Virus record (IMG/VR): IMGVR_UViG_3300005842_000001
Coordinates: 8,806-72,805 of that record
DNA length: 64,000 nt
From: a virus
Reading direction: 5' to 3' (one strand)
The notes under the pieces were generated by a model. That model made no database searches and was not told where the DNA came from. It worked only from the letters and a program-made list of their open reading frames with translations. A program made the position numbers and the translations under genes. The stretch's first letter is position 1; every line of letters starts with the position of its first letter. Shown piece after piece: positions 1 to 64,000 of the stretch.

Positions 1-1
1 T

Positions 2-250
2 AACGGACACCGCAACGCCTGTTCGTTCCTCTACGCCAGAGCGACACACATTGCCCGGCTAATGGGCTTTAGAAGCATTCAGACTTTCACACTAGCCAGC
101 GAATCAGGATCGAGCATCAAAGCCCTAAAGGAACTTGGGTGGAAATGTCTTGGGCCAACGAAAGATGGCGGGTGGAAGACTAGAAGCGGAAGGCGCGACC
201 AGCTTGAAGAAAAAACGATCAAGTGGGAATGCCTTCTCAATGATACATAA
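2..250 (+). CDS. XF1762-like (Mom-related GNAT-fold) protein, 5'-truncated by the window edge
   Basis: Frame is open from base 2: NGHRNACSFLYARATHIARLMGFRSIQTFTLASESGSSIKALKELGW, matching the NACSxLY...GYxxxxTYTLxxExGxSL...GW pattern. Confidence 0.65.
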   Translation, partial: NGHRNACSFLYARATHIARLMGFRSIQTFTLASESGSSIKALKELGWKCLGPTKDGGWKTRSGRRDQLEEKTIKWECLLNDT

Positions 251-272
251 GCAAACTTATAGGACGTAACAC

Positions 273-518
273 ATGAGCAAGGGGTACTTTGTGGCGCTCG
301 AAAGCGAATCGAAACACCTGGAAAACAGAAACGCTGAACAGATCGCCAAAGAAAAAACAAAACTGATTGCACTGGCTGACAAGCTCATCCACATGAGCAA
401 CGGATTGTCATCTGAGCAGCGGGAAGACGTGATAGCAATCGCTGTCGAGTTCTATCCGCTTGCTCAGTACGTCATAGAGTCTTTGAAGGAACAACCCCGG
501 CCAGTGGCATCGTGTTGA
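273..518 (+). CDS. hypothetical protein
   Basis: 81-aa ORF with AGGA upstream. Confidence 0.6.
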   Translation: MSKGYFVALESESKHLENRNAEQIAKEKTKLIALADKLIHMSNGLSSEQREDVIAIAVEFYPLAQYVIESLKEQPRPVASC

Positions 519-612
519 TGCAACTGACAAGACTGCTATGCTTTTCTGTGAAGCAAAACGGGATGCCAGTTACGGAAACACTGGCCTGGGTTACTTTTGA
601 AAGGGTATCGAC

Positions 613-819
613 ATGGCACGGGTTCGCTTAATCGTTCTGGTCAGCTTCATTCGACTGATTTCAATCATGCTCTCCGCTTCGTTTATCACTGGCGCTGGCA
701 TGCTGTTCTGGTGGCATCCTATCGCTGCTGTCTATGTGGGGTCGTGGCTAATCGGATTTATCGCCCTTGGTGTGATTGCCATCGCTGTTGACAACGAAGC
801 CAAGCAGCAAAAGAAATAG
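613..819 (+). CDS. small two-TM membrane protein
   Basis: Two hydrophobic segments; AAGGG upstream. Confidence 0.6.
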   Translation: MARVRLIVLVSFIRLISIMLSASFITGAGMLFWWHPIAAVYVGSWLIGFIALGVIAIAVDNEAKQQKK

Positions 820-822
820 CTC

Positions 823-854
823 TTGCAAGTTGATCGATTGAAGCATATATCTAT
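823..854 (+). promoter_or_regulatory. putative promoter TTGCAA-N17-TATATCTAT
   Basis: Intergenic; the same motif recurs at 5229 and 7349. Confidence 0.55.
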
Positions 855-877
855 TGTCATCATCAAGGAATGATTCG

Positions 878-1102
878 ATGAAGAAAAAGCCAAGCGTGAT
901 CAAGCCGCCGACGTGGTGCAGCCACCCAACTGACCAGATTCTTGATGAAGACAAGAAGGATCGGGTAATGCGATGCGTTTATTGTGGCGATCCAATTATT
1001 TCATTCGATCAGTTTGATAAATGGAAAGGATTATTGCCCGGCTTATTTGTCAGTCGTTTTATGTATAGCTTCCACACCGCCATTGCTCGAATTGAGTTCT
1101 GA
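878..1102 (+). CDS. hypothetical protein with CxH/CxxC (possible Zn binding)
   Basis: ATG at 878 after AAGGA; WCSH...RCVYCG. Confidence 0.55.
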   Translation: MKKKPSVIKPPTWCSHPTDQILDEDKKDRVMRCVYCGDPIISFDQFDKWKGLLPGLFVSRFMYSFHTAIARIEF

Positions 1103-1104
1103 TC

Positions 1105-1392
1105 ATGACTGAAGAAACAATGGTAGCACGTCTCAGAGCGTTCGCAGATCGTCAAGGCATCAAGCTAAAAAGCTGGCATGGTGTCTATAAAGACAAAGCA
1201 GACAAGATCACGAGAATTGAAATAGCTCTTGCTTCTAATCTTGGCGATGCTGCTGCTCAGGCTATCGAATGGCAGACGATCAGACCGCACAGAGTAAGAT
1301 TGCTCTCCTGGGTAAAAGGCCGAACTACCGAAGTCGGTGGCGTTTCTCTATGTGAGACATTCGGACACAAGGAACGATCAGATGAAGAATAA
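1105..1392 (+). CDS. hypothetical protein
   Basis: ORF packed against its neighbours. Confidence 0.55.
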   Translation: MTEETMVARLRAFADRQGIKLKSWHGVYKDKADKITRIEIALASNLGDAAAQAIEWQTIRPHRVRLLSWVKGRTTEVGGVSLCETFGHKERSDEE

Positions 1393-1573
1393 CATCCCCA
1401 AGAAGATCGTGGCGGCGATCATCAATGAATTGACCGACCGAGTTGGACTCAGGCAGGCGATTGAAGACATTGACCGAGACACCTACGAAGAGCTTCAAGA
1501 AGAACTTGAGCGAATCGTTGACACAATTCTAACCAAAGCACAAAGGAACAAAAAACATGGGCGCAGCAACTAA
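1382..1573 (+). CDS. hypothetical protein
   Basis: ATG at 1382 after AAGGA; helical and acidic. Confidence 0.55.
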   Translation: MKNNIPKKIVAAIINELTDRVGLRQAIEDIDRDTYEELQEELERIVDTILTKAQRNKKHGRSN

Positions 1574-1607
1574 GATCGAGTGGACAGATATAGATGCCAC
1601 CAACTGA
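1557..1607 (+). pseudogene. orphan 5' fragment of a Gp37/Gp68 (DUF5131) gene: MGAATKIEWTDIDATN*
   Basis: AAGGA then ATG at 1557. TKIEWTD is the typical DUF5131 N-terminus and parallels TGIEWCN at 1982. Confidence 0.6.
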
Positions 1608-1992
1608 CAATAAGAAACTTGCTCGATACAAGGTCAACTTGGAAGTCATGACGGGAAGAATGACTAATCCAAATGATCTGAACTGTGTCGATTGTGGTCA
1701 CAAGGGAAATGATCGAAGACATGAATATGATCATCACCTTGGCTATGATGTATCTCATCACTTAGACGTTGAGGCAGTATGCACAATTTGTCATCACAAG
1801 AGAGATTGCCCAAAGGCGAATCAGACTCATTGCATTCATGGACACCTATTCGATTCAGCCAACACGATCATCAAAAGTAACGGCATGAGACAGTGCCGTG
1901 AATGTCGAAAAGCATTTGACAAGAAACGTGGAAGAGATGCTGCCTTCTGGCGAGCATACAGAGCTAAAAGGAGAAGCCGTTATGGGCCGTGA
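1594..1992 (+). CDS. HNH-type homing endonuclease with C-terminal Zn finger
   Basis: CVDCG...EYDHH..Y...VCTICH core, then THCIHGH...RQCREC. Confidence 0.75.
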   Translation: MPPTDNKKLARYKVNLEVMTGRMTNPNDLNCVDCGHKGNDRRHEYDHHLGYDVSHHLDVEAVCTICHHKRDCPKANQTHCIHGHLFDSANTIIKSNGMRQCRECRKAFDKKRGRDAAFWRAYRAKRRSRYGP

Positions 1993-2962
1993 AACAGGAA
2001 TTGAATGGTGCAACCATACCTTTAATTGTTGGATTGGTTGCGAGAAAGTCAGCCCAGCATGTACCAACTGCTATGCCGAGAACTCGACACCGGTTCGGGT
2101 GGCAGCCACCAAGTTCAGTCTGAAGCTCTGGGGCGCTGAGTCAACTGGCGCTGTCAGACGGGTGGCATCTGAAGCGATGTGGAAAGAGCCAGTGAAATGG
2201 AACAAAGAAGCACAGAAGCTCGGAGTCAGGCGTAAAGTGTTCTGTGCTTCGCTGGCAGACGTGTTTGAAGACTACAATGGTCCGATAACAACGCATGAAG
2301 GAGTTCAGTTGTTCAAATTGGCCGATGGATCGATTGGGCCTCTTCCCGATGACGTAACGGTCTACAGTGACACGATCAAGCCGTTGACACTGACTGACAT
2401 CAGACAACGCCTTTTTTCTCTAATCGATTCAACCCCTCACCTTGACTGGCTCTTGCTTACGAAGCGCCCAGAGAACGTACAGAAGCTCTGGCCGTTTGGT
2501 TGGTACTCTGATGAGTTCAGTTGGTCGAACGTCTGGATGGGAATCACTGTCGAGAATCAAAAGTATCTGGACGAACGCTTGCCCCATTTGCTCAGCATTC
2601 CTGCTGTCGTGAGATGGCTCAGTATCGAGCCAATGCTTGGGCCGATGCGATTGCCTTTCGGCAAGGTCTGGTGTCGTGCATGCAATCGCTATGAAGAGAA
2701 GTTGTGTATGGATCATGGTTCGCCTTGCTTCATTGGTCAGGCTTCAGCTACTGACCTGATTGATTGGGCCATTGTCGGCGGTGAAAGCGGTGATCATCGT
2801 AGGTCAATGAACCTCGACGATGCGCGCAGTCTTAGAGAACAATGCAAAGCAGCAGGCATTGCTTACTTTTTCAAACAAGTTGATAAGGTGATTGCTGTCC
2901 CGTCTGATCTTGAAATCAGGCAGTTTCCAAAAAGTGTTTACGTCGATTCCTTGGTGCATTGA
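1982..2962 (+). CDS. phage Gp37/Gp68 (DUF5131, radical-SAM-like) protein
   Basis: IEWCNHTFNCWIGCEKVSPACTNCYAE, FCASLADVF, LLLTKRPE, GITVENQ, WLSIEP, IVGGESG, FFKQ. Confidence 0.9.
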   Translation: MGRETGIEWCNHTFNCWIGCEKVSPACTNCYAENSTPVRVAATKFSLKLWGAESTGAVRRVASEAMWKEPVKWNKEAQKLGVRRKVFCASLADVFEDYNGPITTHEGVQLFKLADGSIGPLPDDVTVYSDTIKPLTLTDIRQRLFSLIDSTPHLDWLLLTKRPENVQKLWPFGWYSDEFSWSNVWMGITVENQKYLDERLPHLLSIPAVVRWLSIEPMLGPMRLPFGKVWCRACNRYEEKLCMDHGSPCFIGQASATDLIDWAIVGGESGDHRRSMNLDDARSLREQCKAAGIAYFFKQVDKVIAVPSDLEIRQFPKSVYVDSLVH

Positions 2963-3416
2963 GACGTGTGACCTTCTCCCAAAGTGCATGACGTTTTTTC
3001 GACAAAGCCGCTGGCACACGGTATGGCGGCTTCTGAGTTTTTTTTATTTTAATCCAGTCACTACGAATCATTCTAATCAGCTTCAGCGCCATGACCGCTT
3101 GCTTTCCCTTGTATCTAAGATACGGCATTATAGCCACTAATGCCTTTTCGGCATTCTTCCCATCAGCGTACCACGTCTCTGTTTTCTTGTGGTTCTTATT
3201 CTTCGGAGTGTAACTATATATACTCCCGCCAAAATGCTTTTTCAGAAGATCATGAACTTTCCTGCCAGACGTTCCAATGAACCCCATTTTGGCGATGTAA
3301 TAGATCGGATGGCTACCGTACCGTTTGCCGACAGTCCTCTTGAGTCTGCCAATTGTGATGAATCCATCGGCGTCGATTGCGCCAGCAAAATAAGCATAGA
3401 CAAGTTTGTTGTTCAT
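2916..3416 (-). CDS. LAGLIDADG homing endonuclease (single motif)
   Basis: YAYFAGAIDADGFITI, FGGSI, IMPYLRYK..QA; basic protein. Confidence 0.85.
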   Translation of the reverse strand: MNNKLVYAYFAGAIDADGFITIGRLKRTVGKRYGSHPIYYIAKMGFIGTSGRKVHDLLKKHFGGSIYSYTPKNKNHKKTETWYADGKNAEKALVAIMPYLRYKGKQAVMALKLIRMIRSDWIKIKKTQKPPYRVPAALSKKRHALWEKVTRLNAPRNRRKHFLETA

Positions 3417-3461
3417 CGATACAGTCTATTAGTGGGGTGAGTAGAAACAAGGAGCAGTCTC

Positions 3462-3986
3462 GTGTCTTCGATTATTCTGCGGGAAGTGCCTAAAGCCATT
3501 GCTGTTGATGAAACGAAAAGCAGGGCGACATTTTCACCGTGTCGCCTTTATCGTTATGAACTCTTCAGGCAGTGGGGCGGTAACTCACTGAACGCTGTCA
3601 TGTTTATCGGATTAAACCCATCGACTGCTGATGAAGTCAACAACGATCCAACTGTCAGGCGTTGCATGCGGTTCGCCTACGCTTGGGGCTTCGATGCAAT
3701 GTACATGATGAACGCCTACGCATTCAGAAGCACTGATCCAAAAGGTCTGAATCGTGCTGATGATCCAGTTGGGCCACGCAATGACCGATGGCTGACTGAT
3801 GCTCAGAGCTATTGCCATCTGGCGGTAGCATGTTGGGGCAATCATATCTGCGCTGATCGACATAAGCGGGTCATGCAGTTGTTCAGCTACTACACGCTTC
3901 AATGCCTGGGCGTCAATGCGAACGGAACGCCAAAGCATCCACTCTACATCGCTCACAAAACACCACTCATCGATTTCAAGGGATGA
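3462..3986 (+). CDS. DUF1643 family protein
   Basis: YRYEL.R.W, FIGLNPSTAD...DPTVRRC, NAYAFRSTDP, ACWG, PKHPLY. Confidence 0.9.
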   Translation: MSSIILREVPKAIAVDETKSRATFSPCRLYRYELFRQWGGNSLNAVMFIGLNPSTADEVNNDPTVRRCMRFAYAWGFDAMYMMNAYAFRSTDPKGLNRADDPVGPRNDRWLTDAQSYCHLAVACWGNHICADRHKRVMQLFSYYTLQCLGVNANGTPKHPLYIAHKTPLIDFKG

Positions 3987-4348
3987 TCATGAAACCTGTT
4001 GCAACTGACACTCAGAAGCCAAAGATACCAGCGCCCCAGAGAGAGAAGATCAAGCCTAAACAGCCCTGGCAACATCGAGAGCAGTTGCTCGACTCTCTGC
4101 TGGTGTTCATGGCCGAATTGAAACCATTCTGGGATGTATGCTTTCAGATGGGCGTTGGCGGCATCATAGTCAGGGTTAGAAAGGTCGATACTGTCAACTC
4201 AGCAGTAAAGGTCAATGATCGATCTTGCATCATCCAGAAGCACGAGCTAGAGACACTGAGCAAGCTCTCGCCAGATGCCTATCGTGAGTTTGAAATAAAG
4301 CTCATTCAAAACCTCAGAACGCTTGTCAGAGAGATTGAACTACAATAG
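3983..4348 (+). CDS. hypothetical protein
   Basis: ATGA overlap with the upstream stop. Confidence 0.6.
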   Translation: MIMKPVATDTQKPKIPAPQREKIKPKQPWQHREQLLDSLLVFMAELKPFWDVCFQMGVGGIIVRVRKVDTVNSAVKVNDRSCIIQKHELETLSKLSPDAYREFEIKLIQNLRTLVREIELQ

Positions 4349-4426
4349 ATATATACTTGCTGTCGTGGTCGTTCGGGTATGAGTGTGGTTACCCATCCGA
4401 TGATCACGACAGCAATTGGAGAAAAT

Positions 4427-4723
4427 ATGAGCAAGTATAATCGTCTGATCGGCACCGCAAAGAACACAACCGGCCACAAGGTTTCTGTTGACGTGTATGA
4501 CGTGCTGGTGGCGTTCGCTGTTACTTGCCCTGCTCGACAGCATGCGATCAAAAAGCTACTCTGCGCTGGCATGCGTGGAGGCAAGTCAGAACTACAAGAC
4601 CTTCAGGAAGCTGGGCAATCGGTAGCACGAGCTATCGAACTGGTTGAGTCTTATTCAACGTGCAAACGAGACGAATTAAGTTCGCCTATCAGTATGTCAG
4701 AGAATCGAGAGAACCCTTTATAG
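4427..4723 (+). CDS. conserved phage protein (DUF3310/T7 gp1.7-like, tentative)
   Basis: VDVYDVLVAF...QHAIKKLLCAGMRGGKS..DL; GGAG upstream. Confidence 0.55.
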   Translation: MSKYNRLIGTAKNTTGHKVSVDVYDVLVAFAVTCPARQHAIKKLLCAGMRGGKSELQDLQEAGQSVARAIELVESYSTCKRDELSSPISMSENRENPL

Positions 4724-4737
4724 GAATGGGGTGGACG

Positions 4738-5127
4738 ATGCCGATAGCACTTGAGCAGCCGCCATACCGCAAGCGGAGATTCTACAAAGAGCATCGGGTA
4801 AAAATCTGGAAACGAGCCGGATCATTCGCTGTCAATCCGAGAGGCATTCTCACTCATCGTGTGAAGCACGTTGTTACCTATCTTGACGCCAATGGAGAAA
4901 ATCGGCATCATCATGTCGATTACTGGTGTGGAAACGGCTGTTGCTTTGATGTTGGCTTTGAAAAAGAAGTGCTGACAGATAGCCCGCCAATAGATCGCAT
5001 GCTTTGCCATTTCTGTGAGAACAACGCGCAAGCGAAGGATCAACCGAATGCAGGCAAGTTGGCAGGGAGACACATTCACCGAGGCGTCTTGAAAGCTCAC
5101 CAGGTTTGTTGCGGGGGCTGTAAATGA
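4738..5127 (+). CDS. Cys/His-rich hypothetical protein
   Basis: YWCGNGC, LCHFCE. Confidence 0.55.
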   Translation: MPIALEQPPYRKRRFYKEHRVKIWKRAGSFAVNPRGILTHRVKHVVTYLDANGENRHHHVDYWCGNGCCFDVGFEKEVLTDSPPIDRMLCHFCENNAQAKDQPNAGKLAGRHIHRGVLKAHQVCCGGCK

Positions 5128-5222
5128 CGATTCTAGAAACAGGCATGTTGGCATTCGTGTTAGTTGTTTCAGTTGCTCTGCTGATTCTGACAGTGCTGGC
5201 ATTGTGGCTGAAAAGAAAATGA
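5124..5222 (+). CDS. 32-aa single-TM peptide
   Basis: MTILETGMLAFVLVVSVALLILTVLALWLKRK; start overlaps the end of the upstream gene. Confidence 0.45.
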   Translation: MTILETGMLAFVLVVSVALLILTVLALWLKRK

Positions 5223-5228
5223 TTGCTA

Positions 5229-5260
5229 TTGCAAATGCTCCCTAGCAAGCATATATCTAT
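5229..5260 (+). promoter_or_regulatory. putative promoter TTGCAA-N17-TATATCTAT
   Basis: Repeat of the motif at 823. Confidence 0.55.
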
Positions 5261-5285
5261 ATGCTACGCTAGGGAGTTCTCTTTC

Positions 5286-6059
5286 ATGGCTCAAGTGGTG
5301 GTGTTAGATGCTGAAACAACAGGCATTGATCCGGTGTATGATCGTCTTGTGTCTCTGGGGCTGTGCTTTCTCGACTGCCCTTTGGCTGGCGAGCAATCGC
5401 TATGGCCAGAAGAGTATCGATTCAATCCTGAAAAGGTCATGCCGCCTGAAGTGATCGCCATTCATGGCATCACGAACGAAGAGGCGACGACATATCCCAA
5501 GTTCGCTGAGCATGCTCAAGAGCTTTATGCTCGACTGATCAAAGTTGACGCTATCGCTGGCTTCAATCTCTTTGGACTCGACCTGCCTATTCTGTGGTCA
5601 GAGTTCAACAGGTGCGGGCTTGACTGGAACGCTCTCAGTTTCGTTGTCATTGATGCTGGCACGTTGTTCAAGAAGAGAGAGCCTCGAACCTTAAAAGCGG
5701 CTGTCGAGTTCTACCGCAACGATCCAGAATGGCAAGGCCATTCAGCGGGCGAAGATGCCAGCGCAACTGCCAACGTCTTAATCAGTCAGCTAGAGAGGTA
5801 CGGTCTGCTTAGCTCTGATCTTGAGAAGATCAGCGAAGAGAGCCTGTACCATCGGCCAGTAGATATGGGCGGCAAGCTGAAGCGGCGGGAAGATGGCATG
5901 ATCTGCTACGCATTCGGACAGCAGAAAGATGTACCAGTGATCGACAACCCTGGCTATGCTCGTTGGATGATCGATAAAGACTTCCACCCGCATACCAAGA
6001 AAGTGCTTCTGTCACTCATTGAGCCTGAAGAGTTCTCAGGCCGGGAAGGTGAGTTCTAA
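5286..6059 (+). CDS. DEDDh 3'-5' exonuclease (DnaQ/Pol III epsilon-like)
   Basis: LDAETTG, IHGIT, AGFN...DL, HSAGEDA. Confidence 0.9.
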   Translation: MAQVVVLDAETTGIDPVYDRLVSLGLCFLDCPLAGEQSLWPEEYRFNPEKVMPPEVIAIHGITNEEATTYPKFAEHAQELYARLIKVDAIAGFNLFGLDLPILWSEFNRCGLDWNALSFVVIDAGTLFKKREPRTLKAAVEFYRNDPEWQGHSAGEDASATANVLISQLERYGLLSSDLEKISEESLYHRPVDMGGKLKRREDGMICYAFGQQKDVPVIDNPGYARWMIDKDFHPHTKKVLLSLIEPEEFSGREGEF

Positions 6060-6427
6060 TGAAGTGGGATAACAGCAACACGCTCTGGCTTCACTTCCCG
6101 AAAACTGGCCCGGTTGTCATTGATCATGACTTGTATATGGTCTGTCTCGTCAAACGCTCAATCACAGTCGAGATGGACTATATGCAGTTCATGAAAATCA
6201 GATCACAGTGCCATTCTCTTGTGTACGTCTGGAACAAAGAGATTGATGGCACATATTTCCGTGTCAAGGACTATCGGTCTAGCTCGTGGCTTCGTCCCAT
6301 TGTCATTATCGAATTGGAACCTGACAGATCGCCGGTGGAAGAGTATTTGTTGAATCGGGCCATGTTGCGTGATGCAACGTGGTACATACCAGACCCCAGG
6401 ATTTTCATCAGAAACATCACGGAGTAA
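6059..6427 (+). CDS. hypothetical protein
   Basis: TAATG coupling to the upstream gene. Confidence 0.55.
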   Translation: MKWDNSNTLWLHFPKTGPVVIDHDLYMVCLVKRSITVEMDYMQFMKIRSQCHSLVYVWNKEIDGTYFRVKDYRSSSWLRPIVIIELEPDRSPVEEYLLNRAMLRDATWYIPDPRIFIRNITE

Positions 6428-6431
6428 GCAG

Positions 6432-7115
6432 ATGCGTGGAATCATGTTCAGCGACGAAATGGCGTTGGCGATCAAGACAGGAGAGAAGACTCAGACTAGG
6501 CGGCTGACTGGCCTTGATGCTCTCAACAAAACTACGAATACTCGCAACGCCATCAGATCGTCAAGCCTGTTCTATGATCGATGGGAGTTCTACAAGTTTG
6601 CCACCGATTCGATCATCAGCATGAAATGCCCGTATGGTCTGGAAGGCGACACGCTATATGTCAAGCAGCGCTGGCGAACTTATCAGCCGCCTGATCGTCC
6701 AGGTGGTATTCTCTTTGCTAACAACTCATTCGTGAAAACGCCCGACAACGTAATTGATCAAGCTCATTGGCTCAAGTTGCACCAAAAAAGAAATGGCGAC
6801 AACTTCAGGCCAGCAATGTTCATGCCTTCGCATTGGGCGCTACAGCATGTCAGGCTTGACAAGATCGAAGTGAAACGACTTCAATCTATTAGCTGGGGTG
6901 ATGCCGCTGCTGAAGGCGTGACAGCATGGGGTGAAAGATCATGCCCAGGTTGTGTAGGCAATCAATGCCCGAAGTATGTGACAGAATGCCCGATCTTTGT
7001 TCGGGGCTACATCGAAGAGTACCGCAAGCTCTGGAACAAAATCAATGGAGCGAAGATGCCTTGGGAATTGAACCCTTGGGTGTGGAAGCTCACTTTCACG
7101 AGGATGAAGCCATGA
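6432..7115 (+). CDS. ASCH/PUA-like phage protein
   Basis: IMFSDEMALAIKTGEKTQTRR, CPYG..GD.LYV, MFMP, LQSIS..DA.AEG, NPWVW. Confidence 0.8.
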   Translation: MRGIMFSDEMALAIKTGEKTQTRRLTGLDALNKTTNTRNAIRSSSLFYDRWEFYKFATDSIISMKCPYGLEGDTLYVKQRWRTYQPPDRPGGILFANNSFVKTPDNVIDQAHWLKLHQKRNGDNFRPAMFMPSHWALQHVRLDKIEVKRLQSISWGDAAAEGVTAWGERSCPGCVGNQCPKYVTECPIFVRGYIEEYRKLWNKINGAKMPWELNPWVWKLTFTRMKP

Positions 7116-7363
7116 TCATGTTCAGAGTTCAGAAGTGCTATCAACCATTCATCAACGGCAAGCACCACGACAGATTCACCAACGTGTTGAGAGCAGCACA
7201 GCGCTACACTCTCACGACAGGAAAACCTTGCATCTTCAAAGCTCATCAGCTTTACGTTGTAATCAGACGGAACAAACTTCAGAAGCACGAGCTAAGGCAC
7301 TCACTCACAGCATTCGGCATGGGGCTTGTTTGGCCCTGGCAAGCTCATTTGCAATTCAATTAG
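7112..7363 (+). CDS. hypothetical protein
   Basis: ATGA overlap with the upstream stop. Confidence 0.45.
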   Translation: MIMFRVQKCYQPFINGKHHDRFTNVLRAAQRYTLTTGKPCIFKAHQLYVVIRRNKLQKHELRHSLTAFGMGLVWPWQAHLQFN

Positions 7364-7379
7364 AATTGCATATATCTAT
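7349..7379 (+). promoter_or_regulatory. putative promoter TTGCAA-N16-TATATCTAT
   Basis: Third copy of the motif; AGGAG follows. Confidence 0.5.
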
Positions 7380-7401
7380 TGTCACCTAACAGGAGAGCAG
7401 T

Positions 7402-8631
7402 ATGAGCAGCGAAGTCAAAGGCGTATATCTGGGCGATTCATCCGGTAAACGTGTTGGCATCATCACGAGAGAGTATAAGGATGAGAATGGCAGGGATCGT
7501 ATTGATATTCAGATTGACAAAGAAGCGTATGAATACATCCAGCAAGTTTTGAATCATCCAGTGGTATCATTCAAAGCGAAAAAAAGAGACAATATCACAC
7601 TTGAGCCAGTGACGTTGCTTGGCGATCAGGTGCCTACGGTCGATTGGGACAGACCAGCAAAGTCAACACCGCTTGCAGACATTCAGAAGGCTGTCAAGGA
7701 TTCAGAGTTATACACCAGACCTGTCGAGCAATCATTTGAAACGATTACAGAACAGGACTTGGAAGAGATTGCCACCAACACGAATAATTACTTTGACAAA
7801 AACAAAGAGGGATTGCTATTAGCCCTGAAGGAAGAACTACTAGAAGCTCACAGAGAGCGTGGCGAGAGCTTCATTCACCTTTACCCGTTGGTTGAGTCAG
7901 CGATTCATCGTGAGCGCTACAGTAAGTTCCAGAAGCTCGTCGAAGGCCAATCGTTTGAAGCAACAGTCCAGACAGCGATGCAAGCATGGAACGAAGCGCT
8001 GATCGAGCTAGAGAAGGCTGGCGACATGCTGGCGAAAGAGCCGAAGCTCAAGAAGTTCAGCTACACCGATGAGGATGGTACTGAGATAGAAATTGCGCAT
8101 TGGGGCGTTCGTCATATTGCGGCCTCTGTGATCGACACTTTAAGTGATGCCAAAAACTATGTCACCGTTGAATTGCCATTTATTGACGGCTCTGGATATA
8201 TAGATGTTGTTGTTCAGCGACGAGGACATGAAACACCTGTAGAGCATCTCTACCATGCCCGCAGACTTATTGAAACAATTGTCAAGCTCTGCAACGATGG
8301 CAAGAGAGTTAGCTTCTCTGAAGACACAGGCGGCAATACTCTCACCGTCTCAATAAACGCTCGGCATTCGCATGTCGGTACTCACGAGTGTACTACTCAA
8401 GAATTGCTTGATCAACTGCATGGGCTGCTGGTAGAAGGTCGTGGGCTATCGTGGCATGATGAGACTGAAGAATATAAAGATTCAGGCCAGATGGCCTTGG
8501 CACTCAAGAATAGAATCGAGTCAGGCGATGAAATCACAGACGAGATGAGAAGGCAGATCGGCATTATGTTGATCTGCTACGAAGGCTTGATCTGTCAGCA
8601 GTTCTTACCGGAGAATCGAGACAATGTTTAA
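7402..8631 (+). CDS. acidic hypothetical protein
   Basis: 409-aa ORF with AGGAG upstream. Confidence 0.7.
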
Positions 8632-8920
8632 GATCAGTGGTGGTACTAGCGCAGGCAAGACAATGACACCTATGGAATGGGAGACATTCATGAACCGACA
8701 CCAGAGAATCCTACTTGATTGCGGTGTCCAGCACTCAGTAACTGTCAAGCAGCGTGTTGACACTTTCAAGAAGACTGGCCGACTGCCAATCCTCAATCGC
8801 TACACAGAGCCGGGCAGGAACGACCCATGCCCTTGCGAGAGTGGCAAAAAATATAAGCATTGCTGCATTGACAAGAATCGCCGCAACGTGGGAGTAGCCA
8901 ACTTCATCGCTAACCAGTAA
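8624..8920 (+). CDS. SEC-C motif protein
   Basis: [19 protein letters not shown]. Confidence 0.85.
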
Positions 8921-8977
8921 GGACGATCAATGTACTTTTCGACACGCTTCACAGCAGAGCATCGACAGGCGATCAGT

Positions 8978-9010
8978 AGCACAGCGCATCGCCGCTGTGC
9001 TTTTTTATTT
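8978..9010 (+). terminator. intrinsic terminator
   Basis: AGCACAGCG-catcgc-CGCTGTGCT followed by a T run. Confidence 0.75.
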
Positions 9011-9074
9011 TCGCTCATCTTCCAATCGGGCATGAAAGTTAGTACATTGTTGAACAACAAGGGGAGCCAGAAGC

Positions 9075-9500
9075 ATGGCGGCATCAGCGTGGGCATTCAC
9101 TGACACTGGACGGACAAGTCTACTCAATGGCACATTCGACATTGATTCTGACAGCTTCAAAATGGCTCTATTGCAGTCTACCAGCAATATCGGAGCATCA
9201 AGCACCACTCATGCTGGTGTTACAAACGAAGTGGCAAACGCCAACGGATACACTACTGGCGGCATAGCAGTAACCTTGACGCTGGCCGGTACTACCACAG
9301 TCACTGTTGACATATCGACTGACCCGGTGTGGACAGCTTCAGGCGGTTCGATCACTGCTCGGTTTGGTGAGATTTACGAAGTTGCTGGCAACGTGCTTTG
9401 CTACAGTACGCTTGACACGACGCCAGCAGATGTGTCAGCAACAACCGGCAACACGTTGACTGTTGCTGCCAATGCCAGCGGTGTCTTTACCTTAGCTTAA
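9075..9500 (+). CDS. putative virion structural protein
   Basis: FDIDSDSFKMALL...NEVA..NGYTTGG; T/A/G-rich, beta-strand-like. Confidence 0.65.
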   Translation: MAASAWAFTDTGRTSLLNGTFDIDSDSFKMALLQSTSNIGASSTTHAGVTNEVANANGYTTGGIAVTLTLAGTTTVTVDISTDPVWTASGGSITARFGEIYEVAGNVLCYSTLDTTPADVSATTGNTLTVAANASGVFTLA

Positions 9501-9501
9501 A

Positions 9502-10014
9502 GTGGGAGTCATCACCGTGAGAGAATCAGTATTGCGAACGCTGCCAGAAATGGCAAAAACAGAATCCGGCCCATTCTGCAAGCTGGCTCTCAGTTGCATG
9601 AAGGTTGACGTTAGAAACTATCCACGTTTTGAAAAGCTAGAAGACGTGATCAAGGCTGCTGGTCACAAGATCGATTACAAAGAGAAAGAAAACATCACCA
9701 TCTGTACCGTCAAGGGCAAGGGTGGTCACATTCGATCTGATGACAACGGCAATGAAGTCTTTCACGAAAATCCTGAAGCGCTATTGGCTCACGGCGTTGA
9801 CGTTGACAAAGATGAAGCATTGCTACAGGCTCTCTTGGGCGCTATGCGTGAAGAGATAGCACGAGCAGAGGTAGCCAAGGCTCTCGCTGACAAAGGGCAT
9901 AAGGTCAATCAGGAACTCAGGCAAGAGCTAGAGAGTCGATTTATTCAGAAGGGTGGACACGAGAGACTGAAAGCAGACATGGAAACTCTTGACGCTGCCA
10001 AGCCGGTCAGTTAA
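9502..10014 (+). CDS. hypothetical protein
   Basis: 170-aa ORF. Confidence 0.6.
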   Translation: MGVITVRESVLRTLPEMAKTESGPFCKLALSCMKVDVRNYPRFEKLEDVIKAAGHKIDYKEKENITICTVKGKGGHIRSDDNGNEVFHENPEALLAHGVDVDKDEALLQALLGAMREEIARAEVAKALADKGHKVNQELRQELESRFIQKGGHERLKADMETLDAAKPVS

Positions 10015-10029
10015 ACCAGCGGGGGCATC

Positions 10030-11889
10030 GTGGCTACTCGCTTCTATTTCTCAGCATCAACAACACCGACAAACAGTCCAGGCTTTGCCGCCTGGACTCG
10101 TACCTCTGAAGGTGTACGCCGCAAAATGTCGCCCACCAAAGATGGTAGCGCCATGACGGGGCTAACGACATTCGCCAACACTTCACCAGCAGCCAACGCC
10201 TCATCGTTAGTCGTCCAGTTTTCGAGTGATCCGCTGTCAGTCGGAATTGCTTTCTCTTCGCTCGATACTGTCAAGTGCCAGATACGTTGCAATGAATCAG
10301 CAGTCAATGACAACATCAATCGCGCTCCGATCTGTGTGAAGATTTACAACGGTACGACTCTGCAAGCAACGCTCTTGGCGTTGGCAGCAGTCGGCCCAAA
10401 CACGACTGAATGGCCTACTTCAGCCACCAATAAATCAGTTGCTGATGGTGATGCTTGCTCAGGTATTGCACCGAGCTACACAACGGTGGCCGGTGATTAT
10501 CTCGTCGTGGAAGTGGGAGCGCAAGTTGACGCCACTGGCGGTACGTCTGTCACTGGTACGATGAGCATCGGCTCGAATAGTGGCACTGATCTTGGTCAGA
10601 ATGAAACTGATACATCGGCTTTTAACCCTTGGTTTGAAATCAGTCGAACGCTCTCTTTCGATACGACGATTACCGTTCCAACTAAATCGCTGACACTGAC
10701 AAAGTTTGCACCGTTGGCCAACCTGACAGTGATTCCACCAGTGAAGTCGCTGACACTTACGAAGTTTGCGCCGACAGTCAGCGTACCTAACAATCAAACA
10801 GCAACGCCGCCAACAAAGGCACTGACACTTACCAAGTTTGCACCACAAGCCAATAAAGCGATCATCCCACCTGTGAAGGCATTAGCCACTACGAAGTTTG
10901 CACCTTCAGCGATCATCGGGCAGATCGTTACCGTTCCTGTCAAGACGCTGGCGCTCACCAAGTTTGCCCCTGCTACTGTCTTTGGTCAGTCAGTCATTGT
11001 GCCAGTCAAGACGTTGACACTGACAGCGTTTGCACCAACAGTACAGACGCCGAGACTCGTGACAGTGCCACTGAAGACGCTGACCACTGCAAGGTTTTCT
11101 CCTCAAGTCAACAAGGCGATCATCCCGCCAGTGAAGTCGTTGACCATCAGCACATTTGCTCCGAGCATCGGCAAAGGCTACATCGTTCCAGTGAAGCAAC
11201 TCACCATCACCAAGTTCGCTCCTTCGATTGGCAAGGGCTATGTGGTGCCAACGAAGTCACTCACGTTGAGTACATTCAGCCCGGCGATAGCGATGCCTAG
11301 AACAGTCACACCACCAACACAATCATTGCTGCTGACACGCTTTGCACCTACCGCATTTGCCAATGCTGGACTCACGATCACACCAGGAACAAAGAATCTG
11401 CTACTGACTCGGTTCGCTCCTGTTGTCGTCAATCCTCGAACGATCACGCCGAATACATCGTCTCTGAGTCTTACCCGCTTTGCCCCTGTGATCGCTGTAC
11501 CTCGCACAGTGACACCGGCAACAGCGTCTCTGTCTCTTGCTAGATTCTCGCCATCAGTGAATGTGCCTACTATGATCACGCCGCCCACACTGGCGATGCA
11601 CTTGGCTTTATATTCACCTGAAGCGTGGAGTCCTGTTAGAGTAATTCCTCTCCCTCTCAGCTTGACGATCAGCACCTTTTCACCTGTTATCACCGGCAGG
11701 ATTTATGAAACGTACATGGTGTATGGTGTGAGACTGACAAACGATCCTTTCAGGATGAGAGGTGTCTCTCTCGTCAATGATCCTATAATCATGACTGGCG
11801 TTTCACTGGCCAATGATTTATATATAGTCAGCCCGTTGCTAACTCATCTTAGGATAGTGACGGGTGGAGTGATGCCAGATGGAGGGTGA
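10030..11889 (+). CDS. repeat-rich putative fibre/structural protein
   Basis: N-terminal globular region, then 16 copies of xxPxKxLTLTxF[AS]P and 3 copies of xGVxLxND. Confidence 0.7.
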   Translation: MATRFYFSASTTPTNSPGFAAWTRTSEGVRRKMSPTKDGSAMTGLTTFANTSPAANASSLVVQFSSDPLSVGIAFSSLDTVKCQIRCNESAVNDNINRAPICVKIYNGTTLQATLLALAAVGPNTTEWPTSATNKSVADGDACSGIAPSYTTVAGDYLVVEVGAQVDATGGTSVTGTMSIGSNSGTDLGQNETDTSAFNPWFEISRTLSFDTTITVPTKSLTLTKFAPLANLTVIPPVKSLTLTKFAPTVSVPNNQTATPPTKALTLTKFAPQANKAIIPPVKALATTKFAPSAIIGQIVTVPVKTLALTKFAPATVFGQSVIVPVKTLTLTAFAPTVQTPRLVTVPLKTLTTARFSPQVNKAIIPPVKSLTISTFAPSIGKGYIVPVKQLTITKFAPSIGKGYVVPTKSLTLSTFSPAIAMPRTVTPPTQSLLLTRFAPTAFANAGLTITPGTKNLLLTRFAPVVVNPRTITPNTSSLSLTRFAPVIAVPRTVTPATASLSLARFSPSVNVPTMITPPTLAMHLALYSPEAWSPVRVIPLPLSLTISTFSPVITGRIYETYMVYGVRLTNDPFRMRGVSLVNDPIIMTGVSLANDLYIVSPLLTHLRIVTGGVMPDGG

Positions 11890-11892
11890 GCG

Positions 11893-12180
11893 ATGAGGCA
11901 GATCGTAGCTGAAGAGACTGGCAGAACTCTTGTTTTCGATGACTTCGGCATTGATTGGCAGGGGCTTGGCTACACACTGAAACTTGAAGCCACCGACGCC
12001 AACGAGGTTACAAGAATACATGCAATATCGCCAAGCGTGACTTACCCACACGGCGGGCAGATCGTCGGCACAGATGATATTATGCCGATTTCTGGTCGGT
12101 ACACTTGCGTTGTCTACGAAGAGAACAACCTCTACATCAGTAGCCGATTCACTGTTACAATTGGTCAGGGACATTATTAG
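11893..12180 (+). CDS. hypothetical protein
   Basis: GGAGG upstream. Confidence 0.55.
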   Translation: MRQIVAEETGRTLVFDDFGIDWQGLGYTLKLEATDANEVTRIHAISPSVTYPHGGQIVGTDDIMPISGRYTCVVYEENNLYISSRFTVTIGQGHY

Positions 12181-12227
12181 TAGGTTGGCATCTTCCAATT
12201 CAAACGGAAGAATATATCTATAGGCAA

Positions 12228-12875
12228 ATGAGCGAAGAATCACAGACACTGATTCCACCAAGAGAAGATCGACCGAAGCGCAAGCCTTCAGTTGACAAGA
12301 TGGTGATTGAGTACCGCAGAATGTTGGTGGCTCAAAAGTATTTGCGCGGGCAGTCAATGGACAAGATTGCTCAAGAGATGCCCCCAGAGTTGGCTTGCTC
12401 AAGAAGTTCTGTTTACCGTGACTTACAAGCGCTTCGTGAGATATGGCGAAAAGAAGCCAACCTGCCTATTGCAGACATGCGAGCAAAAGAACTCGCCAAG
12501 ATCGATGAGCTTGAACGAACTGCATGGGAAGCGTATGAGATAAGCAAGGGCGACAAGATCGTGTCTCGATTCGGTACAGTGCTGCCAGCGACTACAGCAG
12601 GAAGCAAGCCATCAGTGACTGGCGCCCACACTCGGACGATCACAAAATCAACCGCTGGTAATCCGCGCTTTCTAGAAATGATAGAAAAGTGCATCAATCG
12701 TCGGTGTGAAATCTTAGGTCTCAAACGTCAAACGACTCTCGATCCTATGGCTGACATGCCCATACTTGGCATATCATTCATCGTCCGTAAGCCACAAGAG
12801 CCAAAGCAGATCGAAGCAACACAATTGGATTCAATGGAACCAAGCAATGACGGCGAGAATGAACCAACTGCCTGA
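12228..12875 (+). CDS. putative terminase small subunit (HTH)
   Basis: YLRGQSMDKIAQE...SRSSVYRDL helix-turn-helix; overlaps the large subunit start. Confidence 0.65.
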   Translation: MSEESQTLIPPREDRPKRKPSVDKMVIEYRRMLVAQKYLRGQSMDKIAQEMPPELACSRSSVYRDLQALREIWRKEANLPIADMRAKELAKIDELERTAWEAYEISKGDKIVSRFGTVLPATTAGSKPSVTGAHTRTITKSTAGNPRFLEMIEKCINRRCEILGLKRQTTLDPMADMPILGISFIVRKPQEPKQIEATQLDSMEPSNDGENEPTA

Positions 12876-14325
12876 GCCGCCATTCTGGAACCCGCTGGCA
12901 ACTCAGAACGAAAAAGACCCAACCGTAAACCCCGGCAAGTTTTCGTGGATGGGTTCTGATGGTCGTGTGTACTTTGATCTACATGAGGGGCAAGAGAAAG
13001 CTCTTGAGAGTGAAGCAAGATTCATTGCGATCATTGCTGGCACTCAGTCGGGTAAGACAGAAAGTGGACCGCCTTGGCTCTATAACGAAATAGCAAAGCG
13101 TGGCCCTGGCGATTACATCGTTGCATCACCTACCTATCCGTTGCTTCAGAAGAAAGCTCTCCCAGCGTTCATTGAGCTATTCGATACCAAGCTGAAGCTC
13201 GGTCGATACTTTCCAGGTTCAAAGCAGTTCAAGTTTTCCAAAGAAGGATCGAGACGAATCTTTGGACGCTATGTCGACGAAAAGACCATCGTGTTCTTCG
13301 GTCATGCTCAAGACCCAGAGAGCTTGGAGTCAGCGACAGCGAAGGCAGCGTGGCTTGATGAAGCGGGACAACGCAAGTTCAAGCTGGCGTCATGGGAAGC
13401 GTTGCAGCGACGTTTGGCGATGCACATAGGCCGGGCGTTCATCACCACGACGCCTTACGATCTTGGCTGGCTCAAGAAGCAAATCTATGACCGCTGGAAA
13501 GCTGGCGACAAAGATTATGAAGTGATCAACTTCCGTTCGACGATGAACCCGGCTTTCAGTCTGAGAGAATACAACCGGGCAATGAAGACACTGCCCCGGT
13601 GGAAGTTCGATCTGTTCTATAACGGCATATTTACCCGCCCAGCCGGTGCGATCTATGATTGCTTTGAAGAGAAAAAGCATACTTGTCCACGGTTCGCCAT
13701 CCCTGATCATTGGGAGCGATTGCTCGGAGTCGATTTCGGCGGCATCAATACTGCTGGCGTGTTCTTTGCCAAAGAGCCGAATACGGGGCGGCTGTTCGGT
13801 TATCGAGAGTACAACAAAAACTATTTCAACGGTGTCTTGCACGAGGGACTACCTCACACTGGCGGCACTTTGTCATGCAAGAAGCACGTTGAGAATCTGC
13901 TCACTGGTGAAGTGATGATACCTTATGCCGTGGGCGGGGCTAAGTCAGAAAATCAATGGCGTGAAGAGATGCGAAGCGCTGGGCTTCCGGTTCGTGAGCC
14001 TGATCAGAACGAAGTAGAAATCGGCATTGGCCGGGTGTATGGCGGCATCAAAGAGAACCTGGTGGTGTTCTTCGATGATCTGATTTACACGCTTGATGAG
14101 TTTTCCACTTACTCACGAGAGATGGACGATCAGGGAGAAGTCACCGAAGAGATTGAAGATAAAGAAACGTATCACCATCTTGACGCCTGTAGATATATAT
14201 TAGGCGACGAGTTCAGAGACATACTGACATGGAAGGATATGAAGACTGGCGAAGATCATCAAGAATCTGTAAATCAATACACAGCGCATCGTCAATCGGC
14301 CAGTGAAATCCTGAAGACTCTCTAA
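12859..14325 (+). CDS. terL: terminase large subunit
   Basis: Walker A AGTQSGKT, Walker B WLDEAG, ITTTP; nuclease motifs GVDFG and HHLDACRY. Confidence 0.9.
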   Translation: MNQLPEPPFWNPLATQNEKDPTVNPGKFSWMGSDGRVYFDLHEGQEKALESEARFIAIIAGTQSGKTESGPPWLYNEIAKRGPGDYIVASPTYPLLQKKALPAFIELFDTKLKLGRYFPGSKQFKFSKEGSRRIFGRYVDEKTIVFFGHAQDPESLESATAKAAWLDEAGQRKFKLASWEALQRRLAMHIGRAFITTTPYDLGWLKKQIYDRWKAGDKDYEVINFRSTMNPAFSLREYNRAMKTLPRWKFDLFYNGIFTRPAGAIYDCFEEKKHTCPRFAIPDHWERLLGVDFGGINTAGVFFAKEPNTGRLFGYREYNKNYFNGVLHEGLPHTGGTLSCKKHVENLLTGEVMIPYAVGGAKSENQWREEMRSAGLPVREPDQNEVEIGIGRVYGGIKENLVVFFDDLIYTLDEFSTYSREMDDQGEVTEEIEDKETYHHLDACRYILGDEFRDILTWKDMKTGEDHQESVNQYTAHRQSASEILKTL

Positions 14326-14338
14326 GTCAGGAGCAATC

Positions 14339-14671
14339 ATGCAAGTTGTCGTCCTGCTCGTCAAGGATCACATTCAGTACAAGTGTCCTGCTTGCGGCTG
14401 GCATGATCTGCCTGTGAAGGTGAACGTAAAAGAAAACAGATCATGGGAATGGAACGGCGATTTAGAAAAGCCGACGATCACTCCATCAGTGAGGCACTTT
14501 CACAACGGCATGCCAGCAGAAGGCATCAAGCCTTTTTGTTGCCATTACTACATCAGAAATGGCGTGTTTGAGTTCCTGCCTGATTGCACTCACGACAAGG
14601 CCGGGCAAACTATTCCAATGACACCGTACACAGATGCGGAAGTTAAACTTCATTCACTCGAAACGAAATAA
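14339..14671 (+). CDS. DUF6527-like Cys/His protein
   Basis: CPACGWH...WEWNGDLEKPTITPS...CHYYI.NG..EFLPDCTH. Confidence 0.7.
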   Translation: MQVVVLLVKDHIQYKCPACGWHDLPVKVNVKENRSWEWNGDLEKPTITPSVRHFHNGMPAEGIKPFCCHYYIRNGVFEFLPDCTHDKAGQTIPMTPYTDAEVKLHSLETK

Positions 14672-14680
14672 GGGACAGTC

Positions 14681-17600
14681 ATGAATCAATTACCAATGAA
14701 TCCTGGCAACGACATGACCGACGTTCGCATCAAGTCGGGACTATTCGGCGGCATGGGCGGTATTGGCCGACAGATGGGCCGGGTGATGTACCGCACCGGG
14801 CAGTTCCTCGGTGTCATGCCTTGGGAGACGCCGAGACGTTCACAGATCGGGGTCGATCCCATCGGTGAAGAGTTCATGCTCAATGAGGATCAGCAAGCTA
14901 AGGCCCGCTTGATGGGTCAGAAAATCTATCACGAGTTTGTTGCTGGTCGTTTCAGCTTCTTGTCCAACGACGATGGCAAGAGCAACGAAACGCCTCAGAT
15001 GCGTGAAGAATACTGGAAGTTTGCAGTCACAGAGCCAGCGCTTGACGCTGCTCTGTGGACAAAGATCACCGCAGTCATCGCCAATGAATTGATCATCAAG
15101 CCATCATCGAAGTCAGGCTTTGATCGATACATTGCCGATTGGGTGCATGACTGCATTATCAGATGCAAGGGCGGCTTGCGCAACATCGGTGAGCAGATTC
15201 TCTTTCATGGTCAAGTGTACGGCAATGTGTTATGTGAACCGAAATGGAAGCACGAGCATCGGCAAGTCCACTCAACGATGTTCCCTTATGGTTTCTGGAC
15301 GCTGAAGGATTTCGTTGCAAAGCCACCGGGCGATTACAAATTGGAAATCGATGGCTTCAGAAACATCACCGGCGTCTGGTCGGCAAAAACTGCTGAATGG
15401 TTCGATCCTACTTACTTCGTTTATTGGGCTCACAAGCCGATCTATGGCAACATGGGCGGCACGTCGGGCGTTCGCAGTGTCAGACGAGCTTGCACTCTTC
15501 TAAAGCTGGCCCACAACTATCGAGGCATCTACCTTGAGCAGTTCGGCTTGCCGATGATCAAGGCGACTTACCCCCAGAACGATGACGACTCTCAGCGCAT
15601 CGCAAGAGCAGCGATTCAACACGCTCGATCACTCGGCTACATCTTGATACCAGAAGGTGTTGACGTTGAGGCATTGACACTGGCACAGCGCGGCGAGTCT
15701 GACTATCAGGATGCCATTGACGATTACCGAAAAGAAATCTTCCTTGGGCAGACAGGATCGTACCTGTATGCGATGGAAGGAAGCGTAGGTCATGCTGCTG
15801 GCAATTCAGAGACTCACCGCAGTACGCTTGATCTGTGGGTTGGGTATCTCAGCAAGATTCTGGAAGAGATTCTCAATGATCAGATCATTCCCTGGCTGAT
15901 CACGCTAAATATATACAACGCTGATCCGCCACGAGCTATGATCGGCGGCGTCAACGATGAAGATTTGAAAGCATCACTTGAGGTTGACGATAAATTGATT
16001 AGCTGGGGTGTTGAGCTTGATGAAGATGAACTACGAGATCGCTACCACCGATCAGCGCCAAAGAATGGCAAGGGCATTGGCGGCATGAATCGCTTGATGC
16101 TTGGGATGAACAATGGCATGGGAGCAAACAATGTACAAGGCAACCCGTTCGCTGGGCAAGCCGCTTCATTCCCGTTGCAGAATCAGGGGCAAGCCGCGAA
16201 TAACAATACACCGCCGCAAAGAGATGATCAGACAGTTAAGTTCTCAGCAGATGACGAGGACTTTACACAGCAGCAAAACTATACTTGCGGAACGGCATCA
16301 CTCCGATTCGCCATGAACCATTTTGGTGTCACTCCGCCTGAAGAAAGTGTGCTGTCCCTATTACTTGGTACGACACCAGCACAAGGCACGAATGCAGCCT
16401 CAATCGTGAGGCTGGCAAAGCAGAATGGGCTAGAGGCTGAAGGCCAGTCCAACATGACAATGCTCGAAATGTCAGAGCGTCTGAAGGATGGGGCAGTCGT
16501 ACTGGCTCCCATTCAGAAGTTCGGGTCACCTGAAGAGAAAGCGAAGAATCAGACTGGTCACTGGATCGCTGTAACACGTCTTGATGGTTCAAGCGGTATG
16601 CTTGAATACTTCGATCCAGTTTTGGGCAGTGACAAGCCCTGCTGGGAGTCGTTGCAGACGTTCGCTGCCAACTGGCATGATCGAGATGGTGATGGGAAGA
16701 TGTTGCCCAGGTATGCGATCACGATCAGCGAACCTAAAAAAAAAATGACATTCAGCACCGATGATCTGCAACTTGGATACATCTCGATTCCGCTGCCTGA
16801 GTTCGCTGAAGCAATCCAGAAGGTGCAAAGCGCGATCGATCCTGCTGACTTGATCAAGACTGAGAATGATCATCATATCACGTTGCTTTATGGTTGTGGC
16901 GCTGACAGCTTCGATGACAGCGTGAAGCTCTGCGCTAGCATTGCACCAATCAAGATGACTTTTGGCGGCACATTCACACTGTCGCCAAAAGATGCGGACC
17001 ATGACGTTCTGGCGTTCAAAGTCTATGGCGATGCTCTTGAGAAAGCAAACTACAGTCTCGCCAGCGGGTTAGAAGTCAAGCAAGACTACGATACCTTCCA
17101 GCCCCACGTCAAAATAGGGCGGCTCAAACAAGGGGCAGGGTCAAAATATACTTCACCATCATTTGCGGGCTTCTCAGCATTGCTGGGCGATTCCAAGGTG
17201 GCTGAGTCTGCTCAGTTCAAGGTAAAGGGTGGTGAAGCGTTAAGCCTCCCTTTTGCCGCAGTGTCTGATTTACCAGTTCTGAAGTTCTCAGAAGAGCCAG
17301 CAAGCGATGAAGTTGCCAAGCCGGGTAAAGATGGCGACAAAGCAGATAAGCTGCTACAGAACGTCAAGGAAGACGGTACAGCGATCCTGGCTCGACTTTG
17401 CAAAATGGCATATCGCCGCATGCTTGATAATGGCGTTGGTGGCAGTCAGCTATTCACGATGCAAGAGAGGAACGAACTCACCGAAGCATTCTTGGGCTGT
17501 GTGATCAATGCCAATCTGCTTGGTCGATCATCCACCATCAGCAAGTTCCTGAGAGACCAAGATGAATCGAGAGTTGATCGATTCGCTGATGAAACGCCAT

Positions 17601-18988
17601 TCGATGCGTTTTCATCTGCCCTTGATCCTTTGCGCCCTGAGCTAGCGATTGATTATTTCAAAAATCTGTTCCCGATGATCGGCGTTGATCCAGTGGCGTA
17701 CATTCCGCAGATGAGGCGATATGCCTTCACGTTGGCGGTTGCAACCGAGACAACTCTTCTTGGTAAGGTTCACGATCTACTGACTGATGCACTACACGAA
17801 GGAACGCTTGACACTCAATTCAAGATCGATGATCTGCTAAAGAAGACTGGCGTGGCTCCTGAAAACCCGCAGTACAGTGAAATGGTTTTCAGGACGAACA
17901 TGATGGACGCCTACACGACTGGCACGACAGATCAGGCAAAAGACCCGACCATTGCCGAAGCGTACCCGGTGTGGCGATACGATGGCATCGACGACGAACG
18001 CGCTGGGAAAGATCATCGCCCCAAGTTCGGGAAGTATTATCCATCGTCAGCAGAGTTTGCTGATGTTCGTGGTGATCGTCCTTATAACTGTGTTCTCCCT
18101 GGGCAGATGACACAGGGAAGAATCAATGGGGCATTAAAAGCCCACTATTCTGGCGAAGCGGTCGAGATTTATAGTGACAGTGGTGATATTATTTCCCTGA
18201 CCGTCAACCATCCCGTATTGACCGATAGAGGCTTTATTCGTGCTGGCGAAGTGAAGGAAGGAGATTATCTTGTCAGCTATTCCGGGGAACATCAAATCCC
18301 TGTTCTTGGTGAAGACTATCAATACTTTCCAACCTTGATCGAAGATGTATTTGAGACGATTAGTGTAGTTAAAGGTAGGTCGGCTAGGGCTTCTGCCCCA
18401 GTTTCCCTTTTCAAGCTCTATGGCGATGAGTTGTTCCTTGAAAGCAAGATCGACGTTGTAGGCTCCTATCGGGAATTGCTGTTCAATGGTGTGCCCCATG
18501 ATTCTGAGCGTGTTCGCAACTCTATCCTCTCTGGGGCTACGGTGAAGCTGCATGGCATACCACGAAGCAGCACGCTTCAATTTAACAGCCATGCTGTCAG
18601 TCATCCCTCTTCTAGCGGCGTGGGCCTTAGCGACTTGCTTGGCTCTGATGCGTTTGCTCATCAAACTCCATTTAGTCTTTTCTGCTTCGGATCGGCCTCG
18701 CACCTTTATTCCCAATTTGACGAATTGCTTTCTAAGACAACTTCTGTCGATGTTCAGTTTGTCGGCAAGAGCCTTCATGGAGGCACCGGCAAGGTAGCGT
18801 TTAGCAAGGCGAGAAAGATTAGGAATTTCCATTACGATGGTCCTGTGTTTGATTGCTCAACTGATGTTGGATATTTTATAGTAAATAACATCTTCATTTC
18901 AAATTGCCGCTGCTGTCCTACGATGATCTACAAGACAACATGGCAACAGTTGCAGGATCAAGGTAAGAGCGTAGAGACAAGCTGGTAG
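14681..18988 (+). CDS. fusion: Mu gp29/DUF935-like portal + C39-like Cys peptidase + 2H phosphoesterase + MuF head morphogenesis domain with intein
   Basis: Portal to about aa 470 (EQFGLP, IFLGQT, ILNDQII); peptidase QQQNYTCG...GHW...YFDP; 2H motifs HITL and PHVK; MuF VFRTNMMDAY..G, WRYDGIDD.R..DH, PYN/CRC. Confidence 0.85.
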   Translation: MNQLPMNPGNDMTDVRIKSGLFGGMGGIGRQMGRVMYRTGQFLGVMPWETPRRSQIGVDPIGEEFMLNEDQQAKARLMGQKIYHEFVAGRFSFLSNDDGKSNETPQMREEYWKFAVTEPALDAALWTKITAVIANELIIKPSSKSGFDRYIADWVHDCIIRCKGGLRNIGEQILFHGQVYGNVLCEPKWKHEHRQVHSTMFPYGFWTLKDFVAKPPGDYKLEIDGFRNITGVWSAKTAEWFDPTYFVYWAHKPIYGNMGGTSGVRSVRRACTLLKLAHNYRGIYLEQFGLPMIKATYPQNDDDSQRIARAAIQHARSLGYILIPEGVDVEALTLAQRGESDYQDAIDDYRKEIFLGQTGSYLYAMEGSVGHAAGNSETHRSTLDLWVGYLSKILEEILNDQIIPWLITLNIYNADPPRAMIGGVNDEDLKASLEVDDKLISWGVELDEDELRDRYHRSAPKNGKGIGGMNRLMLGMNNGMGANNVQGNPFAGQAASFPLQNQGQAANNNTPPQRDDQTVKFSADDEDFTQQQNYTCGTASLRFAMNHFGVTPPEESVLSLLLGTTPAQGTNAASIVRLAKQNGLEAEGQSNMTMLEMSERLKDGAVVLAPIQKFGSPEEKAKNQTGHWIAVTRLDGSSGMLEYFDPVLGSDKPCWESLQTFAANWHDRDGDGKMLPRYAITISEPKKKMTFSTDDLQLGYISIPLPEFAEAIQKVQSAIDPADLIKTENDHHITLLYGCGADSFDDSVKLCASIAPIKMTFGGTFTLSPKDADHDVLAFKVYGDALEKANYSLASGLEVKQDYDTFQPHVKIGRLKQGAGSKYTSPSFAGFSALLGDSKVAESAQFKVKGGEALSLPFAAVSDLPVLKFSEEPASDEVAKPGKDGDKADKLLQNVKEDGTAILARLCKMAYRRMLDNGVGGSQLFTMQERNELTEAFLGCVINANLLGRSSTISKFLRDQDESRVDRFADETPFDAFSSALDPLRPELAIDYFKNLFPMIGVDPVAYIPQMRRYAFTLAVATETTLLGKVHDLLTDALHEGTLDTQFKIDDLLKKTGVAPENPQYSEMVFRTNMMDAYTTGTTDQAKDPTIAEAYPVWRYDGIDDERAGKDHRPKFGKYYPSSAEFADVRGDRPYNCVLPGQMTQGRINGALKAHYSGEAVEIYSDSGDIISLTVNHPVLTDRGFIRAGEVKEGDYLVSYSGEHQIPVLGEDYQYFPTLIEDVFETISVVKGRSARASAPVSLFKLYGDELFLESKIDVVGSYRELLFNGVPHDSERVRNSILSGATVKLHGIPRSSTLQFNSHAVSHPSSSGVGLSDLLGSDAFAHQTPFSLFCFGSASHLYSQFDELLSKTTSVDVQFVGKSLHGGTGKVAFSKARKIRNFHYDGPVFDCSTDVGYFIVNNIFISNCRCCPTMIYKTTWQQLQDQGKSVETSW
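18089..18904 (+). mobile_element. intein (272 aa) inserted in the MuF PYN|CRC motif
   Basis: Starts CVLPG; block B LTVNHPVLT; block F/G YDGPVFD...YFIVNNIFISN; Cys at +1. Confidence 0.85.
18134..18832 (-). CDS. HTH + Vsr/DUF559-like PD-(D/E)xK endonuclease nested antisense within the intein
   Basis: RYLAGASMKALADKLNIDRSCLRK HTH; SPRE..V...L...G....QFPIGAYNVDLAF....IAIELE...W...R.KYIFDQGWKVLIV. Confidence 0.8.
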   Translation of the reverse strand: MEIPNLSRLAKRYLAGASMKALADKLNIDRSCLRKQFVKLGIKVRGRSEAEKTKWSLMSKRIRAKQVAKAHAARRGMTDSMAVKLKRAASWYAMQLHRSPREDRVANTLRIMGHTIEQQFPIGAYNVDLAFKEQLIAIELEKGNWGRSPSRPTFNYTNRLKYIFDQGWKVLIVFTKNRDLMFPGIADKIISFLHFASTNKASIGQYGMVDGQGNNITTVTINLDRFARIVGF

Positions 18989-19083
18989 CTGGTCATTGCC
19001 CAGAGTGTTCCTACTATGAAGACAACGCAACATGGCCCGGAGTTGCTGAAACGTGTCGAGGTAAGTTGGTAGCTTGGAGGCAA

Positions 19084-19437
19084 ATGATGCAAGCCTTACC
19101 GCCCCCGGACAATGATACATTCACCACTCTCTTGAGGGCATTAACTGCTGGTGTGCTGGGCATGATAGGTGCGAGCTTCTCTTCCTTAGATCGAGCAGTG
19201 AAGGGGAAAGAAATGTTCTGGCACCTGGGCTTGTCACTGTTTCTCTCTGGACTTACTTTTTGCACGTTGGTATCTATCTGGCCAGGTATTTATTGGATCG
19301 TGTGGCTTCTTCCTTCGTTCGTGATCGGCTTCTGTGTCTACGGCATTGCAGTTGCATTGAAAAAAAACAGCAAGTCTGCCGAAGACTTCGACGTTACTAA
19401 AGTCATCAAAAAGAAAACAGGCATAGAAGGAGATTAG
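19084..19437 (+). CDS. membrane protein (holin-like, tentative)
   Basis: Three hydrophobic segments, basic C-tail; GGAGG upstream. Confidence 0.55.
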   Translation: MMQALPPPDNDTFTTLLRALTAGVLGMIGASFSSLDRAVKGKEMFWHLGLSLFLSGLTFCTLVSIWPGIYWIVWLLPSFVIGFCVYGIAVALKKNSKSAEDFDVTKVIKKKTGIEGD

Positions 19438-19440
19438 GTC

Positions 19441-19821
19441 ATGTTCGTGATTCTCTGGGTGCTTGACAACATTGGAACCGCGCTCACAGTTGCAGCGGCT
19501 TTAGTAATCTTTGCGGTCGTTTGCGTACCGATGAGTCACCGACCTATAATTGAAAGAGTGTTCGGATTGTTCATCGGAATTTCGACGATGGGATCAGCAC
19601 TTGATCGTTTTGCGCAGGTCATGGCTCAATATGACGTAGATGGTAGCGTTCGTTGCGTGGCTATGCTCATCTTCGATATTTCAAAAATGGGCATCGTGAT
19701 TACAGGCGGCATGTTGCTCTATCGGTATATCGTGATGAAGAGAATGAACTGCGCTAGTGCTGATCGTTATGTGAAAAAATTGTCTGATCAAAAGACTCCA
19801 TTTTTTGCGGTGTCTCATTAA
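19441..19821 (+). CDS. membrane protein
   Basis: Three hydrophobic segments. Confidence 0.6.
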   Translation: MFVILWVLDNIGTALTVAAALVIFAVVCVPMSHRPIIERVFGLFIGISTMGSALDRFAQVMAQYDVDGSVRCVAMLIFDISKMGIVITGGMLLYRYIVMKRMNCASADRYVKKLSDQKTPFFAVSH

Positions 19822-19829
19822 GCTACGAA

Positions 19830-19857
19830 TCGTGCCAGTGGTAAAACGCTGGCACGA
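19830..19857. terminator. intergenic hairpin, possible terminator
   Basis: TCGTGCCAGTG-gtaaaa-CGCTGGCACGA. Confidence 0.5.
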
Positions 19858-19877
19858 ATTATGAAAGGTAGAAGTTG

Positions 19878-22800
19878 ATGCGAACTATTACGCAGTCAAT
19901 TGTGCGCAGGAGAGCGCAAAGTGCGATTCTAGGTCAACGTGGCTCCCTCACGCCGCCATTCTATGCCGGTGCTGTTTCAATCGCACCGCCACTGTCGTCA
20001 AGGTATCTTGCCTACCACGAAGGCTCCCTGGGCGTTCTCGATGGTAGCGGCAACCCGCAAACTACTGCGTTCGGCATCGTCGGCACATGGCAGGACCAGA
20101 GCGTCAACGGCAACCATCGCGTTCAGTCCAACAATGCTCTCCGCCCATTTGCCCGTACAGCCAGCACGCCTGGACTCAAAGTCGTACCAGCAGTCTACCC
20201 GTTCACAGATAACGCTAGAGCGCTTCCTTGTTCGACAATCATCATCGACAAACGAAACACGTCGTTCTATGCCATCGTCGACACCGATTATCAAGTTGCC
20301 TTCAATAATGCAGAATCAAGGGTACTTTGGTCAAGCAGTGCTGGCACGTTGCAATATGATTTAGCATCCTTGAGCTTTGGAAGGCTTCAATGGGTAGATG
20401 CCGGGGGAACGCACGATACTGGACTACGACTCTCGGCAGGATGGAATCTCGTTGGGGTGCAACTACTTGCAACAGCGGTCGTGGTCTGGGTCAACGATCA
20501 AAGCGTTTCTTATGCTGCTCTCAGTGCCGGCACGGTCACAGGCGACATACTGTTTAACAATGCTGGCGGGGTATCAAGTTGGAAGGGAAGTTGCCCGGTG
20601 GCTGTTCTGCACACTCCCGCCATTACTGCTGGCGAAAAGTCTTCCTTGATTGATCCGTGGGCCAGAAGCCGAAGAGTGAATTACACGACATCAACCACCC
20701 CGCTCTTGATCGGTTTCGGCAACTCGCTGGCTTCTGGATTATCCGCAAAAGATTGGCAGGGCTACCTCTGGCAGTGCGATTACGGCGACGCGCTTTACCA
20801 CAATGTTGCATTTGCCGGCAAGCAGTGGACTGATGCGAACGATCCACTGAATCTAAATGGCGTCAATCTTAATGACATTAACAGGCTTGGCATCTGTCTC
20901 GGTGATCTTGGGACAAATGATATATATTTAGGAGTCCCGGCAGCCACAGCGTTCGCCAATCGTTCTACTGTGATTGCCAGATTGCGTGCTGCTGGTCTGT
21001 TTTTCATTGAGCTATTACTCACCCCTTCTTTGGGGATTGTGAATGCAGGGCATGAGGCAGAGAGACTTGCCTATAATGCGTTGGTGCTGGCGGAAACTGA
21101 TAGGGTTCACAGTAACTATAAGATCGGCATTCCAGCTAATCTTGCTGACTATAGCAACCTTGATTATTACACTGTTGATGGTGTGCATTACACCAGGCTG
21201 GGGCATGCTCAGTATCCGCCTGAGTTCCAGTCTGCATTGAATTCAGTGCTTGCGTTGAGAAGCCAGGTCAGTACGCTGCAAGCTAAGTATTATTTCAATG
21301 GCGATTATTCTGACAGCACCATTTACACCAGAGACTTGACAGTCATCACAGGAAGTCCGTCTTTCAGTGCTGGGATTGGCGGACAACAGCGACTCACTCT
21401 CGTCAAGGCATCCAGTCAAAGCGTCTCCCACATTGTTGCCAGTAGTGGAAACAATCCGGGTGTCTTTGACTGGTATCCAATGACGATTGCGTTTTGGTTG
21501 ACTACGACCAATTCAACAAGTGGTACGATCATAGCCAACAGTGACAATGCCGGCGTTGGCTTCAATTGCTATCTCGATACGCATGGCCAGATTCATTTCG
21601 ACTTGGTTCGGCAAGCAGCGGCAGGCAGTGTCGCATCAGGGCCAACGTCATTTGCAGTTAATGACGGCGTGACACGGTTTGTTGCTATTGTCATTGATTC
21701 AGCCGGAGTGAGGATTTATGTCTCTCCTACCTCCAACCCTGCCCTTGCAGGACTGGAAACATCGACGGCATGGACTGGCACTCCTGGGAAGTTTGTGCCG
21801 TCCAGCCGGGCATTGCGTATAGGCGTGGATCAAGCCGGAACTACTTTCACCGACATGTCGATGCAGACGTGTTACTTCTTTGCGGAATCTAAGTCACTGG
21901 TAGACCTGCAAGCACTTCAGGCGATCCCCGGAACAGCAGCGCCAGAACCACCAGTTTTGACCACTGGTGTTTACACGACAGGAAGTATGCCGGTCACTGC
22001 ACTCCCACCGCTGAACCACAACAGTACAATTACGCTCTACAAGTTCTACATAGCTTTGCACAGCGGGGGAGCGCATCCTGATGATTTCACCCTTGCTGGC
22101 ACTTCTGTCACACCCAATTTCACATACACAGTTACTGACGGTCAGGACTACCACATCAGATGTACGGCAGTAAATGCAATTGGCGAAAGTGCCGATAGCA
22201 ATGTTGTGACGTTTACCGCTACCGCTGTTTCGTCAGTGGCCGGAGCTACAGTGATATTCGATGCCTGGGTTGGCCCTTACACTGACGATGGAGTAACGCT
22301 CTGCACTGCCAGCGGCGACAGGATTAAGCAACTCACGAATCAAGCCGTGGCTAACTACGGATCGCAGCCGACCGCCAACCTCCGGGGCGTCTACAAGATG
22401 TACCGGCAGAACGGGCGGCCAGCGATTCAGTTCAGCGGTGGCCAGTTCCTGAAGTTCTTGAACGCGATCAACACCTGGCCTTGCACGGTTGCTATCGCCG
22501 GGTATTGGCGGGACTTTACCGGCGTCAATGGTCGCATCTTGGGACTAGGCGGCCCGCAGAGCTTGTTCAGTACCGGCACCAACTGGACAGCCTACGCCAT
22601 ACCAGGCGGGTTTACTCAAGACCTGGGGGCCAGCGCATCAGTTCCTAAAGTAGCTGTCATCCGCTTCGATCATTCAGCGGCCTGGAAAGTTTGTTTCAAT
22701 GGTGTGCTTGGCGGCAACCTCCAATTTAACGCTGCGGCATCCGGCAATCTTGCTATCGGTGCTCACGGTGACGATGGCGGGGAATGGGCTGATGTTGAGT

Positions 22801-22892
22801 TTTATCGCTTCAAATTCTGGCCCAGCATTCTCAATGATGCCAATGTGCTGCTGGCCGCTGCCGAAATGAACAGCCTGCTGGCGATTTACTAA
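19878..22892 (+). CDS. multidomain virion-surface protein: LamG/ConA-like + SGNH esterase + LamG + FN3 + LamG-like
   Basis: GFGNSLASG, LGTND, DGVHY (SGNH); FN3-like YHIRCTAVNAIGESADSN; N- and C-terminal ends resemble each other. Confidence 0.7.
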   Translation: MRTITQSIVRRRAQSAILGQRGSLTPPFYAGAVSIAPPLSSRYLAYHEGSLGVLDGSGNPQTTAFGIVGTWQDQSVNGNHRVQSNNALRPFARTASTPGLKVVPAVYPFTDNARALPCSTIIIDKRNTSFYAIVDTDYQVAFNNAESRVLWSSSAGTLQYDLASLSFGRLQWVDAGGTHDTGLRLSAGWNLVGVQLLATAVVVWVNDQSVSYAALSAGTVTGDILFNNAGGVSSWKGSCPVAVLHTPAITAGEKSSLIDPWARSRRVNYTTSTTPLLIGFGNSLASGLSAKDWQGYLWQCDYGDALYHNVAFAGKQWTDANDPLNLNGVNLNDINRLGICLGDLGTNDIYLGVPAATAFANRSTVIARLRAAGLFFIELLLTPSLGIVNAGHEAERLAYNALVLAETDRVHSNYKIGIPANLADYSNLDYYTVDGVHYTRLGHAQYPPEFQSALNSVLALRSQVSTLQAKYYFNGDYSDSTIYTRDLTVITGSPSFSAGIGGQQRLTLVKASSQSVSHIVASSGNNPGVFDWYPMTIAFWLTTTNSTSGTIIANSDNAGVGFNCYLDTHGQIHFDLVRQAAAGSVASGPTSFAVNDGVTRFVAIVIDSAGVRIYVSPTSNPALAGLETSTAWTGTPGKFVPSSRALRIGVDQAGTTFTDMSMQTCYFFAESKSLVDLQALQAIPGTAAPEPPVLTTGVYTTGSMPVTALPPLNHNSTITLYKFYIALHSGGAHPDDFTLAGTSVTPNFTYTVTDGQDYHIRCTAVNAIGESADSNVVTFTATAVSSVAGATVIFDAWVGPYTDDGVTLCTASGDRIKQLTNQAVANYGSQPTANLRGVYKMYRQNGRPAIQFSGGQFLKFLNAINTWPCTVAIAGYWRDFTGVNGRILGLGGPQSLFSTGTNWTAYAIPGGFTQDLGASASVPKVAVIRFDHSAAWKVCFNGVLGGNLQFNAAASGNLAIGAHGDDGGEWADVEFYRFKFWPSILNDANVLLAAAEMNSLLAIY

Positions 22893-22901
22893 GGAACCGT
22901 C

Positions 22902-25208
22902 ATGAAAACATTACTTTCCTTGCTGCTGATTCTTTTCAGTAGCACCGTTGCAGCCCAATCCCCCATCGCCTTATCGACGAGCGATCCCAAGTTTGCGCCA
23001 CACTCAGAGATCATACCAAAACCGATAGCAGCGCTGGCGTTTGGCACTAGAGGCCCAGGCTATGCTAACGGTTCACGTCCTGCTGGCCGATTCGATGTTG
23101 CGTATGCTCTCGTCGATGAACAAAGCAAGCTGTCGCCACTGTCAAAGCCAGTAACAATTGCATCATCGTCATCCGACTGGGATATTGTGGTGTCGACGCC
23201 GGTGCTTGATCTGTGGACACGCGCGATCGGAACGATGTGGGTATACAGAGCAACAGGAACAGCCGAATGGAAGTCTCTCGGTTGCAATCGTAACTGTGTA
23301 GTGCCATGGGCAGCGACTCGACCATTTATGCCGCTTGTAGGTTGGGATCATTCGTTGGGTGGCTTTCAACTCTTCTCAACACAAAACTTCTGGCCGACAT
23401 TCAGTGATGTTTACTGGAAACAAACATCGACGCTGGCACAACCACCACCGCCATCGGTTCGTTTGCTTTCATGCCCGAACATTGCTTTAGAAGCTGCCTA
23501 TTCGTGGGCATGCAATGAAGGAGAGACGCCGTTATCAGACGTAACAAGTATCGCTGCTGTTCCTGGCAATCCTGCAACGATTCATGCACCATGTCAGTTG
23601 TACCGCAACATTATACCACCACAAGGCGCTCTCGGTTCTTACGTCTATTTGAGAGTGCCGGGTGGTCAGTGGCATCGTCAAAAATCCCATCAATCAGCAG
23701 ACAGCTATCTATGGCCGATTGACTCAAATCAATTACCGATCAATGAATATGTTGAAACAGGCGTCAAGCCCAGCGGCATCGTCGGCAAGTCATGGCTTAG
23801 TTCAATCCATCTGGCGATGCGTGATTGGCGACGAGACGTGATCATTGACACCGATCAGACTATTTGCTGCCCGGTAATTTCAGCTTATGATGGGCCAAGT
23901 TGGGTATATGACCCACGCAATCAGCAGATCGCTTTTGGTGTGAATGCTTTTGCTTACCCCAACGAAGGATGGACTCTATCAATTGATGGTGTCACAAGCG
24001 GCTACCTTCGCCCTACGTCCGGCTGGCAAACTTGGCAGCAAGTCGCTGATACTGCATTTGGCCCCGGTAATGTTGAGCTTCGATATGGTAGCGGCTTTGG
24101 TGGCGTGGTGATCGTTTTCACTGGCAAGTATGCAGCGACAGACATGACGAATCGCATCAAGACTGATTTCACGAAACTTTATCAGATCAACAACAACGAT
24201 GCTAGCAAGCCGCTAATGGATACATCAGTACCGCCAAAGCCGATTCCTTTTGCAGTTCCTATAGTCGATTCCTATACTCAGTCAGCGCGTAGTTGGTACA
24301 TGTCAGCAGGTGGTCAGAAGTTCAATCGAACGATTGCAACAGGAAATGGCGGTGGGTGGGTTCTCAGTGACACAGCGACGACGCCAGAAGGCAAGTCGAG
24401 CTATCCTGGTGACTGGCCTTTGTGGGTAGAGAACAGCCAGCGAACTCGACTGATCGGTTGCAAGATGACACGGAACCAGTCCAATTGTGGAATAGCTTTT
24501 ATAGATCATTCAGGCGGCGGTGCTTTTTCATTCACAGCGAAAGATTGTGCTTGCTCTGCTGGCGTAGGAAATAATGGCAACACTTATGGAGTTCGATGTA
24601 CCTGGACAAGCAGAGGGCCAGCTTGGAACAACCATTCAGCGTCTGAGCCATATTTTGAAAACTGTTCTTTCCAAGCGAAACACTGCATAGTCTGTGAAGG
24701 TGGCCAGTCAGTCAACTGGTTATTCAACACTACCTACGGCGCTGGTGATGGCACCATTGAATCTTCAATCGTCACACAAGCCAACTCAGGGGCTATGTCT
24801 TTCAAAGGCAGAACAAACGTCGATAACTCACGCACCATCGGCGCTATGACATGGGCAGGAAAGGTTGACATTGAAGGCATTTGGCTCGATCAGGGTGTAC
24901 CGTGTTGGTTTACGATCACCGGCAACACGTTCCCAGCCATGTCGATCAATGGTACCAAGATCAATCAGTGGCGTGATTGGCTACATGTCATCGAAGCGCC
25001 GACAGGCAGCATAGGCTATCCGGTCAATTTGACGTTGAGCAATCTCGATTCTCAGTTCAATGGCCAGCCGGTAACAATGCTTGCATCGACTCGTGACATG
25101 CTTACCGTCACTCAGAAAGACCCGGTGAACTTGCTTGCAAATCTTGTGAAGACGGGACTTGTCACGATTCCAGTACCTGTTAAAAAGCAAATGCTACGAA
25201 GCAGATGA
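22902..25208 (+). CDS. large protein with predicted signal peptide and possible beta-helix C-terminal half
   Basis: MKTLLSLLLILFSSTVAAQ; FENCSF-type strands. Confidence 0.6.
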   Translation: MKTLLSLLLILFSSTVAAQSPIALSTSDPKFAPHSEIIPKPIAALAFGTRGPGYANGSRPAGRFDVAYALVDEQSKLSPLSKPVTIASSSSDWDIVVSTPVLDLWTRAIGTMWVYRATGTAEWKSLGCNRNCVVPWAATRPFMPLVGWDHSLGGFQLFSTQNFWPTFSDVYWKQTSTLAQPPPPSVRLLSCPNIALEAAYSWACNEGETPLSDVTSIAAVPGNPATIHAPCQLYRNIIPPQGALGSYVYLRVPGGQWHRQKSHQSADSYLWPIDSNQLPINEYVETGVKPSGIVGKSWLSSIHLAMRDWRRDVIIDTDQTICCPVISAYDGPSWVYDPRNQQIAFGVNAFAYPNEGWTLSIDGVTSGYLRPTSGWQTWQQVADTAFGPGNVELRYGSGFGGVVIVFTGKYAATDMTNRIKTDFTKLYQINNNDASKPLMDTSVPPKPIPFAVPIVDSYTQSARSWYMSAGGQKFNRTIATGNGGGWVLSDTATTPEGKSSYPGDWPLWVENSQRTRLIGCKMTRNQSNCGIAFIDHSGGGAFSFTAKDCACSAGVGNNGNTYGVRCTWTSRGPAWNNHSASEPYFENCSFQAKHCIVCEGGQSVNWLFNTTYGAGDGTIESSIVTQANSGAMSFKGRTNVDNSRTIGAMTWAGKVDIEGIWLDQGVPCWFTITGNTFPAMSINGTKINQWRDWLHVIEAPTGSIGYPVNLTLSNLDSQFNGQPVTMLASTRDMLTVTQKDPVNLLANLVKTGLVTIPVPVKKQMLRSR

Positions 25209-25262
25209 CGCTATATATGTGTTTCGGTATCATGTCAACAACTCTGTTTCAAGGAGAGGCTC

Positions 25263-25499
25263 ATGAATTGTTTACTCGGCTGTCTGATGACAGTCATCTG
25301 TTTCTTGCTCGTCGGCGCTGATGCTGAGGCATCTCGTCGGCATCGAAGTAAGAATCAATGCAACGGCGAGACGTGTTCTTCGCCTGTAGTCAACTCTGCT
25401 CAATGCAGCAAGCCAGCGCAAGCAGTCAAGAAGGATTGCCCATGCGATAACTGCAAGTGCCAGCAGTGCGAATGCGACAAGAAGTCGAAAAAGAAGTAA
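25263..25499 (+). CDS. small secreted Cys-rich peptide
   Basis: Signal peptide ending AEA; CPCDNCKCQQCEC. Confidence 0.6.
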   Translation: MNCLLGCLMTVICFLLVGADAEASRRHRSKNQCNGETCSSPVVNSAQCSKPAQAVKKDCPCDNCKCQQCECDKKSKKK

Positions 25500-25519
25500 G
25501 CCACTCTGAGAGGTGCGCT

Positions 25520-25987
25520 ATGTCGTGTGTTATCAAAGTCATCGTGGAAGGGTGTCACTGTGATTGCAAACCTGCAACACCACCCGCCCCGAAAATCGGT
25601 AAGGGAGATTCAGTTACCATGGAAAAGATGCAATACCCCATTTTCGCCATTCCTGAAAAAACAAAGGAGGATGTGACCAAGATCACATTCAACTATCAAT
25701 CGGATGGCGAGCCTCAACAAACTCTTGAACTTGCTGGGCAAGTTGCAACCCCTGAAGCCCCTCAGTTCTTCTATGTCACTCCGAACATTCCTGGTAAGTG
25801 TTGGTGGACTGAGCGTGACAAGAGTGGGCTGGAATCTTTACCAAGTCCCGCCGCTGATTACACTGGCACTGATGAAACACCGCCGCCAGCAGTTGCAGGA
25901 GCGCCAAGCATCGGGAAAGGCGACACGATTGAACTTCCTGATCCACCCGCCCCACCTGAACCGCCGCCACCGGCCCCGCCAGTCTAA
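25520..25987 (+). CDS. Pro-rich hypothetical protein
   Basis: GAGG upstream; APxIGKGD occurs twice. Confidence 0.6.
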   Translation: MSCVIKVIVEGCHCDCKPATPPAPKIGKGDSVTMEKMQYPIFAIPEKTKEDVTKITFNYQSDGEPQQTLELAGQVATPEAPQFFYVTPNIPGKCWWTERDKSGLESLPSPAADYTGTDETPPPAVAGAPSIGKGDTIELPDPPAPPEPPPPAPPV

Positions 25988-26010
25988 ATGAACATGGTTC
26001 AAATGAACTC

Positions 26011-26045
26011 AACGCCGTACACTTCTCAAGGTGTACGGCGTTTTT
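26011..26045 (+). terminator. intrinsic terminator
   Basis: AACGCCGTACACTT-ctc-AAGGTGTACGGCGTT followed by Ts. Confidence 0.75.
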
Positions 26046-26063
26046 CCATGTAGAGACCTGCTG

Positions 26064-26279
26064 ATGATTTATCGATTGATCGTGATTCTACTGGCTAGTT
26101 TTGGCTTCTCTATCATCACTTCTTTTTTTTGGTTTCATTTCGCCACTTTGCATATCTATACGCAACATGGCCCGATCTTCATTCTGGCACAAGATCAAAA
26201 AGCAGTGCTGATCGTCGGCGGCTGTGCTTTTGTTGTGGGTCTGGTACTGTTTGGAAGAATAGATAAACTCAAAAGGTAA
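26064..26279 (+). CDS. small two-TM protein
   Basis: Hydrophobic ORF. Confidence 0.45.
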   Translation: MIYRLIVILLASFGFSIITSFFWFHFATLHIYTQHGPIFILAQDQKAVLIVGGCAFVVGLVLFGRIDKLKR

Positions 26280-26284
26280 CTACG

Positions 26285-26758
26285 ATGGAATTGCTCAACA
26301 AAGCTGTGAACGCCTTCGTCCTGATGCTTTTCGGGTTCATGTCAGGCGTTCTGTTGGGGCCATTCGTCATTCAGTGGATCAAGGGATACTTCATCTCTGT
26401 AGATGCTGCTGATTTAATTCTTTCAATCGAAGGTGTGAATATGTTCAATCAGATGAAGATCGGGACTCCTGGTCGGATCAGCTTGAAGCCGGTCGATGCT
26501 ATCGGCACTCTACTTGCATCGCCGCCGCCGATAACTTTTGACACAGCGCCGTCATGGACGTGCGTTCCTGCTGAACAGGCAAAACTTATTCCAAGTCCAG
26601 ATGGGTTATCATGCTCTATCGTACCATCGGGACTGGGTGATCTTCAGATTGGTGTTGCCTTCAAGCTGACTGGCAAAACCGCTGCAACAAAGCAAGTCAC
26701 TGTCACGATCACTCCGGGCGATGTTGCCGATCTGTCGCCAGTGTTTGAAGCCAACTAG
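26285..26758 (+). CDS. membrane-anchored Ig-like protein (tentative)
   Basis: N-terminal TM; PVDAIG...PSW....A.L.PSPDGLSC. Confidence 0.55.
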   Translation: MELLNKAVNAFVLMLFGFMSGVLLGPFVIQWIKGYFISVDAADLILSIEGVNMFNQMKIGTPGRISLKPVDAIGTLLASPPPITFDTAPSWTCVPAEQAKLIPSPDGLSCSIVPSGLGDLQIGVAFKLTGKTAATKQVTVTITPGDVADLSPVFEAN

Positions 26759-26801
26759 GTTCTGAGTTGGTAGAATTGATTCAACTTGCCAGGAGAGAGA
26801 C

Positions 26802-27464
26802 ATGACTTCCCAGCTACAACGTCCAATCATTTCTACCAAACTCCTGTTGCAAGTTGCCGCCGTTGGTGGCACATTACCTCAGACATTCAAATCGTCTCTA
26901 TACCCTTCGCTCTTTGCCATGGCGAAGGGTGCAGTAGCGAACATCACTGATAACAGTTCTAATTTCTGGGCAGTTCGATTGTGGGAACGTGAGAAAGTAT
27001 CCTCATTGCGCTGGCTGGCGATTGAAGGTGTTACCCCTGGCGCTGGCACTATCGGCATTGCTATTGCTTTGGTGCCTCGAATCACACCGATTCACGGCAT
27101 TGCCGCTGCTGATGCTGCTGACAATAAGGCAGTTATCGGGTCTGGCAGGTCATTGGCTCGAATTGCACGAGCCACATTAACTGTCGATTCAGCGTTGATT
27201 ATTCCTTCCGATTCGTATGAACCATTTACAGGTGCAACTCTCTTGGGTTCGCCGCCGAGAGCTTTACGGCCATTCTCAGGCATCACATGGGCAAGACGTG
27301 ATTCTTCTATCCAGTTTGCCGATGATGGTTTTGCCACTGGAAACATCGGGCAAATCAATCTCGATCTGAGCTATACCGAGTTCGTTTGTGTGTCAGTCGA
27401 AGCCATCTCTTCGGGTACTCCGATTGGTGGCGTTGCTTGCGGCATCGACATTGAATCTCAGTAG
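26802..27464 (+). CDS. hypothetical protein
   Basis: AGGAG upstream; 220 aa. Confidence 0.65.
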   Translation: MTSQLQRPIISTKLLLQVAAVGGTLPQTFKSSLYPSLFAMAKGAVANITDNSSNFWAVRLWEREKVSSLRWLAIEGVTPGAGTIGIAIALVPRITPIHGIAAADAADNKAVIGSGRSLARIARATLTVDSALIIPSDSYEPFTGATLLGSPPRALRPFSGITWARRDSSIQFADDGFATGNIGQINLDLSYTEFVCVSVEAISSGTPIGGVACGIDIESQ

Positions 27465-27475
27465 CAGGTGAGAAC

Positions 27476-29023
27476 ATGCCAGCGGTTTTGGACAACGAAA
27501 AAATAAAAAATCAGGAAATTGTCAAGCCCTCAAAGATGTACCGGGTTGAGCGTGTTCGTCTATTTGAATCAGGCAACCACAAGGGCATCGTCTACGAAAA
27601 AAAAGACATTGATGATGCTGTTAATAATTTCAACGCATTCAGCACACCAGAAGTACACAAGCTGGAAGTTCCAATTGTTCTCGGACACGAGGAAGCGCAA
27701 GTCCTACTTGATATGACTGGCCACCCTGCGGCGGGCTGGATCGAATCAGTTTGGGCCGAATTAGAGGGCATTGAAGAGCCTTTCATCGACGACAATGGCA
27801 ATGTGAAATGGCGTCAACGTGAAGCCTATTTTCTGTACGGGAACTTTTACAAAGTCCCTGAAGATGTAGCACAGTGGATCGTGGATGGAGCATATAGATA
27901 TTTATCTTGCGAGTTCAGCAAACGAGAGAAGCCACCCGCTGGCGTCCCGGCGATTGGCCCGATGCTGCTGCGCGTTGCGATTCTTGGTGCTACACAGCCT
28001 CACGTCAAAAGTTTAGGACCACTGCCCTCCCCGATTCCTGATTACTCTGTAAACTTGTTTTCAGACAGTGATTCAGCAGCCTGTGACATTGTAACTTTGC
28101 TACTCCCCATCAAGGGAGCAACTTGCTTCAGTGAGGATAAAGCCATGAACGATGCGATGATGAACGCTCTTGCTGCTCAAGGTATCCCTCCTGAAGCCTG
28201 TAAAGTTTTGGCTTCTATCGATCCCACCAAGTATGCTTCAGTCGGCAAGGCTTTCTCTGAAGCTGGCAATCCTCAACCGCCTCAACCCGGTGGTCAGGCT
28301 GGCTCTTTTGATCGTGCTGCTACGATTGAAAAGCTCAGCGCATTGCCCAACGCTGATCGTGACGCCATCGGCAAGATGAGTGATGATGAACTCAAGTCGA
28401 TGTACAGCAAGTCCAAGTTTGCTGATGGCGGTGGCAACAATGCTCCTGGCAACAATGACGTTGCCAATCCTGGCACCGGTGGCAATGGCACTCAGAAGCC
28501 ATCTTTTGCCGCTGATGACAAGAAGGACGATCAGAAGTTTTCAGTGATCAACCAAAAGACCAAGGAACTCGAAAGCGAAATGATCGAGTTCCGGAAGTGG
28601 CGTCAAAGCACTGAGGGCAAGTTGAACGCTGAAGCGAAACAACGTGCTGATGCCGAATACGCTGCAACGTGCAAAGAGATTGATAAGTTTTGCACCGATC
28701 AAGTTGCTGCTTTCCGCATTACTGCTCGTGAGGCTCCGCTTCACGCTAATGCAATGAAGGAGATGGCAAAACTGCCAACCTTCAAGACGGATGTGGTCAA
28801 GTTCAGCGACGACAAGGGCAAAGAAGTTACTGGTAATCCTGTTGAGGCGTACAAGGCGACAATTCTTGCCCGTAGTGTGATGAAGTTTTCTCAAGATCGA
28901 ATTGTCTCACCTGCCCCAGGTGGCAAGGAACTCACCCGCGCTCAACGCATGATCGCCGGTTCACGAATCGGCAAAGATATTGCCGAGATGAACCGTAAGA
29001 AGGCAGCGACTGCTACCAAGTAA
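27476..29023 (+). CDS. Mu-like prohead protease/scaffold
   Basis: PIVLGH, PAAGWI, GAYRYLSCEF, LLRVAILGATQPHVK; helical C-terminal scaffold region. Confidence 0.85.
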   Translation: MPAVLDNEKIKNQEIVKPSKMYRVERVRLFESGNHKGIVYEKKDIDDAVNNFNAFSTPEVHKLEVPIVLGHEEAQVLLDMTGHPAAGWIESVWAELEGIEEPFIDDNGNVKWRQREAYFLYGNFYKVPEDVAQWIVDGAYRYLSCEFSKREKPPAGVPAIGPMLLRVAILGATQPHVKSLGPLPSPIPDYSVNLFSDSDSAACDIVTLLLPIKGATCFSEDKAMNDAMMNALAAQGIPPEACKVLASIDPTKYASVGKAFSEAGNPQPPQPGGQAGSFDRAATIEKLSALPNADRDAIGKMSDDELKSMYSKSKFADGGGNNAPGNNDVANPGTGGNGTQKPSFAADDKKDDQKFSVINQKTKELESEMIEFRKWRQSTEGKLNAEAKQRADAEYAATCKEIDKFCTDQVAAFRITAREAPLHANAMKEMAKLPTFKTDVVKFSDDKGKEVTGNPVEAYKATILARSVMKFSQDRIVSPAPGGKELTRAQRMIAGSRIGKDIAEMNRKKAATATK

Positions 29024-29103
29024 AAAAACGAATCGGTTCTCAGATGCCCAACGGTGGGCATCTTCTCTGGTAAAACAAGGCATCTTGATTCGGAGAAACG
29101 CAA

Positions 29104-29829
29104 ATGGCAACTTCAGCACTCAAAACATTCAGCCCCCGAATCACCCCAGCTTGGCCCGCTGGCAAGGTGCCTGTCGCCACACAGCCTGTTAAACTTGCTG
29201 CCAGCACTTCATACACTGCGGGTGCGATTCTTGGCGAATTGCTCGGCACGAATGAAGTGCAAATCCTGACTCCTGGCGGCACGATTTCAGGTGGAACCTG
29301 GACGATCACCTATAGCGGTCAAACGACTTCCGCTTTGGCTTACAACGCAACAGCAGCCACCATCCAGACAGCCCTTGAAGCACTGTCGAATGTTGGTGCT
29401 GGCAACATTGCTGTTACCGGTGGGCCTATCTCTTCTGGTGTTGTCACTCTGACATTCCAGAACGATCTGGGTTATCAGAACGTGGCAGCAGTGACCGTGG
29501 GTACTGGCTCACTCACTGGATCATCGCCAACTCTCACGCCTTCGACGACTACCCAAGGCGCTACGGGTACAGATGGCGGCTACGATACTTACAGTGCTTC
29601 ATCTGTGACTGGCCTTCAAACTCCGAAGGCGATCTTGGCTGACACTGTGACCACTGACTCTAACGGCAAGGTCATCAATGATGACGGAACCACGTCAACG
29701 CATGCAACAGCATACTTGACTGGCTCTTTCAGGTCTGATGACGTGCCGACGATCACCGATGCGATCTTGACTGCCAAGGGTGGCCGATGGCTTGTCGGCA
29801 ACTCTGCTGGCGGCATCTTCCAGTGGTAA
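29104..29829 (+). CDS. head decoration protein with inserted NEVQ-type domain
   Basis: YTAGAILG...PKAILAD...AYLTGSF; lies just before the major capsid gene. Confidence 0.7.
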   Translation: MATSALKTFSPRITPAWPAGKVPVATQPVKLAASTSYTAGAILGELLGTNEVQILTPGGTISGGTWTITYSGQTTSALAYNATAATIQTALEALSNVGAGNIAVTGGPISSGVVTLTFQNDLGYQNVAAVTVGTGSLTGSSPTLTPSTTTQGATGTDGGYDTYSASSVTGLQTPKAILADTVTTDSNGKVINDDGTTSTHATAYLTGSFRSDDVPTITDAILTAKGGRWLVGNSAGGIFQW

Positions 29830-29907
29830 GAGAAATCAACGCTGTACCTGTGCTGTAACGAAAAGTTGCAGCACTCAACTTTGGAACTGAATTGAGGAGA
29901 ACGGCAC

Positions 29908-30960
29908 ATGGCATACGACATTCCCGATCTGGTAGCGTTGCAGGAAGTCGAGCAAGAAATCCTGCCCGTTCTCACGATGAATGATCCTTTGTTTGATCTG
30001 TTCCCTATCGACAGCGAAAATGCTTCGATGATCGAATGGGAACAGAAGGACAACTTTGCTGGCCTGATGGCTGTCCGTGGCATCAATGGCAACCCTGGCC
30101 GAGTCCAGAAAGTGGGTTCAAAGACCTACTCAATGGAACCCGGCTACTACGGTGGCTTCACTCCGCTTGACGAGAAGGAACTCACCAAGCGAAGATCGCT
30201 CGGCACGTTTGATGAGCCGATCAACATTGATGATCTGATCACAGAAGCTCTTGAGCATCTGATGACTCAGCAGATCAACCGACAGCGGAAGATCATCGCT
30301 GATCTGATCACCACTGGCACGTTCAGCGTCACGAACGAATTGACTGGCTCAATCGATCACACTGACAGCTTCACGCTGCCAGCTTCGACCGCTTCGATTC
30401 CTTGGACGACTGTTGCAACTGCAACTCCTTTGCTCAACATTCGTGCTGCCATTGCTACCCGCATTGGTTACAGCTACGATTTTGGCAAAGAAGCCATCAT
30501 GTTGATGAATCAGAACACCTACAACAATTTCATCAACAACGCCAACAGCGCTGATCTTGCTGGCAAGCGGGCTTCGTATGGTCAGACTTATCAGAGTGTC
30601 GGTAATCTCAACGACTTGCTGGCGGCTGACAACCTGCCTCAGATTCTGGTCTATAACGAATCTTACTTGGCTACCCCAAGCTCAACGCCTACGCTGTTGA
30701 TTCCTGATGGTAAGGTTGTGATCTGCGGCAAGCGAAAGACTGGGCGCTCTCTCGGTAACTTCACAGTGACGAGGAACGCCAATCACCCTGACATGGCGGC
30801 TGCACCTTACTTGTGGATCGTTGACCCGTTCCAAGCTGCCTCTGGCAACATCCTTCCTTCGTCTGGGTCGATTCCTCGAACCATCGAAGTTCACCGGGGC
30901 TTCAATGGTGGCGTCAAGTTGCCCTTCCCTGGTGGCATCTATGTCTTGACCGCCTACTAA
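29908..30960 (+). CDS. major capsid protein (lambda gpE-like)
   Basis: 350 aa; DLFP, IEWE, W.TVATATPL..I, LIPDGKV; gene position. Confidence 0.85.
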   Translation: MAYDIPDLVALQEVEQEILPVLTMNDPLFDLFPIDSENASMIEWEQKDNFAGLMAVRGINGNPGRVQKVGSKTYSMEPGYYGGFTPLDEKELTKRRSLGTFDEPINIDDLITEALEHLMTQQINRQRKIIADLITTGTFSVTNELTGSIDHTDSFTLPASTASIPWTTVATATPLLNIRAAIATRIGYSYDFGKEAIMLMNQNTYNNFINNANSADLAGKRASYGQTYQSVGNLNDLLAADNLPQILVYNESYLATPSSTPTLLIPDGKVVICGKRKTGRSLGNFTVTRNANHPDMAAAPYLWIVDPFQAASGNILPSSGSIPRTIEVHRGFNGGVKLPFPGGIYVLTAY

Positions 30961-31038
30961 TCTGATCACTCTCTAATACACTGTACAGCGGATTGGTGAT
31001 CATCATCAATCCGCTTTCTCTTTTCAAGGAACTGTGTC

Positions 31039-31614
31039 ATGGCTTCAGCAACAGCGCCCGTAGCATCCCAAAAGAAGTTGGTAGCCATTCAGGATATCAA
31101 TGGGGCCAGAATGATTTTCAAGGATGCTTTATTCTCAATGAATGAGCTTCCGGAAGGATCGAGCGAAGATCACTTGATTGCCAGCGGTGCTGCTCGTGTC
31201 GCCAGCTTAGCAGAGCTTCACGCTGGCCGGGCGAATGTCGCCAATTCTGACATGATCACTGAGCTTGATGGACTGAGAGCGCAGGTAAACGCTCAGAAAG
31301 CGATTATAGCGACTCAGAGCGCCGACCTCGCAAAGATGCGAAGCCTCGGTAATAATGTCTCTCCTGAGCTTCAGGCAGCGAATAAGGCCGATGCCGAGAG
31401 ACTTCAGAAGATGATCACAGAACTGCAAAACAAGCTCAACACGAGCGAACAACAGAGATTTACGCTCCAAGCTCAATTCAATGATCAAGAGACTCGACTC
31501 AAGAAGATCAGAGATGAGCATGCGAAAATGCAGGAAGAGAATGGACACCTACAGCAAGCGCTTGACGAGGCGACGAGTGACAAGCCAGCAGAGACAAAGA
31601 CTGGCGGGAAGTAG
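31039..31614 (+). CDS. coiled-coil protein
   Basis: Q/E/K-rich heptad region. Confidence 0.65.
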   Translation: MASATAPVASQKKLVAIQDINGARMIFKDALFSMNELPEGSSEDHLIASGAARVASLAELHAGRANVANSDMITELDGLRAQVNAQKAIIATQSADLAKMRSLGNNVSPELQAANKADAERLQKMITELQNKLNTSEQQRFTLQAQFNDQETRLKKIRDEHAKMQEENGHLQQALDEATSDKPAETKTGGK

Positions 31615-31643
31615 GGCGATCAAGTAAACTATCGAAGAACAGC

Positions 31644-31675
31644 AGCCCGGCTGGATCAGCCGGGCTTTCTTTTTT
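31644..31675 (+). terminator. intrinsic terminator
   Basis: AGCCCGGCTG-gat-CAGCCGGGCT followed by a T run. Confidence 0.8.
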
Positions 31676-31687
31676 ATGGTGATGATC

Positions 31688-32167
31688 ATGGCGACTTATG
31701 TTGATGACGTTGTTCTAAAAACGCTATGCGCCAACCTGTACAGTAAAGCAACTTCAGCCGATCTTGCTCCTCATCAAGTCGCCCAGGTTCTTGAGGCGAA
31801 CTTGCAAGCATACTCTCAGATCAATCAGTTCCTGAATGATCGTGGCTTCACTGATGCCCAAATATCGACTTGGCGTGATGTTGCTCAGTGCAACAAAGAA
31901 CTCGGTGCCTATTGCTTCATCTTGCTTGCGAACATCGGCAAGCGATTAGCGCGCAGTCAGCTTGATCACTTGGGGCGATGGGTAAAGGTTCCAGAGAACT
32001 CGCCGGTCAAGCAACCAATGCTGGTAACAATCAGTCTCTATGACAGCGGTGGCAATAGGATCGAGCCAGAGAATAAAAAGGACGCCAAGTATTACGGTGA
32101 GATTTCATTCGACCCGCCTTCATCAAGTAGCTGTGGATATGTGATGAGTCCCGACAAGGAATGGTAA
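31688..32167 (+). CDS. putative head-tail adaptor (Mu gp36-like)
   Basis: MATYV...A.SQINQFL..RG; gene position. Confidence 0.55.
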   Translation: MATYVDDVVLKTLCANLYSKATSADLAPHQVAQVLEANLQAYSQINQFLNDRGFTDAQISTWRDVAQCNKELGAYCFILLANIGKRLARSQLDHLGRWVKVPENSPVKQPMLVTISLYDSGGNRIEPENKKDAKYYGEISFDPPSSSSCGYVMSPDKEW

Positions 32168-32168
32168 C

Positions 32169-32873
32169 ATGCAAATTGGCGGCACTATCGATCTGAACAA
32201 TCTGGTGCCATACTTGAAGAAAGAGCTTGGCGCTGTCTTCACTCTCGACACGACAGCGATCTGGAAGAAAGTGGCAGTCGCCTTAGAGACGGGGGCGAAG
32301 AACTCTTTTAACTCATCGACGAGTCCAGACGGGGCGCCCTGGACGCCATTGAAGCATAGGCGAATCAGGGGCGGTGATAAGCCTCTATTAGATCGTGGGC
32401 TGTTGCGGGCCAGTCTCACGAGCAATGCACCTTTCCACATTGTGCGCGCTATCGGCAACACGCTCGAATGGGGTACTAACCTCATCAGCGCTGCTGTACA
32501 TAACTTCGGTGCTGTGCTTCGTCCGAAAACTGGTAAGTGGTTGTGCATTCCAGCCAGTATTGATGCTTTGCAAGTAGGGAGCCCGACGAGGTTCCCAGAC
32601 GCCAAGAATCGTCTCAGATGGGCGATGGGTAAAACCAGCGGCATTGTCTATGAAGACTTAAACAAAACGCCGAAGCGCGTCAAAGGATTCAAACGCAAGA
32701 AGCACAAAGCAGATAAGATGATCGGGAAGAACATTATCATCCACTACTATTTGACAAAGCAAGTAACTATTCCTGCTCGTCGTTTCATCGGCATCAGCGC
32801 CCAGACGAATGAAGAAATAAGGCATATCATTCAAGAGGAAGTATTCAAAGCACTCAAGGTGAAGCTCTTGTAG
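32169..32873 (+). CDS. virion morphogenesis protein (Mu gpG/P2 S-like)
   Basis: SPDGAPWTPLK, LLDRGLLRASL, GTN...AAVHNFG, IPARRFIGIS. Confidence 0.85.
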   Translation: MQIGGTIDLNNLVPYLKKELGAVFTLDTTAIWKKVAVALETGAKNSFNSSTSPDGAPWTPLKHRRIRGGDKPLLDRGLLRASLTSNAPFHIVRAIGNTLEWGTNLISAAVHNFGAVLRPKTGKWLCIPASIDALQVGSPTRFPDAKNRLRWAMGKTSGIVYEDLNKTPKRVKGFKRKKHKADKMIGKNIIIHYYLTKQVTIPARRFIGISAQTNEEIRHIIQEEVFKALKVKLL

Positions 32874-32894
32874 AGTTTTCTGGGAGTATGATCG

Positions 32895-33659
32895 ATGCCA
32901 GCAACGCCTACCTTGACTGTGACGAATAACAGCGACGGAACTGCCACGTTTGAAATAGCTGACAGTTCTGGCGGTAGCAGCAATGCAATCTATTGGTCAA
33001 GAATCGAGCTTCCTGAAGCGGGCTGGACGCTGGTAACAACGATTACTGGCGATGGCTTGGCAACTGTTGCAGTGCAAGCAGGTCTCAAGTGGTTCTACTG
33101 TGCATCGACACTGACAGGCAGCGTGGCGGCTTGCCCGCCTGTTCCTGCTGTGATCACAACAAATGTTCTGGCGGTGTACGAACGCTTGTTGCAAGCAGTC
33201 GGCACGACGATTCAAGGCGCTGTGGTTGCCGGTAGCATCGACCTCATCGATTCTGCTGATCGAGTGCAACGCATGGATTATATTGCTGACCCAACGAGGT
33301 TTGACACTGCTGATCTGAAGTGTGATCTTCCTTGCATCATCTATGGCCCTGGACTCATGGAAAACTTTGTGGTCGGTACGAGCTTGAGCGCTAGCGATGA
33401 CTTCGATTATCCGATTCTGGTTTCAATCATTGATCGCAAAGAAGCGCGATACATGGCTAACAATCCGGTCTACCTGCAAGGGCGTGAAGTGGTTCGACAG
33501 TTGTTCAATCAGCGCAGAGTGTCAGGCGTTTTTGAGAGCAAGACGAGCCAAGTTCAGTTTGAAATTGCACTTGATCACTCGAAAGAGGAAGAGAACTGGC
33601 ATCAGTTCGCATCGGCTCTTCGCCTCATTTGCTCTACCAGAGAGTTGCGTTGGTCATAA
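32895..33659 (+). CDS. putative tail terminator/completion protein
   Basis: Position before the tail tube gene. Confidence 0.5.
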   Translation: MPATPTLTVTNNSDGTATFEIADSSGGSSNAIYWSRIELPEAGWTLVTTITGDGLATVAVQAGLKWFYCASTLTGSVAACPPVPAVITTNVLAVYERLLQAVGTTIQGAVVAGSIDLIDSADRVQRMDYIADPTRFDTADLKCDLPCIIYGPGLMENFVVGTSLSASDDFDYPILVSIIDRKEARYMANNPVYLQGREVVRQLFNQRRVSGVFESKTSQVQFEIALDHSKEEENWHQFASALRLICSTRELRWS

Positions 33660-33701
33660 ACTAGATTTCAAGTCACGATCTGCCAAGCTGGGGGATGATC
33701 C

Positions 33702-34577
33702 ATGTCAGCTAACATTACCACATATCGTAAAGTAGCATTCGGCACAGCCAACCCCCCGGTGAATGCGCTCGAATGGTTTGGCGATCTGAACTTTGGTAAG
33801 CGTGGCACTGTGATTGTGCTAGAAGGCGTTCGTGGCACAAGAAGCCGAATTGTCGAGCGTACCCGTGATGGTCTCTATACTGTCGGCGGTGTGCTTCAGC
33901 TTCAGCCTTGCTATCTCGATCTTGATACGATTCTTCCGCTGATCGCTGGCGGCACGAAAAGCACGAACAACATTCCATTCACTGAGTTGCTACCCACGTT
34001 CTATGTCGGCATCGACAAGGGCGCTGCTCATTATCTTTACAGCGGCTGCAAAACTTCTGTAGCTGTGTTCTCTGGCTCGACTGGCAATCCACTATCGCTG
34101 CAATGGGGTATCGAAGGGCTGACCGAGACGCCCGGCACGATCAGCGGTTTAACTGCATTGACGCCAAGCGTTGTTACGCCGTATATGTTCCATGACGCTG
34201 TGCTGACCATCGCCAGCACTTCTTATGAGTTCAGGGAATGCCAAGTCTCTATCGATCATCACTTGATCCTTGATCGATTCATGAACAGCCAGAGCAGGAC
34301 TGAGCTACCTGAAACTGATCGCACAGTGACAGTTGCTTTGTCGCTGCCTTACAATTCGACGACTCTTGCTCTGTATGACACCGGCGTGTCTAGCGCTGCT
34401 GTGGTGCTCACCTGGACGAATGGATCGCTATTCTTCAAGATCACTCTCCCTGCTGTTCAATTCCCTGCTCAACCGCCTCAGATGCCAGCACGAGGCGAAG
34501 CAATGCTTCCTCTCGTTGGCGTGGCCCGCAAGACTGGCTCAACTCTGGAAATCACCTTCGATAACAAGAGCAGCTAA
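33702..34577 (+). CDS. tail tube protein
   Basis: GVRGTRSR, VGGVLQLQP, FKITLPAVQF; position; no sheath gene seen. Confidence 0.7.
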   Translation: MSANITTYRKVAFGTANPPVNALEWFGDLNFGKRGTVIVLEGVRGTRSRIVERTRDGLYTVGGVLQLQPCYLDLDTILPLIAGGTKSTNNIPFTELLPTFYVGIDKGAAHYLYSGCKTSVAVFSGSTGNPLSLQWGIEGLTETPGTISGLTALTPSVVTPYMFHDAVLTIASTSYEFRECQVSIDHHLILDRFMNSQSRTELPETDRTVTVALSLPYNSTTLALYDTGVSSAAVVLTWTNGSLFFKITLPAVQFPAQPPQMPARGEAMLPLVGVARKTGSTLEITFDNKSS

Positions 34578-34714
34578 TGACATACCTGATGTACATCATG
34601 GCAATCGCAATGCTCTTGCTTTTCACCATCAAGCCTAGACCCAAGTTAAGTTTCATTGAATTGGCAATGCTGACAGTGGGATATGCCTTGCTTTCTTTCA
34701 TGGTATGGCAATGA
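34577..34714 (+). CDS. 45-aa membrane peptide
   Basis: MTYLMYIMAIAMLLLFTIK...; coupled to genes on both sides (TAATG, ATGA). Confidence 0.45.
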   Translation: MTYLMYIMAIAMLLLFTIKPRPKLSFIELAMLTVGYALLSFMVWQ

Positions 34715-35091
34715 AACCTCCCTTGTTGATGCGGGCAAAAGCGGGAATGTCGAGATTCATTCCCGCCCAGAGTCCCGCTGAAAGGCATCGTCAACGTCTC
34801 TCTTGGGCGCTCAAGTGTCAAGAAGAGATGCAATCATTCTGTAATCGATACGGCATCACCTTCACGCTCATTGATCATGAGCGTTTTGTATTTGTCAAGC
34901 GATCACGCCGCATCGACTGGTGGCCTCAAATAGCTCACCTGATGCTTGACGAAAAGTGGACGGATGTTGTTCAGGTGCATGATTGGGATCAGTGCAAATA
35001 TATACTCAATCAGTACCTCGTGAAAAAAGTGAAGGGGAATAATCGTAAGTGGTTCATCACAAAGAGAGCCAATATAAAGTCAGACAGCTAG
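34711..35091 (+). CDS. hypothetical protein
   Basis: ORF with ATGA overlap. Confidence 0.55.
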   Translation: MKPPLLMRAKAGMSRFIPAQSPAERHRQRLSWALKCQEEMQSFCNRYGITFTLIDHERFVFVKRSRRIDWWPQIAHLMLDEKWTDVVQVHDWDQCKYILNQYLVKKVKGNNRKWFITKRANIKSDS

Positions 35092-35129
35092 GCGATCACC
35101 ACACTTTCCATAAGCAAAGGACAACGATC

Positions 35130-35363
35130 ATGGACAACACTCTTGCCACTGCTGAACACGTTGAAATCAATGCAGCAACGCTGATGAGACGTGGAACAGA
35201 ATTAGGCATCTCATCGTCTTCGATGGAGTTGTGCCACAAGACGGAAGGAATCGACGCCCTTTCCAAGATGATCGAACAAAAGGCGTCACAGAAAAAGGAT
35301 GAAGAACATGAGCGCAGAACAGACAGCACAGCAGAGCCAATCACAGAAGACAGCACCTCTTGA
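35130..35363 (+). CDS. hypothetical protein
   Basis: AAGGA upstream. Confidence 0.45.
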   Translation: MDNTLATAEHVEINAATLMRRGTELGISSSSMELCHKTEGIDALSKMIEQKASQKKDEEHERRTDSTAEPITEDSTS

Positions 35364-35697
35364 TGAGATGCCTGAGTTCATTGATGATGGGTGGAATGCA
35401 GATGCTACTATTGATCCAGTTCCCAACCTTCATCGTGGAATGAAGTTCAAGTATCGCCCTCTCGGCTTTTTCAAACGTCGTCAAGAGTCTCGTGACTACG
35501 AAAAAATCACCGATGAAGACGCCAGAGACATGAAACGCGCTGAGCAGATGAAGACTCGACTCATTAGCTGGTCTTACAATGCTCCGATCACGATTGAAAA
35601 CATTCTCAACTTGCCGCCTGTCGTGTTCGTGAGATTGGAAGCGATCATGAACGGTATGCAGCCCGGCGATAGCGTGGTGATCGAAAGAAAAAACTGA
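35308..35697 (+). CDS. tail assembly chaperone (G-like)
   Basis: Lies before the tape measure gene; ends at slippery A AAA AAC. Confidence 0.7.
   Translation: MSAEQTAQQSQSQKTAPLDEMPEFIDDGWNADATIDPVPNLHRGMKFKYRPLGFFKRRQESRDYEKITDEDARDMKRAEQMKTRLISWSYNAPITIENILNLPPVVFVRLEAIMNGMQPGDSVVIERKN
35688..35694 (+). promoter_or_regulatory. -1 programmed frameshift heptamer A AAA AAC
   Basis: A -1 shift joins the chaperone to the open frame running to 36101 (KLRRALYVSLVH...). Confidence 0.75.
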
Positions 35698-36101
35698 GAA
35701 GAGCCTTGTATGTATCTCTCGTACACTCGTACCTGCCGACATGCGAGGAATGCAAGGCTTATATCTACAACATCAAAACAGGGGAGCCTTTAGTTCGTGG
35801 TGGTCAAAAGTGCAAGCGATCATTCGGAGTAAAGACCCCCTGCCATGAATGCCCGAAGTTAAGCAGGTCAGATCAGTTGACAGATCCACGCCCAGAGAGG
35901 GCAGTAGAGCCAACTGATCGAGTGAAGCAGAGCTATTACTACTATCGCCATTGCGAAGTTGACAAGCATAACATGATGCCTGTCGATAGTCTTGTCCTCG
36001 AAACGAACGCAATCTGTAGAATGGCGGAGGAAGATGCTCGTGCTGCCCAGGCACCGCCGATCATCTTGGCGGCTTCAATGTCTAACTCAGGCGGCGAATA
36101 A
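35694..36101 (+). CDS. tail chaperone frameshift extension (T-like)
   Basis: -1 frame with no good start of its own; two CxxC motifs. Confidence 0.65.
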   Translation: MRRALYVSLVHSYLPTCEECKAYIYNIKTGEPLVRGGQKCKRSFGVKTPCHECPKLSRSDQLTDPRPERAVEPTDRVKQSYYYYRHCEVDKHNMMPVDSLVLETNAICRMAEEDARAAQAPPIILAASMSNSGGE

Positions 36102-38062
36102 TGTTTCCATCAGGCGGGCAGGAAGTCACTGTCAAGGTCAACCTGAAACTTGATCAGGACTCCTTGTCTGCGCTGAACCCTATTGGTAGTGCTGCAAAGA
36201 ATCAGCAGCAAACAATCCGACAAGCAACTGGCGGCAACTCAATGACCGCCGCCATGTCTGCTTATTCAGCAGTGAGCTACCCCAAGCATGGTAGCTTCAA
36301 TATGCCTGCGCTGTCGAGCCAAGGCGACTACGAAAATACTCCCTATAGTCTCTCGCCTCATATCGTTGCTCAGAAGAAACAGAGAGCGTGGGACAACTAC
36401 GCCATGAACATTGCTGGCGGGACTGGCAATGCAGCAAGTCTGGGCTGGGGTGGGCTGTCAGAAGAAAGCGCGTTGAACCCTTCAAAGAATCGTGGTGGTG
36501 CAACGATAGCAGAAATCAATGGAACAAAAGAGCATCTGAAAAGTTTTGGTAAAGATGTAACGAAAGCAGCCGCCAGCCTCACTTACTTAACGTCTCAATC
36601 GCATGGCTTCGCCGCTGCCATGCAAAGAGCAATCAGCGTGTTGGCGACAGTTCAAACGATTTCCAGCAGTGCCAGCGCTCTTGGATCGCTTGGCAGTGCT
36701 TTGTCGAGTGGTGGGGTAAGGGGCTTGATCGGTGCTGCTGGCGGCGCTGGTAGCATGCTCACTGCTGGTGCTACGCTTGGCGTTGGGCTTGCTGGCTATG
36801 GTCTCTATCACGGTACTGAAAGCGGCGACAGCTATTTTGGTAGTCTGCGGCGAACCTATGCAGACATTTTTGGTGGCGGTCGTGTCAATAGTCGGGGGAT
36901 GTGGATCAGCCAAGATCGACAGCAAGGGAACACGAACTATCGTTTCTCTGAGAGCATGCGTAGGACTGCCATGCAAGCTCCTGGCCAGTCGATTCAAGCC
37001 GAAGCGATGGAAGGCCGGTTCTACAACCAACAGAGCTTTGATCGATCACAGAATCCCTACGGCGGTTTTATCGGCTACTCATCGAACCCATTCAGCAGAG
37101 CGTATCAGGGCAACCTTGCTGGCATTTCAGGCATCATCGGGCAGGGCATGTCTGGCGCTGCTCTCAATCCGTTGCAAGCAGAGTTCCAGCAGTTGGGTCT
37201 ACAGCAGCAAGTAGAACAGCAGAGCTACGCTTTTGGCAACAAGGCTGCTGGACTCAATAGAGACTTGAAGTCCAACAGCAGACTGAAAGCGCAAGTCAAC
37301 GCTGAAATAGATCAGACGAAAGAAGCCTATGCCGCATTCAGCAATGCACGTCAGGGCGGCGACAAAAACCGTGTCACTGATCAGATGGTTGAACAGGCAG
37401 GGAGGTATGTGGCTGCTCTCGAAAAGATGAAGCAACTAGAGGAAGATCGTGTAGGCATTGAGTCGAAAATTGCTGAACTGAATCGAAGCCAGATACAAGA
37501 CGCTATCGAGTTGGTGAAGATCAGGCGTGATCAAGTCAATGCTCAACTTGCTGGCGAGAAAGGTCAGTATCAGAGTGGCGTAGAAAACTATGGCATGATG
37601 GACGTGGGCCAGCGTTCGCTATTGGCGATGGTGGGCAGAAAGTACAAGCAAGGCGGCTTTGACAGCTTGACGCCTGAAGAGTCTCGTATGCTACTTCAGA
37701 CGCCGCTTGCTGAAGACGTGAAGAAAGATTCACGAGAGAAGTTCGGCAAAGAATATGAGGACATTTTCTACAAAGGATCAGCACAGGAAAAAAGAATCAA
37801 TGCTCTACAAGGCGAGCAAGGCCAGTTGGGTCAGATACAAGTTCAGCTTCAAACAAAACTCGACGCCCGCATTGAAGCGGACGCCGATGAATTGTCAGGT
37901 AAAATTGTCGAGCGACTAGCGCCATGGATCAGAAAGATTGAATGGGCCATCACTGCTGTCGAAGGTCTGAAGCAACAGCGTCAAGATGACGCCAACCGCA
38001 AGATCGGTCAAGATGCTCAGAACAACAACAACGCTAGAGCCGCTGGGGGTGGAGGCTGGTAG
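36101..38062 (+). CDS. tape measure protein
   Basis: A/G/S/Q-rich helical protein of 653 aa after the chaperones. Confidence 0.75.
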   Translation: MFPSGGQEVTVKVNLKLDQDSLSALNPIGSAAKNQQQTIRQATGGNSMTAAMSAYSAVSYPKHGSFNMPALSSQGDYENTPYSLSPHIVAQKKQRAWDNYAMNIAGGTGNAASLGWGGLSEESALNPSKNRGGATIAEINGTKEHLKSFGKDVTKAAASLTYLTSQSHGFAAAMQRAISVLATVQTISSSASALGSLGSALSSGGVRGLIGAAGGAGSMLTAGATLGVGLAGYGLYHGTESGDSYFGSLRRTYADIFGGGRVNSRGMWISQDRQQGNTNYRFSESMRRTAMQAPGQSIQAEAMEGRFYNQQSFDRSQNPYGGFIGYSSNPFSRAYQGNLAGISGIIGQGMSGAALNPLQAEFQQLGLQQQVEQQSYAFGNKAAGLNRDLKSNSRLKAQVNAEIDQTKEAYAAFSNARQGGDKNRVTDQMVEQAGRYVAALEKMKQLEEDRVGIESKIAELNRSQIQDAIELVKIRRDQVNAQLAGEKGQYQSGVENYGMMDVGQRSLLAMVGRKYKQGGFDSLTPEESRMLLQTPLAEDVKKDSREKFGKEYEDIFYKGSAQEKRINALQGEQGQLGQIQVQLQTKLDARIEADADELSGKIVERLAPWIRKIEWAITAVEGLKQQRQDDANRKIGQDAQNNNNARAAGGGGW

Positions 38063-38468
38063 AGCCACTGAAGCAAGCGTAGCCGATGCTGTAAAGAGTG
38101 TCGGCATATTTCATCGCTGCCTCATTCAGCTTGCGCCCACTCTGGCTTGGCGGCTTCGATTCTTTGTTGCAGAGTGCATCCTCATATCCTTGGCGAAGGA
38201 AAGAGAAGTAGCTGACGCCTGAAGTGAGCTTGAGCCAGAACTCATCAGCGATCCACTCGTGGTTGTCGCTGAGCTTCAGCGTCTTGCACCACAAGAGCAT
38301 CAACAGACCTTGGACGGTAACTTCGCCCTTGTCAGTGGGGGCAGTCATTGGAGAAGCCATCATAGACCATGATCGACCGTTGCCGGTTCCAATTGCAACA
38401 TCTGCATAGAGCAGTTCACAATTAGGGTAACGATCAGGAGTTTGGGTAAAGAAAATGCGATTGATCAT
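38034..38468 (-). CDS. opposite-strand moron-like hypothetical protein
   Basis: ATG MINRIFF after AAGGA; AT-rich TATATAT motif upstream; fills an otherwise empty gap. Confidence 0.6.
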   Translation of the reverse strand: MINRIFFTQTPDRYPNCELLYADVAIGTGNGRSWSMMASPMTAPTDKGEVTVQGLLMLLWCKTLKLSDNHEWIADEFWLKLTSGVSYFSFLRQGYEDALCNKESKPPSQSGRKLNEAAMKYADTLYSIGYACFSGSTSLHPQRL

Positions 38469-38615
38469 GTTGATGTTCCTTTGTTTGAGAAGCCCCCTTG
38501 TGTAAGACACTGGCGAGTCATATTGGCTCACCTATCTATAAATATATATGCGCTGATGCCAATAGTAAAATAAAGCTACGTGGAAACTTGGGTGAATCTT
38601 TGTAAAATTGCGGTC

Positions 38616-39350
38616 ATGCAACTGTTCCTGTCAAACGGGTACGCGCACCAACCCAATGAAGTCAAGGTGCTGTCGATGCAACGCCGGGAAGAAAAAAACC
38701 CCGGCGATCAGCGGACAGCTACTATTGAAACAATGGAGTTGGAAGGCTACCTATTTGCAGTTGATCAGCCTTCTTTGACACTTGGACTGTTGCGACTGAA
38801 AGCAGCGTACAGCCTCAATGGGTTCGAGGCAGTCTTCCTCGACAATTCAGGGAACAATTCAGCTTATCATCTTGGCGGGCCGACGAGTCGGGGAGGTTGT
38901 GACGTGATCGCCGGGCCTACTCTCATTGCTCAGTATGGCTCTGACTACACGAACTACCACACCTATCGAATCACTCTTGAGGCTGCATACGATTCTATCT
39001 TTGCCGACATTTGGGACTTTCATGAAACGCTGTCATGGACTGGCGACGGGAGCCCTGAAGTTATCTGGATGCCGAATCTCAACATGAAGCCACAGAAGCA
39101 AATAACGTGGGACTCTACCACGTTTCAATGCGTTCAAAAAGGTGTTGTGGTCGGCATGTTTCGTTATGTCAATCCTCCCCCGCCGATCTTTCCTCAGTAC
39201 CTCAAGGGTCGAATGACTCAGCAAGAAGAGGATGCTCCAAGGCGCTATGGGCCTCTAGGTCGTCCGTATTATCGTGAGTTCGCTCTCAGGTATTCTTACA
39301 CTTTTGAATCAGATGTACCGTTGCTAGGTCATCCTAACAGGTGGGTCTAA
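38616..39350 (+). CDS. putative distal tail protein
   Basis: First + strand gene after the tape measure gene. Confidence 0.55.
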   Translation: MQLFLSNGYAHQPNEVKVLSMQRREEKNPGDQRTATIETMELEGYLFAVDQPSLTLGLLRLKAAYSLNGFEAVFLDNSGNNSAYHLGGPTSRGGCDVIAGPTLIAQYGSDYTNYHTYRITLEAAYDSIFADIWDFHETLSWTGDGSPEVIWMPNLNMKPQKQITWDSTTFQCVQKGVVVGMFRYVNPPPPIFPQYLKGRMTQQEEDAPRRYGPLGRPYYREFALRYSYTFESDVPLLGHPNRWV

Positions 39351-39351
39351 T

Positions 39352-40623
39352 ATGCCTTCGACGATTCTTTTTCGTGCTGATGCCACCAAAGTTGCTGGCC
39401 AATCATCGATCACGATCACTGGCTATGACGTGGCAACTACCTACAGCTTGACGATTGGTAACAAGGTTGTCAGTACGCTCGGCGTGGGCGGCACAGCGGC
39501 AACGACTGCGGCGGCGCTGCAAGCGTTGGCAGCGGCATCACAAGACCCAGAGTTCCTTGAACTTAATTTCACTGTTATCAGTGCAACGATCTTTTGGACT
39601 GCCAAAGTTGCTGGTGTGGCGTTCAATGTAACTGGAGCGCCGACGGGTGGCGCTGGAACCATGTCAGGCGTTTCTATCGTTATTGCGAGCAGTGGCCCTG
39701 GCGATCTTAGCGTGTTGGCTAATTACAGCGGCGGTGCATTGCCAGCCGCTGGCGATACTTTGATTTTTGAAAATCTGAGAACTGCCTCAACAGACATTCG
39801 ATATGGTCTTTCAGCGCTATCAGGCATTGCGCTGGCTAAGATCATCTTCAGAAATTGCAGCATCGATTTTGGTTTGCCACAACTCAATCAACTTGGCTAT
39901 TTTGAATATCGCCCTCAGTACCTCACTTTGAATGCTGCCATCATTGAGTTCGATTGTCCTGAGTGTCAGCTTGGACGACTTGATACAGGAGCAAATCAAG
40001 TTGCGATCACAGTAAAAGCAACAGGCACCAGCAAGGTCAATGGGCTAAAAACTCTGCTCTGGAAAGGCACGCATGCTTCTAATGTCTGTTATTTCGATAG
40101 GGGTCAGATTGGTGTAGCTGTGCTGGCTGGCGAGACTGCTGTGATCGCTACGATGAATTGCGGATATGTTGTCTCGGCTACATCTGATTCAGTTGTCCAG
40201 ATCGGATCGAATGCAAGCACCGTAACTCTTGGAACAGTTAATCGAACTGGTGGAACGCTCGACCTCTATTGCGGTACAAGCGGCACGATCACCAGCAAAG
40301 AGAGCGCTGGCTTGATCAGACTGTTCACGAGCAGCACGACAGCATTCCTCTTGAGCTATGCTGGTAGCATTCAGCATTTCGGAAGCGGCACGATCACCAA
40401 CATGACTCTCGGCAATAATGTTTCTTTTGACAGCACTCAGAATGAATATGGCTTCCAGATTACTAACGTGGTGCAAGGGTATAAAGGCTGTTCGTTCATT
40501 GATCCATTCAAGCGGGCTGTTGCTCCTGCGGCGGCTGTTTGGCTTGGCATCAAGGGCAATGGTTGTAAGAATAAGGACATGACCGTAGACCGGGGCGAAG
40601 ATTGCATCATCCAGGCTGCTTAA
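39352..40623 (+). CDS. putative tail protein
   Basis: T/G/A-rich and beta-strand-like. Confidence 0.6.
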   Translation: MPSTILFRADATKVAGQSSITITGYDVATTYSLTIGNKVVSTLGVGGTAATTAAALQALAAASQDPEFLELNFTVISATIFWTAKVAGVAFNVTGAPTGGAGTMSGVSIVIASSGPGDLSVLANYSGGALPAAGDTLIFENLRTASTDIRYGLSALSGIALAKIIFRNCSIDFGLPQLNQLGYFEYRPQYLTLNAAIIEFDCPECQLGRLDTGANQVAITVKATGTSKVNGLKTLLWKGTHASNVCYFDRGQIGVAVLAGETAVIATMNCGYVVSATSDSVVQIGSNASTVTLGTVNRTGGTLDLYCGTSGTITSKESAGLIRLFTSSTTAFLLSYAGSIQHFGSGTITNMTLGNNVSFDSTQNEYGFQITNVVQGYKGCSFIDPFKRAVAPAAAVWLGIKGNGCKNKDMTVDRGEDCIIQAA

Positions 40624-40627
40624 TTCT

Positions 40628-42538
40628 ATGCCACATTTCGAGCAAGGTACTGTCAACTTCCCTGGCATACTCGCCCCCGTAGGGGGGCGATATGCTTTGA
40701 CGAGAGGCATCAACCCTGGCATCATTGAGATTCATTGTTGCAATCAGAGAATTGAAAACTTCCGTGGTGCCACTGGCTCTGTTATCTTTCAGCATCAGTC
40801 CACCGGGTTCTACTTAGAGTTGATCAATTGCAGAGTGTTCCATCACGATCTGATGATTGGTGGAACCAACAAAGAACTCACGATAGCTCTTGAGGATCGG
40901 CGCTGGCTCTGGCGGTTCCCTAGCATCAGCGGCTGTTACAATCGCAAGACAGCCGATCAGACGATTTACAAAAACTATCGAAAGAATCCGCAAGAGTTGG
41001 CGAAGTTATGCCTTGAAGCGATGGACGAAAAAGGCTATGACGTGTCAGCGCTTCCCACCAACGACTACCCCCCTATTGAGTGGTACGCCAGTAATGCAGC
41101 GGCGGCGCTGGAGAATCTTGTCAACCTTTATGGTTGCTGTACGACGCTGAACCTCAATGGTTACGTCGTCATCTGCAAGATCGGCGTGGGCAATCCTCTT
41201 CCTCTCAATCTACCATACGACACCAACAACGAAGCGATCATAGCCCCTATACTTCCTGATAGTTACGAAGTGCATTTCGGGCCGACAAAGTATCGGGTAA
41301 ATTCCCTGCTACAGTCAGTGGCCATTGACGTGGATGGCGTGATCAAAGGTGCGAACGAAGTAAGCTACAAACCAAAGGTAACAGAAACTGGCGGCACTCC
41401 TCAATACGCCTGGGACACTGAGATTCCTGGCACGTTCCCTGTGCTGCTTACAAAAGAACTTGAAGGCAACGCTCACTCTGGCCAGCGCCTATTCATTATG
41501 GACTTGGCCCGAAAGAGCATGTTCAAATACTTCCAGATCAGCACATATCAGCCTGATCCTTCTGCTAGCGACCAGAGCCGTGGCGCTCCGATGGAGATAC
41601 CGGGTTGCAAAATCAAGATCGAGGATATTGATCAGTTGTTGCCAATCGACGACACGCTTTACAATGTGTGTCTCGATCCTAGTGCTACTGCTCAAGACCT
41701 GAAGAATAATCGATTCAACCAAGTGTCAGATACCAATTCGATTTCTGAACGGTTGTGGGATGTTGTTGATCTAAGTTTGGTTTGGGGGACGTTCTTCAAG
41801 TCCCTTGGCCACTTCATTGGCACTGCAAAGCAAACAAGTGAGATTGCTTTCAAAAAACCTGAAGGCGAAAACAGTTACAATGCTGGCGGTTATCAGATCG
41901 ACAAAGAGCGTGGCATCGTCATGTTCGATGATTATGTGTACAAGATGACTAACCCTGATGATGTAAATAATTCAAAGAGGACTTTTCCCGATCTGGCATT
42001 GAGCTTCATGACCTCAGTGCGTGACAGGAAAACAGGGGCATTCGACCACTATACATATAAACGAGACAGCAAGATCACCAAGAAGAATGGCACCAAACCT
42101 CAAGTGATCATGAAGCCAGAGTATCAACTCGTGGTGACTCACGAGATGTTGAACGGTGGCAACCCTGGCCCGGCAAAACAAGTCAACAAAAAGATGCTCG
42201 ATCAGATCGCTGAATACTACATCAACTTCGTTGAGCAGACTTCCTTGCTTCAGAATCCACAAACGATCAGATACAATGGGCTGCAAGCTGTCAACCCTGA
42301 TGGTGCGGTCGTGAGCGTGACATTTGAAGTGGGCGGCGGCGGTGCGAAGACGACAGCAAGCTACAATGATGAACGCCATCCGTGGCTTCAGCCTTATGAA
42401 ACTCGCCGCCTGAATGAGCGAACTCGACAAGGAATCAATCAGTTCGGCTTTATTCCACCAGCTTTCTTTTTTGCTCCTCGTGCCTTTCCTTATAACATGG
42501 GTTCTGTATTCTCAAATGTGCAGCCATCAAGGCGCTAA
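40628..42538 (+). CDS. putative tail tip/hub protein
   Basis: 636 aa; LEDRRWLW, IDKERGIVMF; gene position. Confidence 0.6.
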   Translation: MPHFEQGTVNFPGILAPVGGRYALTRGINPGIIEIHCCNQRIENFRGATGSVIFQHQSTGFYLELINCRVFHHDLMIGGTNKELTIALEDRRWLWRFPSISGCYNRKTADQTIYKNYRKNPQELAKLCLEAMDEKGYDVSALPTNDYPPIEWYASNAAAALENLVNLYGCCTTLNLNGYVVICKIGVGNPLPLNLPYDTNNEAIIAPILPDSYEVHFGPTKYRVNSLLQSVAIDVDGVIKGANEVSYKPKVTETGGTPQYAWDTEIPGTFPVLLTKELEGNAHSGQRLFIMDLARKSMFKYFQISTYQPDPSASDQSRGAPMEIPGCKIKIEDIDQLLPIDDTLYNVCLDPSATAQDLKNNRFNQVSDTNSISERLWDVVDLSLVWGTFFKSLGHFIGTAKQTSEIAFKKPEGENSYNAGGYQIDKERGIVMFDDYVYKMTNPDDVNNSKRTFPDLALSFMTSVRDRKTGAFDHYTYKRDSKITKKNGTKPQVIMKPEYQLVVTHEMLNGGNPGPAKQVNKKMLDQIAEYYINFVEQTSLLQNPQTIRYNGLQAVNPDGAVVSVTFEVGGGGAKTTASYNDERHPWLQPYETRRLNERTRQGINQFGFIPPAFFFAPRAFPYNMGSVFSNVQPSRR

Positions 42539-42547
42539 CTTGGGGAA

Positions 42548-42865
42548 ATGATCATGAAAGCTGGCACTGTTTTTCCAAAAGATCACGAGACGTTTGGAGC
42601 TTGGGTAGGCAAAGCTGCTACCTACATTTCAAAAGATCAGGGCGTGGTGATCGCAAAGAGCGTGGTAGTTGATAATGGTTTTGAAATTGCTCTGAGTGTC
42701 GGAACCGACGACAAGATCACTCTTCAGCACATTGGGGCAGATGGTAGACTTCATTGGGCTGTTGTGTCACCAGAAGCATACGAAAGAGCAGTCGTCGAAA
42801 TGCTCGAAACGCTCAAGGGGAAGGTGAAGCTCATTCCTAAAGACACTGAAGAGGTCGTGTCTTAG
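42548..42865 (+). CDS. hypothetical protein
   Basis: GGGG upstream. Confidence 0.55.
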   Translation: MIMKAGTVFPKDHETFGAWVGKAATYISKDQGVVIAKSVVVDNGFEIALSVGTDDKITLQHIGADGRLHWAVVSPEAYERAVVEMLETLKGKVKLIPKDTEEVVS

Positions 42866-42871
42866 AAACTT

Positions 42872-42943
42872 CGCGGGGTGGACCAGCGGTAGGTCGTCGG
42901 GTTCATAACCCGAAGGTCGTGAGTTCGATTCTCACCCCCGCAA
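42872..42943 (+). tRNA. initiator tRNA-fMet(CAT), CCA not encoded
   Basis: CGCGGGG...TCGGG-TTCATAA-CCCGA...GTGAG-TTCGATT-CTCAC-CCCCGCA-A; C1:A72 mismatch and three G-C pairs in the anticodon stem. Confidence 0.92.
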
Positions 42944-42955
42944 TTTTGGTGAGCC

Positions 42956-43390
42956 ATGCTCGATAGAGAACAATCAACCCCTCATACTGATTTTCAGCGC
43001 AAGATACCTTGCTTCAATAATAGTGAGACCGTCACACTCCCAGCCTTCGGTAGCTGCTCTGCAATTGATATGGATGTGGATGACACTTCAGGCGAGGGAT
43101 CGTTGACTGTAGACGTGCCAGCGAACGATAACGACAAGCTGGCTTACTTCGTGACTGAAGCTGCTATCCCACCCCAAAGTTCTGGATTCGTTCAAGTCGA
43201 TTTCCCTGCTCTTGCTCTGTATGACGATGCTGATGGCACTCCTGGCTTGGATGAGCAGTGGGGGACAAAAGCTGGTGAGGTCAAGCTCAGAAAGGGCAAG
43301 ACGGGATTCCTAACCCGCCCTTGGGCTGCTGGCGTGACTCCTAGAATCTCTAACTCAGTGGTAGTAGAGAGGGAAGTATGCCGGTTCTAA
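42956..43390 (+). CDS. putative tail-associated protein
   Basis: Paralogous to the N-terminus of the next gene. Confidence 0.6.
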   Translation: MLDREQSTPHTDFQRKIPCFNNSETVTLPAFGSCSAIDMDVDDTSGEGSLTVDVPANDNDKLAYFVTEAAIPPQSSGFVQVDFPALALYDDADGTPGLDEQWGTKAGEVKLRKGKTGFLTRPWAAGVTPRISNSVVVEREVCRF

Positions 43391-44478
43391 TCGGCCCTGA
43401 TATGTGTCTGAGACGACTTCCAGTGATCAACAACACTGCTGAAGACTGTCCTGTGTATGGCGCGTGTGAGATTTCTAGGCCAGATGAAAACGGTGTTTAT
43501 CAACTTAGGAAGCCTGACAAAGATGATTCAGGCACCGCCTACATCAATACAGAATCAGTGATCAAAGCTAATGGCGGTAGAGGGTATGTTTGCCGCCAAA
43601 CTCCGACGTGGGCTTTATATCATGCTGCCGATGGCGATCCTGACAACAGGGAGAGCATAGGCACTCGATCTGGCTTCTGGGAATTGCACCGGGGGTACGA
43701 AGGGTTCATAGTTATTGGTGGTGCTGATGGAACCAAAGTCTATGTAGAAAGAGACGTAACGTGTCGTGATTTAGTGAGCGGTGGGTATTACGGGTATTAT
43801 CCAGCAGGTCGTCCAGCTTCCAATCCATCAGATTGCCCCTCATGCCCAGGAGGAATCGGACCATCACAGATCATTGTTGACGTATTATTTTCTGGCAGTT
43901 GCTCTGGGAATTACACAATAGACGAACACGCCACAGGAACATCTTTATCTTTCTCATGTACTTCAGCAGGAATAGTTGAGCCTGTTTGCTTGCCACCGAC
44001 AGCGCCATCGTCGCATCGCAGCAAAATACAAAGTGTTGTCGAAGAACATTCGTGCTTTTCTAATGTGACGATAACATACACGCACGTTGGTGGTAATGTT
44101 TTCGTTCCCGATGTGTCAACTCTGCATGGTTGCAAGTTGCATTTCTACGGGAAGATGTGCAACAGCCTTGGCGTGCCAGAGTCATACGATTTTACTGCTG
44201 AAACTATTTTAACAGTCGAGAATATCACACTAAACGCTGGCTGCACTTCTGCAACCATAGCGTTCACAGGAAGTATCATTTATACTCCGGCGACAATAAC
44301 TTTGATGTTTGCCACCTTTACAGTGCCCACTGATTTCTGCGTATCTATTTGCCCCGAAAACTATTCAAAGACAATTACTGGCTCGCCGTTGTGCATTGGT
44401 TCTGCAAGCCCGTTCCCGACGGCCCCTCTCTTTACTTGCGATTGCCACATGGCATCTATTGCGTGGAGGCTGGCTTAA
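43378..44478 (+). CDS. Cys-rich putative tail/fibre protein
   Basis: Shared N-terminal domain plus Cys-rich C-terminal half. Confidence 0.6.
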   Translation: MPVLIGPDMCLRRLPVINNTAEDCPVYGACEISRPDENGVYQLRKPDKDDSGTAYINTESVIKANGGRGYVCRQTPTWALYHAADGDPDNRESIGTRSGFWELHRGYEGFIVIGGADGTKVYVERDVTCRDLVSGGYYGYYPAGRPASNPSDCPSCPGGIGPSQIIVDVLFSGSCSGNYTIDEHATGTSLSFSCTSAGIVEPVCLPPTAPSSHRSKIQSVVEEHSCFSNVTITYTHVGGNVFVPDVSTLHGCKLHFYGKMCNSLGVPESYDFTAETILTVENITLNAGCTSATIAFTGSIIYTPATITLMFATFTVPTDFCVSICPENYSKTITGSPLCIGSASPFPTAPLFTCDCHMASIAWRLA

Positions 44479-44479
44479 A

Positions 44480-45679
44480 ATGAAAATAAGTCTGCCATCA
44501 TGTTCTTACCAAGGAGAGATTACAGAGGGACGATTTTTTTGCTCGAATCCACATGTTGTGTCTCGCCTGCCTGATGGCAAGCATGACATATCTATTTGCG
44601 ACAAATGTAATCGACACTCGGAGAGGCCGCAAGAGAAACCGCATGCACCTCAAAACAAATCTAGCAGCAATCTTCTTCGCTCACTTCCTATCGCCAAGCA
44701 ATGCAAGTATTTAGGCGACCGGCTCACGCCGGAGGAAGTCAAAGAAAAGCAGTTGACGGGATGCCGAACTTGTAGCGGTGAAGTACCTGCGTTTCATTGC
44801 AAGTTTCCCGGCATGAAGAAGTTTAATGACGGGCCGTATACTCGGATTGCTGAGTGCATGAACTGCACGGACTGGAAAGGCAAAGACACCATCATCGAAT
44901 CTCCTGCTTACGGCAAGCACGGCGTGGTCATAGGCTCCTACGGCATGCCGGGTGTGGTTGAGCTCTCCATCGCCATGATCCGTGAGACCTGCGGCCCGGA
45001 CATACCCATACTCATTGCCGACGACTGCACTCCTGAATCGATGGGCAGGCAGCGGCTACTCTCGCTTCCCACAAAATACCCTGGTGTTTCACTACACATG
45101 ACTGGCGAGAACTTGGGGCACGCGCCGGGCGATATCCGTGCCTACCGCAACGGTATCAGATGGGCCGAAAAGCACGGCATCAAATACATCTGCAAACTCT
45201 CCCAGCGGTTCATCTTTTTGTCTGATCGCTGGCTTCAAGATGTTGTTAGGGAGATGGAGATTCACGGATATGCTACGTCTAGCCAACGAGCGGTGCATCT
45301 TCACATGCAGTTCGCTATCCGGTCAGAGTGCGTGTTCATGGATGTGAAGAAATGCGTAAATAGTCCAGGGTTAATGGCGAGGCTCGATCCTCCTGGCGGT
45401 AAAATACCAACTTCAGCAGAGAGTTGGTTGCATGCTGGAATTAACGAAGGTAAATTATTACCGGTCATGCGATGCCGCCTGATGCCGGTAGACAGGTTTG
45501 GAAAACACAGCTCTGTTCTTTGGCACAACTCAGATGCCGATGATAGTTGTCAGGGGGGGGCTGAAGCATATCATAATCTTGCAAAAGAAATGGGCATTGA
45601 CCTTGGGCCTGAGTTTAGTGGCGCTGGCTGGCATGTCATCGCATCAATGCGGCCCGATGCTAATTATAAAATGCTTTAG
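44480..45679 (+). CDS. Cys-rich N-domain + GT-A (family 2-like) glycosyltransferase
   Basis: VVIGSYG...SIAMIR...ILIADDCT...NLGH..G...NGI. Confidence 0.65.
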   Translation: MKISLPSCSYQGEITEGRFFCSNPHVVSRLPDGKHDISICDKCNRHSERPQEKPHAPQNKSSSNLLRSLPIAKQCKYLGDRLTPEEVKEKQLTGCRTCSGEVPAFHCKFPGMKKFNDGPYTRIAECMNCTDWKGKDTIIESPAYGKHGVVIGSYGMPGVVELSIAMIRETCGPDIPILIADDCTPESMGRQRLLSLPTKYPGVSLHMTGENLGHAPGDIRAYRNGIRWAEKHGIKYICKLSQRFIFLSDRWLQDVVREMEIHGYATSSQRAVHLHMQFAIRSECVFMDVKKCVNSPGLMARLDPPGGKIPTSAESWLHAGINEGKLLPVMRCRLMPVDRFGKHSSVLWHNSDADDSCQGGAEAYHNLAKEMGIDLGPEFSGAGWHVIASMRPDANYKML

Positions 45680-45734
45680 TCTTGACCTTTCTCACGCAAT
45701 GTGTATATGGTTAGCCAATAAGGGGAATCACGCC

Positions 45735-45923
45735 ATGTCGAAAATCTTTACAGTCCTGTCATTATTACTGCTCATCGGCTGTAACCAGCAGCCTACGACA
45801 GCACAGATCGCTGAAGGCATCATGATAGCCGAGAAAGAAAAGAAGCTCGACAACATGCTTGATCGGCTTAAATCAATGAAGGCACACGCTCAGAGCATTA
45901 AGGATATTTCAGCAAGTAAGTAA
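45735..45923 (+). CDS. small lipoprotein
   Basis: MSKIFTVLSLLLLIG-C lipobox. Confidence 0.6.
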   Translation: MSKIFTVLSLLLLIGCNQQPTTAQIAEGIMIAEKEKKLDNMLDRLKSMKAHAQSIKDISASK

Positions 45924-45988
45924 TGCGGCATCCTTGCCGACAGTTCTCAATCTCCTAGCTATATGCTACACGGCCAGGAGATAGATAT

Positions 45989-47140
45989 ATGTTTCGGTTC
46001 AAGATGGTTGCTTTTGCCTTTTTAATTCTTTGCGGGCAAGCATTCGGGCAAAACAAAATCAGAATGAGTGTTGTGCCGACTGGATCGCCAGCACCAATAA
46101 CCTACAAGGAAGTAACGCTTGAACTTGGCCAGATGTATACTGTTGAGTTCGCTACAGCAGACAATAAAGCTCCTTTTGGTGGCCAGCCTTATTCGGTCGA
46201 ATGCGAAGCGGTTGGAAGTAATACACCTTCGACCTGGATTCGTGGCCTTGTGCCTCTCGACAACAACTACAAGAACCTTGCTCCTGAAAATCTGATCGAC
46301 ACTGCAACAGTATTTGTCAGCGATGAAACTCCTGATGCCATGGTGTTGCGAGCAGTCTGCAATAACAGAACAGTTTTCAGGGCGAACATCACGGCGATCA
46401 AGAAAAAGAAACCGCCACAACCTAGCCCCTATCTTGCTGCGCTCACCACTGCGGCTGCTCTTGATCATGCCCAGCCAGTCGAGCTATCGACGCTGGCGAT
46501 GGCGTATAAAAACGTTGCTGGCATGATGGGTTCACTAAAGACTGGCCGGGACGTTTGGTCAGCAATCGGTATTGAGTACCTAAAAATATCTGCTGGCAGT
46601 TTGATTCAGACACGAGATGCCATCAGCAAGATTCTGATGAGCGATACGGTGCGGTATTACGATCTACAGTTGACAGCAGACGACTCGAAAGCGCTCAAGC
46701 TCATTCTGGTAAACATTGAGACAGCACTTGAGGCGTTGGCAGCAGGGCCAACGCCTTCGCCGCCGACGCCCGGCCCGCCTACCCCTAATCCTGTTTCCCC
46801 TTCGCCTTTCTCTGATCCTGGCTTCAGGGTGCTAATCGTTTACAAGACAGCAGACAAAGGAAAGATTCCACAGTCTCAGGATATAGCACTCAGGGCGGCT
46901 GCTCTGAGGACGTATCTCAATGCAAAGTGTGTCAAGGTCGATTCAACTCCTGAATGGCGAATCTGGCCGGATGATGTTGACACAGCGAACGAAAAACCGA
47001 TCTGGCAGAATGCTATGAAGCTACCTCGTGCCAGCACTCCTTGGATTTACATTGGCGACGGTCAAAAGGGAATCTCTTGCGCTCTGCCCGCTGACACAGA
47101 TGGCGTTCTAAAGCTATTGCAGCAATATGGTGGGCAATGA
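45989..47140 (+). CDS. secreted Pro-linker protein with thioredoxin-like C-terminal domain (tentative)
   Basis: Signal peptide ending AFG; PTPSPPTPGPP linker; RVLIVY...PWIYI. Confidence 0.6.
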   Translation: MFRFKMVAFAFLILCGQAFGQNKIRMSVVPTGSPAPITYKEVTLELGQMYTVEFATADNKAPFGGQPYSVECEAVGSNTPSTWIRGLVPLDNNYKNLAPENLIDTATVFVSDETPDAMVLRAVCNNRTVFRANITAIKKKKPPQPSPYLAALTTAAALDHAQPVELSTLAMAYKNVAGMMGSLKTGRDVWSAIGIEYLKISAGSLIQTRDAISKILMSDTVRYYDLQLTADDSKALKLILVNIETALEALAAGPTPSPPTPGPPTPNPVSPSPFSDPGFRVLIVYKTADKGKIPQSQDIALRAAALRTYLNAKCVKVDSTPEWRIWPDDVDTANEKPIWQNAMKLPRASTPWIYIGDGQKGISCALPADTDGVLKLLQQYGGQ

Positions 47141-47250
47141 GATTATTCGGTTACTTGCTCGAATTGATTGCCTTTTTTGTTCGCTGTCGTTTTACGATAG
47201 AGAACTGGAAGCAAAGTAGAAAGCGAAGCCAACGCATAGGAGCTTGAATC

Positions 47251-48063
47251 ATGGCTGAAGAAATCATCATACACGATGGCAACTACACCGACTTCATCGA
47301 TTGTGAAGTGAACGGCGAAAAGAAACACCGTGGGCTGAAGCCTCGTAACTATGCTATCCACCCGGTAGGCTGCTTTGCGTTCGCTCCACGCTTTAGCCTT
47401 GACATTATTCCTGAATCACAGTGGCAATCACGTCTTGATGAATTGATCGCCCGCAAAGCTCAGCTATCAGATATTCGCAACACCGGTATGAACGGCTCAA
47501 GGATTCCTTCTCGTGATCAAAACGGAAGAGGGTACTGCTGGGGGCATAGCTCGACGAGCGTAGCGATGATCTGGCGGGCGTTAATGGGGCTGCCTTATGC
47601 TGATCTGTCGGCATATGCCGTTTGTTGCATCATCAAACGGTTCAGAGACGAGGGCGGCAATGCAATCGATTCTCTATCGTTCATGGCTGACAGGGGCATA
47701 CCTACCAGTCAGTATTGGCCTCAGCAGTCAACCAACAGATCGAACGATAATCCGCAAACGTGGGCCAATGCTGCTCTGCATAAGTTCGCTCCTAACTGGA
47801 TGGACTTAGACACTGATCAGGATCAGATGCGAGCGCAGTTGGTAACGTGTCTGCTACTTGGCATTCCTGTTGCCACTGATTTCGATTGGTGGGGACATTC
47901 GGTTGCTTCTATCGATCTTGTCAGTGTCAGACCATTCAGAACACGCATCTGGAACTCTTGGGGCGACGATTGGAGCGATAACGGCATGGGCCTACTCGAA
48001 GGATCGAAGGCGATTCCCAATGGTGCTGTAGCTGCCTTAACGATGAGCGCTTCGTACAACTAA
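47251..48063 (+). CDS. papain-like C1 cysteine peptidase
   Basis: DQNGRGYCWGHS, WWGHSV, IWNSWG..W.DNG. Confidence 0.85.
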   Translation: MAEEIIIHDGNYTDFIDCEVNGEKKHRGLKPRNYAIHPVGCFAFAPRFSLDIIPESQWQSRLDELIARKAQLSDIRNTGMNGSRIPSRDQNGRGYCWGHSSTSVAMIWRALMGLPYADLSAYAVCCIIKRFRDEGGNAIDSLSFMADRGIPTSQYWPQQSTNRSNDNPQTWANAALHKFAPNWMDLDTDQDQMRAQLVTCLLLGIPVATDFDWWGHSVASIDLVSVRPFRTRIWNSWGDDWSDNGMGLLEGSKAIPNGAVAALTMSASYN

Positions 48064-48124
48064 ATAGATATAAAGTCCGTTGGCGGCACAACGCCGCCAA
48101 GTTCTTTCTTTTGTGGAGTCTGAC

Positions 48125-48736
48125 ATGATGAATTGCATCCGTTTTCTTCTGAGCAACGCTGACCGCATTGGCGGTGACGTTTCTGATGTTGCTGTCACCC
48201 CTTCGCCGCTGGCCACTGATATTGATCACACTACTCTTGTCCTGGCGAACGGGCAAAAGATAGTTGGCTCTGATCTGTCTGTGTTCATCAATAGCCTTGG
48301 TGGACTTTCGACGATCTTCAGCCCTGCCAACATCATCGCTTTGCTCAATCTGTTCTTCCGTCCAACGCCAGCGCCAGCCCCGACACCTGTACCGCCATCA
48401 CCAGCGCCAGCGCCGTTCAATCTGGCAGCGTTGCTTACTGGCCTCCTACAGTTGCTTCAGCAGTTCCAGCCTGTCGCCCCGGTTGTTCCCGGCCCGACGC
48501 CTACCCCTTCGCCGGTGCCTACGCCACCTAAGATGATGGCGTTGCCTGTCGAGAAGCGTCCTTCCAAGGAAGACGTGTTGAATGATCTGAAGGCGAAGGG
48601 CGTTGCTGTTGGGATGATTCCGATTCCTCTCTTGGTGATGCTCATTCAGTTGGCGATTCAGTTTGGCTTGCCATTCATCCAAAGTTGGTTGAAGCCATTC
48701 ACGCCAGCAGCGAACGGCCCGAAGGTCACTCACTAA
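48125..48736 (+). CDS. Pro-rich amphipathic/membrane protein
   Basis: Repeated hydrophobic helices (IIALLNLF, LLQLLQQF, LIQLAIQF) separated by Pro linkers. Confidence 0.6.
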   Translation: MMNCIRFLLSNADRIGGDVSDVAVTPSPLATDIDHTTLVLANGQKIVGSDLSVFINSLGGLSTIFSPANIIALLNLFFRPTPAPAPTPVPPSPAPAPFNLAALLTGLLQLLQQFQPVAPVVPGPTPTPSPVPTPPKMMALPVEKRPSKEDVLNDLKAKGVAVGMIPIPLLVMLIQLAIQFGLPFIQSWLKPFTPAANGPKVTH

Positions 48737-48818
48737 GATTGGCAGCGATCAACTCACGAGGTCAAGAGATGGCTCTTGACCTTCTTTTAGGCTCACACTT
48801 TTCAACAGGGAGGTAGCT

Positions 48819-49346
48819 ATGAAGACTCTAATCTTTCTACTGCTTGCTGTCTTATGCTCTCCAATTGCAGCAAACGACATTCCCACGCCGCCCGGTTATA
48901 TACCACGTCCGCCCGGCTGGATCGCTCCCAAGCCAGAAGCGAAGATCACGCCTAAGCAAGACATGCTGGAAGATCAAATTGTTACAGCTACTCCACTATC
49001 TGTAAAAGCTGGCAGCGGCATTGCTTCTTATGAAGTGCATTGCGATGAAGACGCCGAAATCTTTATCGGTGGCTATCCGACGACTCTGAAAGGCACAGTC
49101 AGGGTATTCGAGACCCACCCAAACCTGAGCAATGCAACAGGGCATTACATTTTCAAGATGCGTGTTTTCAGGAACGGTGTATACTTTGAATCTGAGAAGA
49201 CGGTTGACCACAAGCCCGGTGAGCGCCAAGTTGTGACGTTTGATGAACAAGTTAAGCAAGCCAGATCATTGGACAACTATCGCAATTACAGCCCTGCCAT
49301 GTCTTATTCACCGTCGATGGTGAGTAGCGATGAATGCAGCACTTGA
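48819..49346 (+). CDS. secreted TIGR03000-like (Planctomycete) domain protein
   Basis: Signal peptide; VHCDEDAEIFIGG.PT..KGTVRVFETHPNL....HY.F.....V..KPGE..VVTF. Confidence 0.7.
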   Translation: MKTLIFLLLAVLCSPIAANDIPTPPGYIPRPPGWIAPKPEAKITPKQDMLEDQIVTATPLSVKAGSGIASYEVHCDEDAEIFIGGYPTTLKGTVRVFETHPNLSNATGHYIFKMRVFRNGVYFESEKTVDHKPGERQVVTFDEQVKQARSLDNYRNYSPAMSYSPSMVSSDECST

Positions 49347-49362
49347 GGGCGACGATAAACCC

Positions 49363-49390
49363 AAGCCCCCAGTTCGGGGGCTTTTTCTTT
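49363..49390 (+). terminator. intrinsic terminator ending the late operon
   Basis: AAGCCCCC-agttc-GGGGGCTT followed by Ts. Confidence 0.8.
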
Positions 49391-49450
49391 GTTGACTCTT
49401 TACGGCAAGCGTGTAAGCTCATATATATATGTGAGCAGTAAACGGGAGAA

Positions 49451-49663
49451 GTGGCAATGGCTAGCAGATACACGATCTTCAGCTTGGATGACAAGACGGT
49501 AAAAAAGCTGAATGAGATAACAAGAAAAGTGAAACTTGGCAAGCGTAATAATCGGAGCTTCGCCGTTCGCGCTCTGATCGACTATTGCAGTGACCCGAAG
49601 ATCACCGCACTGGTAGCAAAGAAAGTCAAGGAAATAGCTGAATTGGAGTTGGCTAAAGCGTAG
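49451..49663 (+). CDS. ribbon-helix-helix-like regulator
   Basis: YTIFSLDDKTVKKL...NRSFAVRALI. Confidence 0.6.
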   Translation: MAMASRYTIFSLDDKTVKKLNEITRKVKLGKRNNRSFAVRALIDYCSDPKITALVAKKVKEIAELELAKA

Positions 49664-49680
49664 CACTTTTTCTTGGTGTC

Positions 49681-50070
49681 ATGATGACAAAGGCAGATAA
49701 GCAACCGACATTGTTTGGTGATTTTGACAATGCTGCAAAAGCACAAGCAGCAAAAAGAAATCAGGTGGTGGCAGATGCTGCCAAGCAACAGCGGCTGGTG
49801 TATGGTTTCATCACCAGCAAAGGGCTGATCGGTGCGACTGACAACGAAGGCATTGAGTATTTCAGAGAGCATTTCAAAGCAGAATGGCCCACTGTCGAGA
49901 ATGGCTACCGTGCGAGACGTGGCGAGCTAGCTGAAGACACTTTTATTGAAAAACATCCCATTCCACGCATAGCGGGCCGACGATCACATACCGTCTGGAT
50001 CGATGCAAAGTTGCTGCCTGATGCTATCAGAGCAGCCGAGTTAGTTTCTACCCCAAGCAAGGAGGACTGA
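49681..50070 (+). CDS. winged-helix-like hypothetical protein
   Basis: GATDNE...RARRGEL...VW. Confidence 0.55.
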   Translation: MMTKADKQPTLFGDFDNAAKAQAAKRNQVVADAAKQQRLVYGFITSKGLIGATDNEGIEYFREHFKAEWPTVENGYRARRGELAEDTFIEKHPIPRIAGRRSHTVWIDAKLLPDAIRAAELVSTPSKED

Positions 50071-50072
50071 GT

Positions 50073-50267
50073 ATGCTCGTGCTAAGCCGAAAAAAACATG
50101 AAGCGATCATCATCAATGACAACATCACAATCAGTGTGGTTGAGATACGGGGCGACAAAGTGAGGATCGGTATCGTTGCGCCGAAAGAAGTGCCAGTGCA
50201 TCGTCAAGAAGTGTATGAGGCGATTCACGAAAAAGAATCTTCCAGAAATCTGTTGCAGCCTGCCTGA
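50073..50267 (+). CDS. csrA: carbon storage regulator CsrA
   Basis: MLVLSRKKHEAIIINDNITISVVEIRGDKVRIGIVAPKEVPVHRQEVYEAI. Confidence 0.95.
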   Translation: MLVLSRKKHEAIIINDNITISVVEIRGDKVRIGIVAPKEVPVHRQEVYEAIHEKESSRNLLQPA

Positions 50268-50480
50268 CTAGATATATATTTAGTCGCAAGGTCTGGAAGG
50301 CATGAAAAACGCACCCCCTCTTGCCGATTCATGGTGATTGGTATTGCTCAGTCCGTGAGATGTAAAAGCCCCCATGAATACGATCAAGCGAATCCTTCGA
50401 CGACTGCAAAGCACGGTCGGCAATCGTGCCTCTTCAGTGGGTGTGGATCAGACCTTTTACACTTTTCATAAAGGGACAAA

Positions 50481-51386
50481 ATGCTAACAGGAGAAGATAG
50501 GCTAGCATGGCTCATTGAGCGACGAAAAGGCATCGGGGCATCTGATGCCGCTAGCATCATGGGTGTAGGTAAATGGGGAACTGCCCTCAGTGTGTGGCTC
50601 GACAAGACGAGCGATGAACCACCGAAGGAAGAGAGTGAAGAGACTCAATTCCAGCGGGGTAATTTTTTTGAGCCAGTCTGTGCAAGGCTCTATGCCAACA
50701 AGACTGGCGAAGACTTATACAAGCCAGCGCCGATACTCTGGCACGACGATCTGGACTGGATGTATGCTTCACTTGATTATCGCCGCAAGAGCGATCACCG
50801 GCCTATCGAGTGCAAGACGACACGAACTATGGAAGAGTTCGGAGAGCCTGATTCAGATCAAGTGCCAGCCTATTATGCGATTCAAGCCCAGCAGCAAATG
50901 GAAGTTGCCGACCAGCCGTTTGTAGACTTCTCTGTTCTCTGCGGGTTCGATCACTTCATTTACACAGTGAAGCGAAACTATGAAATTGCCGCCATGATCA
51001 TCGAAGTAGGAGGGCAGTTCTGGGAGAACGTCAAGTCAAGAATTCAGCCCGATATAGATTGGGCTCACAAAACCACGCCAGAACTGATGAAGACGCTGTA
51101 CCAAAAGGTAAAGCGCCGTACCATCACACTCGGCGGCGAAGCCGTCTTGCTTCACGATCAGTATGAGCAACTGAAGCTGGAAGAGAAGACAGCAAAGGAA
51201 GCAAAGGAATTGATACATGCGAAGATGAAGGCTTTGATGGGTGAAGCCGATGTAGCCGAGTTGTCAGACGGATCGAAATGGACTAGGGCTGAAATCAAAA
51301 ACCCAGGGTACACGGTTGCACCGTTTACCTACATCACTCTTACCCCAAGACGTTCTAAAGCACAGAAAGCGAACGGTGGCCAATGA
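50481..51386 (+). CDS. YqaJ/lambda-exonuclease-like recombination nuclease
   Basis: WL..RRKGIGASDAASIMG, ASLD, IECKT, YAIQAQQQM. Confidence 0.9.
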   Translation: MLTGEDRLAWLIERRKGIGASDAASIMGVGKWGTALSVWLDKTSDEPPKEESEETQFQRGNFFEPVCARLYANKTGEDLYKPAPILWHDDLDWMYASLDYRRKSDHRPIECKTTRTMEEFGEPDSDQVPAYYAIQAQQQMEVADQPFVDFSVLCGFDHFIYTVKRNYEIAAMIIEVGGQFWENVKSRIQPDIDWAHKTTPELMKTLYQKVKRRTITLGGEAVLLHDQYEQLKLEEKTAKEAKELIHAKMKALMGEADVAELSDGSKWTRAEIKNPGYTVAPFTYITLTPRRSKAQKANGGQ

Positions 51387-52780
51387 GTTCAGGTAATCAG
51401 AATGTGAACGCCAACGAGCCAGATCAGGATTTCATTGATGCTGAGCATACTGTCTCAGATTCTATCGTTCAGCTTCCAAGTAACCTTGGGACGATCCAGC
51501 GGGCTGAAATCGATCAGCAGATTGCTACCGCCAAGCGATACCCACGCAAGGTAAGCGAAGTTCTGAAAGAAGCTCAGTCGATGGCATGCGAAGACGAGAA
51601 AACCGCCATGACGATGTATTACAACATTCCACGAGGCGGGAAGAATATCGAAGGCCCAAGCATTCGACTTGCTGAAGTGATTGCTTCAACGTGGGGCAAC
51701 TTGCGGGTACAAGCTCGAATCGTTGAAAGCTCTGATGACTTCGTAACTGTTCAAGCAATGTGCCACGATCTTGAGCGCAATACCGCAGTGAGTGTTGAGA
51801 AGAGAAGACGTGTCACGAAAAAGAAAACAGCGAAGCGCCCAGACGCTGATGATATTAACATTGCCGGGCTTGCTGGTATGTCGATAGCTTTAAGGGATGC
51901 TGTCTTCAAAGTTGTGCCAAGAGTGTATGTTGATCGAATCATGTTAGCTGCTCAGCGCGTTGGCCTGGGAGACGCCAAGAGCGTTTCAGCAAGTCGTCAA
52001 ACATGGTTTGAATACTTTGCCAAAATGCGGATAAAGCCAGAGCAGATTTTCGCTGCTCTTGGTGTTGCAGGCATGGAGGATGTTGGCGTGGAAGAGATGG
52101 TCAAGTTGAGGGGTTATGCTACAGCGATCAAAGATGGTGAAGCGAAGCTAGAAAACGTGTTTCCGCCTCTTGAGCTTCCCAATGACAAGCCCAAGGGCAA
52201 TGATGCCACGTTGAATGCCATCAAAGAAAAGCAGCCAGCGAAGCCAGCAGAGACAGCCACCAAACCTGCTACGCCAGCGCCAGAAGCTGAGAAGCCGAAG
52301 GAAGCAGCAAAGATGCCTCCTGTTCAAAAACCTGCCCCTAAACAAGAGCCAGCGAAGCCAGCACCGACGCCAGCGCCAGTCAAAGAGCATGAGCCGCCGC
52401 CCGTTGCTGAAGTGGCATCGCCGAAAGAGGTAGAAGAATCGCCTAGCGAGATTGATGACAGAGAAGAGACGCCAGCTTGGTATGATAACTGGATCACTAC
52501 TATTGCCGCCATGTCTCCGAAGACCTGGGAGAGGACAAGGCAATGTCTAAATACTCTTGTTGGGCAGATTAAAGAAGAAATCAATGCTCACCAGAAGCCG
52601 CACTACGAAGAGCTTATCAAGCTCTGGGCTGAGCGTGTCGCTGAAATGTGCGACAAGCCAAGTATGCTCCTCGTTGCTGAATCAGTAGTCAAGCCTTTAG
52701 AGAAAGTCTTGACGCCGGCAAGTTATGCCCATGTGGTCGACGTTCTGGCAAAGAAGAAAGCGGCTGCAAGTCAATCGTAG
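51383..52780 (+). CDS. putative ssDNA-annealing recombinase partner
   Basis: EIDQQIATAKRYPR, IEGPSIRLAE, WGNL, DLERN; follows the YqaJ-like gene. Confidence 0.65.
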   Translation: MSSGNQNVNANEPDQDFIDAEHTVSDSIVQLPSNLGTIQRAEIDQQIATAKRYPRKVSEVLKEAQSMACEDEKTAMTMYYNIPRGGKNIEGPSIRLAEVIASTWGNLRVQARIVESSDDFVTVQAMCHDLERNTAVSVEKRRRVTKKKTAKRPDADDINIAGLAGMSIALRDAVFKVVPRVYVDRIMLAAQRVGLGDAKSVSASRQTWFEYFAKMRIKPEQIFAALGVAGMEDVGVEEMVKLRGYATAIKDGEAKLENVFPPLELPNDKPKGNDATLNAIKEKQPAKPAETATKPATPAPEAEKPKEAAKMPPVQKPAPKQEPAKPAPTPAPVKEHEPPPVAEVASPKEVEESPSEIDDREETPAWYDNWITTIAAMSPKTWERTRQCLNTLVGQIKEEINAHQKPHYEELIKLWAERVAEMCDKPSMLLVAESVVKPLEKVLTPASYAHVVDVLAKKKAAASQS

Positions 52781-52807
52781 TTCAGCAGGGGTGCCTCTCT
52801 GCTGTCG

Positions 52808-52843
52808 AGGGTGGGAGCGTTTTAATAGCGGCGCTCCCACCCT
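52808..52843. terminator. strong intergenic hairpin
   Basis: AGGGTGGGAGCG...CGCTCCCACCCT. Confidence 0.55.
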
Positions 52844-52873
52844 TCCAGCTTCTCAAAAACAAGGATGATCGAC

Positions 52874-53797
52874 GTGGCATTCGTTGACTGGATCAAAGTC
52901 GAACACACGACACCGAACAAGCAAGAGCTTTTCAAAATTGCAAAAATACTGAAGCTCGAACCCGATAGCGTTCTGGGAAAGGTCGTTCGTTTCTGGATAT
53001 GGGCTGATCAGAACACCGAGGACGGTAACACAATTGTAACAGATTTATGTTACATAGATCATGTGGTTAACTTCAATGGTTTTGGTTCAGCACTTCTTGA
53101 GACTGGATGGATTGAACGCCTGGGCGAAAACTTCGTCATTCCTAGATTCGATAGACATAACTCGGAATCAGCTAAAAAACGAGCTAATACTCTTAGAAGA
53201 GTGCAAAAGCATAGATCGGCTGGTAACGCTTCTGTAACAAAACCGACGTTACAAAAACCTCAGAAAAATGTTACACTCTCTTCGTCTCCGTCTCCGTCAG
53301 TGTCTCCGTTAGAAAAAGAGGAAGAAAAAATACCAATCACAGATGATGAATTTAAAAAAACGGTCGATCAGTTTGAAACTTACACGGAAGACGAGTTTAC
53401 TGGTAAGCCGCCAGCACCGCCGCAAGATCGCCAGGGTGAGCCAGAATCGACGTACCACCCGATCATCGCTGAGTTCGACGACGAGACGAAAGAACAGGCT
53501 ACAGCGTTCGTGGTGTGGTATCAGGAGCGAAGATTTTGCCAGCCGATCACACACACTGAGCAGTACCGCCGAGACTTGCGATCTGTCGCCGGTGCCATTC
53601 GAGCGTTCAAAAAACAAAAGCCTTGGGAGAAGTTGGCCGGTTACATGGCGAACCCGCCCGACGATCACCCGACCGACGTTAAGATTTTCCAGATTCTTGG
53701 TTATCTCGGGCTCGTCACTTCGCTACCAACTCAGAACACTCGACAGCAGGACGACGAGGCGAAGGCCATGGCGATCTTGAAAGGGGGCAAGTCATGA
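52874..53797 (+). CDS. phage replication initiator-like protein
   Basis: DWIK...LGKVVRFWIWADQ...GF..AL...GW....PRFDRHN.ESAKKRA...RVQKHR; likely GTG start. Confidence 0.75.
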   Translation: MAFVDWIKVEHTTPNKQELFKIAKILKLEPDSVLGKVVRFWIWADQNTEDGNTIVTDLCYIDHVVNFNGFGSALLETGWIERLGENFVIPRFDRHNSESAKKRANTLRRVQKHRSAGNASVTKPTLQKPQKNVTLSSSPSPSVSPLEKEEEKIPITDDEFKKTVDQFETYTEDEFTGKPPAPPQDRQGEPESTYHPIIAEFDDETKEQATAFVVWYQERRFCQPITHTEQYRRDLRSVAGAIRAFKKQKPWEKLAGYMANPPDDHPTDVKIFQILGYLGLVTSLPTQNTRQQDDEAKAMAILKGGKS

Positions 53798-54558
53798 CGA
53801 GCGAAGAGCTGATGGAGTTCAACAAACTCTATGCTTCACAGATGAACACAACACTTGAGACAGCAGCGAAGGTCATGGAACCTTGGCTACATCGATTCAA
53901 TCAATGCACGTTCTCTGCTGTCAAAGATGCGTTCATGGCGTTGCTGATGGAAGAGAGCATGCCGAAAGAAAATCATCAGCGCATGGTTGCACTGATCAAG
54001 AGAGTCAGAAAAGAAGTGCCGAGAGAGGAAGAGTCACCAGACAAGAATGCTCGCGCCCCCGACGACAGCTATTCGACGTGGTGCAATCGCTGCTATGACG
54101 GCATTATCTATGTCCCGCATCTTCACAACTTTGTCAACGGCCAGTGGTGGAAGGGCGAGTATGACATGGTGGTGAGATGCGTTTGCAGTCGTGGGTGGAA
54201 GTACGGCAAGATGATGAACATCGACGACTATGAACGCCAGCGCCCAAACTGGCGAGATGAAGTACCGATCAGGAAGATGGACTTCAGAATCAAATACACA
54301 CAAGCACGCCTTCAAGAAGTGATCGGCGGCAACGACAGAGTGGCTATCGAGCATTGGGAGTCGAGATGTGTCATTGCTGGTCGTGAGTACGATATATATA
54401 CAGAAGAACAGAAAAAGAAAGCACGAGTAGACGAACCAGTTCCTATGTTCCTTCAAGGAGAGTTAGATGAGCAGCAAGAAAGCCAAGCCAGCGAAAGTGG
54501 ATCAGCACACCGAGAAGCTGACACGCAAAATGAAAATCATAAGGAGCTTGCAAGCTGA
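53794..54558 (+). CDS. replication-associated protein with Zn finger (helicase loader/inhibitor-like, tentative)
   Basis: CNRCYDG...RCVC; follows the initiator gene. Confidence 0.5.
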   Translation: MTSEELMEFNKLYASQMNTTLETAAKVMEPWLHRFNQCTFSAVKDAFMALLMEESMPKENHQRMVALIKRVRKEVPREEESPDKNARAPDDSYSTWCNRCYDGIIYVPHLHNFVNGQWWKGEYDMVVRCVCSRGWKYGKMMNIDDYERQRPNWRDEVPIRKMDFRIKYTQARLQEVIGGNDRVAIEHWESRCVIAGREYDIYTEEQKKKARVDEPVPMFLQGELDEQQESQASESGSAHREADTQNENHKELAS

Positions 54559-55294
54559 TCTGGTATCACTCGACAAAGAGCAAGAGGAGAAAGATGCTGC
54601 CATAGCGTCTGCTACCGAAGAGCTTCACAAGTTCTCTGAAGCTGATCTTGAAGGCGATGAGCTATTTCGAGTGAAGTTCAAACACAAGAAACAACTCTTG
54701 CAGCGAACGAAGCGCGCCATGGACGTAGCCAAGAGCAAATGGGAGAAGCTCAAGAAAGATCGCAATCAGTTGATCGATGATCTGATTGAACTCGACAAGG
54801 GTTCGCTGGAAGATTCGTTGCCACTGATCGTGCAAAGCAAGTTGACGAAAGACCCTGACAACGCCTGGAAGGATGTGCCAGTCTCGCATCTCAAACAACA
54901 TGGGCTGGCAGAGTCGATCATCGAACATTTTCAGACTCACGGCATCGACACACTCGGCAAGGTCGAAGAGTTCAGAAAAAAGCACGAGGTCAGCACTCTC
55001 GACAACATCACTGAGACGATGGAAAAGAAGTTCGACGCTGCACGAGATGAGTTTCTTGAAGCCTACAACTCTTTCCTGACCGGCGAAGAGGAAGGGGATG
55101 AAGCTGAAGCGGAGAAGAAGGAACTCACCATCGACGATCTGAAGCTGTCAGAAGACGTGATCGACAAGCTGAAAGCTGAAGGCATCGCCAGCGTCAAAGA
55201 CATGACCGAGTATCTCAAGAAACACGGTCAAGACGAACTCAAGAAGATGCTCGGTTCCCGTTCATTTGAGAAACTCAAGGAAGCGATCAAGTAA
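54467..55294 (+). CDS. coiled-coil protein with two HhH/alpha-CTD-like repeats
   Basis: VPVSHLKQHGL...HGIDTLGKV and LTIDDLKLS...LKAEGIASVKDM; GGAG upstream. Confidence 0.6.
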   Translation: MSSKKAKPAKVDQHTEKLTRKMKIIRSLQADLVSLDKEQEEKDAAIASATEELHKFSEADLEGDELFRVKFKHKKQLLQRTKRAMDVAKSKWEKLKKDRNQLIDDLIELDKGSLEDSLPLIVQSKLTKDPDNAWKDVPVSHLKQHGLAESIIEHFQTHGIDTLGKVEEFRKKHEVSTLDNITETMEKKFDAARDEFLEAYNSFLTGEEEGDEAEAEKKELTIDDLKLSEDVIDKLKAEGIASVKDMTEYLKKHGQDELKKMLGSRSFEKLKEAIK

Positions 55295-55295
55295 C

Positions 55296-56117
55296 ATGAC
55301 AAACAATCGTAGGGCGATGTTGTATTGCGGCGATGCTGAGCATCTGCCCTACCCCGATAAATCTGTTGACCTTGTGTTTGGTAGCCCGCCATACACTGAT
55401 GCCCGCAAACTTGCGGGCATGACGGTCTATAAGTGTGAGCAGTGGATTGAATGGATGCTCAGAGTCACTAAGGAAGCGTGTCGAGTCAGTCGAGGTCTGG
55501 TCGTCTGGGTAGTCGCTGGCAATTCTCGCAAGTGGAAGTACCAGCCAGCGCCAGAGGGACTGCTCTATCGCTGGTACGCTCAAGGCGGCGTGGCGTGGTG
55601 TCCTGCTTACTGGTACGCATCTGCTCGAAACATTGGCAGCGGCGGGCCTCAGTGGTTGCGGCGTGATGTTGAATACTGTCTAGCGTTCACTGACAAGCAA
55701 GGGCCGATACCATTTGCTGACAACAAAGCGAACGGAGCGCCATGCGTGTACAAGCCGGGTGGCGAGTTCAGCAATAGAGAGCAGTCAGGCAAGCGAACGA
55801 ACGAAGGTAAAAAAGGCAAGAAAGCATACACGCCGCCGAAGATCGCCAACCCTGGAAATCTATTGCACATTAACGTAGGCGGCGGTCATCTCGGTAGTGA
55901 GCTTGCTCACAAGAATGAAGCACCGTTCCCAGAATCGCTGGCTGATTTCTTCATCAAGCATCTTGTACCGCCGAACGGAGTTGTATGCGATCCCTTTGTG
56001 GGATCGGGAACCACGATCATTTCAGCACTGAAGAATGGTAGACGAGCGATAGGAGTTGACATACGACAGTCACAGATCGATCTTTGTCAAGAAAGGCTGG
56101 CGAAGTATGGAACCTAG
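55296..56117 (+). CDS. DNA methyltransferase, N4/N6 beta class (SPPY suggests N4-cytosine)
   Basis: DLVFGSPPY, APFPE.L, VCDPFVGSGTT. Confidence 0.9.
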   Translation: MTNNRRAMLYCGDAEHLPYPDKSVDLVFGSPPYTDARKLAGMTVYKCEQWIEWMLRVTKEACRVSRGLVVWVVAGNSRKWKYQPAPEGLLYRWYAQGGVAWCPAYWYASARNIGSGGPQWLRRDVEYCLAFTDKQGPIPFADNKANGAPCVYKPGGEFSNREQSGKRTNEGKKGKKAYTPPKIANPGNLLHINVGGGHLGSELAHKNEAPFPESLADFFIKHLVPPNGVVCDPFVGSGTTIISALKNGRRAIGVDIRQSQIDLCQERLAKYGT

Positions 56118-56205
56118 AATCATAGCTCTGATCTTCATCATGTCCATCGGGGTACTTTGGTTTTTCATTTACAACTTCTCTAAGATGCCGCCACCACGAT
56201 TATGA
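56107..56205 (+). CDS. 32-aa single-TM peptide
   Basis: MEPRIIALIFIMSIGVLWFFIYNF...; overlaps both neighbours. Confidence 0.4.
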   Translation: MEPRIIALIFIMSIGVLWFFIYNFSKMPPPRL

Positions 56206-56657
56206 TCAGCAAGACATACAAAGCATGCGGACACACGGTAGAAGACACTCAGAGGCCACCGCTTCGCTGTCCGATCTGCAAGCTGATGAATAGTGAAGTG
56301 AGGTCGTCACAGCGCACCACGATCAACTTGCCGCCTGAAGACGAGCTAGCTAGTCAGATCGAGCATGCTGAAGAGTTCAAAGACCTACGGCCGCTACGCC
56401 AATACAAGTTCGCTGAATATCACGGAAGGAAGTTTGCTTTTGATTTCTGTTGGCCCCAGTCAATGGTGGCAGTCGAGGTAGATGGTGGAACAACCAAGAA
56501 GGGCGGCGGGCGTCACAATCGAGCGAAGGGCTATCGTAAAGACACTGAGAAGCTCAACCTAGCTGGACAAATGGGATGGACTGTCTACCGTTATGTGAGT
56601 CAAGATATATATAACGGCACGGCCCTCAAAGACCTCAAGAGGATATTTGCACAATGA
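56202..56657 (+). CDS. DUF559/Vsr-like PD-(D/E)xK nuclease (possible resolvase)
   Basis: RKFAFDFCWP...VAVEVDGG...GGRHNR..GY.KD.EK.N.A...GW. Confidence 0.8.
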   Translation: MISKTYKACGHTVEDTQRPPLRCPICKLMNSEVRSSQRTTINLPPEDELASQIEHAEEFKDLRPLRQYKFAEYHGRKFAFDFCWPQSMVAVEVDGGTTKKGGGRHNRAKGYRKDTEKLNLAGQMGWTVYRYVSQDIYNGTALKDLKRIFAQ

Positions 56658-57181
56658 ACGAAGCAAACGAACTCAGTCACATAGAAGAAGGTCTACAGCA
56701 GTTCGCTGTAGAAATCGACACTATTCAACTTGATCCCGCCAATGCCAGAAAGCACAACGAAAAGAACTTGGCGGCTATCCGTGGTTCACTCAGCGCATAT
56801 AAGCAACGTAAGCTGGTGATCGTCAACAAAAACACTAATTGCATTGAGGCTGGCAACGGCACATATACAGCAGGCAAGGCGCTCGGATGGAAGTGGATCG
56901 CCGTTCTCTTTGTCGATGATGATCCAATGACTGCCACTGGTTTTGCCATTGCAGACAATCGCACAAGTGAATTGGGAACCTGGGATCAGGAAGTTCTATC
57001 TCAGCAACTTGATGCGATGGCGTTGCCGGGCATAGAAGAACTTGACGAGATGTTCACCGATCTAATTGAAGCTCACCAGACTCCTGACTTCACCCCAGCC
57101 CCTTTGAGCGATCAAGGCAAGTTGGACGAAATGAAAATGATCCATTGTCCTGAGTGCGGTCATGAGTTCCACAACAAATAG
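56654..57181 (+). CDS. ParB-like N-domain protein with C-terminal CPxCG
   Basis: DPANARKH, IEAGNG...A..LGW, AIADNRTSEL..WD, CPECGHEF. Confidence 0.85.
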   Translation: MNEANELSHIEEGLQQFAVEIDTIQLDPANARKHNEKNLAAIRGSLSAYKQRKLVIVNKNTNCIEAGNGTYTAGKALGWKWIAVLFVDDDPMTATGFAIADNRTSELGTWDQEVLSQQLDAMALPGIEELDEMFTDLIEAHQTPDFTPAPLSDQGKLDEMKMIHCPECGHEFHNK

Positions 57182-57773
57182 TCTGAAGCTCGATTGGTGC
57201 AGCTATCAAGCGGCCAAGCATGCTGTTCTGAACTGGCACTATTCAAAAGCGATGCCCAACGCCAAGCTAGCGCGAATTGGTGTCTGGGAAGATGGCAAGT
57301 TCATCGGGGTGATTCTCTACGGGCGAGGGGCCACTTCAGCACTCGTGCAACGCTTTGGACTCAAGATGGAAGAAGGATGCGAGTTGGTTCGCATCGCCAT
57401 CAAAAGTCACAAAACACCAATTTCTCGAATGGTGGCGATTGCAAACAAAATGCTGAAGAAAGCATTTCCTAAGTTGAGGCTCATTGTGTCATTTGCAGAC
57501 ACGAGCCAAGGGCATCATGGCGGCATCTATCAGGCGGGCGGCTGGGTGTATTCGGGAATGTCCACACCAGCAAAGGAATATATAGTCGGCAAGAAACGCT
57601 ATCACGGCAGATCATTCAGAAACAGCCCCTACAAAAACATGGAAGGCCACCCTTCTGTTAAAATCGTGATGGGGAGTGCCAAGCATCGCTACTTAATGGC
57701 CCTGGACGATCAAATGAAAGCTCATATAGAAAAGACGAGGAAGCCATATCCGAAACGCGCGCCTGTAGTGTAA
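57162..57773 (+). CDS. Mom-like GNAT DNA-adenine modification protein
   Basis: WHYSK, GVWE.GKFIG...YG, ELVRIA, IVSFAD..QGH.G.IYQA.GW.Y.G, KHRY, PYPK. Confidence 0.8.
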   Translation: MSSTTNSLKLDWCSYQAAKHAVLNWHYSKAMPNAKLARIGVWEDGKFIGVILYGRGATSALVQRFGLKMEEGCELVRIAIKSHKTPISRMVAIANKMLKKAFPKLRLIVSFADTSQGHHGGIYQAGGWVYSGMSTPAKEYIVGKKRYHGRSFRNSPYKNMEGHPSVKIVMGSAKHRYLMALDDQMKAHIEKTRKPYPKRAPVV

Positions 57774-57829
57774 TGAAGCACGGCGAGCCCACCAGCCCGC
57801 AAGCGACGATCAACCCCGATCCAGGCGCT
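57759..57829 (+). ncRNA. tRNA-Gly-like RNA (non-canonical) overlapping the end of the Mom-like gene
   Basis: Acceptor GCGCCTG/CAGGCGC with U73, U8-A9, D stem GTGT/GCAC, anticodon arm GCGAGC/GCCCGC around CCACCA, degenerate T arm. Confidence 0.65.
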
Positions 57830-57832
57830 CTC

Positions 57833-57866
57833 AGCACCCCGCCAACTATGGCGGGGTGCTTCATTT
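57833..57866 (+). terminator. terminator-like hairpin
   Basis: AGCACCCCGCCA-acta-TGGCGGGGTGCT. Confidence 0.7.
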
Positions 57867-57894
57867 CTATCGTCTGAAATAATTTCAGTAAAAT

Positions 57895-57956
57895 CCAAGA
57901 TTCTGGCTTGCACCTGCCAGCCAGTAGAGTATATATATATTATGTCAGTAACAACG
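57895..57956 (+). repeat. 62-bp promoter repeat, copy 1
   Basis: CCAAGATTCTGGCTTGCACCTGCCAGCCAGTAGAGTATATATATATTATGTCAGTAACAACG, identical to 59404-59465. Confidence 0.9.
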
Positions 57957-57982
57957 CTGGCACAACGAGCCGGAGAAAGAAC

Positions 57983-58177
57983 ATGTCAGCCGCTGAAACT
58001 AACAGAAAACTGCTTGATTATGCGATCAATCACCTTACCAAGGCAGCGACTCATCTGAGACACGCCAAGATCATCAAAAATGAGTCATCGGTGTTTTCAG
58101 AAGAGATAGCCCGGAAAATTGAATCCATAGATGCCGATCTTGACTTTATCATTGACTACCTGACTACGCCAGAATAG
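57983..58177 (+). CDS. hypothetical protein
   Basis: GGAG upstream, just after the repeat. Confidence 0.6.
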   Translation: MSAAETNRKLLDYAINHLTKAATHLRHAKIIKNESSVFSEEIARKIESIDADLDFIIDYLTTPE

Positions 58178-58212
58178 CTTTCTCCCCTCATCTCTTCCAC
58201 AAGGATAGAAAC

Positions 58213-59352
58213 ATGCCAGCACTCGTCACAACATCCAAGAAGCAATCAGCCCTGCAACTCAAGTTCGCTGAGGCTGCTCAGATCATCAACAGCGCTCTGA
58301 TCGAGAGACACAACGAAGTCGAGCTAGCCCTAACTGGGCTGCTCGCTAATGAGCATGTCCTCTTTGTCGGCCTTCCCGGTACTGCCAAGTCAATGCTTCT
58401 TGATTCAATCATCCGATGGATCGGCTCATCTGAGCAAGCATTCAGCGAACTGCTCGGCAAGTTCACTACGCCAGAAAATGTGTTCGGGCCGATCAGCTTA
58501 TCAGGGATGAAGAAAGACGACTACCGCCGAGTAACGACGGGCTACCTGCCTTCTTGCCACTTTGCTTTCTTGGATGAAATCTTCAAAGCATCAAGCGCCA
58601 TCCTCAACACCATGCTCAAGGTTCTGAATGAGCGAACCTTTCGCAACGGGTCGATGGGTGTCACGAAATGCCCTCTCCGCTTCTGTGTTGCAGCATCGAA
58701 CGAATGGCCGGGCGGCGAAGGCCAGGACTCACTTGCTGCTCTCTTTGATCGCTTTGTGATCAGGAGCAAAGTTGCCCCTATCGCAACAATGAGTGGCATG
58801 GAGAAACTGCTCTTCAGCGACAACCTCACACCTGAGTTTAATGATCACCTGACTCTTGAGGAGCTTGATGATGCTCGTGCTGAAGTGACGGCACTGCCTT
58901 GGTCAGAAGACGCCAAAAAGGGCATCATCGATATCCTGATGAAGCTCAAGGGCGCTGGCATCATTCCTGGTGATCGACGGAAGAGAAAGTGCATCAACAT
59001 TGCTCGTGCCTATGCTTGGCTCAATGGTGCTGATCAAGTCGAGGTCGATCATCTGATGGTTCTGTCCAACGTGCTGTGGGACGATCCTATCGAGCAGCCA
59101 GCGAAGGCAGAAGAAATCATAGCTCAGATCGCCAACCCGCTGAAGTACGCTCTCAAGAGCAAGCTCCAAGAAGCCCACGGCATCATGTCTGCTTGCAACA
59201 CTTCAGACTATGCCGACAGTGTGACAGCTACTGCCAAGCTGACAGAGATACTGAAGGGGCTGAAGAACATGAAAGACAGCCCCCAGACTGTGCAAGCTGT
59301 CGAGCATGTTCAGTCACTGATCAGAGACATTAAGATAGCCCAGAACGTCTAA
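58213..59352 (+). CDS. MoxR/RavA-like AAA+ ATPase
   Basis: GLPGTAKS, TTPE.VFGP, FLDEIFKASSAILN, ASNE, ALFDRF, DRR. Confidence 0.9.
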   Translation: MPALVTTSKKQSALQLKFAEAAQIINSALIERHNEVELALTGLLANEHVLFVGLPGTAKSMLLDSIIRWIGSSEQAFSELLGKFTTPENVFGPISLSGMKKDDYRRVTTGYLPSCHFAFLDEIFKASSAILNTMLKVLNERTFRNGSMGVTKCPLRFCVAASNEWPGGEGQDSLAALFDRFVIRSKVAPIATMSGMEKLLFSDNLTPEFNDHLTLEELDDARAEVTALPWSEDAKKGIIDILMKLKGAGIIPGDRRKRKCINIARAYAWLNGADQVEVDHLMVLSNVLWDDPIEQPAKAEEIIAQIANPLKYALKSKLQEAHGIMSACNTSDYADSVTATAKLTEILKGLKNMKDSPQTVQAVEHVQSLIRDIKIAQNV

Positions 59353-59403
59353 AAGAGCTTGATTCCAAGCATCATCCAGCAAGCCAGAAATCTTGAAAAT
59401 AAA

Positions 59404-59465
59404 CCAAGATTCTGGCTTGCACCTGCCAGCCAGTAGAGTATATATATATTATGTCAGTAACAACG
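59404..59465 (+). repeat. 62-bp promoter repeat, copy 2
   Basis: Identical to copy 1. Confidence 0.9.
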
Positions 59466-59493
59466 ATGACACCAAACGAACCGGAGACAGAAC

Positions 59494-59886
59494 ATGCCAG
59501 CTACAGAAAAGAAAGTCACACGAGCCACCCTGATCAATGCAGCCAAGAAGGGTTCGCTCTTCATCAAGTGCAAATACCACTACACCGACGACTACGCTGG
59601 CGATGCTGCCAGCAACTTCGGCAAGATGGATGATTTCTGCCAAGTGTACATCGAAGCTGAATACGTTCGACCAGCAAATTATGACAGCATGACTCACGAG
59701 CAGCAAGACGAGACCTACCGCAATCATTGTGAAGCTCAGCGACAGATCGCCAACGGGCGTTCGATGCACCGCATGAGTGACTTCCGTACCAAGAGTGGCT
59801 GTGTCTGGGGCGACAAGACCAAAGGCACTTTCTTGATTCATAGCAACCTGAGCTATGAATATGAAATCCGCACCAACGCCAACTAA
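59494..59886 (+). CDS. hypothetical protein
   Basis: GGAG upstream. Confidence 0.65.
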   Translation: MPATEKKVTRATLINAAKKGSLFIKCKYHYTDDYAGDAASNFGKMDDFCQVYIEAEYVRPANYDSMTHEQQDETYRNHCEAQRQIANGRSMHRMSDFRTKSGCVWGDKTKGTFLIHSNLSYEYEIRTNAN

Positions 59887-59956
59887 GTTCGACACAGTTT
59901 CAGCCCCTCTCATCAAGAGGGGCTTCCCTTCTCAACACTCTTTCAGGATACATGCC

Positions 59957-61390
59957 ATGACCAGCGAATATGCAGAGCTTGCGGCGTTGCTCGGAATCAC
60001 AGAGAAAGACTCAGAGACGGGTGCCAGCATCGGGCCTTCTTTTGATGACGCCATCAAGCTCAAGAAAGGCGGCACTGGCAAAGTCAAGCGAATCAGTGAC
60101 ACAGTTTTTGAGCAAGATGCTTGGGGGCTTCGCAAGGGACGTGATCTGATCGAGAGCGAAGAGAATGAACGCATCAAGAAGGCGAACCTCGACGAGCTAG
60201 AGGCTGCTGATCTTTTCGGCATGGCGTTCATGCCCCGACCGATCTTTGAAGAGAATCCTCGTGATCAGTTGCGCCAGCAGTTCTGCCAGCAGTTGATGGA
60301 CACCGCAGAGTATATGTCTCTTCATCGCTCAACCATGCTCAATGACATTGCCAGCGAAATTGCTGCAACCGCCTTCGCTGAACAGTTCATAGCACTCAGA
60401 ACACGGGAAGAAAAGACAGAGAGTGATTGCTCGAAAAAAGGAAAGCCCTACCCCGGCCCTTCGATGGGTTCGATGATGAGTGCTGTCTCCTCTGCGCTGG
60501 CTGGCGCTAAAGAGGAAGTAAGTGACATGGATGAAGCGTGTAAAGCGTTCGGGATGGGCGAAGGCAAGCCGGGCGGCAAGATGGACAGCAAGCGTGTCAT
60601 GAGCTTAATGAAGACAGTGAACAAGTCAGAGACACTCAAAAACATTATGAAGCTGGCGGGCAAGTTTCGACGAGTTGCACAGAGTCAGCAGCGATTGAAA
60701 GTCGGCCACGGCATTGATGACACTATCGGCGTTGTGCCGGGTTCTGATCTGTCTCGGTTGCTTCCAGTCGAGCTAATGAAGATGGGAGATGCCACCTTTG
60801 AGGATGACACGCTTCGCCGCTTCATCGAAGGCGAAACGCAATGCTGGGAACTGCAAGGCGTCATACCTGCTGGGCGCGGGCCAATCATGGTAGTAGTCGA
60901 TGAGTCAGGCAGCATGCAAGGCGAGCCAATCGAGACTGCCAAAGCTCTGTGCCTTGCTATGGCCTGGATCGCTCGAAAGCAGAAACGCTTCATCATGTTC
61001 ATCGCCTATAGCGGTCGAACTGGTGAGCGCCTAATGCACTTCCCGACTGGCCAATGGAATGACACTCAGATGGTCGAATGGCTAGAAGACTTCATCGGCG
61101 GCGGCTCTGATCTTGACGTTCCTTTGGTCAAGACGCCAAACTATTATGACAGCATGAACGCTCCGAAGGGCAAGACTGACATGCTCTTGATCACTGATGC
61201 CATCGTTCATGCACCTGAAGCAATGGGCAACTCATTCATGGAGTGGAAGAAACGCGCTCAATGCAAGATGACAACCATAGTGATCGGTCAAGATGACGCT
61301 GGCGACTTGAACCGCCTCAGTGATCAAGTGTATTGTGTACCCACCATCCAAGCAGATGGCGAAGCGGTAGCCGCTGCTGTCTCAATCTAA
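59957..61390 (+). CDS. ViaA-like von Willebrand A domain protein
   Basis: G.DLSRLLP.E, RGPIMVVVDESGSM (MIDAS), GGSD, LLITDA. Confidence 0.9.
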   Translation: MTSEYAELAALLGITEKDSETGASIGPSFDDAIKLKKGGTGKVKRISDTVFEQDAWGLRKGRDLIESEENERIKKANLDELEAADLFGMAFMPRPIFEENPRDQLRQQFCQQLMDTAEYMSLHRSTMLNDIASEIAATAFAEQFIALRTREEKTESDCSKKGKPYPGPSMGSMMSAVSSALAGAKEEVSDMDEACKAFGMGEGKPGGKMDSKRVMSLMKTVNKSETLKNIMKLAGKFRRVAQSQQRLKVGHGIDDTIGVVPGSDLSRLLPVELMKMGDATFEDDTLRRFIEGETQCWELQGVIPAGRGPIMVVVDESGSMQGEPIETAKALCLAMAWIARKQKRFIMFIAYSGRTGERLMHFPTGQWNDTQMVEWLEDFIGGGSDLDVPLVKTPNYYDSMNAPKGKTDMLLITDAIVHAPEAMGNSFMEWKKRAQCKMTTIVIGQDDAGDLNRLSDQVYCVPTIQADGEAVAAAVSI

Positions 61391-61400
61391 AGGAGTATGT

Positions 61401-61679
61401 ATGAAGACGATTTACAAAGAAGTCATCCATCCCAACTCTGCGCGGGGCGATGTTTATAGATGCGAGTTCATCGCACCTAAAGGAGCAAGACCGGTCAGTG
61501 TCGGCAAGCAAGGCGACAATGTTTGCGTTTGGTTTGAATGCTCTATCGGTAACACATTTGAGCCAATAGCTGTCTATTGCGTGGGAACTGGCTTAGGAAG
61601 AGTTCCTGACGATTGTCGTTTCCTTGGAACGGTGGTCGATGGCAACTTTGTTTGGCACTTCTATTCTCCCGTTCTCTAA
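61401..61679 (+). CDS. conserved small phage protein
   Basis: MKTIYK...P.GA..VSVG.Q...VW...VGTG....FLGTV....VWHFY. Confidence 0.7.
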   Translation: MKTIYKEVIHPNSARGDVYRCEFIAPKGARPVSVGKQGDNVCVWFECSIGNTFEPIAVYCVGTGLGRVPDDCRFLGTVVDGNFVWHFYSPVL

Positions 61680-61692
61680 ATGGAGTTGAACC

Positions 61693-61914
61693 ATGCAGAA
61701 CTGTGAAGGATGCGGACGTGATTGCCGGGGCAGGTTGTGTCATACCTGCTCAGGCAAAAAGAGATTCAACGCCGCTGGCAAAGGGCGTGGCGAAAAGAAC
61801 ACAAGACGATCTGACTCAGACTATGACACAGTTGATCAGTCTTTGCGCAATGATGACGATGGCTGGCCCTACCCTGACCGAGATGCTACCGAGATTCTCG
61901 GCGGCTTGATCTAA
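61693..61914 (+). CDS. Zn-ribbon hypothetical protein
   Basis: CEGCG...LCHTC; GGAG upstream. Confidence 0.55.
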   Translation: MQNCEGCGRDCRGRLCHTCSGKKRFNAAGKGRGEKNTRRSDSDYDTVDQSLRNDDDGWPYPDRDATEILGGLI

Positions 61915-61926
61915 AGGAGAACGAAC

Positions 61927-62223
61927 GTGGCAAAGAAACCTTGGCCCAACGATGCAATCATGATCACCGCTTCTCTTGCTGGCAAAGAGAATGTCGCTGA
62001 CATGCTCAATCCTTACCCTGCAAATTGTCGAGAGTGCGGGGCTGCTCTGATGGCATGCAGTCGAACGCTAGAGGCTGCATGCAATCTCAGTGAGCAATAC
62101 GGCATCCCGATCAAATACTTTTGCATGGCATGTCACGCAAAGCACGATATGGAAATGTGCGATTTAGTCGTGGATCAGTCACAAAAGAGAGACGACTGGT
62201 ATGCCAAAATAATTCCAAAATAA
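61927..62223 (+). CDS. CxxC hypothetical protein
   Basis: CRECG...CMAC; AAGGAG upstream. Confidence 0.6.
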   Translation: MAKKPWPNDAIMITASLAGKENVADMLNPYPANCRECGAALMACSRTLEAACNLSEQYGIPIKYFCMACHAKHDMEMCDLVVDQSQKRDDWYAKIIPK

Positions 62224-62272
62224 GGCTTGCACCTTCCTGCCAGTAGAGTATATATATATTATGTCAGTAACA
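62224..62272 (+). repeat. promoter repeat, copy 3 (slightly diverged)
   Basis: GGCTTGCACCTTCCTGCCAGTAGAGTATATATATATTATGTCAGTAACA. Confidence 0.85.
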
Positions 62273-62327
62273 GCGCTGACACAAACGAACGTGTCTCTTC
62301 ACGAACCTCAACACAGGAATACATGCC

Positions 62328-63215
62328 ATGATCAACGAAGGAACACAAAAGCTATTGAGTGCAAAAGAAGCTGGCGTACCGCTGCTCGGTGAAATCGTCA
62401 CTTGGAGCATCGGTAACAACGGATCGAGAATCGATCATACCAAGATCACTTCAGCACTCACGACGATCTTTGACGAAAAGACAGCGAAGCGGGTTGCCAA
62501 AGACTTCGCTCCCAAGTCTGCATTCGTTCGCGCTTGCCGCAAGATGAGCAAGGAAAAAGTGATCAACATCCTCGATCAGAACGCCTCAAGTGTCATCTTC
62601 CAATTCAACAGGATCGAGCGAAACGCTGAACAGATCGACTACGGTTATGAGGCGAAGCTCACTCTTGACAAGCATACCGGGCATATCGATTGCACTGACA
62701 CAGCGTTGGCAGAGAGAGCTACCGGGCTGCTGGCTCATGAGATGGCGAACCGCAACGCCATGGACATTACCACGATGGTACAGAAGCTCATGAGAGAGAA
62801 TGCCGATCTGTTTAGCGTTCGTGATCAAGGCGGCTGCTATTTTGTTCCACAGATGCACTGTGATTATGTCGATAAAGTGGAAGGCTTTGTCAAGCAGATC
62901 GGCGGGCGAATGAATCGCCTTCCCATCGCTGACTTCACACAACGTGGCAAGCTGGCTGTGAAAGAAATCATCAACCTGGGGCTTGATGACATGGTGGCTG
63001 ATCACGTCAAAGCAGTTGACAAGTTCGATGAGGACACACGAGTATCGACGATGAAGCGGCGAGCAGAGATCATCAAGAAAACCGAGTTCAAGCTCGAATG
63101 CTACGCCGAGTTCCTGCAAGAGCGCAAGGAGCATATCGTCAAGCAGATCAAAGAAGCCAAGAAACTGCTCTCGAATAAGCTGGCCAGCGCCGCCGCCAAG
63201 TCGATGAGCAAGTAG
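62328..63215 (+). CDS. conserved protein (DUF6744/DUF3150-like, tentative)
   Basis: LLGEIVTWS, AF.RA, VRDQGGCYFVP, Y.E.L. Confidence 0.65.
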   Translation: MINEGTQKLLSAKEAGVPLLGEIVTWSIGNNGSRIDHTKITSALTTIFDEKTAKRVAKDFAPKSAFVRACRKMSKEKVINILDQNASSVIFQFNRIERNAEQIDYGYEAKLTLDKHTGHIDCTDTALAERATGLLAHEMANRNAMDITTMVQKLMRENADLFSVRDQGGCYFVPQMHCDYVDKVEGFVKQIGGRMNRLPIADFTQRGKLAVKEIINLGLDDMVADHVKAVDKFDEDTRVSTMKRRAEIIKKTEFKLECYAEFLQERKEHIVKQIKEAKKLLSNKLASAAAKSMSK

Positions 63216-63220
63216 AGCAA

Positions 63221-63326
63221 GGGGCATCGTGAAAGCGTTGTGGGCTTGCACGGCATGGGCTCACAATGCGATGGCGGGCGACCTGAGAAGAGCAGATCGC
63301 CGGGGTTCAACTCCTCAGATGCCCCC
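63221..63326 (+). ncRNA. tRNA-like structured RNA
   Basis: GGGGCATC/GATGCCCC closing stem, T-arm GGGG-TTCAACT-CCTC and two long internal hairpins. Confidence 0.6.
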
Positions 63327-63348
63327 TTTCACAGTCACGAGAGAAGCA

Positions 63349-63768
63349 ATGAAGCTCACACACTTGCAACAGCAGTTGATTGACTATCTCAGCAAAGGAG
63401 GGCGTATCAAGTTCCTGCCTTCAAACGGGACACGATCAAGCCCGCAATCGTTCTGGATCACTGATCATAACTGGCGTTGCTCTCAGCAAGTGGAAGGGCT
63501 TCTGAAGCGTGGCTACCTGAAGCTGAGCAGAGATAAGAACACGGCGACACTCTCAGCGAAAGCACAGACCAAAACAACCGAGATACGCAACGACACGACC
63601 GACCGCATGGAGGCTTACTGTCGAAAGCGCGGAGCTAATTGGACGATCAGGAAGATTGAGAAGCGCAAGGATGGGCTGTTCTTCTATGTCGATAAACACG
63701 GATGGCTACCACTTGGGTTTACAGTGACTGAATCATATCAGTCGTTGCGAGATTTAGGAGTGACGTGA
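63349..63768 (+). CDS. hypothetical protein (winged-helix-like N-terminal half)
   Basis: MKLTHLQQQLIDYL...LLKRGYL. Confidence 0.6.
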   Translation: MKLTHLQQQLIDYLSKGGRIKFLPSNGTRSSPQSFWITDHNWRCSQQVEGLLKRGYLKLSRDKNTATLSAKAQTKTTEIRNDTTDRMEAYCRKRGANWTIRKIEKRKDGLFFYVDKHGWLPLGFTVTESYQSLRDLGVT

Positions 63769-64000
63769 TGGCAGAGTACCACATGAGAGAGCATCGATTC
63801 AGCATGAGTGCTGTACTGAAAGACTTGTACGCTGCTGAGATGAAGCGGCGGGCCAGCTTCGATGATCAGAATAGGACAATGCACGAGGCAATAGCCCCGG
63901 TCGTGCCAGAAGATTTCACGTTGGTAGCTGATCTGAAAATCAGTCTGCCATTCGGCATGACACCGGAAGAAACTGCTCTCGTTGCGCCGATCATTGAGAG
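63768..64000 (+). CDS. hypothetical protein, 3'-truncated by the window edge
   Basis: AGGAG upstream; open to the end of the window. Confidence 0.5.
   Translation, partial: MAEYHMREHRFSMSAVLKDLYAAEMKRRASFDDQNRTMHEAIAPVVPEDFTLVADLKISLPFGMTPEETALVAPIIE

What the first reader, a model, noticed from the sequence alone, without database searches (positions are those of the whole stretch)
57162..57866. Mom-like DNA-modifying enzyme with a linked tRNA-Gly-like RNA
Seen: a cloverleaf (57759-57829) starts within the last codons of the Mom-like gene and is followed directly by a terminator hairpin. It keeps the bacterial tRNA-Gly identity elements (G1-C72, C2-G71, G3-C70, U73, CC in the anticodon loop) but lacks the D-loop GG, the TTC T-loop, a 7-nt anticodon loop and an encoded CCA. 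Established: Mu Mom makes N6-carbamoylmethyl-adenine, a glycinamide-like group. From memory (verify), glycyl-tRNA has been reported as the donor. Inference: a dedicated non-ribosomal glycine carrier for DNA hypermodification, analogous to the non-proteinogenic tRNA-Gly used by staphylococcal Fem enzymes.
Basis: partly seen in the sequence, partly recalled or inferred. Interest (0 to 1): 0.85.

Follow-up and report, generated by a model that had tools for sequence, protein, structure and literature searches.

The report
Mom genes carry a tRNA-Gly mimic
A phage gene for a DNA-protecting enzyme that needs glycine-loaded tRNA ends in its own stripped-down look-alike of glycine tRNA, and the same pairing recurs in well over a hundred other phage sequences, which suggests that these viruses bring a private glycine carrier for modifying their DNA.

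Summary
ORF 57162-57773 is a Mom-family enzyme (Pfam PF25680, E 7.8e-46). It keeps the equivalents of Mu Mom's essential R111 and S124. Bases 57759-57829 fold as a cloverleaf, followed by a 12-bp terminator.

A covariance model built from 20 homologous loci, without the window, finds one hit in the 64-kb window, exactly there (35.8 bits, E 6e-7). The same element abuts the Mom domain in 43 of 48 viral loci and 78 of 80 metagenome loci. In the reverse test, 74 of 81 sites found by an RNA motif alone have a Mom ORF beside them, 14 with the RNA upstream of the gene.

All four stems covary. G1-C72, C2-G71, U73 and C35 never vary, and G3-C70 and C36 almost never. The Mom ORF reads through the element in all three frames, so the constraint is on the RNA.

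U33, U8, the D/T-loop pair and often the D arm are lost. Mu Mom uses Gly-tRNAGly (PMC13219725).

Best reading, at 0.62: a dedicated, non-ribosomal glycine carrier. Expression and charging are untested. My literature searches found no report of it.

The parts
57162..57773 (+). Mom-family gene (203 aa), a GNAT-type N6-adenine glycyl (carbamoylmethyl) transferase. Its last four sense codons and the stop overlap the RNA element.
   Evidence: Pfam PF25680 at E 7.8e-46. PHROG 1384. PDB 8bv8 'Methylcarbamoylase mom' at E 2.3e-6. R77 and S88 align with Mu R111 and S124.
57759..57829 (+). tRNA-Gly-like RNA: positions 1-72 plus the discriminator U73 at 57829. No CCA is encoded.
   Evidence: Minimum-energy cloverleaf, z -3.15. 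Only R1 hit in the window, 35.8 bits, E 6.1e-7. Only R1 hit in the whole phage genome.
57759..57765 (+). Acceptor stem, 5' strand. It pairs with 57822-57828. G1, C2 and G3 are GlyRS identity positions.
   Evidence: These three pairs are invariant or nearly so in the family.
57768..57781 (+). D arm: a 4-bp stem and a 6-nt loop without GG. It contains the Mom stop codon (57771-57773).
57783..57800 (+). Anticodon-like arm: a 6-bp stem with one A.C mismatch and a 6-nt loop. C35 and C36 lie at 57792-57793 and A37 at 57794.
57805..57821 (+). T arm. By the family alignment it is a 4-bp stem with the family's bulged A at 57819. The single-sequence fold instead pairs 57808-57811 with 57818-57821.
   Evidence: CM alignment. 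Minimum-energy fold. The bulged A is present in 31 of 35 and 76 of 76 family members.
57822..57829 (+). Acceptor stem 3' strand (C70, G71, C72) and the discriminator U73.
   Evidence: U73 is present in 35 of 35 and 76 of 76 members.
57833..57870 (+). Intrinsic terminator: a 12-bp hairpin (57833-57860) and a T-rich tail. It ends the DNA-modification operon 4 nt after U73.
56654..57181 (+). ParB-like nuclease-domain gene. It overlaps the Mom start by 20 nt. The same neighbour sits upstream of the Mom-like genes of phages Zartrosa, phiEf11 and Appa.
   Evidence: PHROG 620 at E 2.9e-24. Annotations.
55266..56657 (+). Upstream genes of the same + strand cluster: an N6/N4 DNA methyltransferase (55266-56117) and a DUF559/Vsr-like protein (56202-56657).
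   Evidence: Pfam PF01555 at E 6.9e-22. The PF04480 match is weak, below its cut-off.

Best explanation
The 3' end of the Mom transcript is a specialised tRNA-Gly-like RNA that serves as a private glycine carrier for Mom.

Proposed path. The DNA-modification operon is transcribed to the terminator at 57833-57870. The last roughly 71 nt fold into a cloverleaf. Host enzymes mature it: RNase P at G1 (57759), a 3' cut and trimming after U73 (57829), and CCA addition, which is needed here because CCA is not encoded. Host GlyRS charges it, because it keeps the bacterial tRNAGly identity set (G1-C72, C2-G71, G3-C70, U73, C35, C36). Mom then takes the glycyl group from its 3' end and puts it on N6 of adenine in phage dsDNA, where it rearranges to N6-carbamoylmethyl-adenine.

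The RNA lacks the parts a decoding tRNA needs: U33, a 7-nt loop, U8, the G18G19/U55C56 elbow and a regular T stem. It should therefore be a poor substrate for EF-Tu and the ribosome. That would keep a glycine pool for DNA modification separate from translation, made in step with the enzyme.

Shown here: the Mom family assignment, the fold, its conservation and covariation, the invariant identity nucleotides, and the two-way genomic linkage with Mom.

Taken from the literature: Mom uses Gly-tRNAGly; the GlyRS identity set; U73 protects Gly-tRNAGly from DTD.

Inferred: expression as a separate RNA, maturation, charging, use by Mom, and exclusion from translation.
For: Premise. Mu Mom needs Gly-tRNAGly. 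All three E. coli isoacceptors work but Gly-tRNAAla does not, so tRNAGly-specific features matter (PMC13219725, sections 9 and 10).

Window. The enzyme is Mom family with both essential residues. The cloverleaf is at 57759-57829.

Linkage, Mom to RNA. R1 hits at the Mom domain end in 43 of 48 viral loci. The misses are one contig end, one partial match and three of a 38-40%-identity group. R1 hits in 78 of 80 metagenome loci, 75 of them starting within -4 to +7 nt of the end of the protein match.

Linkage, RNA to Mom. Of 81 sites found by an RNA-only motif, 74 have a Mom ORF on the same strand. It ends at or just before the element in 57. Two more are upstream but less tidy (one about 125 nt away, one cut by a contig end). 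One lies 1.3 kb upstream. In 14 it lies immediately downstream. The 7 sites without one each have under 830 nt of upstream contig. Seven of 7 downstream ORFs tested are Pfam Mom.

RNA-level constraint. 89.5% of cells pair in a MAFFT alignment, against 37-44% when partners are slid. 17 of 21 pairs change on both sides. 0 of 500 shuffles reach the observed values. This is replicated on 76 distinct metagenome elements: 97.8% paired against 33-40% slid (that alignment is fitted to the model).

Coding frame. The ORF reads through the element in 39 of 45 and 71 of 77 loci. The 3' half is read in all three phases: 29/7/3 and 52/9/10 for phases 1/2/0.

Identity set. G1, C2, G71, C72, U73 and C35 are present in 35 of 35 and 76 of 76 elements. 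G3-C70 is present in 34 of 35 and 75 of 76, and C36 in 34 of 35 and 76 of 76. These are the GlyRS determinants listed in PMC7826273. U73 is in 231,855 of 232,109 bacterial tRNAGly and shields Gly-tRNAGly from DTD (PMC6097841).

Loss of decoding features. U33 is present in only 12 of 35. A8 replaces U8 in 28 of 35 and 70 of 76. Position 55 is G in 20 of 35 and 66 of 76. 62 of 111 rows have no D arm. A 7-nt loop is predicted in 10 of 111. ARAGORN of 48. Rfam tRNA passes its threshold in 2 of 20.

Tandem double copies occur in 3 loci.
Against: There are no RNA data. No listed sequencing run holding this DNA is RNA, so expression, ends, CCA addition and charging are all unobserved.

The element is not needed for the chemistry. 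R1 finds none anywhere in the whole records of Mu, phiEf11, NotEvenPhaged and VSiP, and LP-124 has only its ordinary tRNA cluster about 33 kb from Mom. None lies within 1.5 kb of the Mom-like gene in 7 more cultured phages. Mu Mom ends at the PYPK motif, with no extension.

In most loci, and in the window, the element overlaps the open reading frame. RNase P cleavage at G1 would therefore cut the mom message before its stop codon.

The window's copy is among the weakest (35.8 bits). An ordinary phage tRNA-Gly scores 46.5 with the same model, so R1 by itself does not separate the two kinds. The window's copy also has an A.C mismatch, an ambiguous T arm and no encoded CCA.

Whether GlyRS accepts variants with 5- or 6-nt loops or without a D arm is untested.

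The 97-98% pairing figures come from alignments fitted to the model. The unfitted figure is 89.5%.

Most read-through loci use one phase, so some selection on the peptide or against stop codons is not excluded.
Confidence: 0.62

Rival explanations
1. It is an ordinary phage tRNA-Gly for translation. It sits beside Mom to top up the Gly-tRNAGly pool that Mom drains, or it simply lies there, and is partly decayed in some phages.
For: A minority look canonical. Microbacterium phage Appa has an annotated tRNA-Gly(ccc) 33 nt after its Mom-like gene, on the opposite strand. ARAGORN calls tRNA-Gly in L002, L028 and L033. 10 of 49 D-arm-bearing members keep both the D-loop GG and U55C56. R1 also scores an ordinary tRNA-Gly well.
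Against: Most members cannot decode. A 7-nt loop is predicted in only 10 of 111 rows. U33 is present in 12 of 35. A34 is present in 16 of 35. 62 of 111 rows have no D arm. ARAGORN reports a two-base 'anticodon' in 9 of 14 upstream-type copies. Yet the GlyRS identity set stays invariant, which decay would not preserve. In the window the loop is 6 nt.
Confidence: 0.1
2. It is a cis-acting tRNA mimic, not a donor. It could be a binding site through which Mom or GlyRS controls the mom message, or a tRNA-shaped processing or stability signal at the end of the operon.
For: It lies inside or at the end of the mom message and directly before a terminator in the window. Translation runs through it in most loci.
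Against: It also occurs immediately upstream of Mom in 14 of 81 sites, convergent in Appa, and as tandem doubles. A 3'-end stability or termination signal would not do that. C35 and C36 lie far from the acceptor end that Mom is thought to read (PMC13219725, discussion). Their invariance is best explained by charging by GlyRS.
Confidence: 0.12
3. The conserved thing is a C-terminal peptide of Mom (motif GG-x-x-PT-x-x-L-H/Q), and the RNA fold is a by-product.
For: In most read-through loci the 3' half is read in the same phase: 29 of 39 and 52 of 71. This gives a recurrent peptide motif.
Against: The same nucleotides are read in the two other phases in 10 of 39 and 19 of 71 loci. They lie after or across a stop codon in the window and in 5 other loci of the viral and cultured-phage set, plus 5 loci of the metagenome set. 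They lie upstream of the gene in 14 sites. Changes are compensatory in stems. Mu Mom, which is active, has no such tail.
Confidence: 0.04
4. It is a remnant of a host tRNA-Gly gene carried as a phage attachment site, or a non-functional relic in this particular phage.
For: Phages often integrate into tRNA genes and carry their 3' parts (general knowledge). The window's copy is a low-scoring member.
Against: It is a full-length cloverleaf, not a 3' fragment. The stems covary between phages. The family has its own marks that canonical tRNA models largely miss, namely the bulged A in the T stem and A8. The phage genome has direct terminal repeats and no tyrosine integrase match. The element is tied to Mom, not to an integrase.
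Confidence: 0.04

Closest known systems
Phage Mu Mom with host Gly-tRNAGly (PMC13219725; PDB 8bv8)
   Same: Same enzyme family (PF25680; 8bv8). The essential Arg and Ser are conserved. The glycine donor is a tRNAGly-type RNA.
   Different: Mu encodes no such RNA. R1 gives no hit in the whole Mu genome, and its Mom ends at the PYPK motif. The paper describes Mom as scavenging host tRNA. It contains none of 'phage-encoded tRNA', 'tRNA-like' or 'neighborhood', and sections 9, 10 and 14, which I read, mention no linked RNA. Its supplements were not seen.
Non-proteinogenic tRNAGly isoacceptors of Staphylococcus aureus, used by FmhB/Fem transferases (PMC7826273)
   Same: Glycine carriers kept for a non-ribosomal aminoacyl-transferase. 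They retain the GlyRS identity set and deviate in the D and T arms. They are reported to interact poorly with EF-Tu and the ribosome.
   Different: They are bacterial chromosomal genes of a lineage restricted to staphylococci. The acceptor substrate is a peptidoglycan precursor, not DNA. They are not fused to the enzyme's gene. The phage RNAs go much further in reduction: 5- or 6-nt loops, no D arm in many, and a bulged A in the T stem.
Ordinary phage-encoded tRNA genes (for example tRNA-Gly(ccc) of Microbacterium phage Appa, or the tRNA cluster of Listeria phage LP-124)
   Same: Phage-borne with a cloverleaf. Appa's tRNA-Gly also lies next to a Mom-like gene.
   Different: Those are detected by standard tRNA finders and have 7-nt loops. 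The Mom-linked family is mostly missed: ARAGORN finds 4 of 48, and Rfam tRNA passes its threshold in 2 of 20. It also overlaps a protein-coding frame.
Aminoacylatable tRNA-like structures at the 3' ends of plant RNA virus genomes (recalled, not checked here)
   Same: A tRNA mimic at the 3' end of a viral message that host synthetases may charge.
   Different: Those belong to RNA viruses. Their acceptor arm is built with a pseudoknot and serves replication or translation. Here the element is in a DNA phage, has a plain 7-bp acceptor stem, and has a proposed role as co-substrate of the adjacent enzyme.

Membership tests
Mom family (PF25680), tRNA-dependent N6-adenine glycyl/carbamoylmethyl transferase | Full-length match to the family profile above the curated cut-off | tested here: met
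   156.7 bits against a cut-off of 27.1, covering profile positions 2-202 of 202. PHROG 1384.
Mom family (PF25680), tRNA-dependent N6-adenine glycyl/carbamoylmethyl transferase | Sequence relation to the solved Mu Mom structure | tested here: met
   8bv8_A 'Methylcarbamoylase mom', E 2.3e-6, residues 7-148. The fold itself was not modelled.
Mom family (PF25680), tRNA-dependent N6-adenine glycyl/carbamoylmethyl transferase | Catalytically essential Arg and Ser (Mu R111 and S124, per the abstract of PMC13219725) | tested here: met
   A pairwise alignment puts window R77 and S88 opposite Mu R111 and S124.
Mom family (PF25680), tRNA-dependent N6-adenine glycyl/carbamoylmethyl transferase | Makes N6-carbamoylmethyl-adenine from a glycyl-RNA donor | not testable with these tools
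   Needs biochemistry or LC-MS.
Canonical bacterial tRNA-Gly | Recognised by general tRNA detectors | tested here: not met
   ARAGORN finds only tRNA-Met at 42871-42944. Rfam RF00005 gives no match at E up to 10.
Canonical bacterial tRNA-Gly | Cloverleaf with a 7-bp acceptor stem | tested here: met
   Minimum-energy structure. Full-length alignment to R1.
Canonical bacterial tRNA-Gly | GlyRS identity set: G1-C72, C2-G71, (G3-C70), U73, C35, C36 (PMC7826273) | tested here: met
   All are present in the window. All are invariant or nearly so in the family.
Canonical bacterial tRNA-Gly | 7-nt anticodon loop with U33 | tested here: not met
   The loop is 6 nt and position 33 is C.
Canonical bacterial tRNA-Gly | G18G19 in the D loop and T54-U55-C56 in the T loop | tested here: not met
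   The D loop has no GG. By the CM alignment the T loop starts A-U-C and one stem position is missing.
Mom-linked tRNA-Gly-like RNA (family defined here by model R1) | Significant match to a model built without the window | tested here: met
   35.8 bits, E 6.1e-7, the only hit in the window.
Mom-linked tRNA-Gly-like RNA (family defined here by model R1) | Starts within a few nt of the end of the Mom domain (after the PYPK(R) motif) | tested here: met
   The window element starts directly after the Arg codon of PYPKR. 75 of 80 metagenome loci start within -4 to +7 nt of the end of the protein match.
Mom-linked tRNA-Gly-like RNA (family defined here by model R1) | Bulged A in the 3' strand of the T stem | tested here: inconclusive
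   Present by the CM alignment (A at 57819). The single-sequence fold prefers another 4-bp T stem. In the family the bulged A is in 31 of 35 and 76 of 76 members.
Staphylococcal non-proteinogenic tRNAGly | Member of the lineage restricted to staphylococci (PMC7826273 abstract) | not tested
   No staphylococcal sequences were compared. The source is a rhizosphere phage, so this is treated as a functional analogue only.
Staphylococcal non-proteinogenic tRNAGly | Weak binding to EF-Tu and the ribosome | not testable with these tools
   Inferred from the irregular T stem and loop. Needs binding assays.
Aminoacylatable viral 3' tRNA-like structure | Acceptor arm formed through a pseudoknot at the very 3' end of the RNA (recalled definition) | tested here: not met
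   The acceptor stem is formed by the 5' and 3' strands as in a tRNA, and a terminator follows.

The most novel reading that the evidence does not exclude
The mom message itself is the glycine donor. The tRNA-like 3' end would be trimmed to CCA and glycylated while still joined to the coding region, as in plant-virus tRNA-like ends. Each message would then deliver both the enzyme and its activated co-substrate. Ribosomes reading through the element would melt it, so translation and charging would alternate on one molecule. This would account for three things: the element overlaps the frame in about nine loci in ten, RNase P cleavage would otherwise cut the message before its stop codon, and one reading phase predominates. 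More broadly, it would mean that over 100 phage lineages encode a protein and its own aminoacyl-carrier RNA in the same nucleotides.
Probability: 0.12. Interest if true: 0.95.

Novelty: new variant of a known kind. Interest (0 to 1): 0.9.

Why it matters
Mom was shown only recently to use charged tRNAGly, and the published view is that it scavenges the host pool.

If this RNA is a glycine carrier, a large group of phages supplies its own. It would be the first virus-encoded aminoacyl carrier dedicated to a non-ribosomal reaction, and the first dedicated to DNA modification. It would also be written into the same nucleotides as the end of the enzyme's gene.

It would show how a phage can keep late DNA hypermodification from competing with translation. 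A carrier without a normal anticodon loop might also escape host defences that cut or deplete tRNAs, though that is speculation.

Practical consequences:
- The family is a candidate new RNA family that standard tRNA finders miss.
- The roughly 30-residue 'C-terminal tails' of many database Mom proteins are translations of this RNA.
- The RNA is a genomic marker for glycine-dependent Mom enzymes.
- The 62-73-nt variants without a D arm are natural minimal candidates for GlyRS substrates.

The idea is directly testable in cultured phages (Arthrobacter phage Zartrosa, Pseudanabaena phage Pan3).

Tried and rejected
Rfam scan of 57000-58300 at E up to 10: only four chance-level matches, none to tRNA.

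Nucleotide search of the phage collection with the gene and flank: only 65-77-nt matches inside the Mom gene, nothing over the RNA.

Genome-contig scan with the single protein: only 2 loci. One (L058, a planctomycete MAG contig) carries the same element as L008. The other is cut before the gene end.

Expression: the look-up of sequencing runs listed no RNA holder, only rhizosphere or soil DNA runs kept as contigs. Laying four of them (X3, X4, X5, X7) gave one contig across the element with no differences and nothing on RNA ends. This says nothing either way about expression.

Phage-borne helpers: no match in the phage genome to PF01743 (CCA-adding enzyme head domain) or PF00589 (tyrosine integrase).

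The attP/tRNA-fragment idea and the peptide-only idea were considered and rejected for the reasons given under the rivals.

R1 is not specific for the Mom-linked kind. It also hits ordinary tRNAs (LP-124 tRNA-Gly at 46.5 bits; S-SSM7 tRNA-Thr at 33.9 bits). I therefore rely on position, covariation and the family's own marks, not on the score.

Supplementary files of PMC13219725 and of the preprint were not opened. Their homologue alignments and gene-neighbourhood data could bear on the novelty claim.

None of the papers listed describes one.

Rows dropped from counts: L124 was left out of the frame count, because its hit follows a second tandem Mom gene. Only the 80 listed loci of the 120 or more motif stretches were examined. 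For 8 cultured phages only 1.5-kb flanks were searched.
Full report
WHAT IS IN THE WINDOW

The window is bases 8806-72805 of a 72,805-base virus record with direct terminal repeats, rated complete. It occurs in rhizosphere DNA runs.

On the + strand there is a DNA-modification cluster:
- an N6/N4 DNA methyltransferase (55266-56117);
- a DUF559/Vsr-like protein (56202-56657);
- a ParB-like nuclease-domain protein (56654-57181);
- ORF 57162-57773.

The last ORF is a Mom-family protein. It matches Pfam PF25680 at E 7.8e-46 over the whole profile, PHROG 1384, and the solved Mu Mom chain 8bv8 at E 2.3e-6. Aligned with Mu Mom, window R77 and S88 stand opposite R111 and S124. The abstract of PMC13219725 names these two as essential for catalysis. 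Mu Mom ends at its PYPK motif. The window protein ends five residues after the same motif.

THE RNA ELEMENT

Bases 57759-57829 fold on their own into a cloverleaf as the minimum-energy structure: -25.5 kcal/mol, 76% of the ensemble, z -3.15, and none of 200 shuffles as good.

The acceptor stem has seven Watson-Crick pairs and begins G-C-G. The base after it is U (57829). The D stem has 4 pairs with a 6-nt loop lacking GG. The anticodon-like arm is a 6-bp stem with one A.C mismatch and a 6-nt loop that contains CC followed by A. The T arm is irregular. CCA is not encoded.

The Mom stop codon lies in the D arm, so the two features share 15 nt. Four bases after the U comes a 12-bp G+C-rich hairpin with a T-rich tail.

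ARAGORN and Rfam do not report the element.

IS THE PREMISE TRUE?

Yes. Silva et al. (PMC13219725; abstract and sections 9, 10 and 14 read; earlier preprint 10.1101/2023.03.24.534169, passages read) show that Mu Mom transfers glycine from Gly-tRNAGly to N6 of adenine in dsDNA. The glycyl group then rearranges to the carbamoylmethyl form.

All three E. coli tRNAGly isoacceptors work. Gly-tRNAAla does not. The authors suggest that Mom reads the acceptor end and scavenges the host pool. The terms 'phage-encoded tRNA', 'tRNA-like' and 'neighborhood' do not occur in that paper.

COMPARATIVE TEST, FROM THE ENZYME TO THE RNA

A scan of viral contigs with the window protein gave 48 loci at 38-64% identity. 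In most, the ORF runs about 30 codons past the point where the window protein ends, with a recurrent motif (GG-x-x-PT-x-x-L-H/Q). In others a different motif appears, which is the same DNA read in another frame.

The underlying nucleotides are a T arm, an acceptor 3' strand ending C-G-C, then U and mostly CCA. A 7-bp stem beginning G-C-G closes this region directly after the PYPK(R) motif. ARAGORN calls a tRNA at exactly this place in 4 of 48 loci, three of them tRNA-Gly.

I aligned 20 full-length examples without the window (A1). On this MAFFT alignment:
- the cloverleaf pairs in 89.5% of cells, against 37-44% when the 3' partners are slid by 1-3 columns;
- 17 of 21 pairs show changes on both sides;
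- none of 500 shuffles reaches the observed values.

RNAalifold independently predicts the same cloverleaf and places a bulged A in the 3' strand of the T stem.

The covariance model R1 built from A1 gave these results:
- One hit in the 64-kb window, at 57759-57832 (35.8 bits, E 6.1e-7). It did not hit the phage's tRNA-Met.
- One hit in the whole phage genome.
- Hits in 43 of 48 viral loci, always at the Mom 3' end. The misses were L021 (contig end), L039 (partial match) and L043-L045 (a 38-40%-identity group whose ORF stops right after the motif). Thirteen distinct elements among the hits were not in the seed.

REPLICATION

A metagenome scan with an alignment of nine Mom domains (A4) returned 80 new loci. 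R1 hit 78 of them. In 75 the hit starts within -4 to +7 nt of the end of the protein match. Two lie 46 and 56 nt downstream, after a stop codon. One follows a second, tandem Mom gene. L141, a miss, carries a look-alike with C in place of the discriminator U. L150 is followed by another Mom gene. Three loci carry two elements in tandem.

On the 76 distinct sequences, 97.8% of cells pair against 33-40% when slid, and 17 of 21 pairs change on both sides. This alignment is fitted to the model, so it leans towards the structure.

REVERSE TEST, FROM THE RNA TO THE ENZYME

A motif made only of RNA features (T stem with the bulged A, the last acceptor bases, UCCA) matched at least 120 stretches of viral contigs. 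The 80 listed loci held 81 sites. A local profile search of all ORFs within 1.8 kb found a Mom ORF on the same strand at 74 of 81 sites:
- it ends at or just before the element in 57;
- it is upstream but less tidy in 2 (L187, with a gap of about 125 nt; L217, cut by the contig end);
- it lies 1.3 kb upstream in 1 (L180);
- it lies immediately downstream of the element in 14.

The seven sites without one each have under 830 nt of upstream contig. Seven of seven downstream ORFs tested are Pfam Mom above the cut-off. In L219 the N-terminus of a Mom gene runs straight into the T arm, apparently a deletion remnant.

So the RNA and the enzyme travel together in either gene order.

CULTURED PHAGES

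Of 15 records sampled across the 256 with a Mom-like match:
- Arthrobacter phage Zartrosa has an unannotated element overlapping the end of its annotated Mom-like CDS (54.4 bits).
- Pseudanabaena phage Pan3 has one inside the end of CDS Pan3_58 (31.3 bits).
- Microbacterium phage Appa has an annotated, canonical tRNA-Gly(ccc) 33 nt downstream on the opposite strand.

Mu, phiEf11, NotEvenPhaged and VSiP have none anywhere in their genomes. LP-124 has only its ordinary tRNA cluster, 33 kb away. Riggi, SerPounce, Stickynote, LeeroyJenkins, ICP1 and Vegas have none within 1.5 kb. S-SSM7 has an ordinary tRNA cluster without tRNA-Gly just upstream.

WHAT IS CONSERVED AND WHAT IS NOT

In 35 distinct elements of the first set, including the window, and in 76 of the second:
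- G1, C2, G71, C72, U73 and C35 are invariant.
- G3-C70 holds in 34 of 35 and 75 of 76. C36 holds in 34 of 35 and 76 of 76.
- Acceptor pairs 4-7 and every pair of the D and anticodon stems vary with compensation.

The invariant set is the set of glycylation determinants listed in PMC7826273 (G1-C72, the second pair, U73, C35, C36). U73 is found in 231,855 of 232,109 bacterial tRNAGly and protects Gly-tRNAGly from deacylation by DTD (PMC6097841).

Positions that a decoding tRNA needs are not kept:
- U33 is present in 12 of 35.
- Position 34 is A in 16 of 35.
- Position 8 is A in 28 of 35 and 70 of 76.
- Position 55 is G in 20 of 35 and 66 of 76.
- 62 of 111 rows have no D arm.
- A 7-nt loop is predicted in 10 of 111 (single-sequence folds, which may overstate closure of the loop).
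- ARAGORN gives a two-base 'anticodon' for 9 of 14 upstream-type copies.
- Rfam's tRNA model passes its threshold in 2 of 20 loci.

Among the 49 rows with a D arm, GG in the D loop goes with U55-C56 in the T loop. The counts are both 10, U55-C56 only 5, GG only 1, neither 33 (Fisher p 3.6e-6, not corrected for relatedness). That is what a tRNA-type elbow would produce.

The bulged A in the T stem is present in 31 of 35 and 76 of 76. It is the family's own mark.

RNA OR PEPTIDE?

The ORF reads through the element in 39 of 45 loci of the first set. It stops inside it in 6: the window, L028, L040, L041, L042 and Zartrosa. In the second set 71 of 77 read through, 3 stop inside, 2 stop before, and 1 contig ends.

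The discriminator base falls in codon phase 1, 2 or 0 in 29, 7 and 3 loci of the first set. In the second set the counts are 52 (phase 1), 10 (phase 0) and 9 (phase 2).

The same nucleotides are therefore conserved whatever they encode, and also when they lie upstream of the gene. The predominance of one phase remains unexplained. Some T-loop variants would give stop codons in another phase, but stops inside the element are evidently tolerated.

MECHANISM

The steps are set out under Best explanation.

The inference that the irregular T stem weakens EF-Tu binding rests on my recollection that EF-Tu reads T-stem pairs 49-65, 50-64 and 51-63. It was not checked here. The maturation steps (RNase P; 3' trimming, or RNase Z with CCA addition) are standard bacterial tRNA biology and were not tested. 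The phage has no CCA-adding enzyme match of its own.

A difficulty: 5' cleavage at G1 would separate the mom coding region from its stop codon in the window and in most relatives. Either each message is translated before it is processed, or the RNA is used while still attached. The second option is the novel case.

RIVALS

- An ordinary decoding tRNA-Gly fits a canonical minority, such as Appa, but not the family.
- A 3'-end stability or termination signal does not fit the upstream, convergent and tandem arrangements.
- A peptide constraint does not fit the three frames.
- An attachment-site remnant does not fit a full-length, covarying cloverleaf in a phage with terminal repeats and no integrase match.
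- A regulatory mimic that binds Mom is not excluded. It explains the invariance of C35 and C36 less well than charging by GlyRS does.

NOVELTY

Six literature searches and the passages read turned up no description of an RNA linked to Mom genes. Supplements were not available.

No Rfam family other than tRNA matches the element itself at E up to 1, apart from one sub-threshold antisense match in L047 (Plastid-ycf2, 34.2 bits against a gathering score of 65.7).

The nearest known system is the staphylococcal non-proteinogenic tRNAGly used by Fem transferases. It is an analogue in function only.

I rate this a new variant of a known kind: an aminoacyl-carrier tRNA reserved for a non-ribosomal transferase. 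It has three new traits. It is virus-encoded, it serves DNA modification, and it is written over the enzyme's own reading frame.

VERDICT

Confidence is 0.62 in the carrier model. Confidence is much higher, about 0.95, that this is a real, selected, tRNA-Gly-like RNA family tied to Mom.

Noticed in passing
window 57905-57955, 59414-59464, 62224-62274 (+): A 51-nt sequence occurs three times: twice exactly and once with 3 mismatches (0 expected by chance). It has an A+T-rich TATA-like core and each copy sits just upstream of a gene start. It looks like a phage-specific promoter or regulatory box. The first copy follows the terminator that ends the Mom operon.
   Followed up: partly
window 42871-42944 (+): The phage carries one canonical tRNA-Met (CAT). 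It is not hit by model R1.
   Followed up: no
window 58213-59352 (+): A MoxR-type AAA+ ATPase (Pfam bpMoxR at E 2.2e-47, AAA_5, AAA_lid_8) begins the next transcription unit after the Mom operon.
   Followed up: no
window 57773-57880 (+): A 35-codon ORF starts at an ATG that overlaps the Mom stop codon and runs through the RNA element and the terminator. It reads the element in the phase seen in a minority of homologues. It is probably not a gene.
   Followed up: no
L074 1285-1353 and 1360-1429; L078 1238-1306 and 1313-1382; L112 913-981 and 983-1050: Two tRNA-Gly-like elements lie in tandem after a single Mom gene.
   Followed up: no
L124 and L150 (metagenome loci): Two Mom-family genes lie in tandem. 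In L124 the RNA element follows the second gene, not the first.
   Followed up: partly
L141, about 1297-1370: An element-like sequence has C instead of U at the discriminator position, followed by CCA. R1 missed it at E 0.01. It is the only departure from U73 that I saw.
   Followed up: no
L219 (viral contig), around the motif site: The N-terminal codons of a Mom gene run directly into the T arm of the element, after a ParB-like gene. This looks like a deletion that removed most of Mom and the 5' half of the RNA.
   Followed up: no
L054 (Microbacterium phage Appa, MH153799 30320-30394, minus strand): An annotated, canonical tRNA-Gly(ccc) lies convergent to the Mom-like 'acetyltransferase' gp47 and 33 nt from it. 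It may represent the less specialised state of the pairing.
   Followed up: partly
L008 (viral contig) and L058 (MHXU01000101.1, planctomycete MAG): The same element, the only one with C at position 3 paired to G70, occurs on a contig binned with a planctomycete genome. That is a hint to the host of that phage.
   Followed up: no
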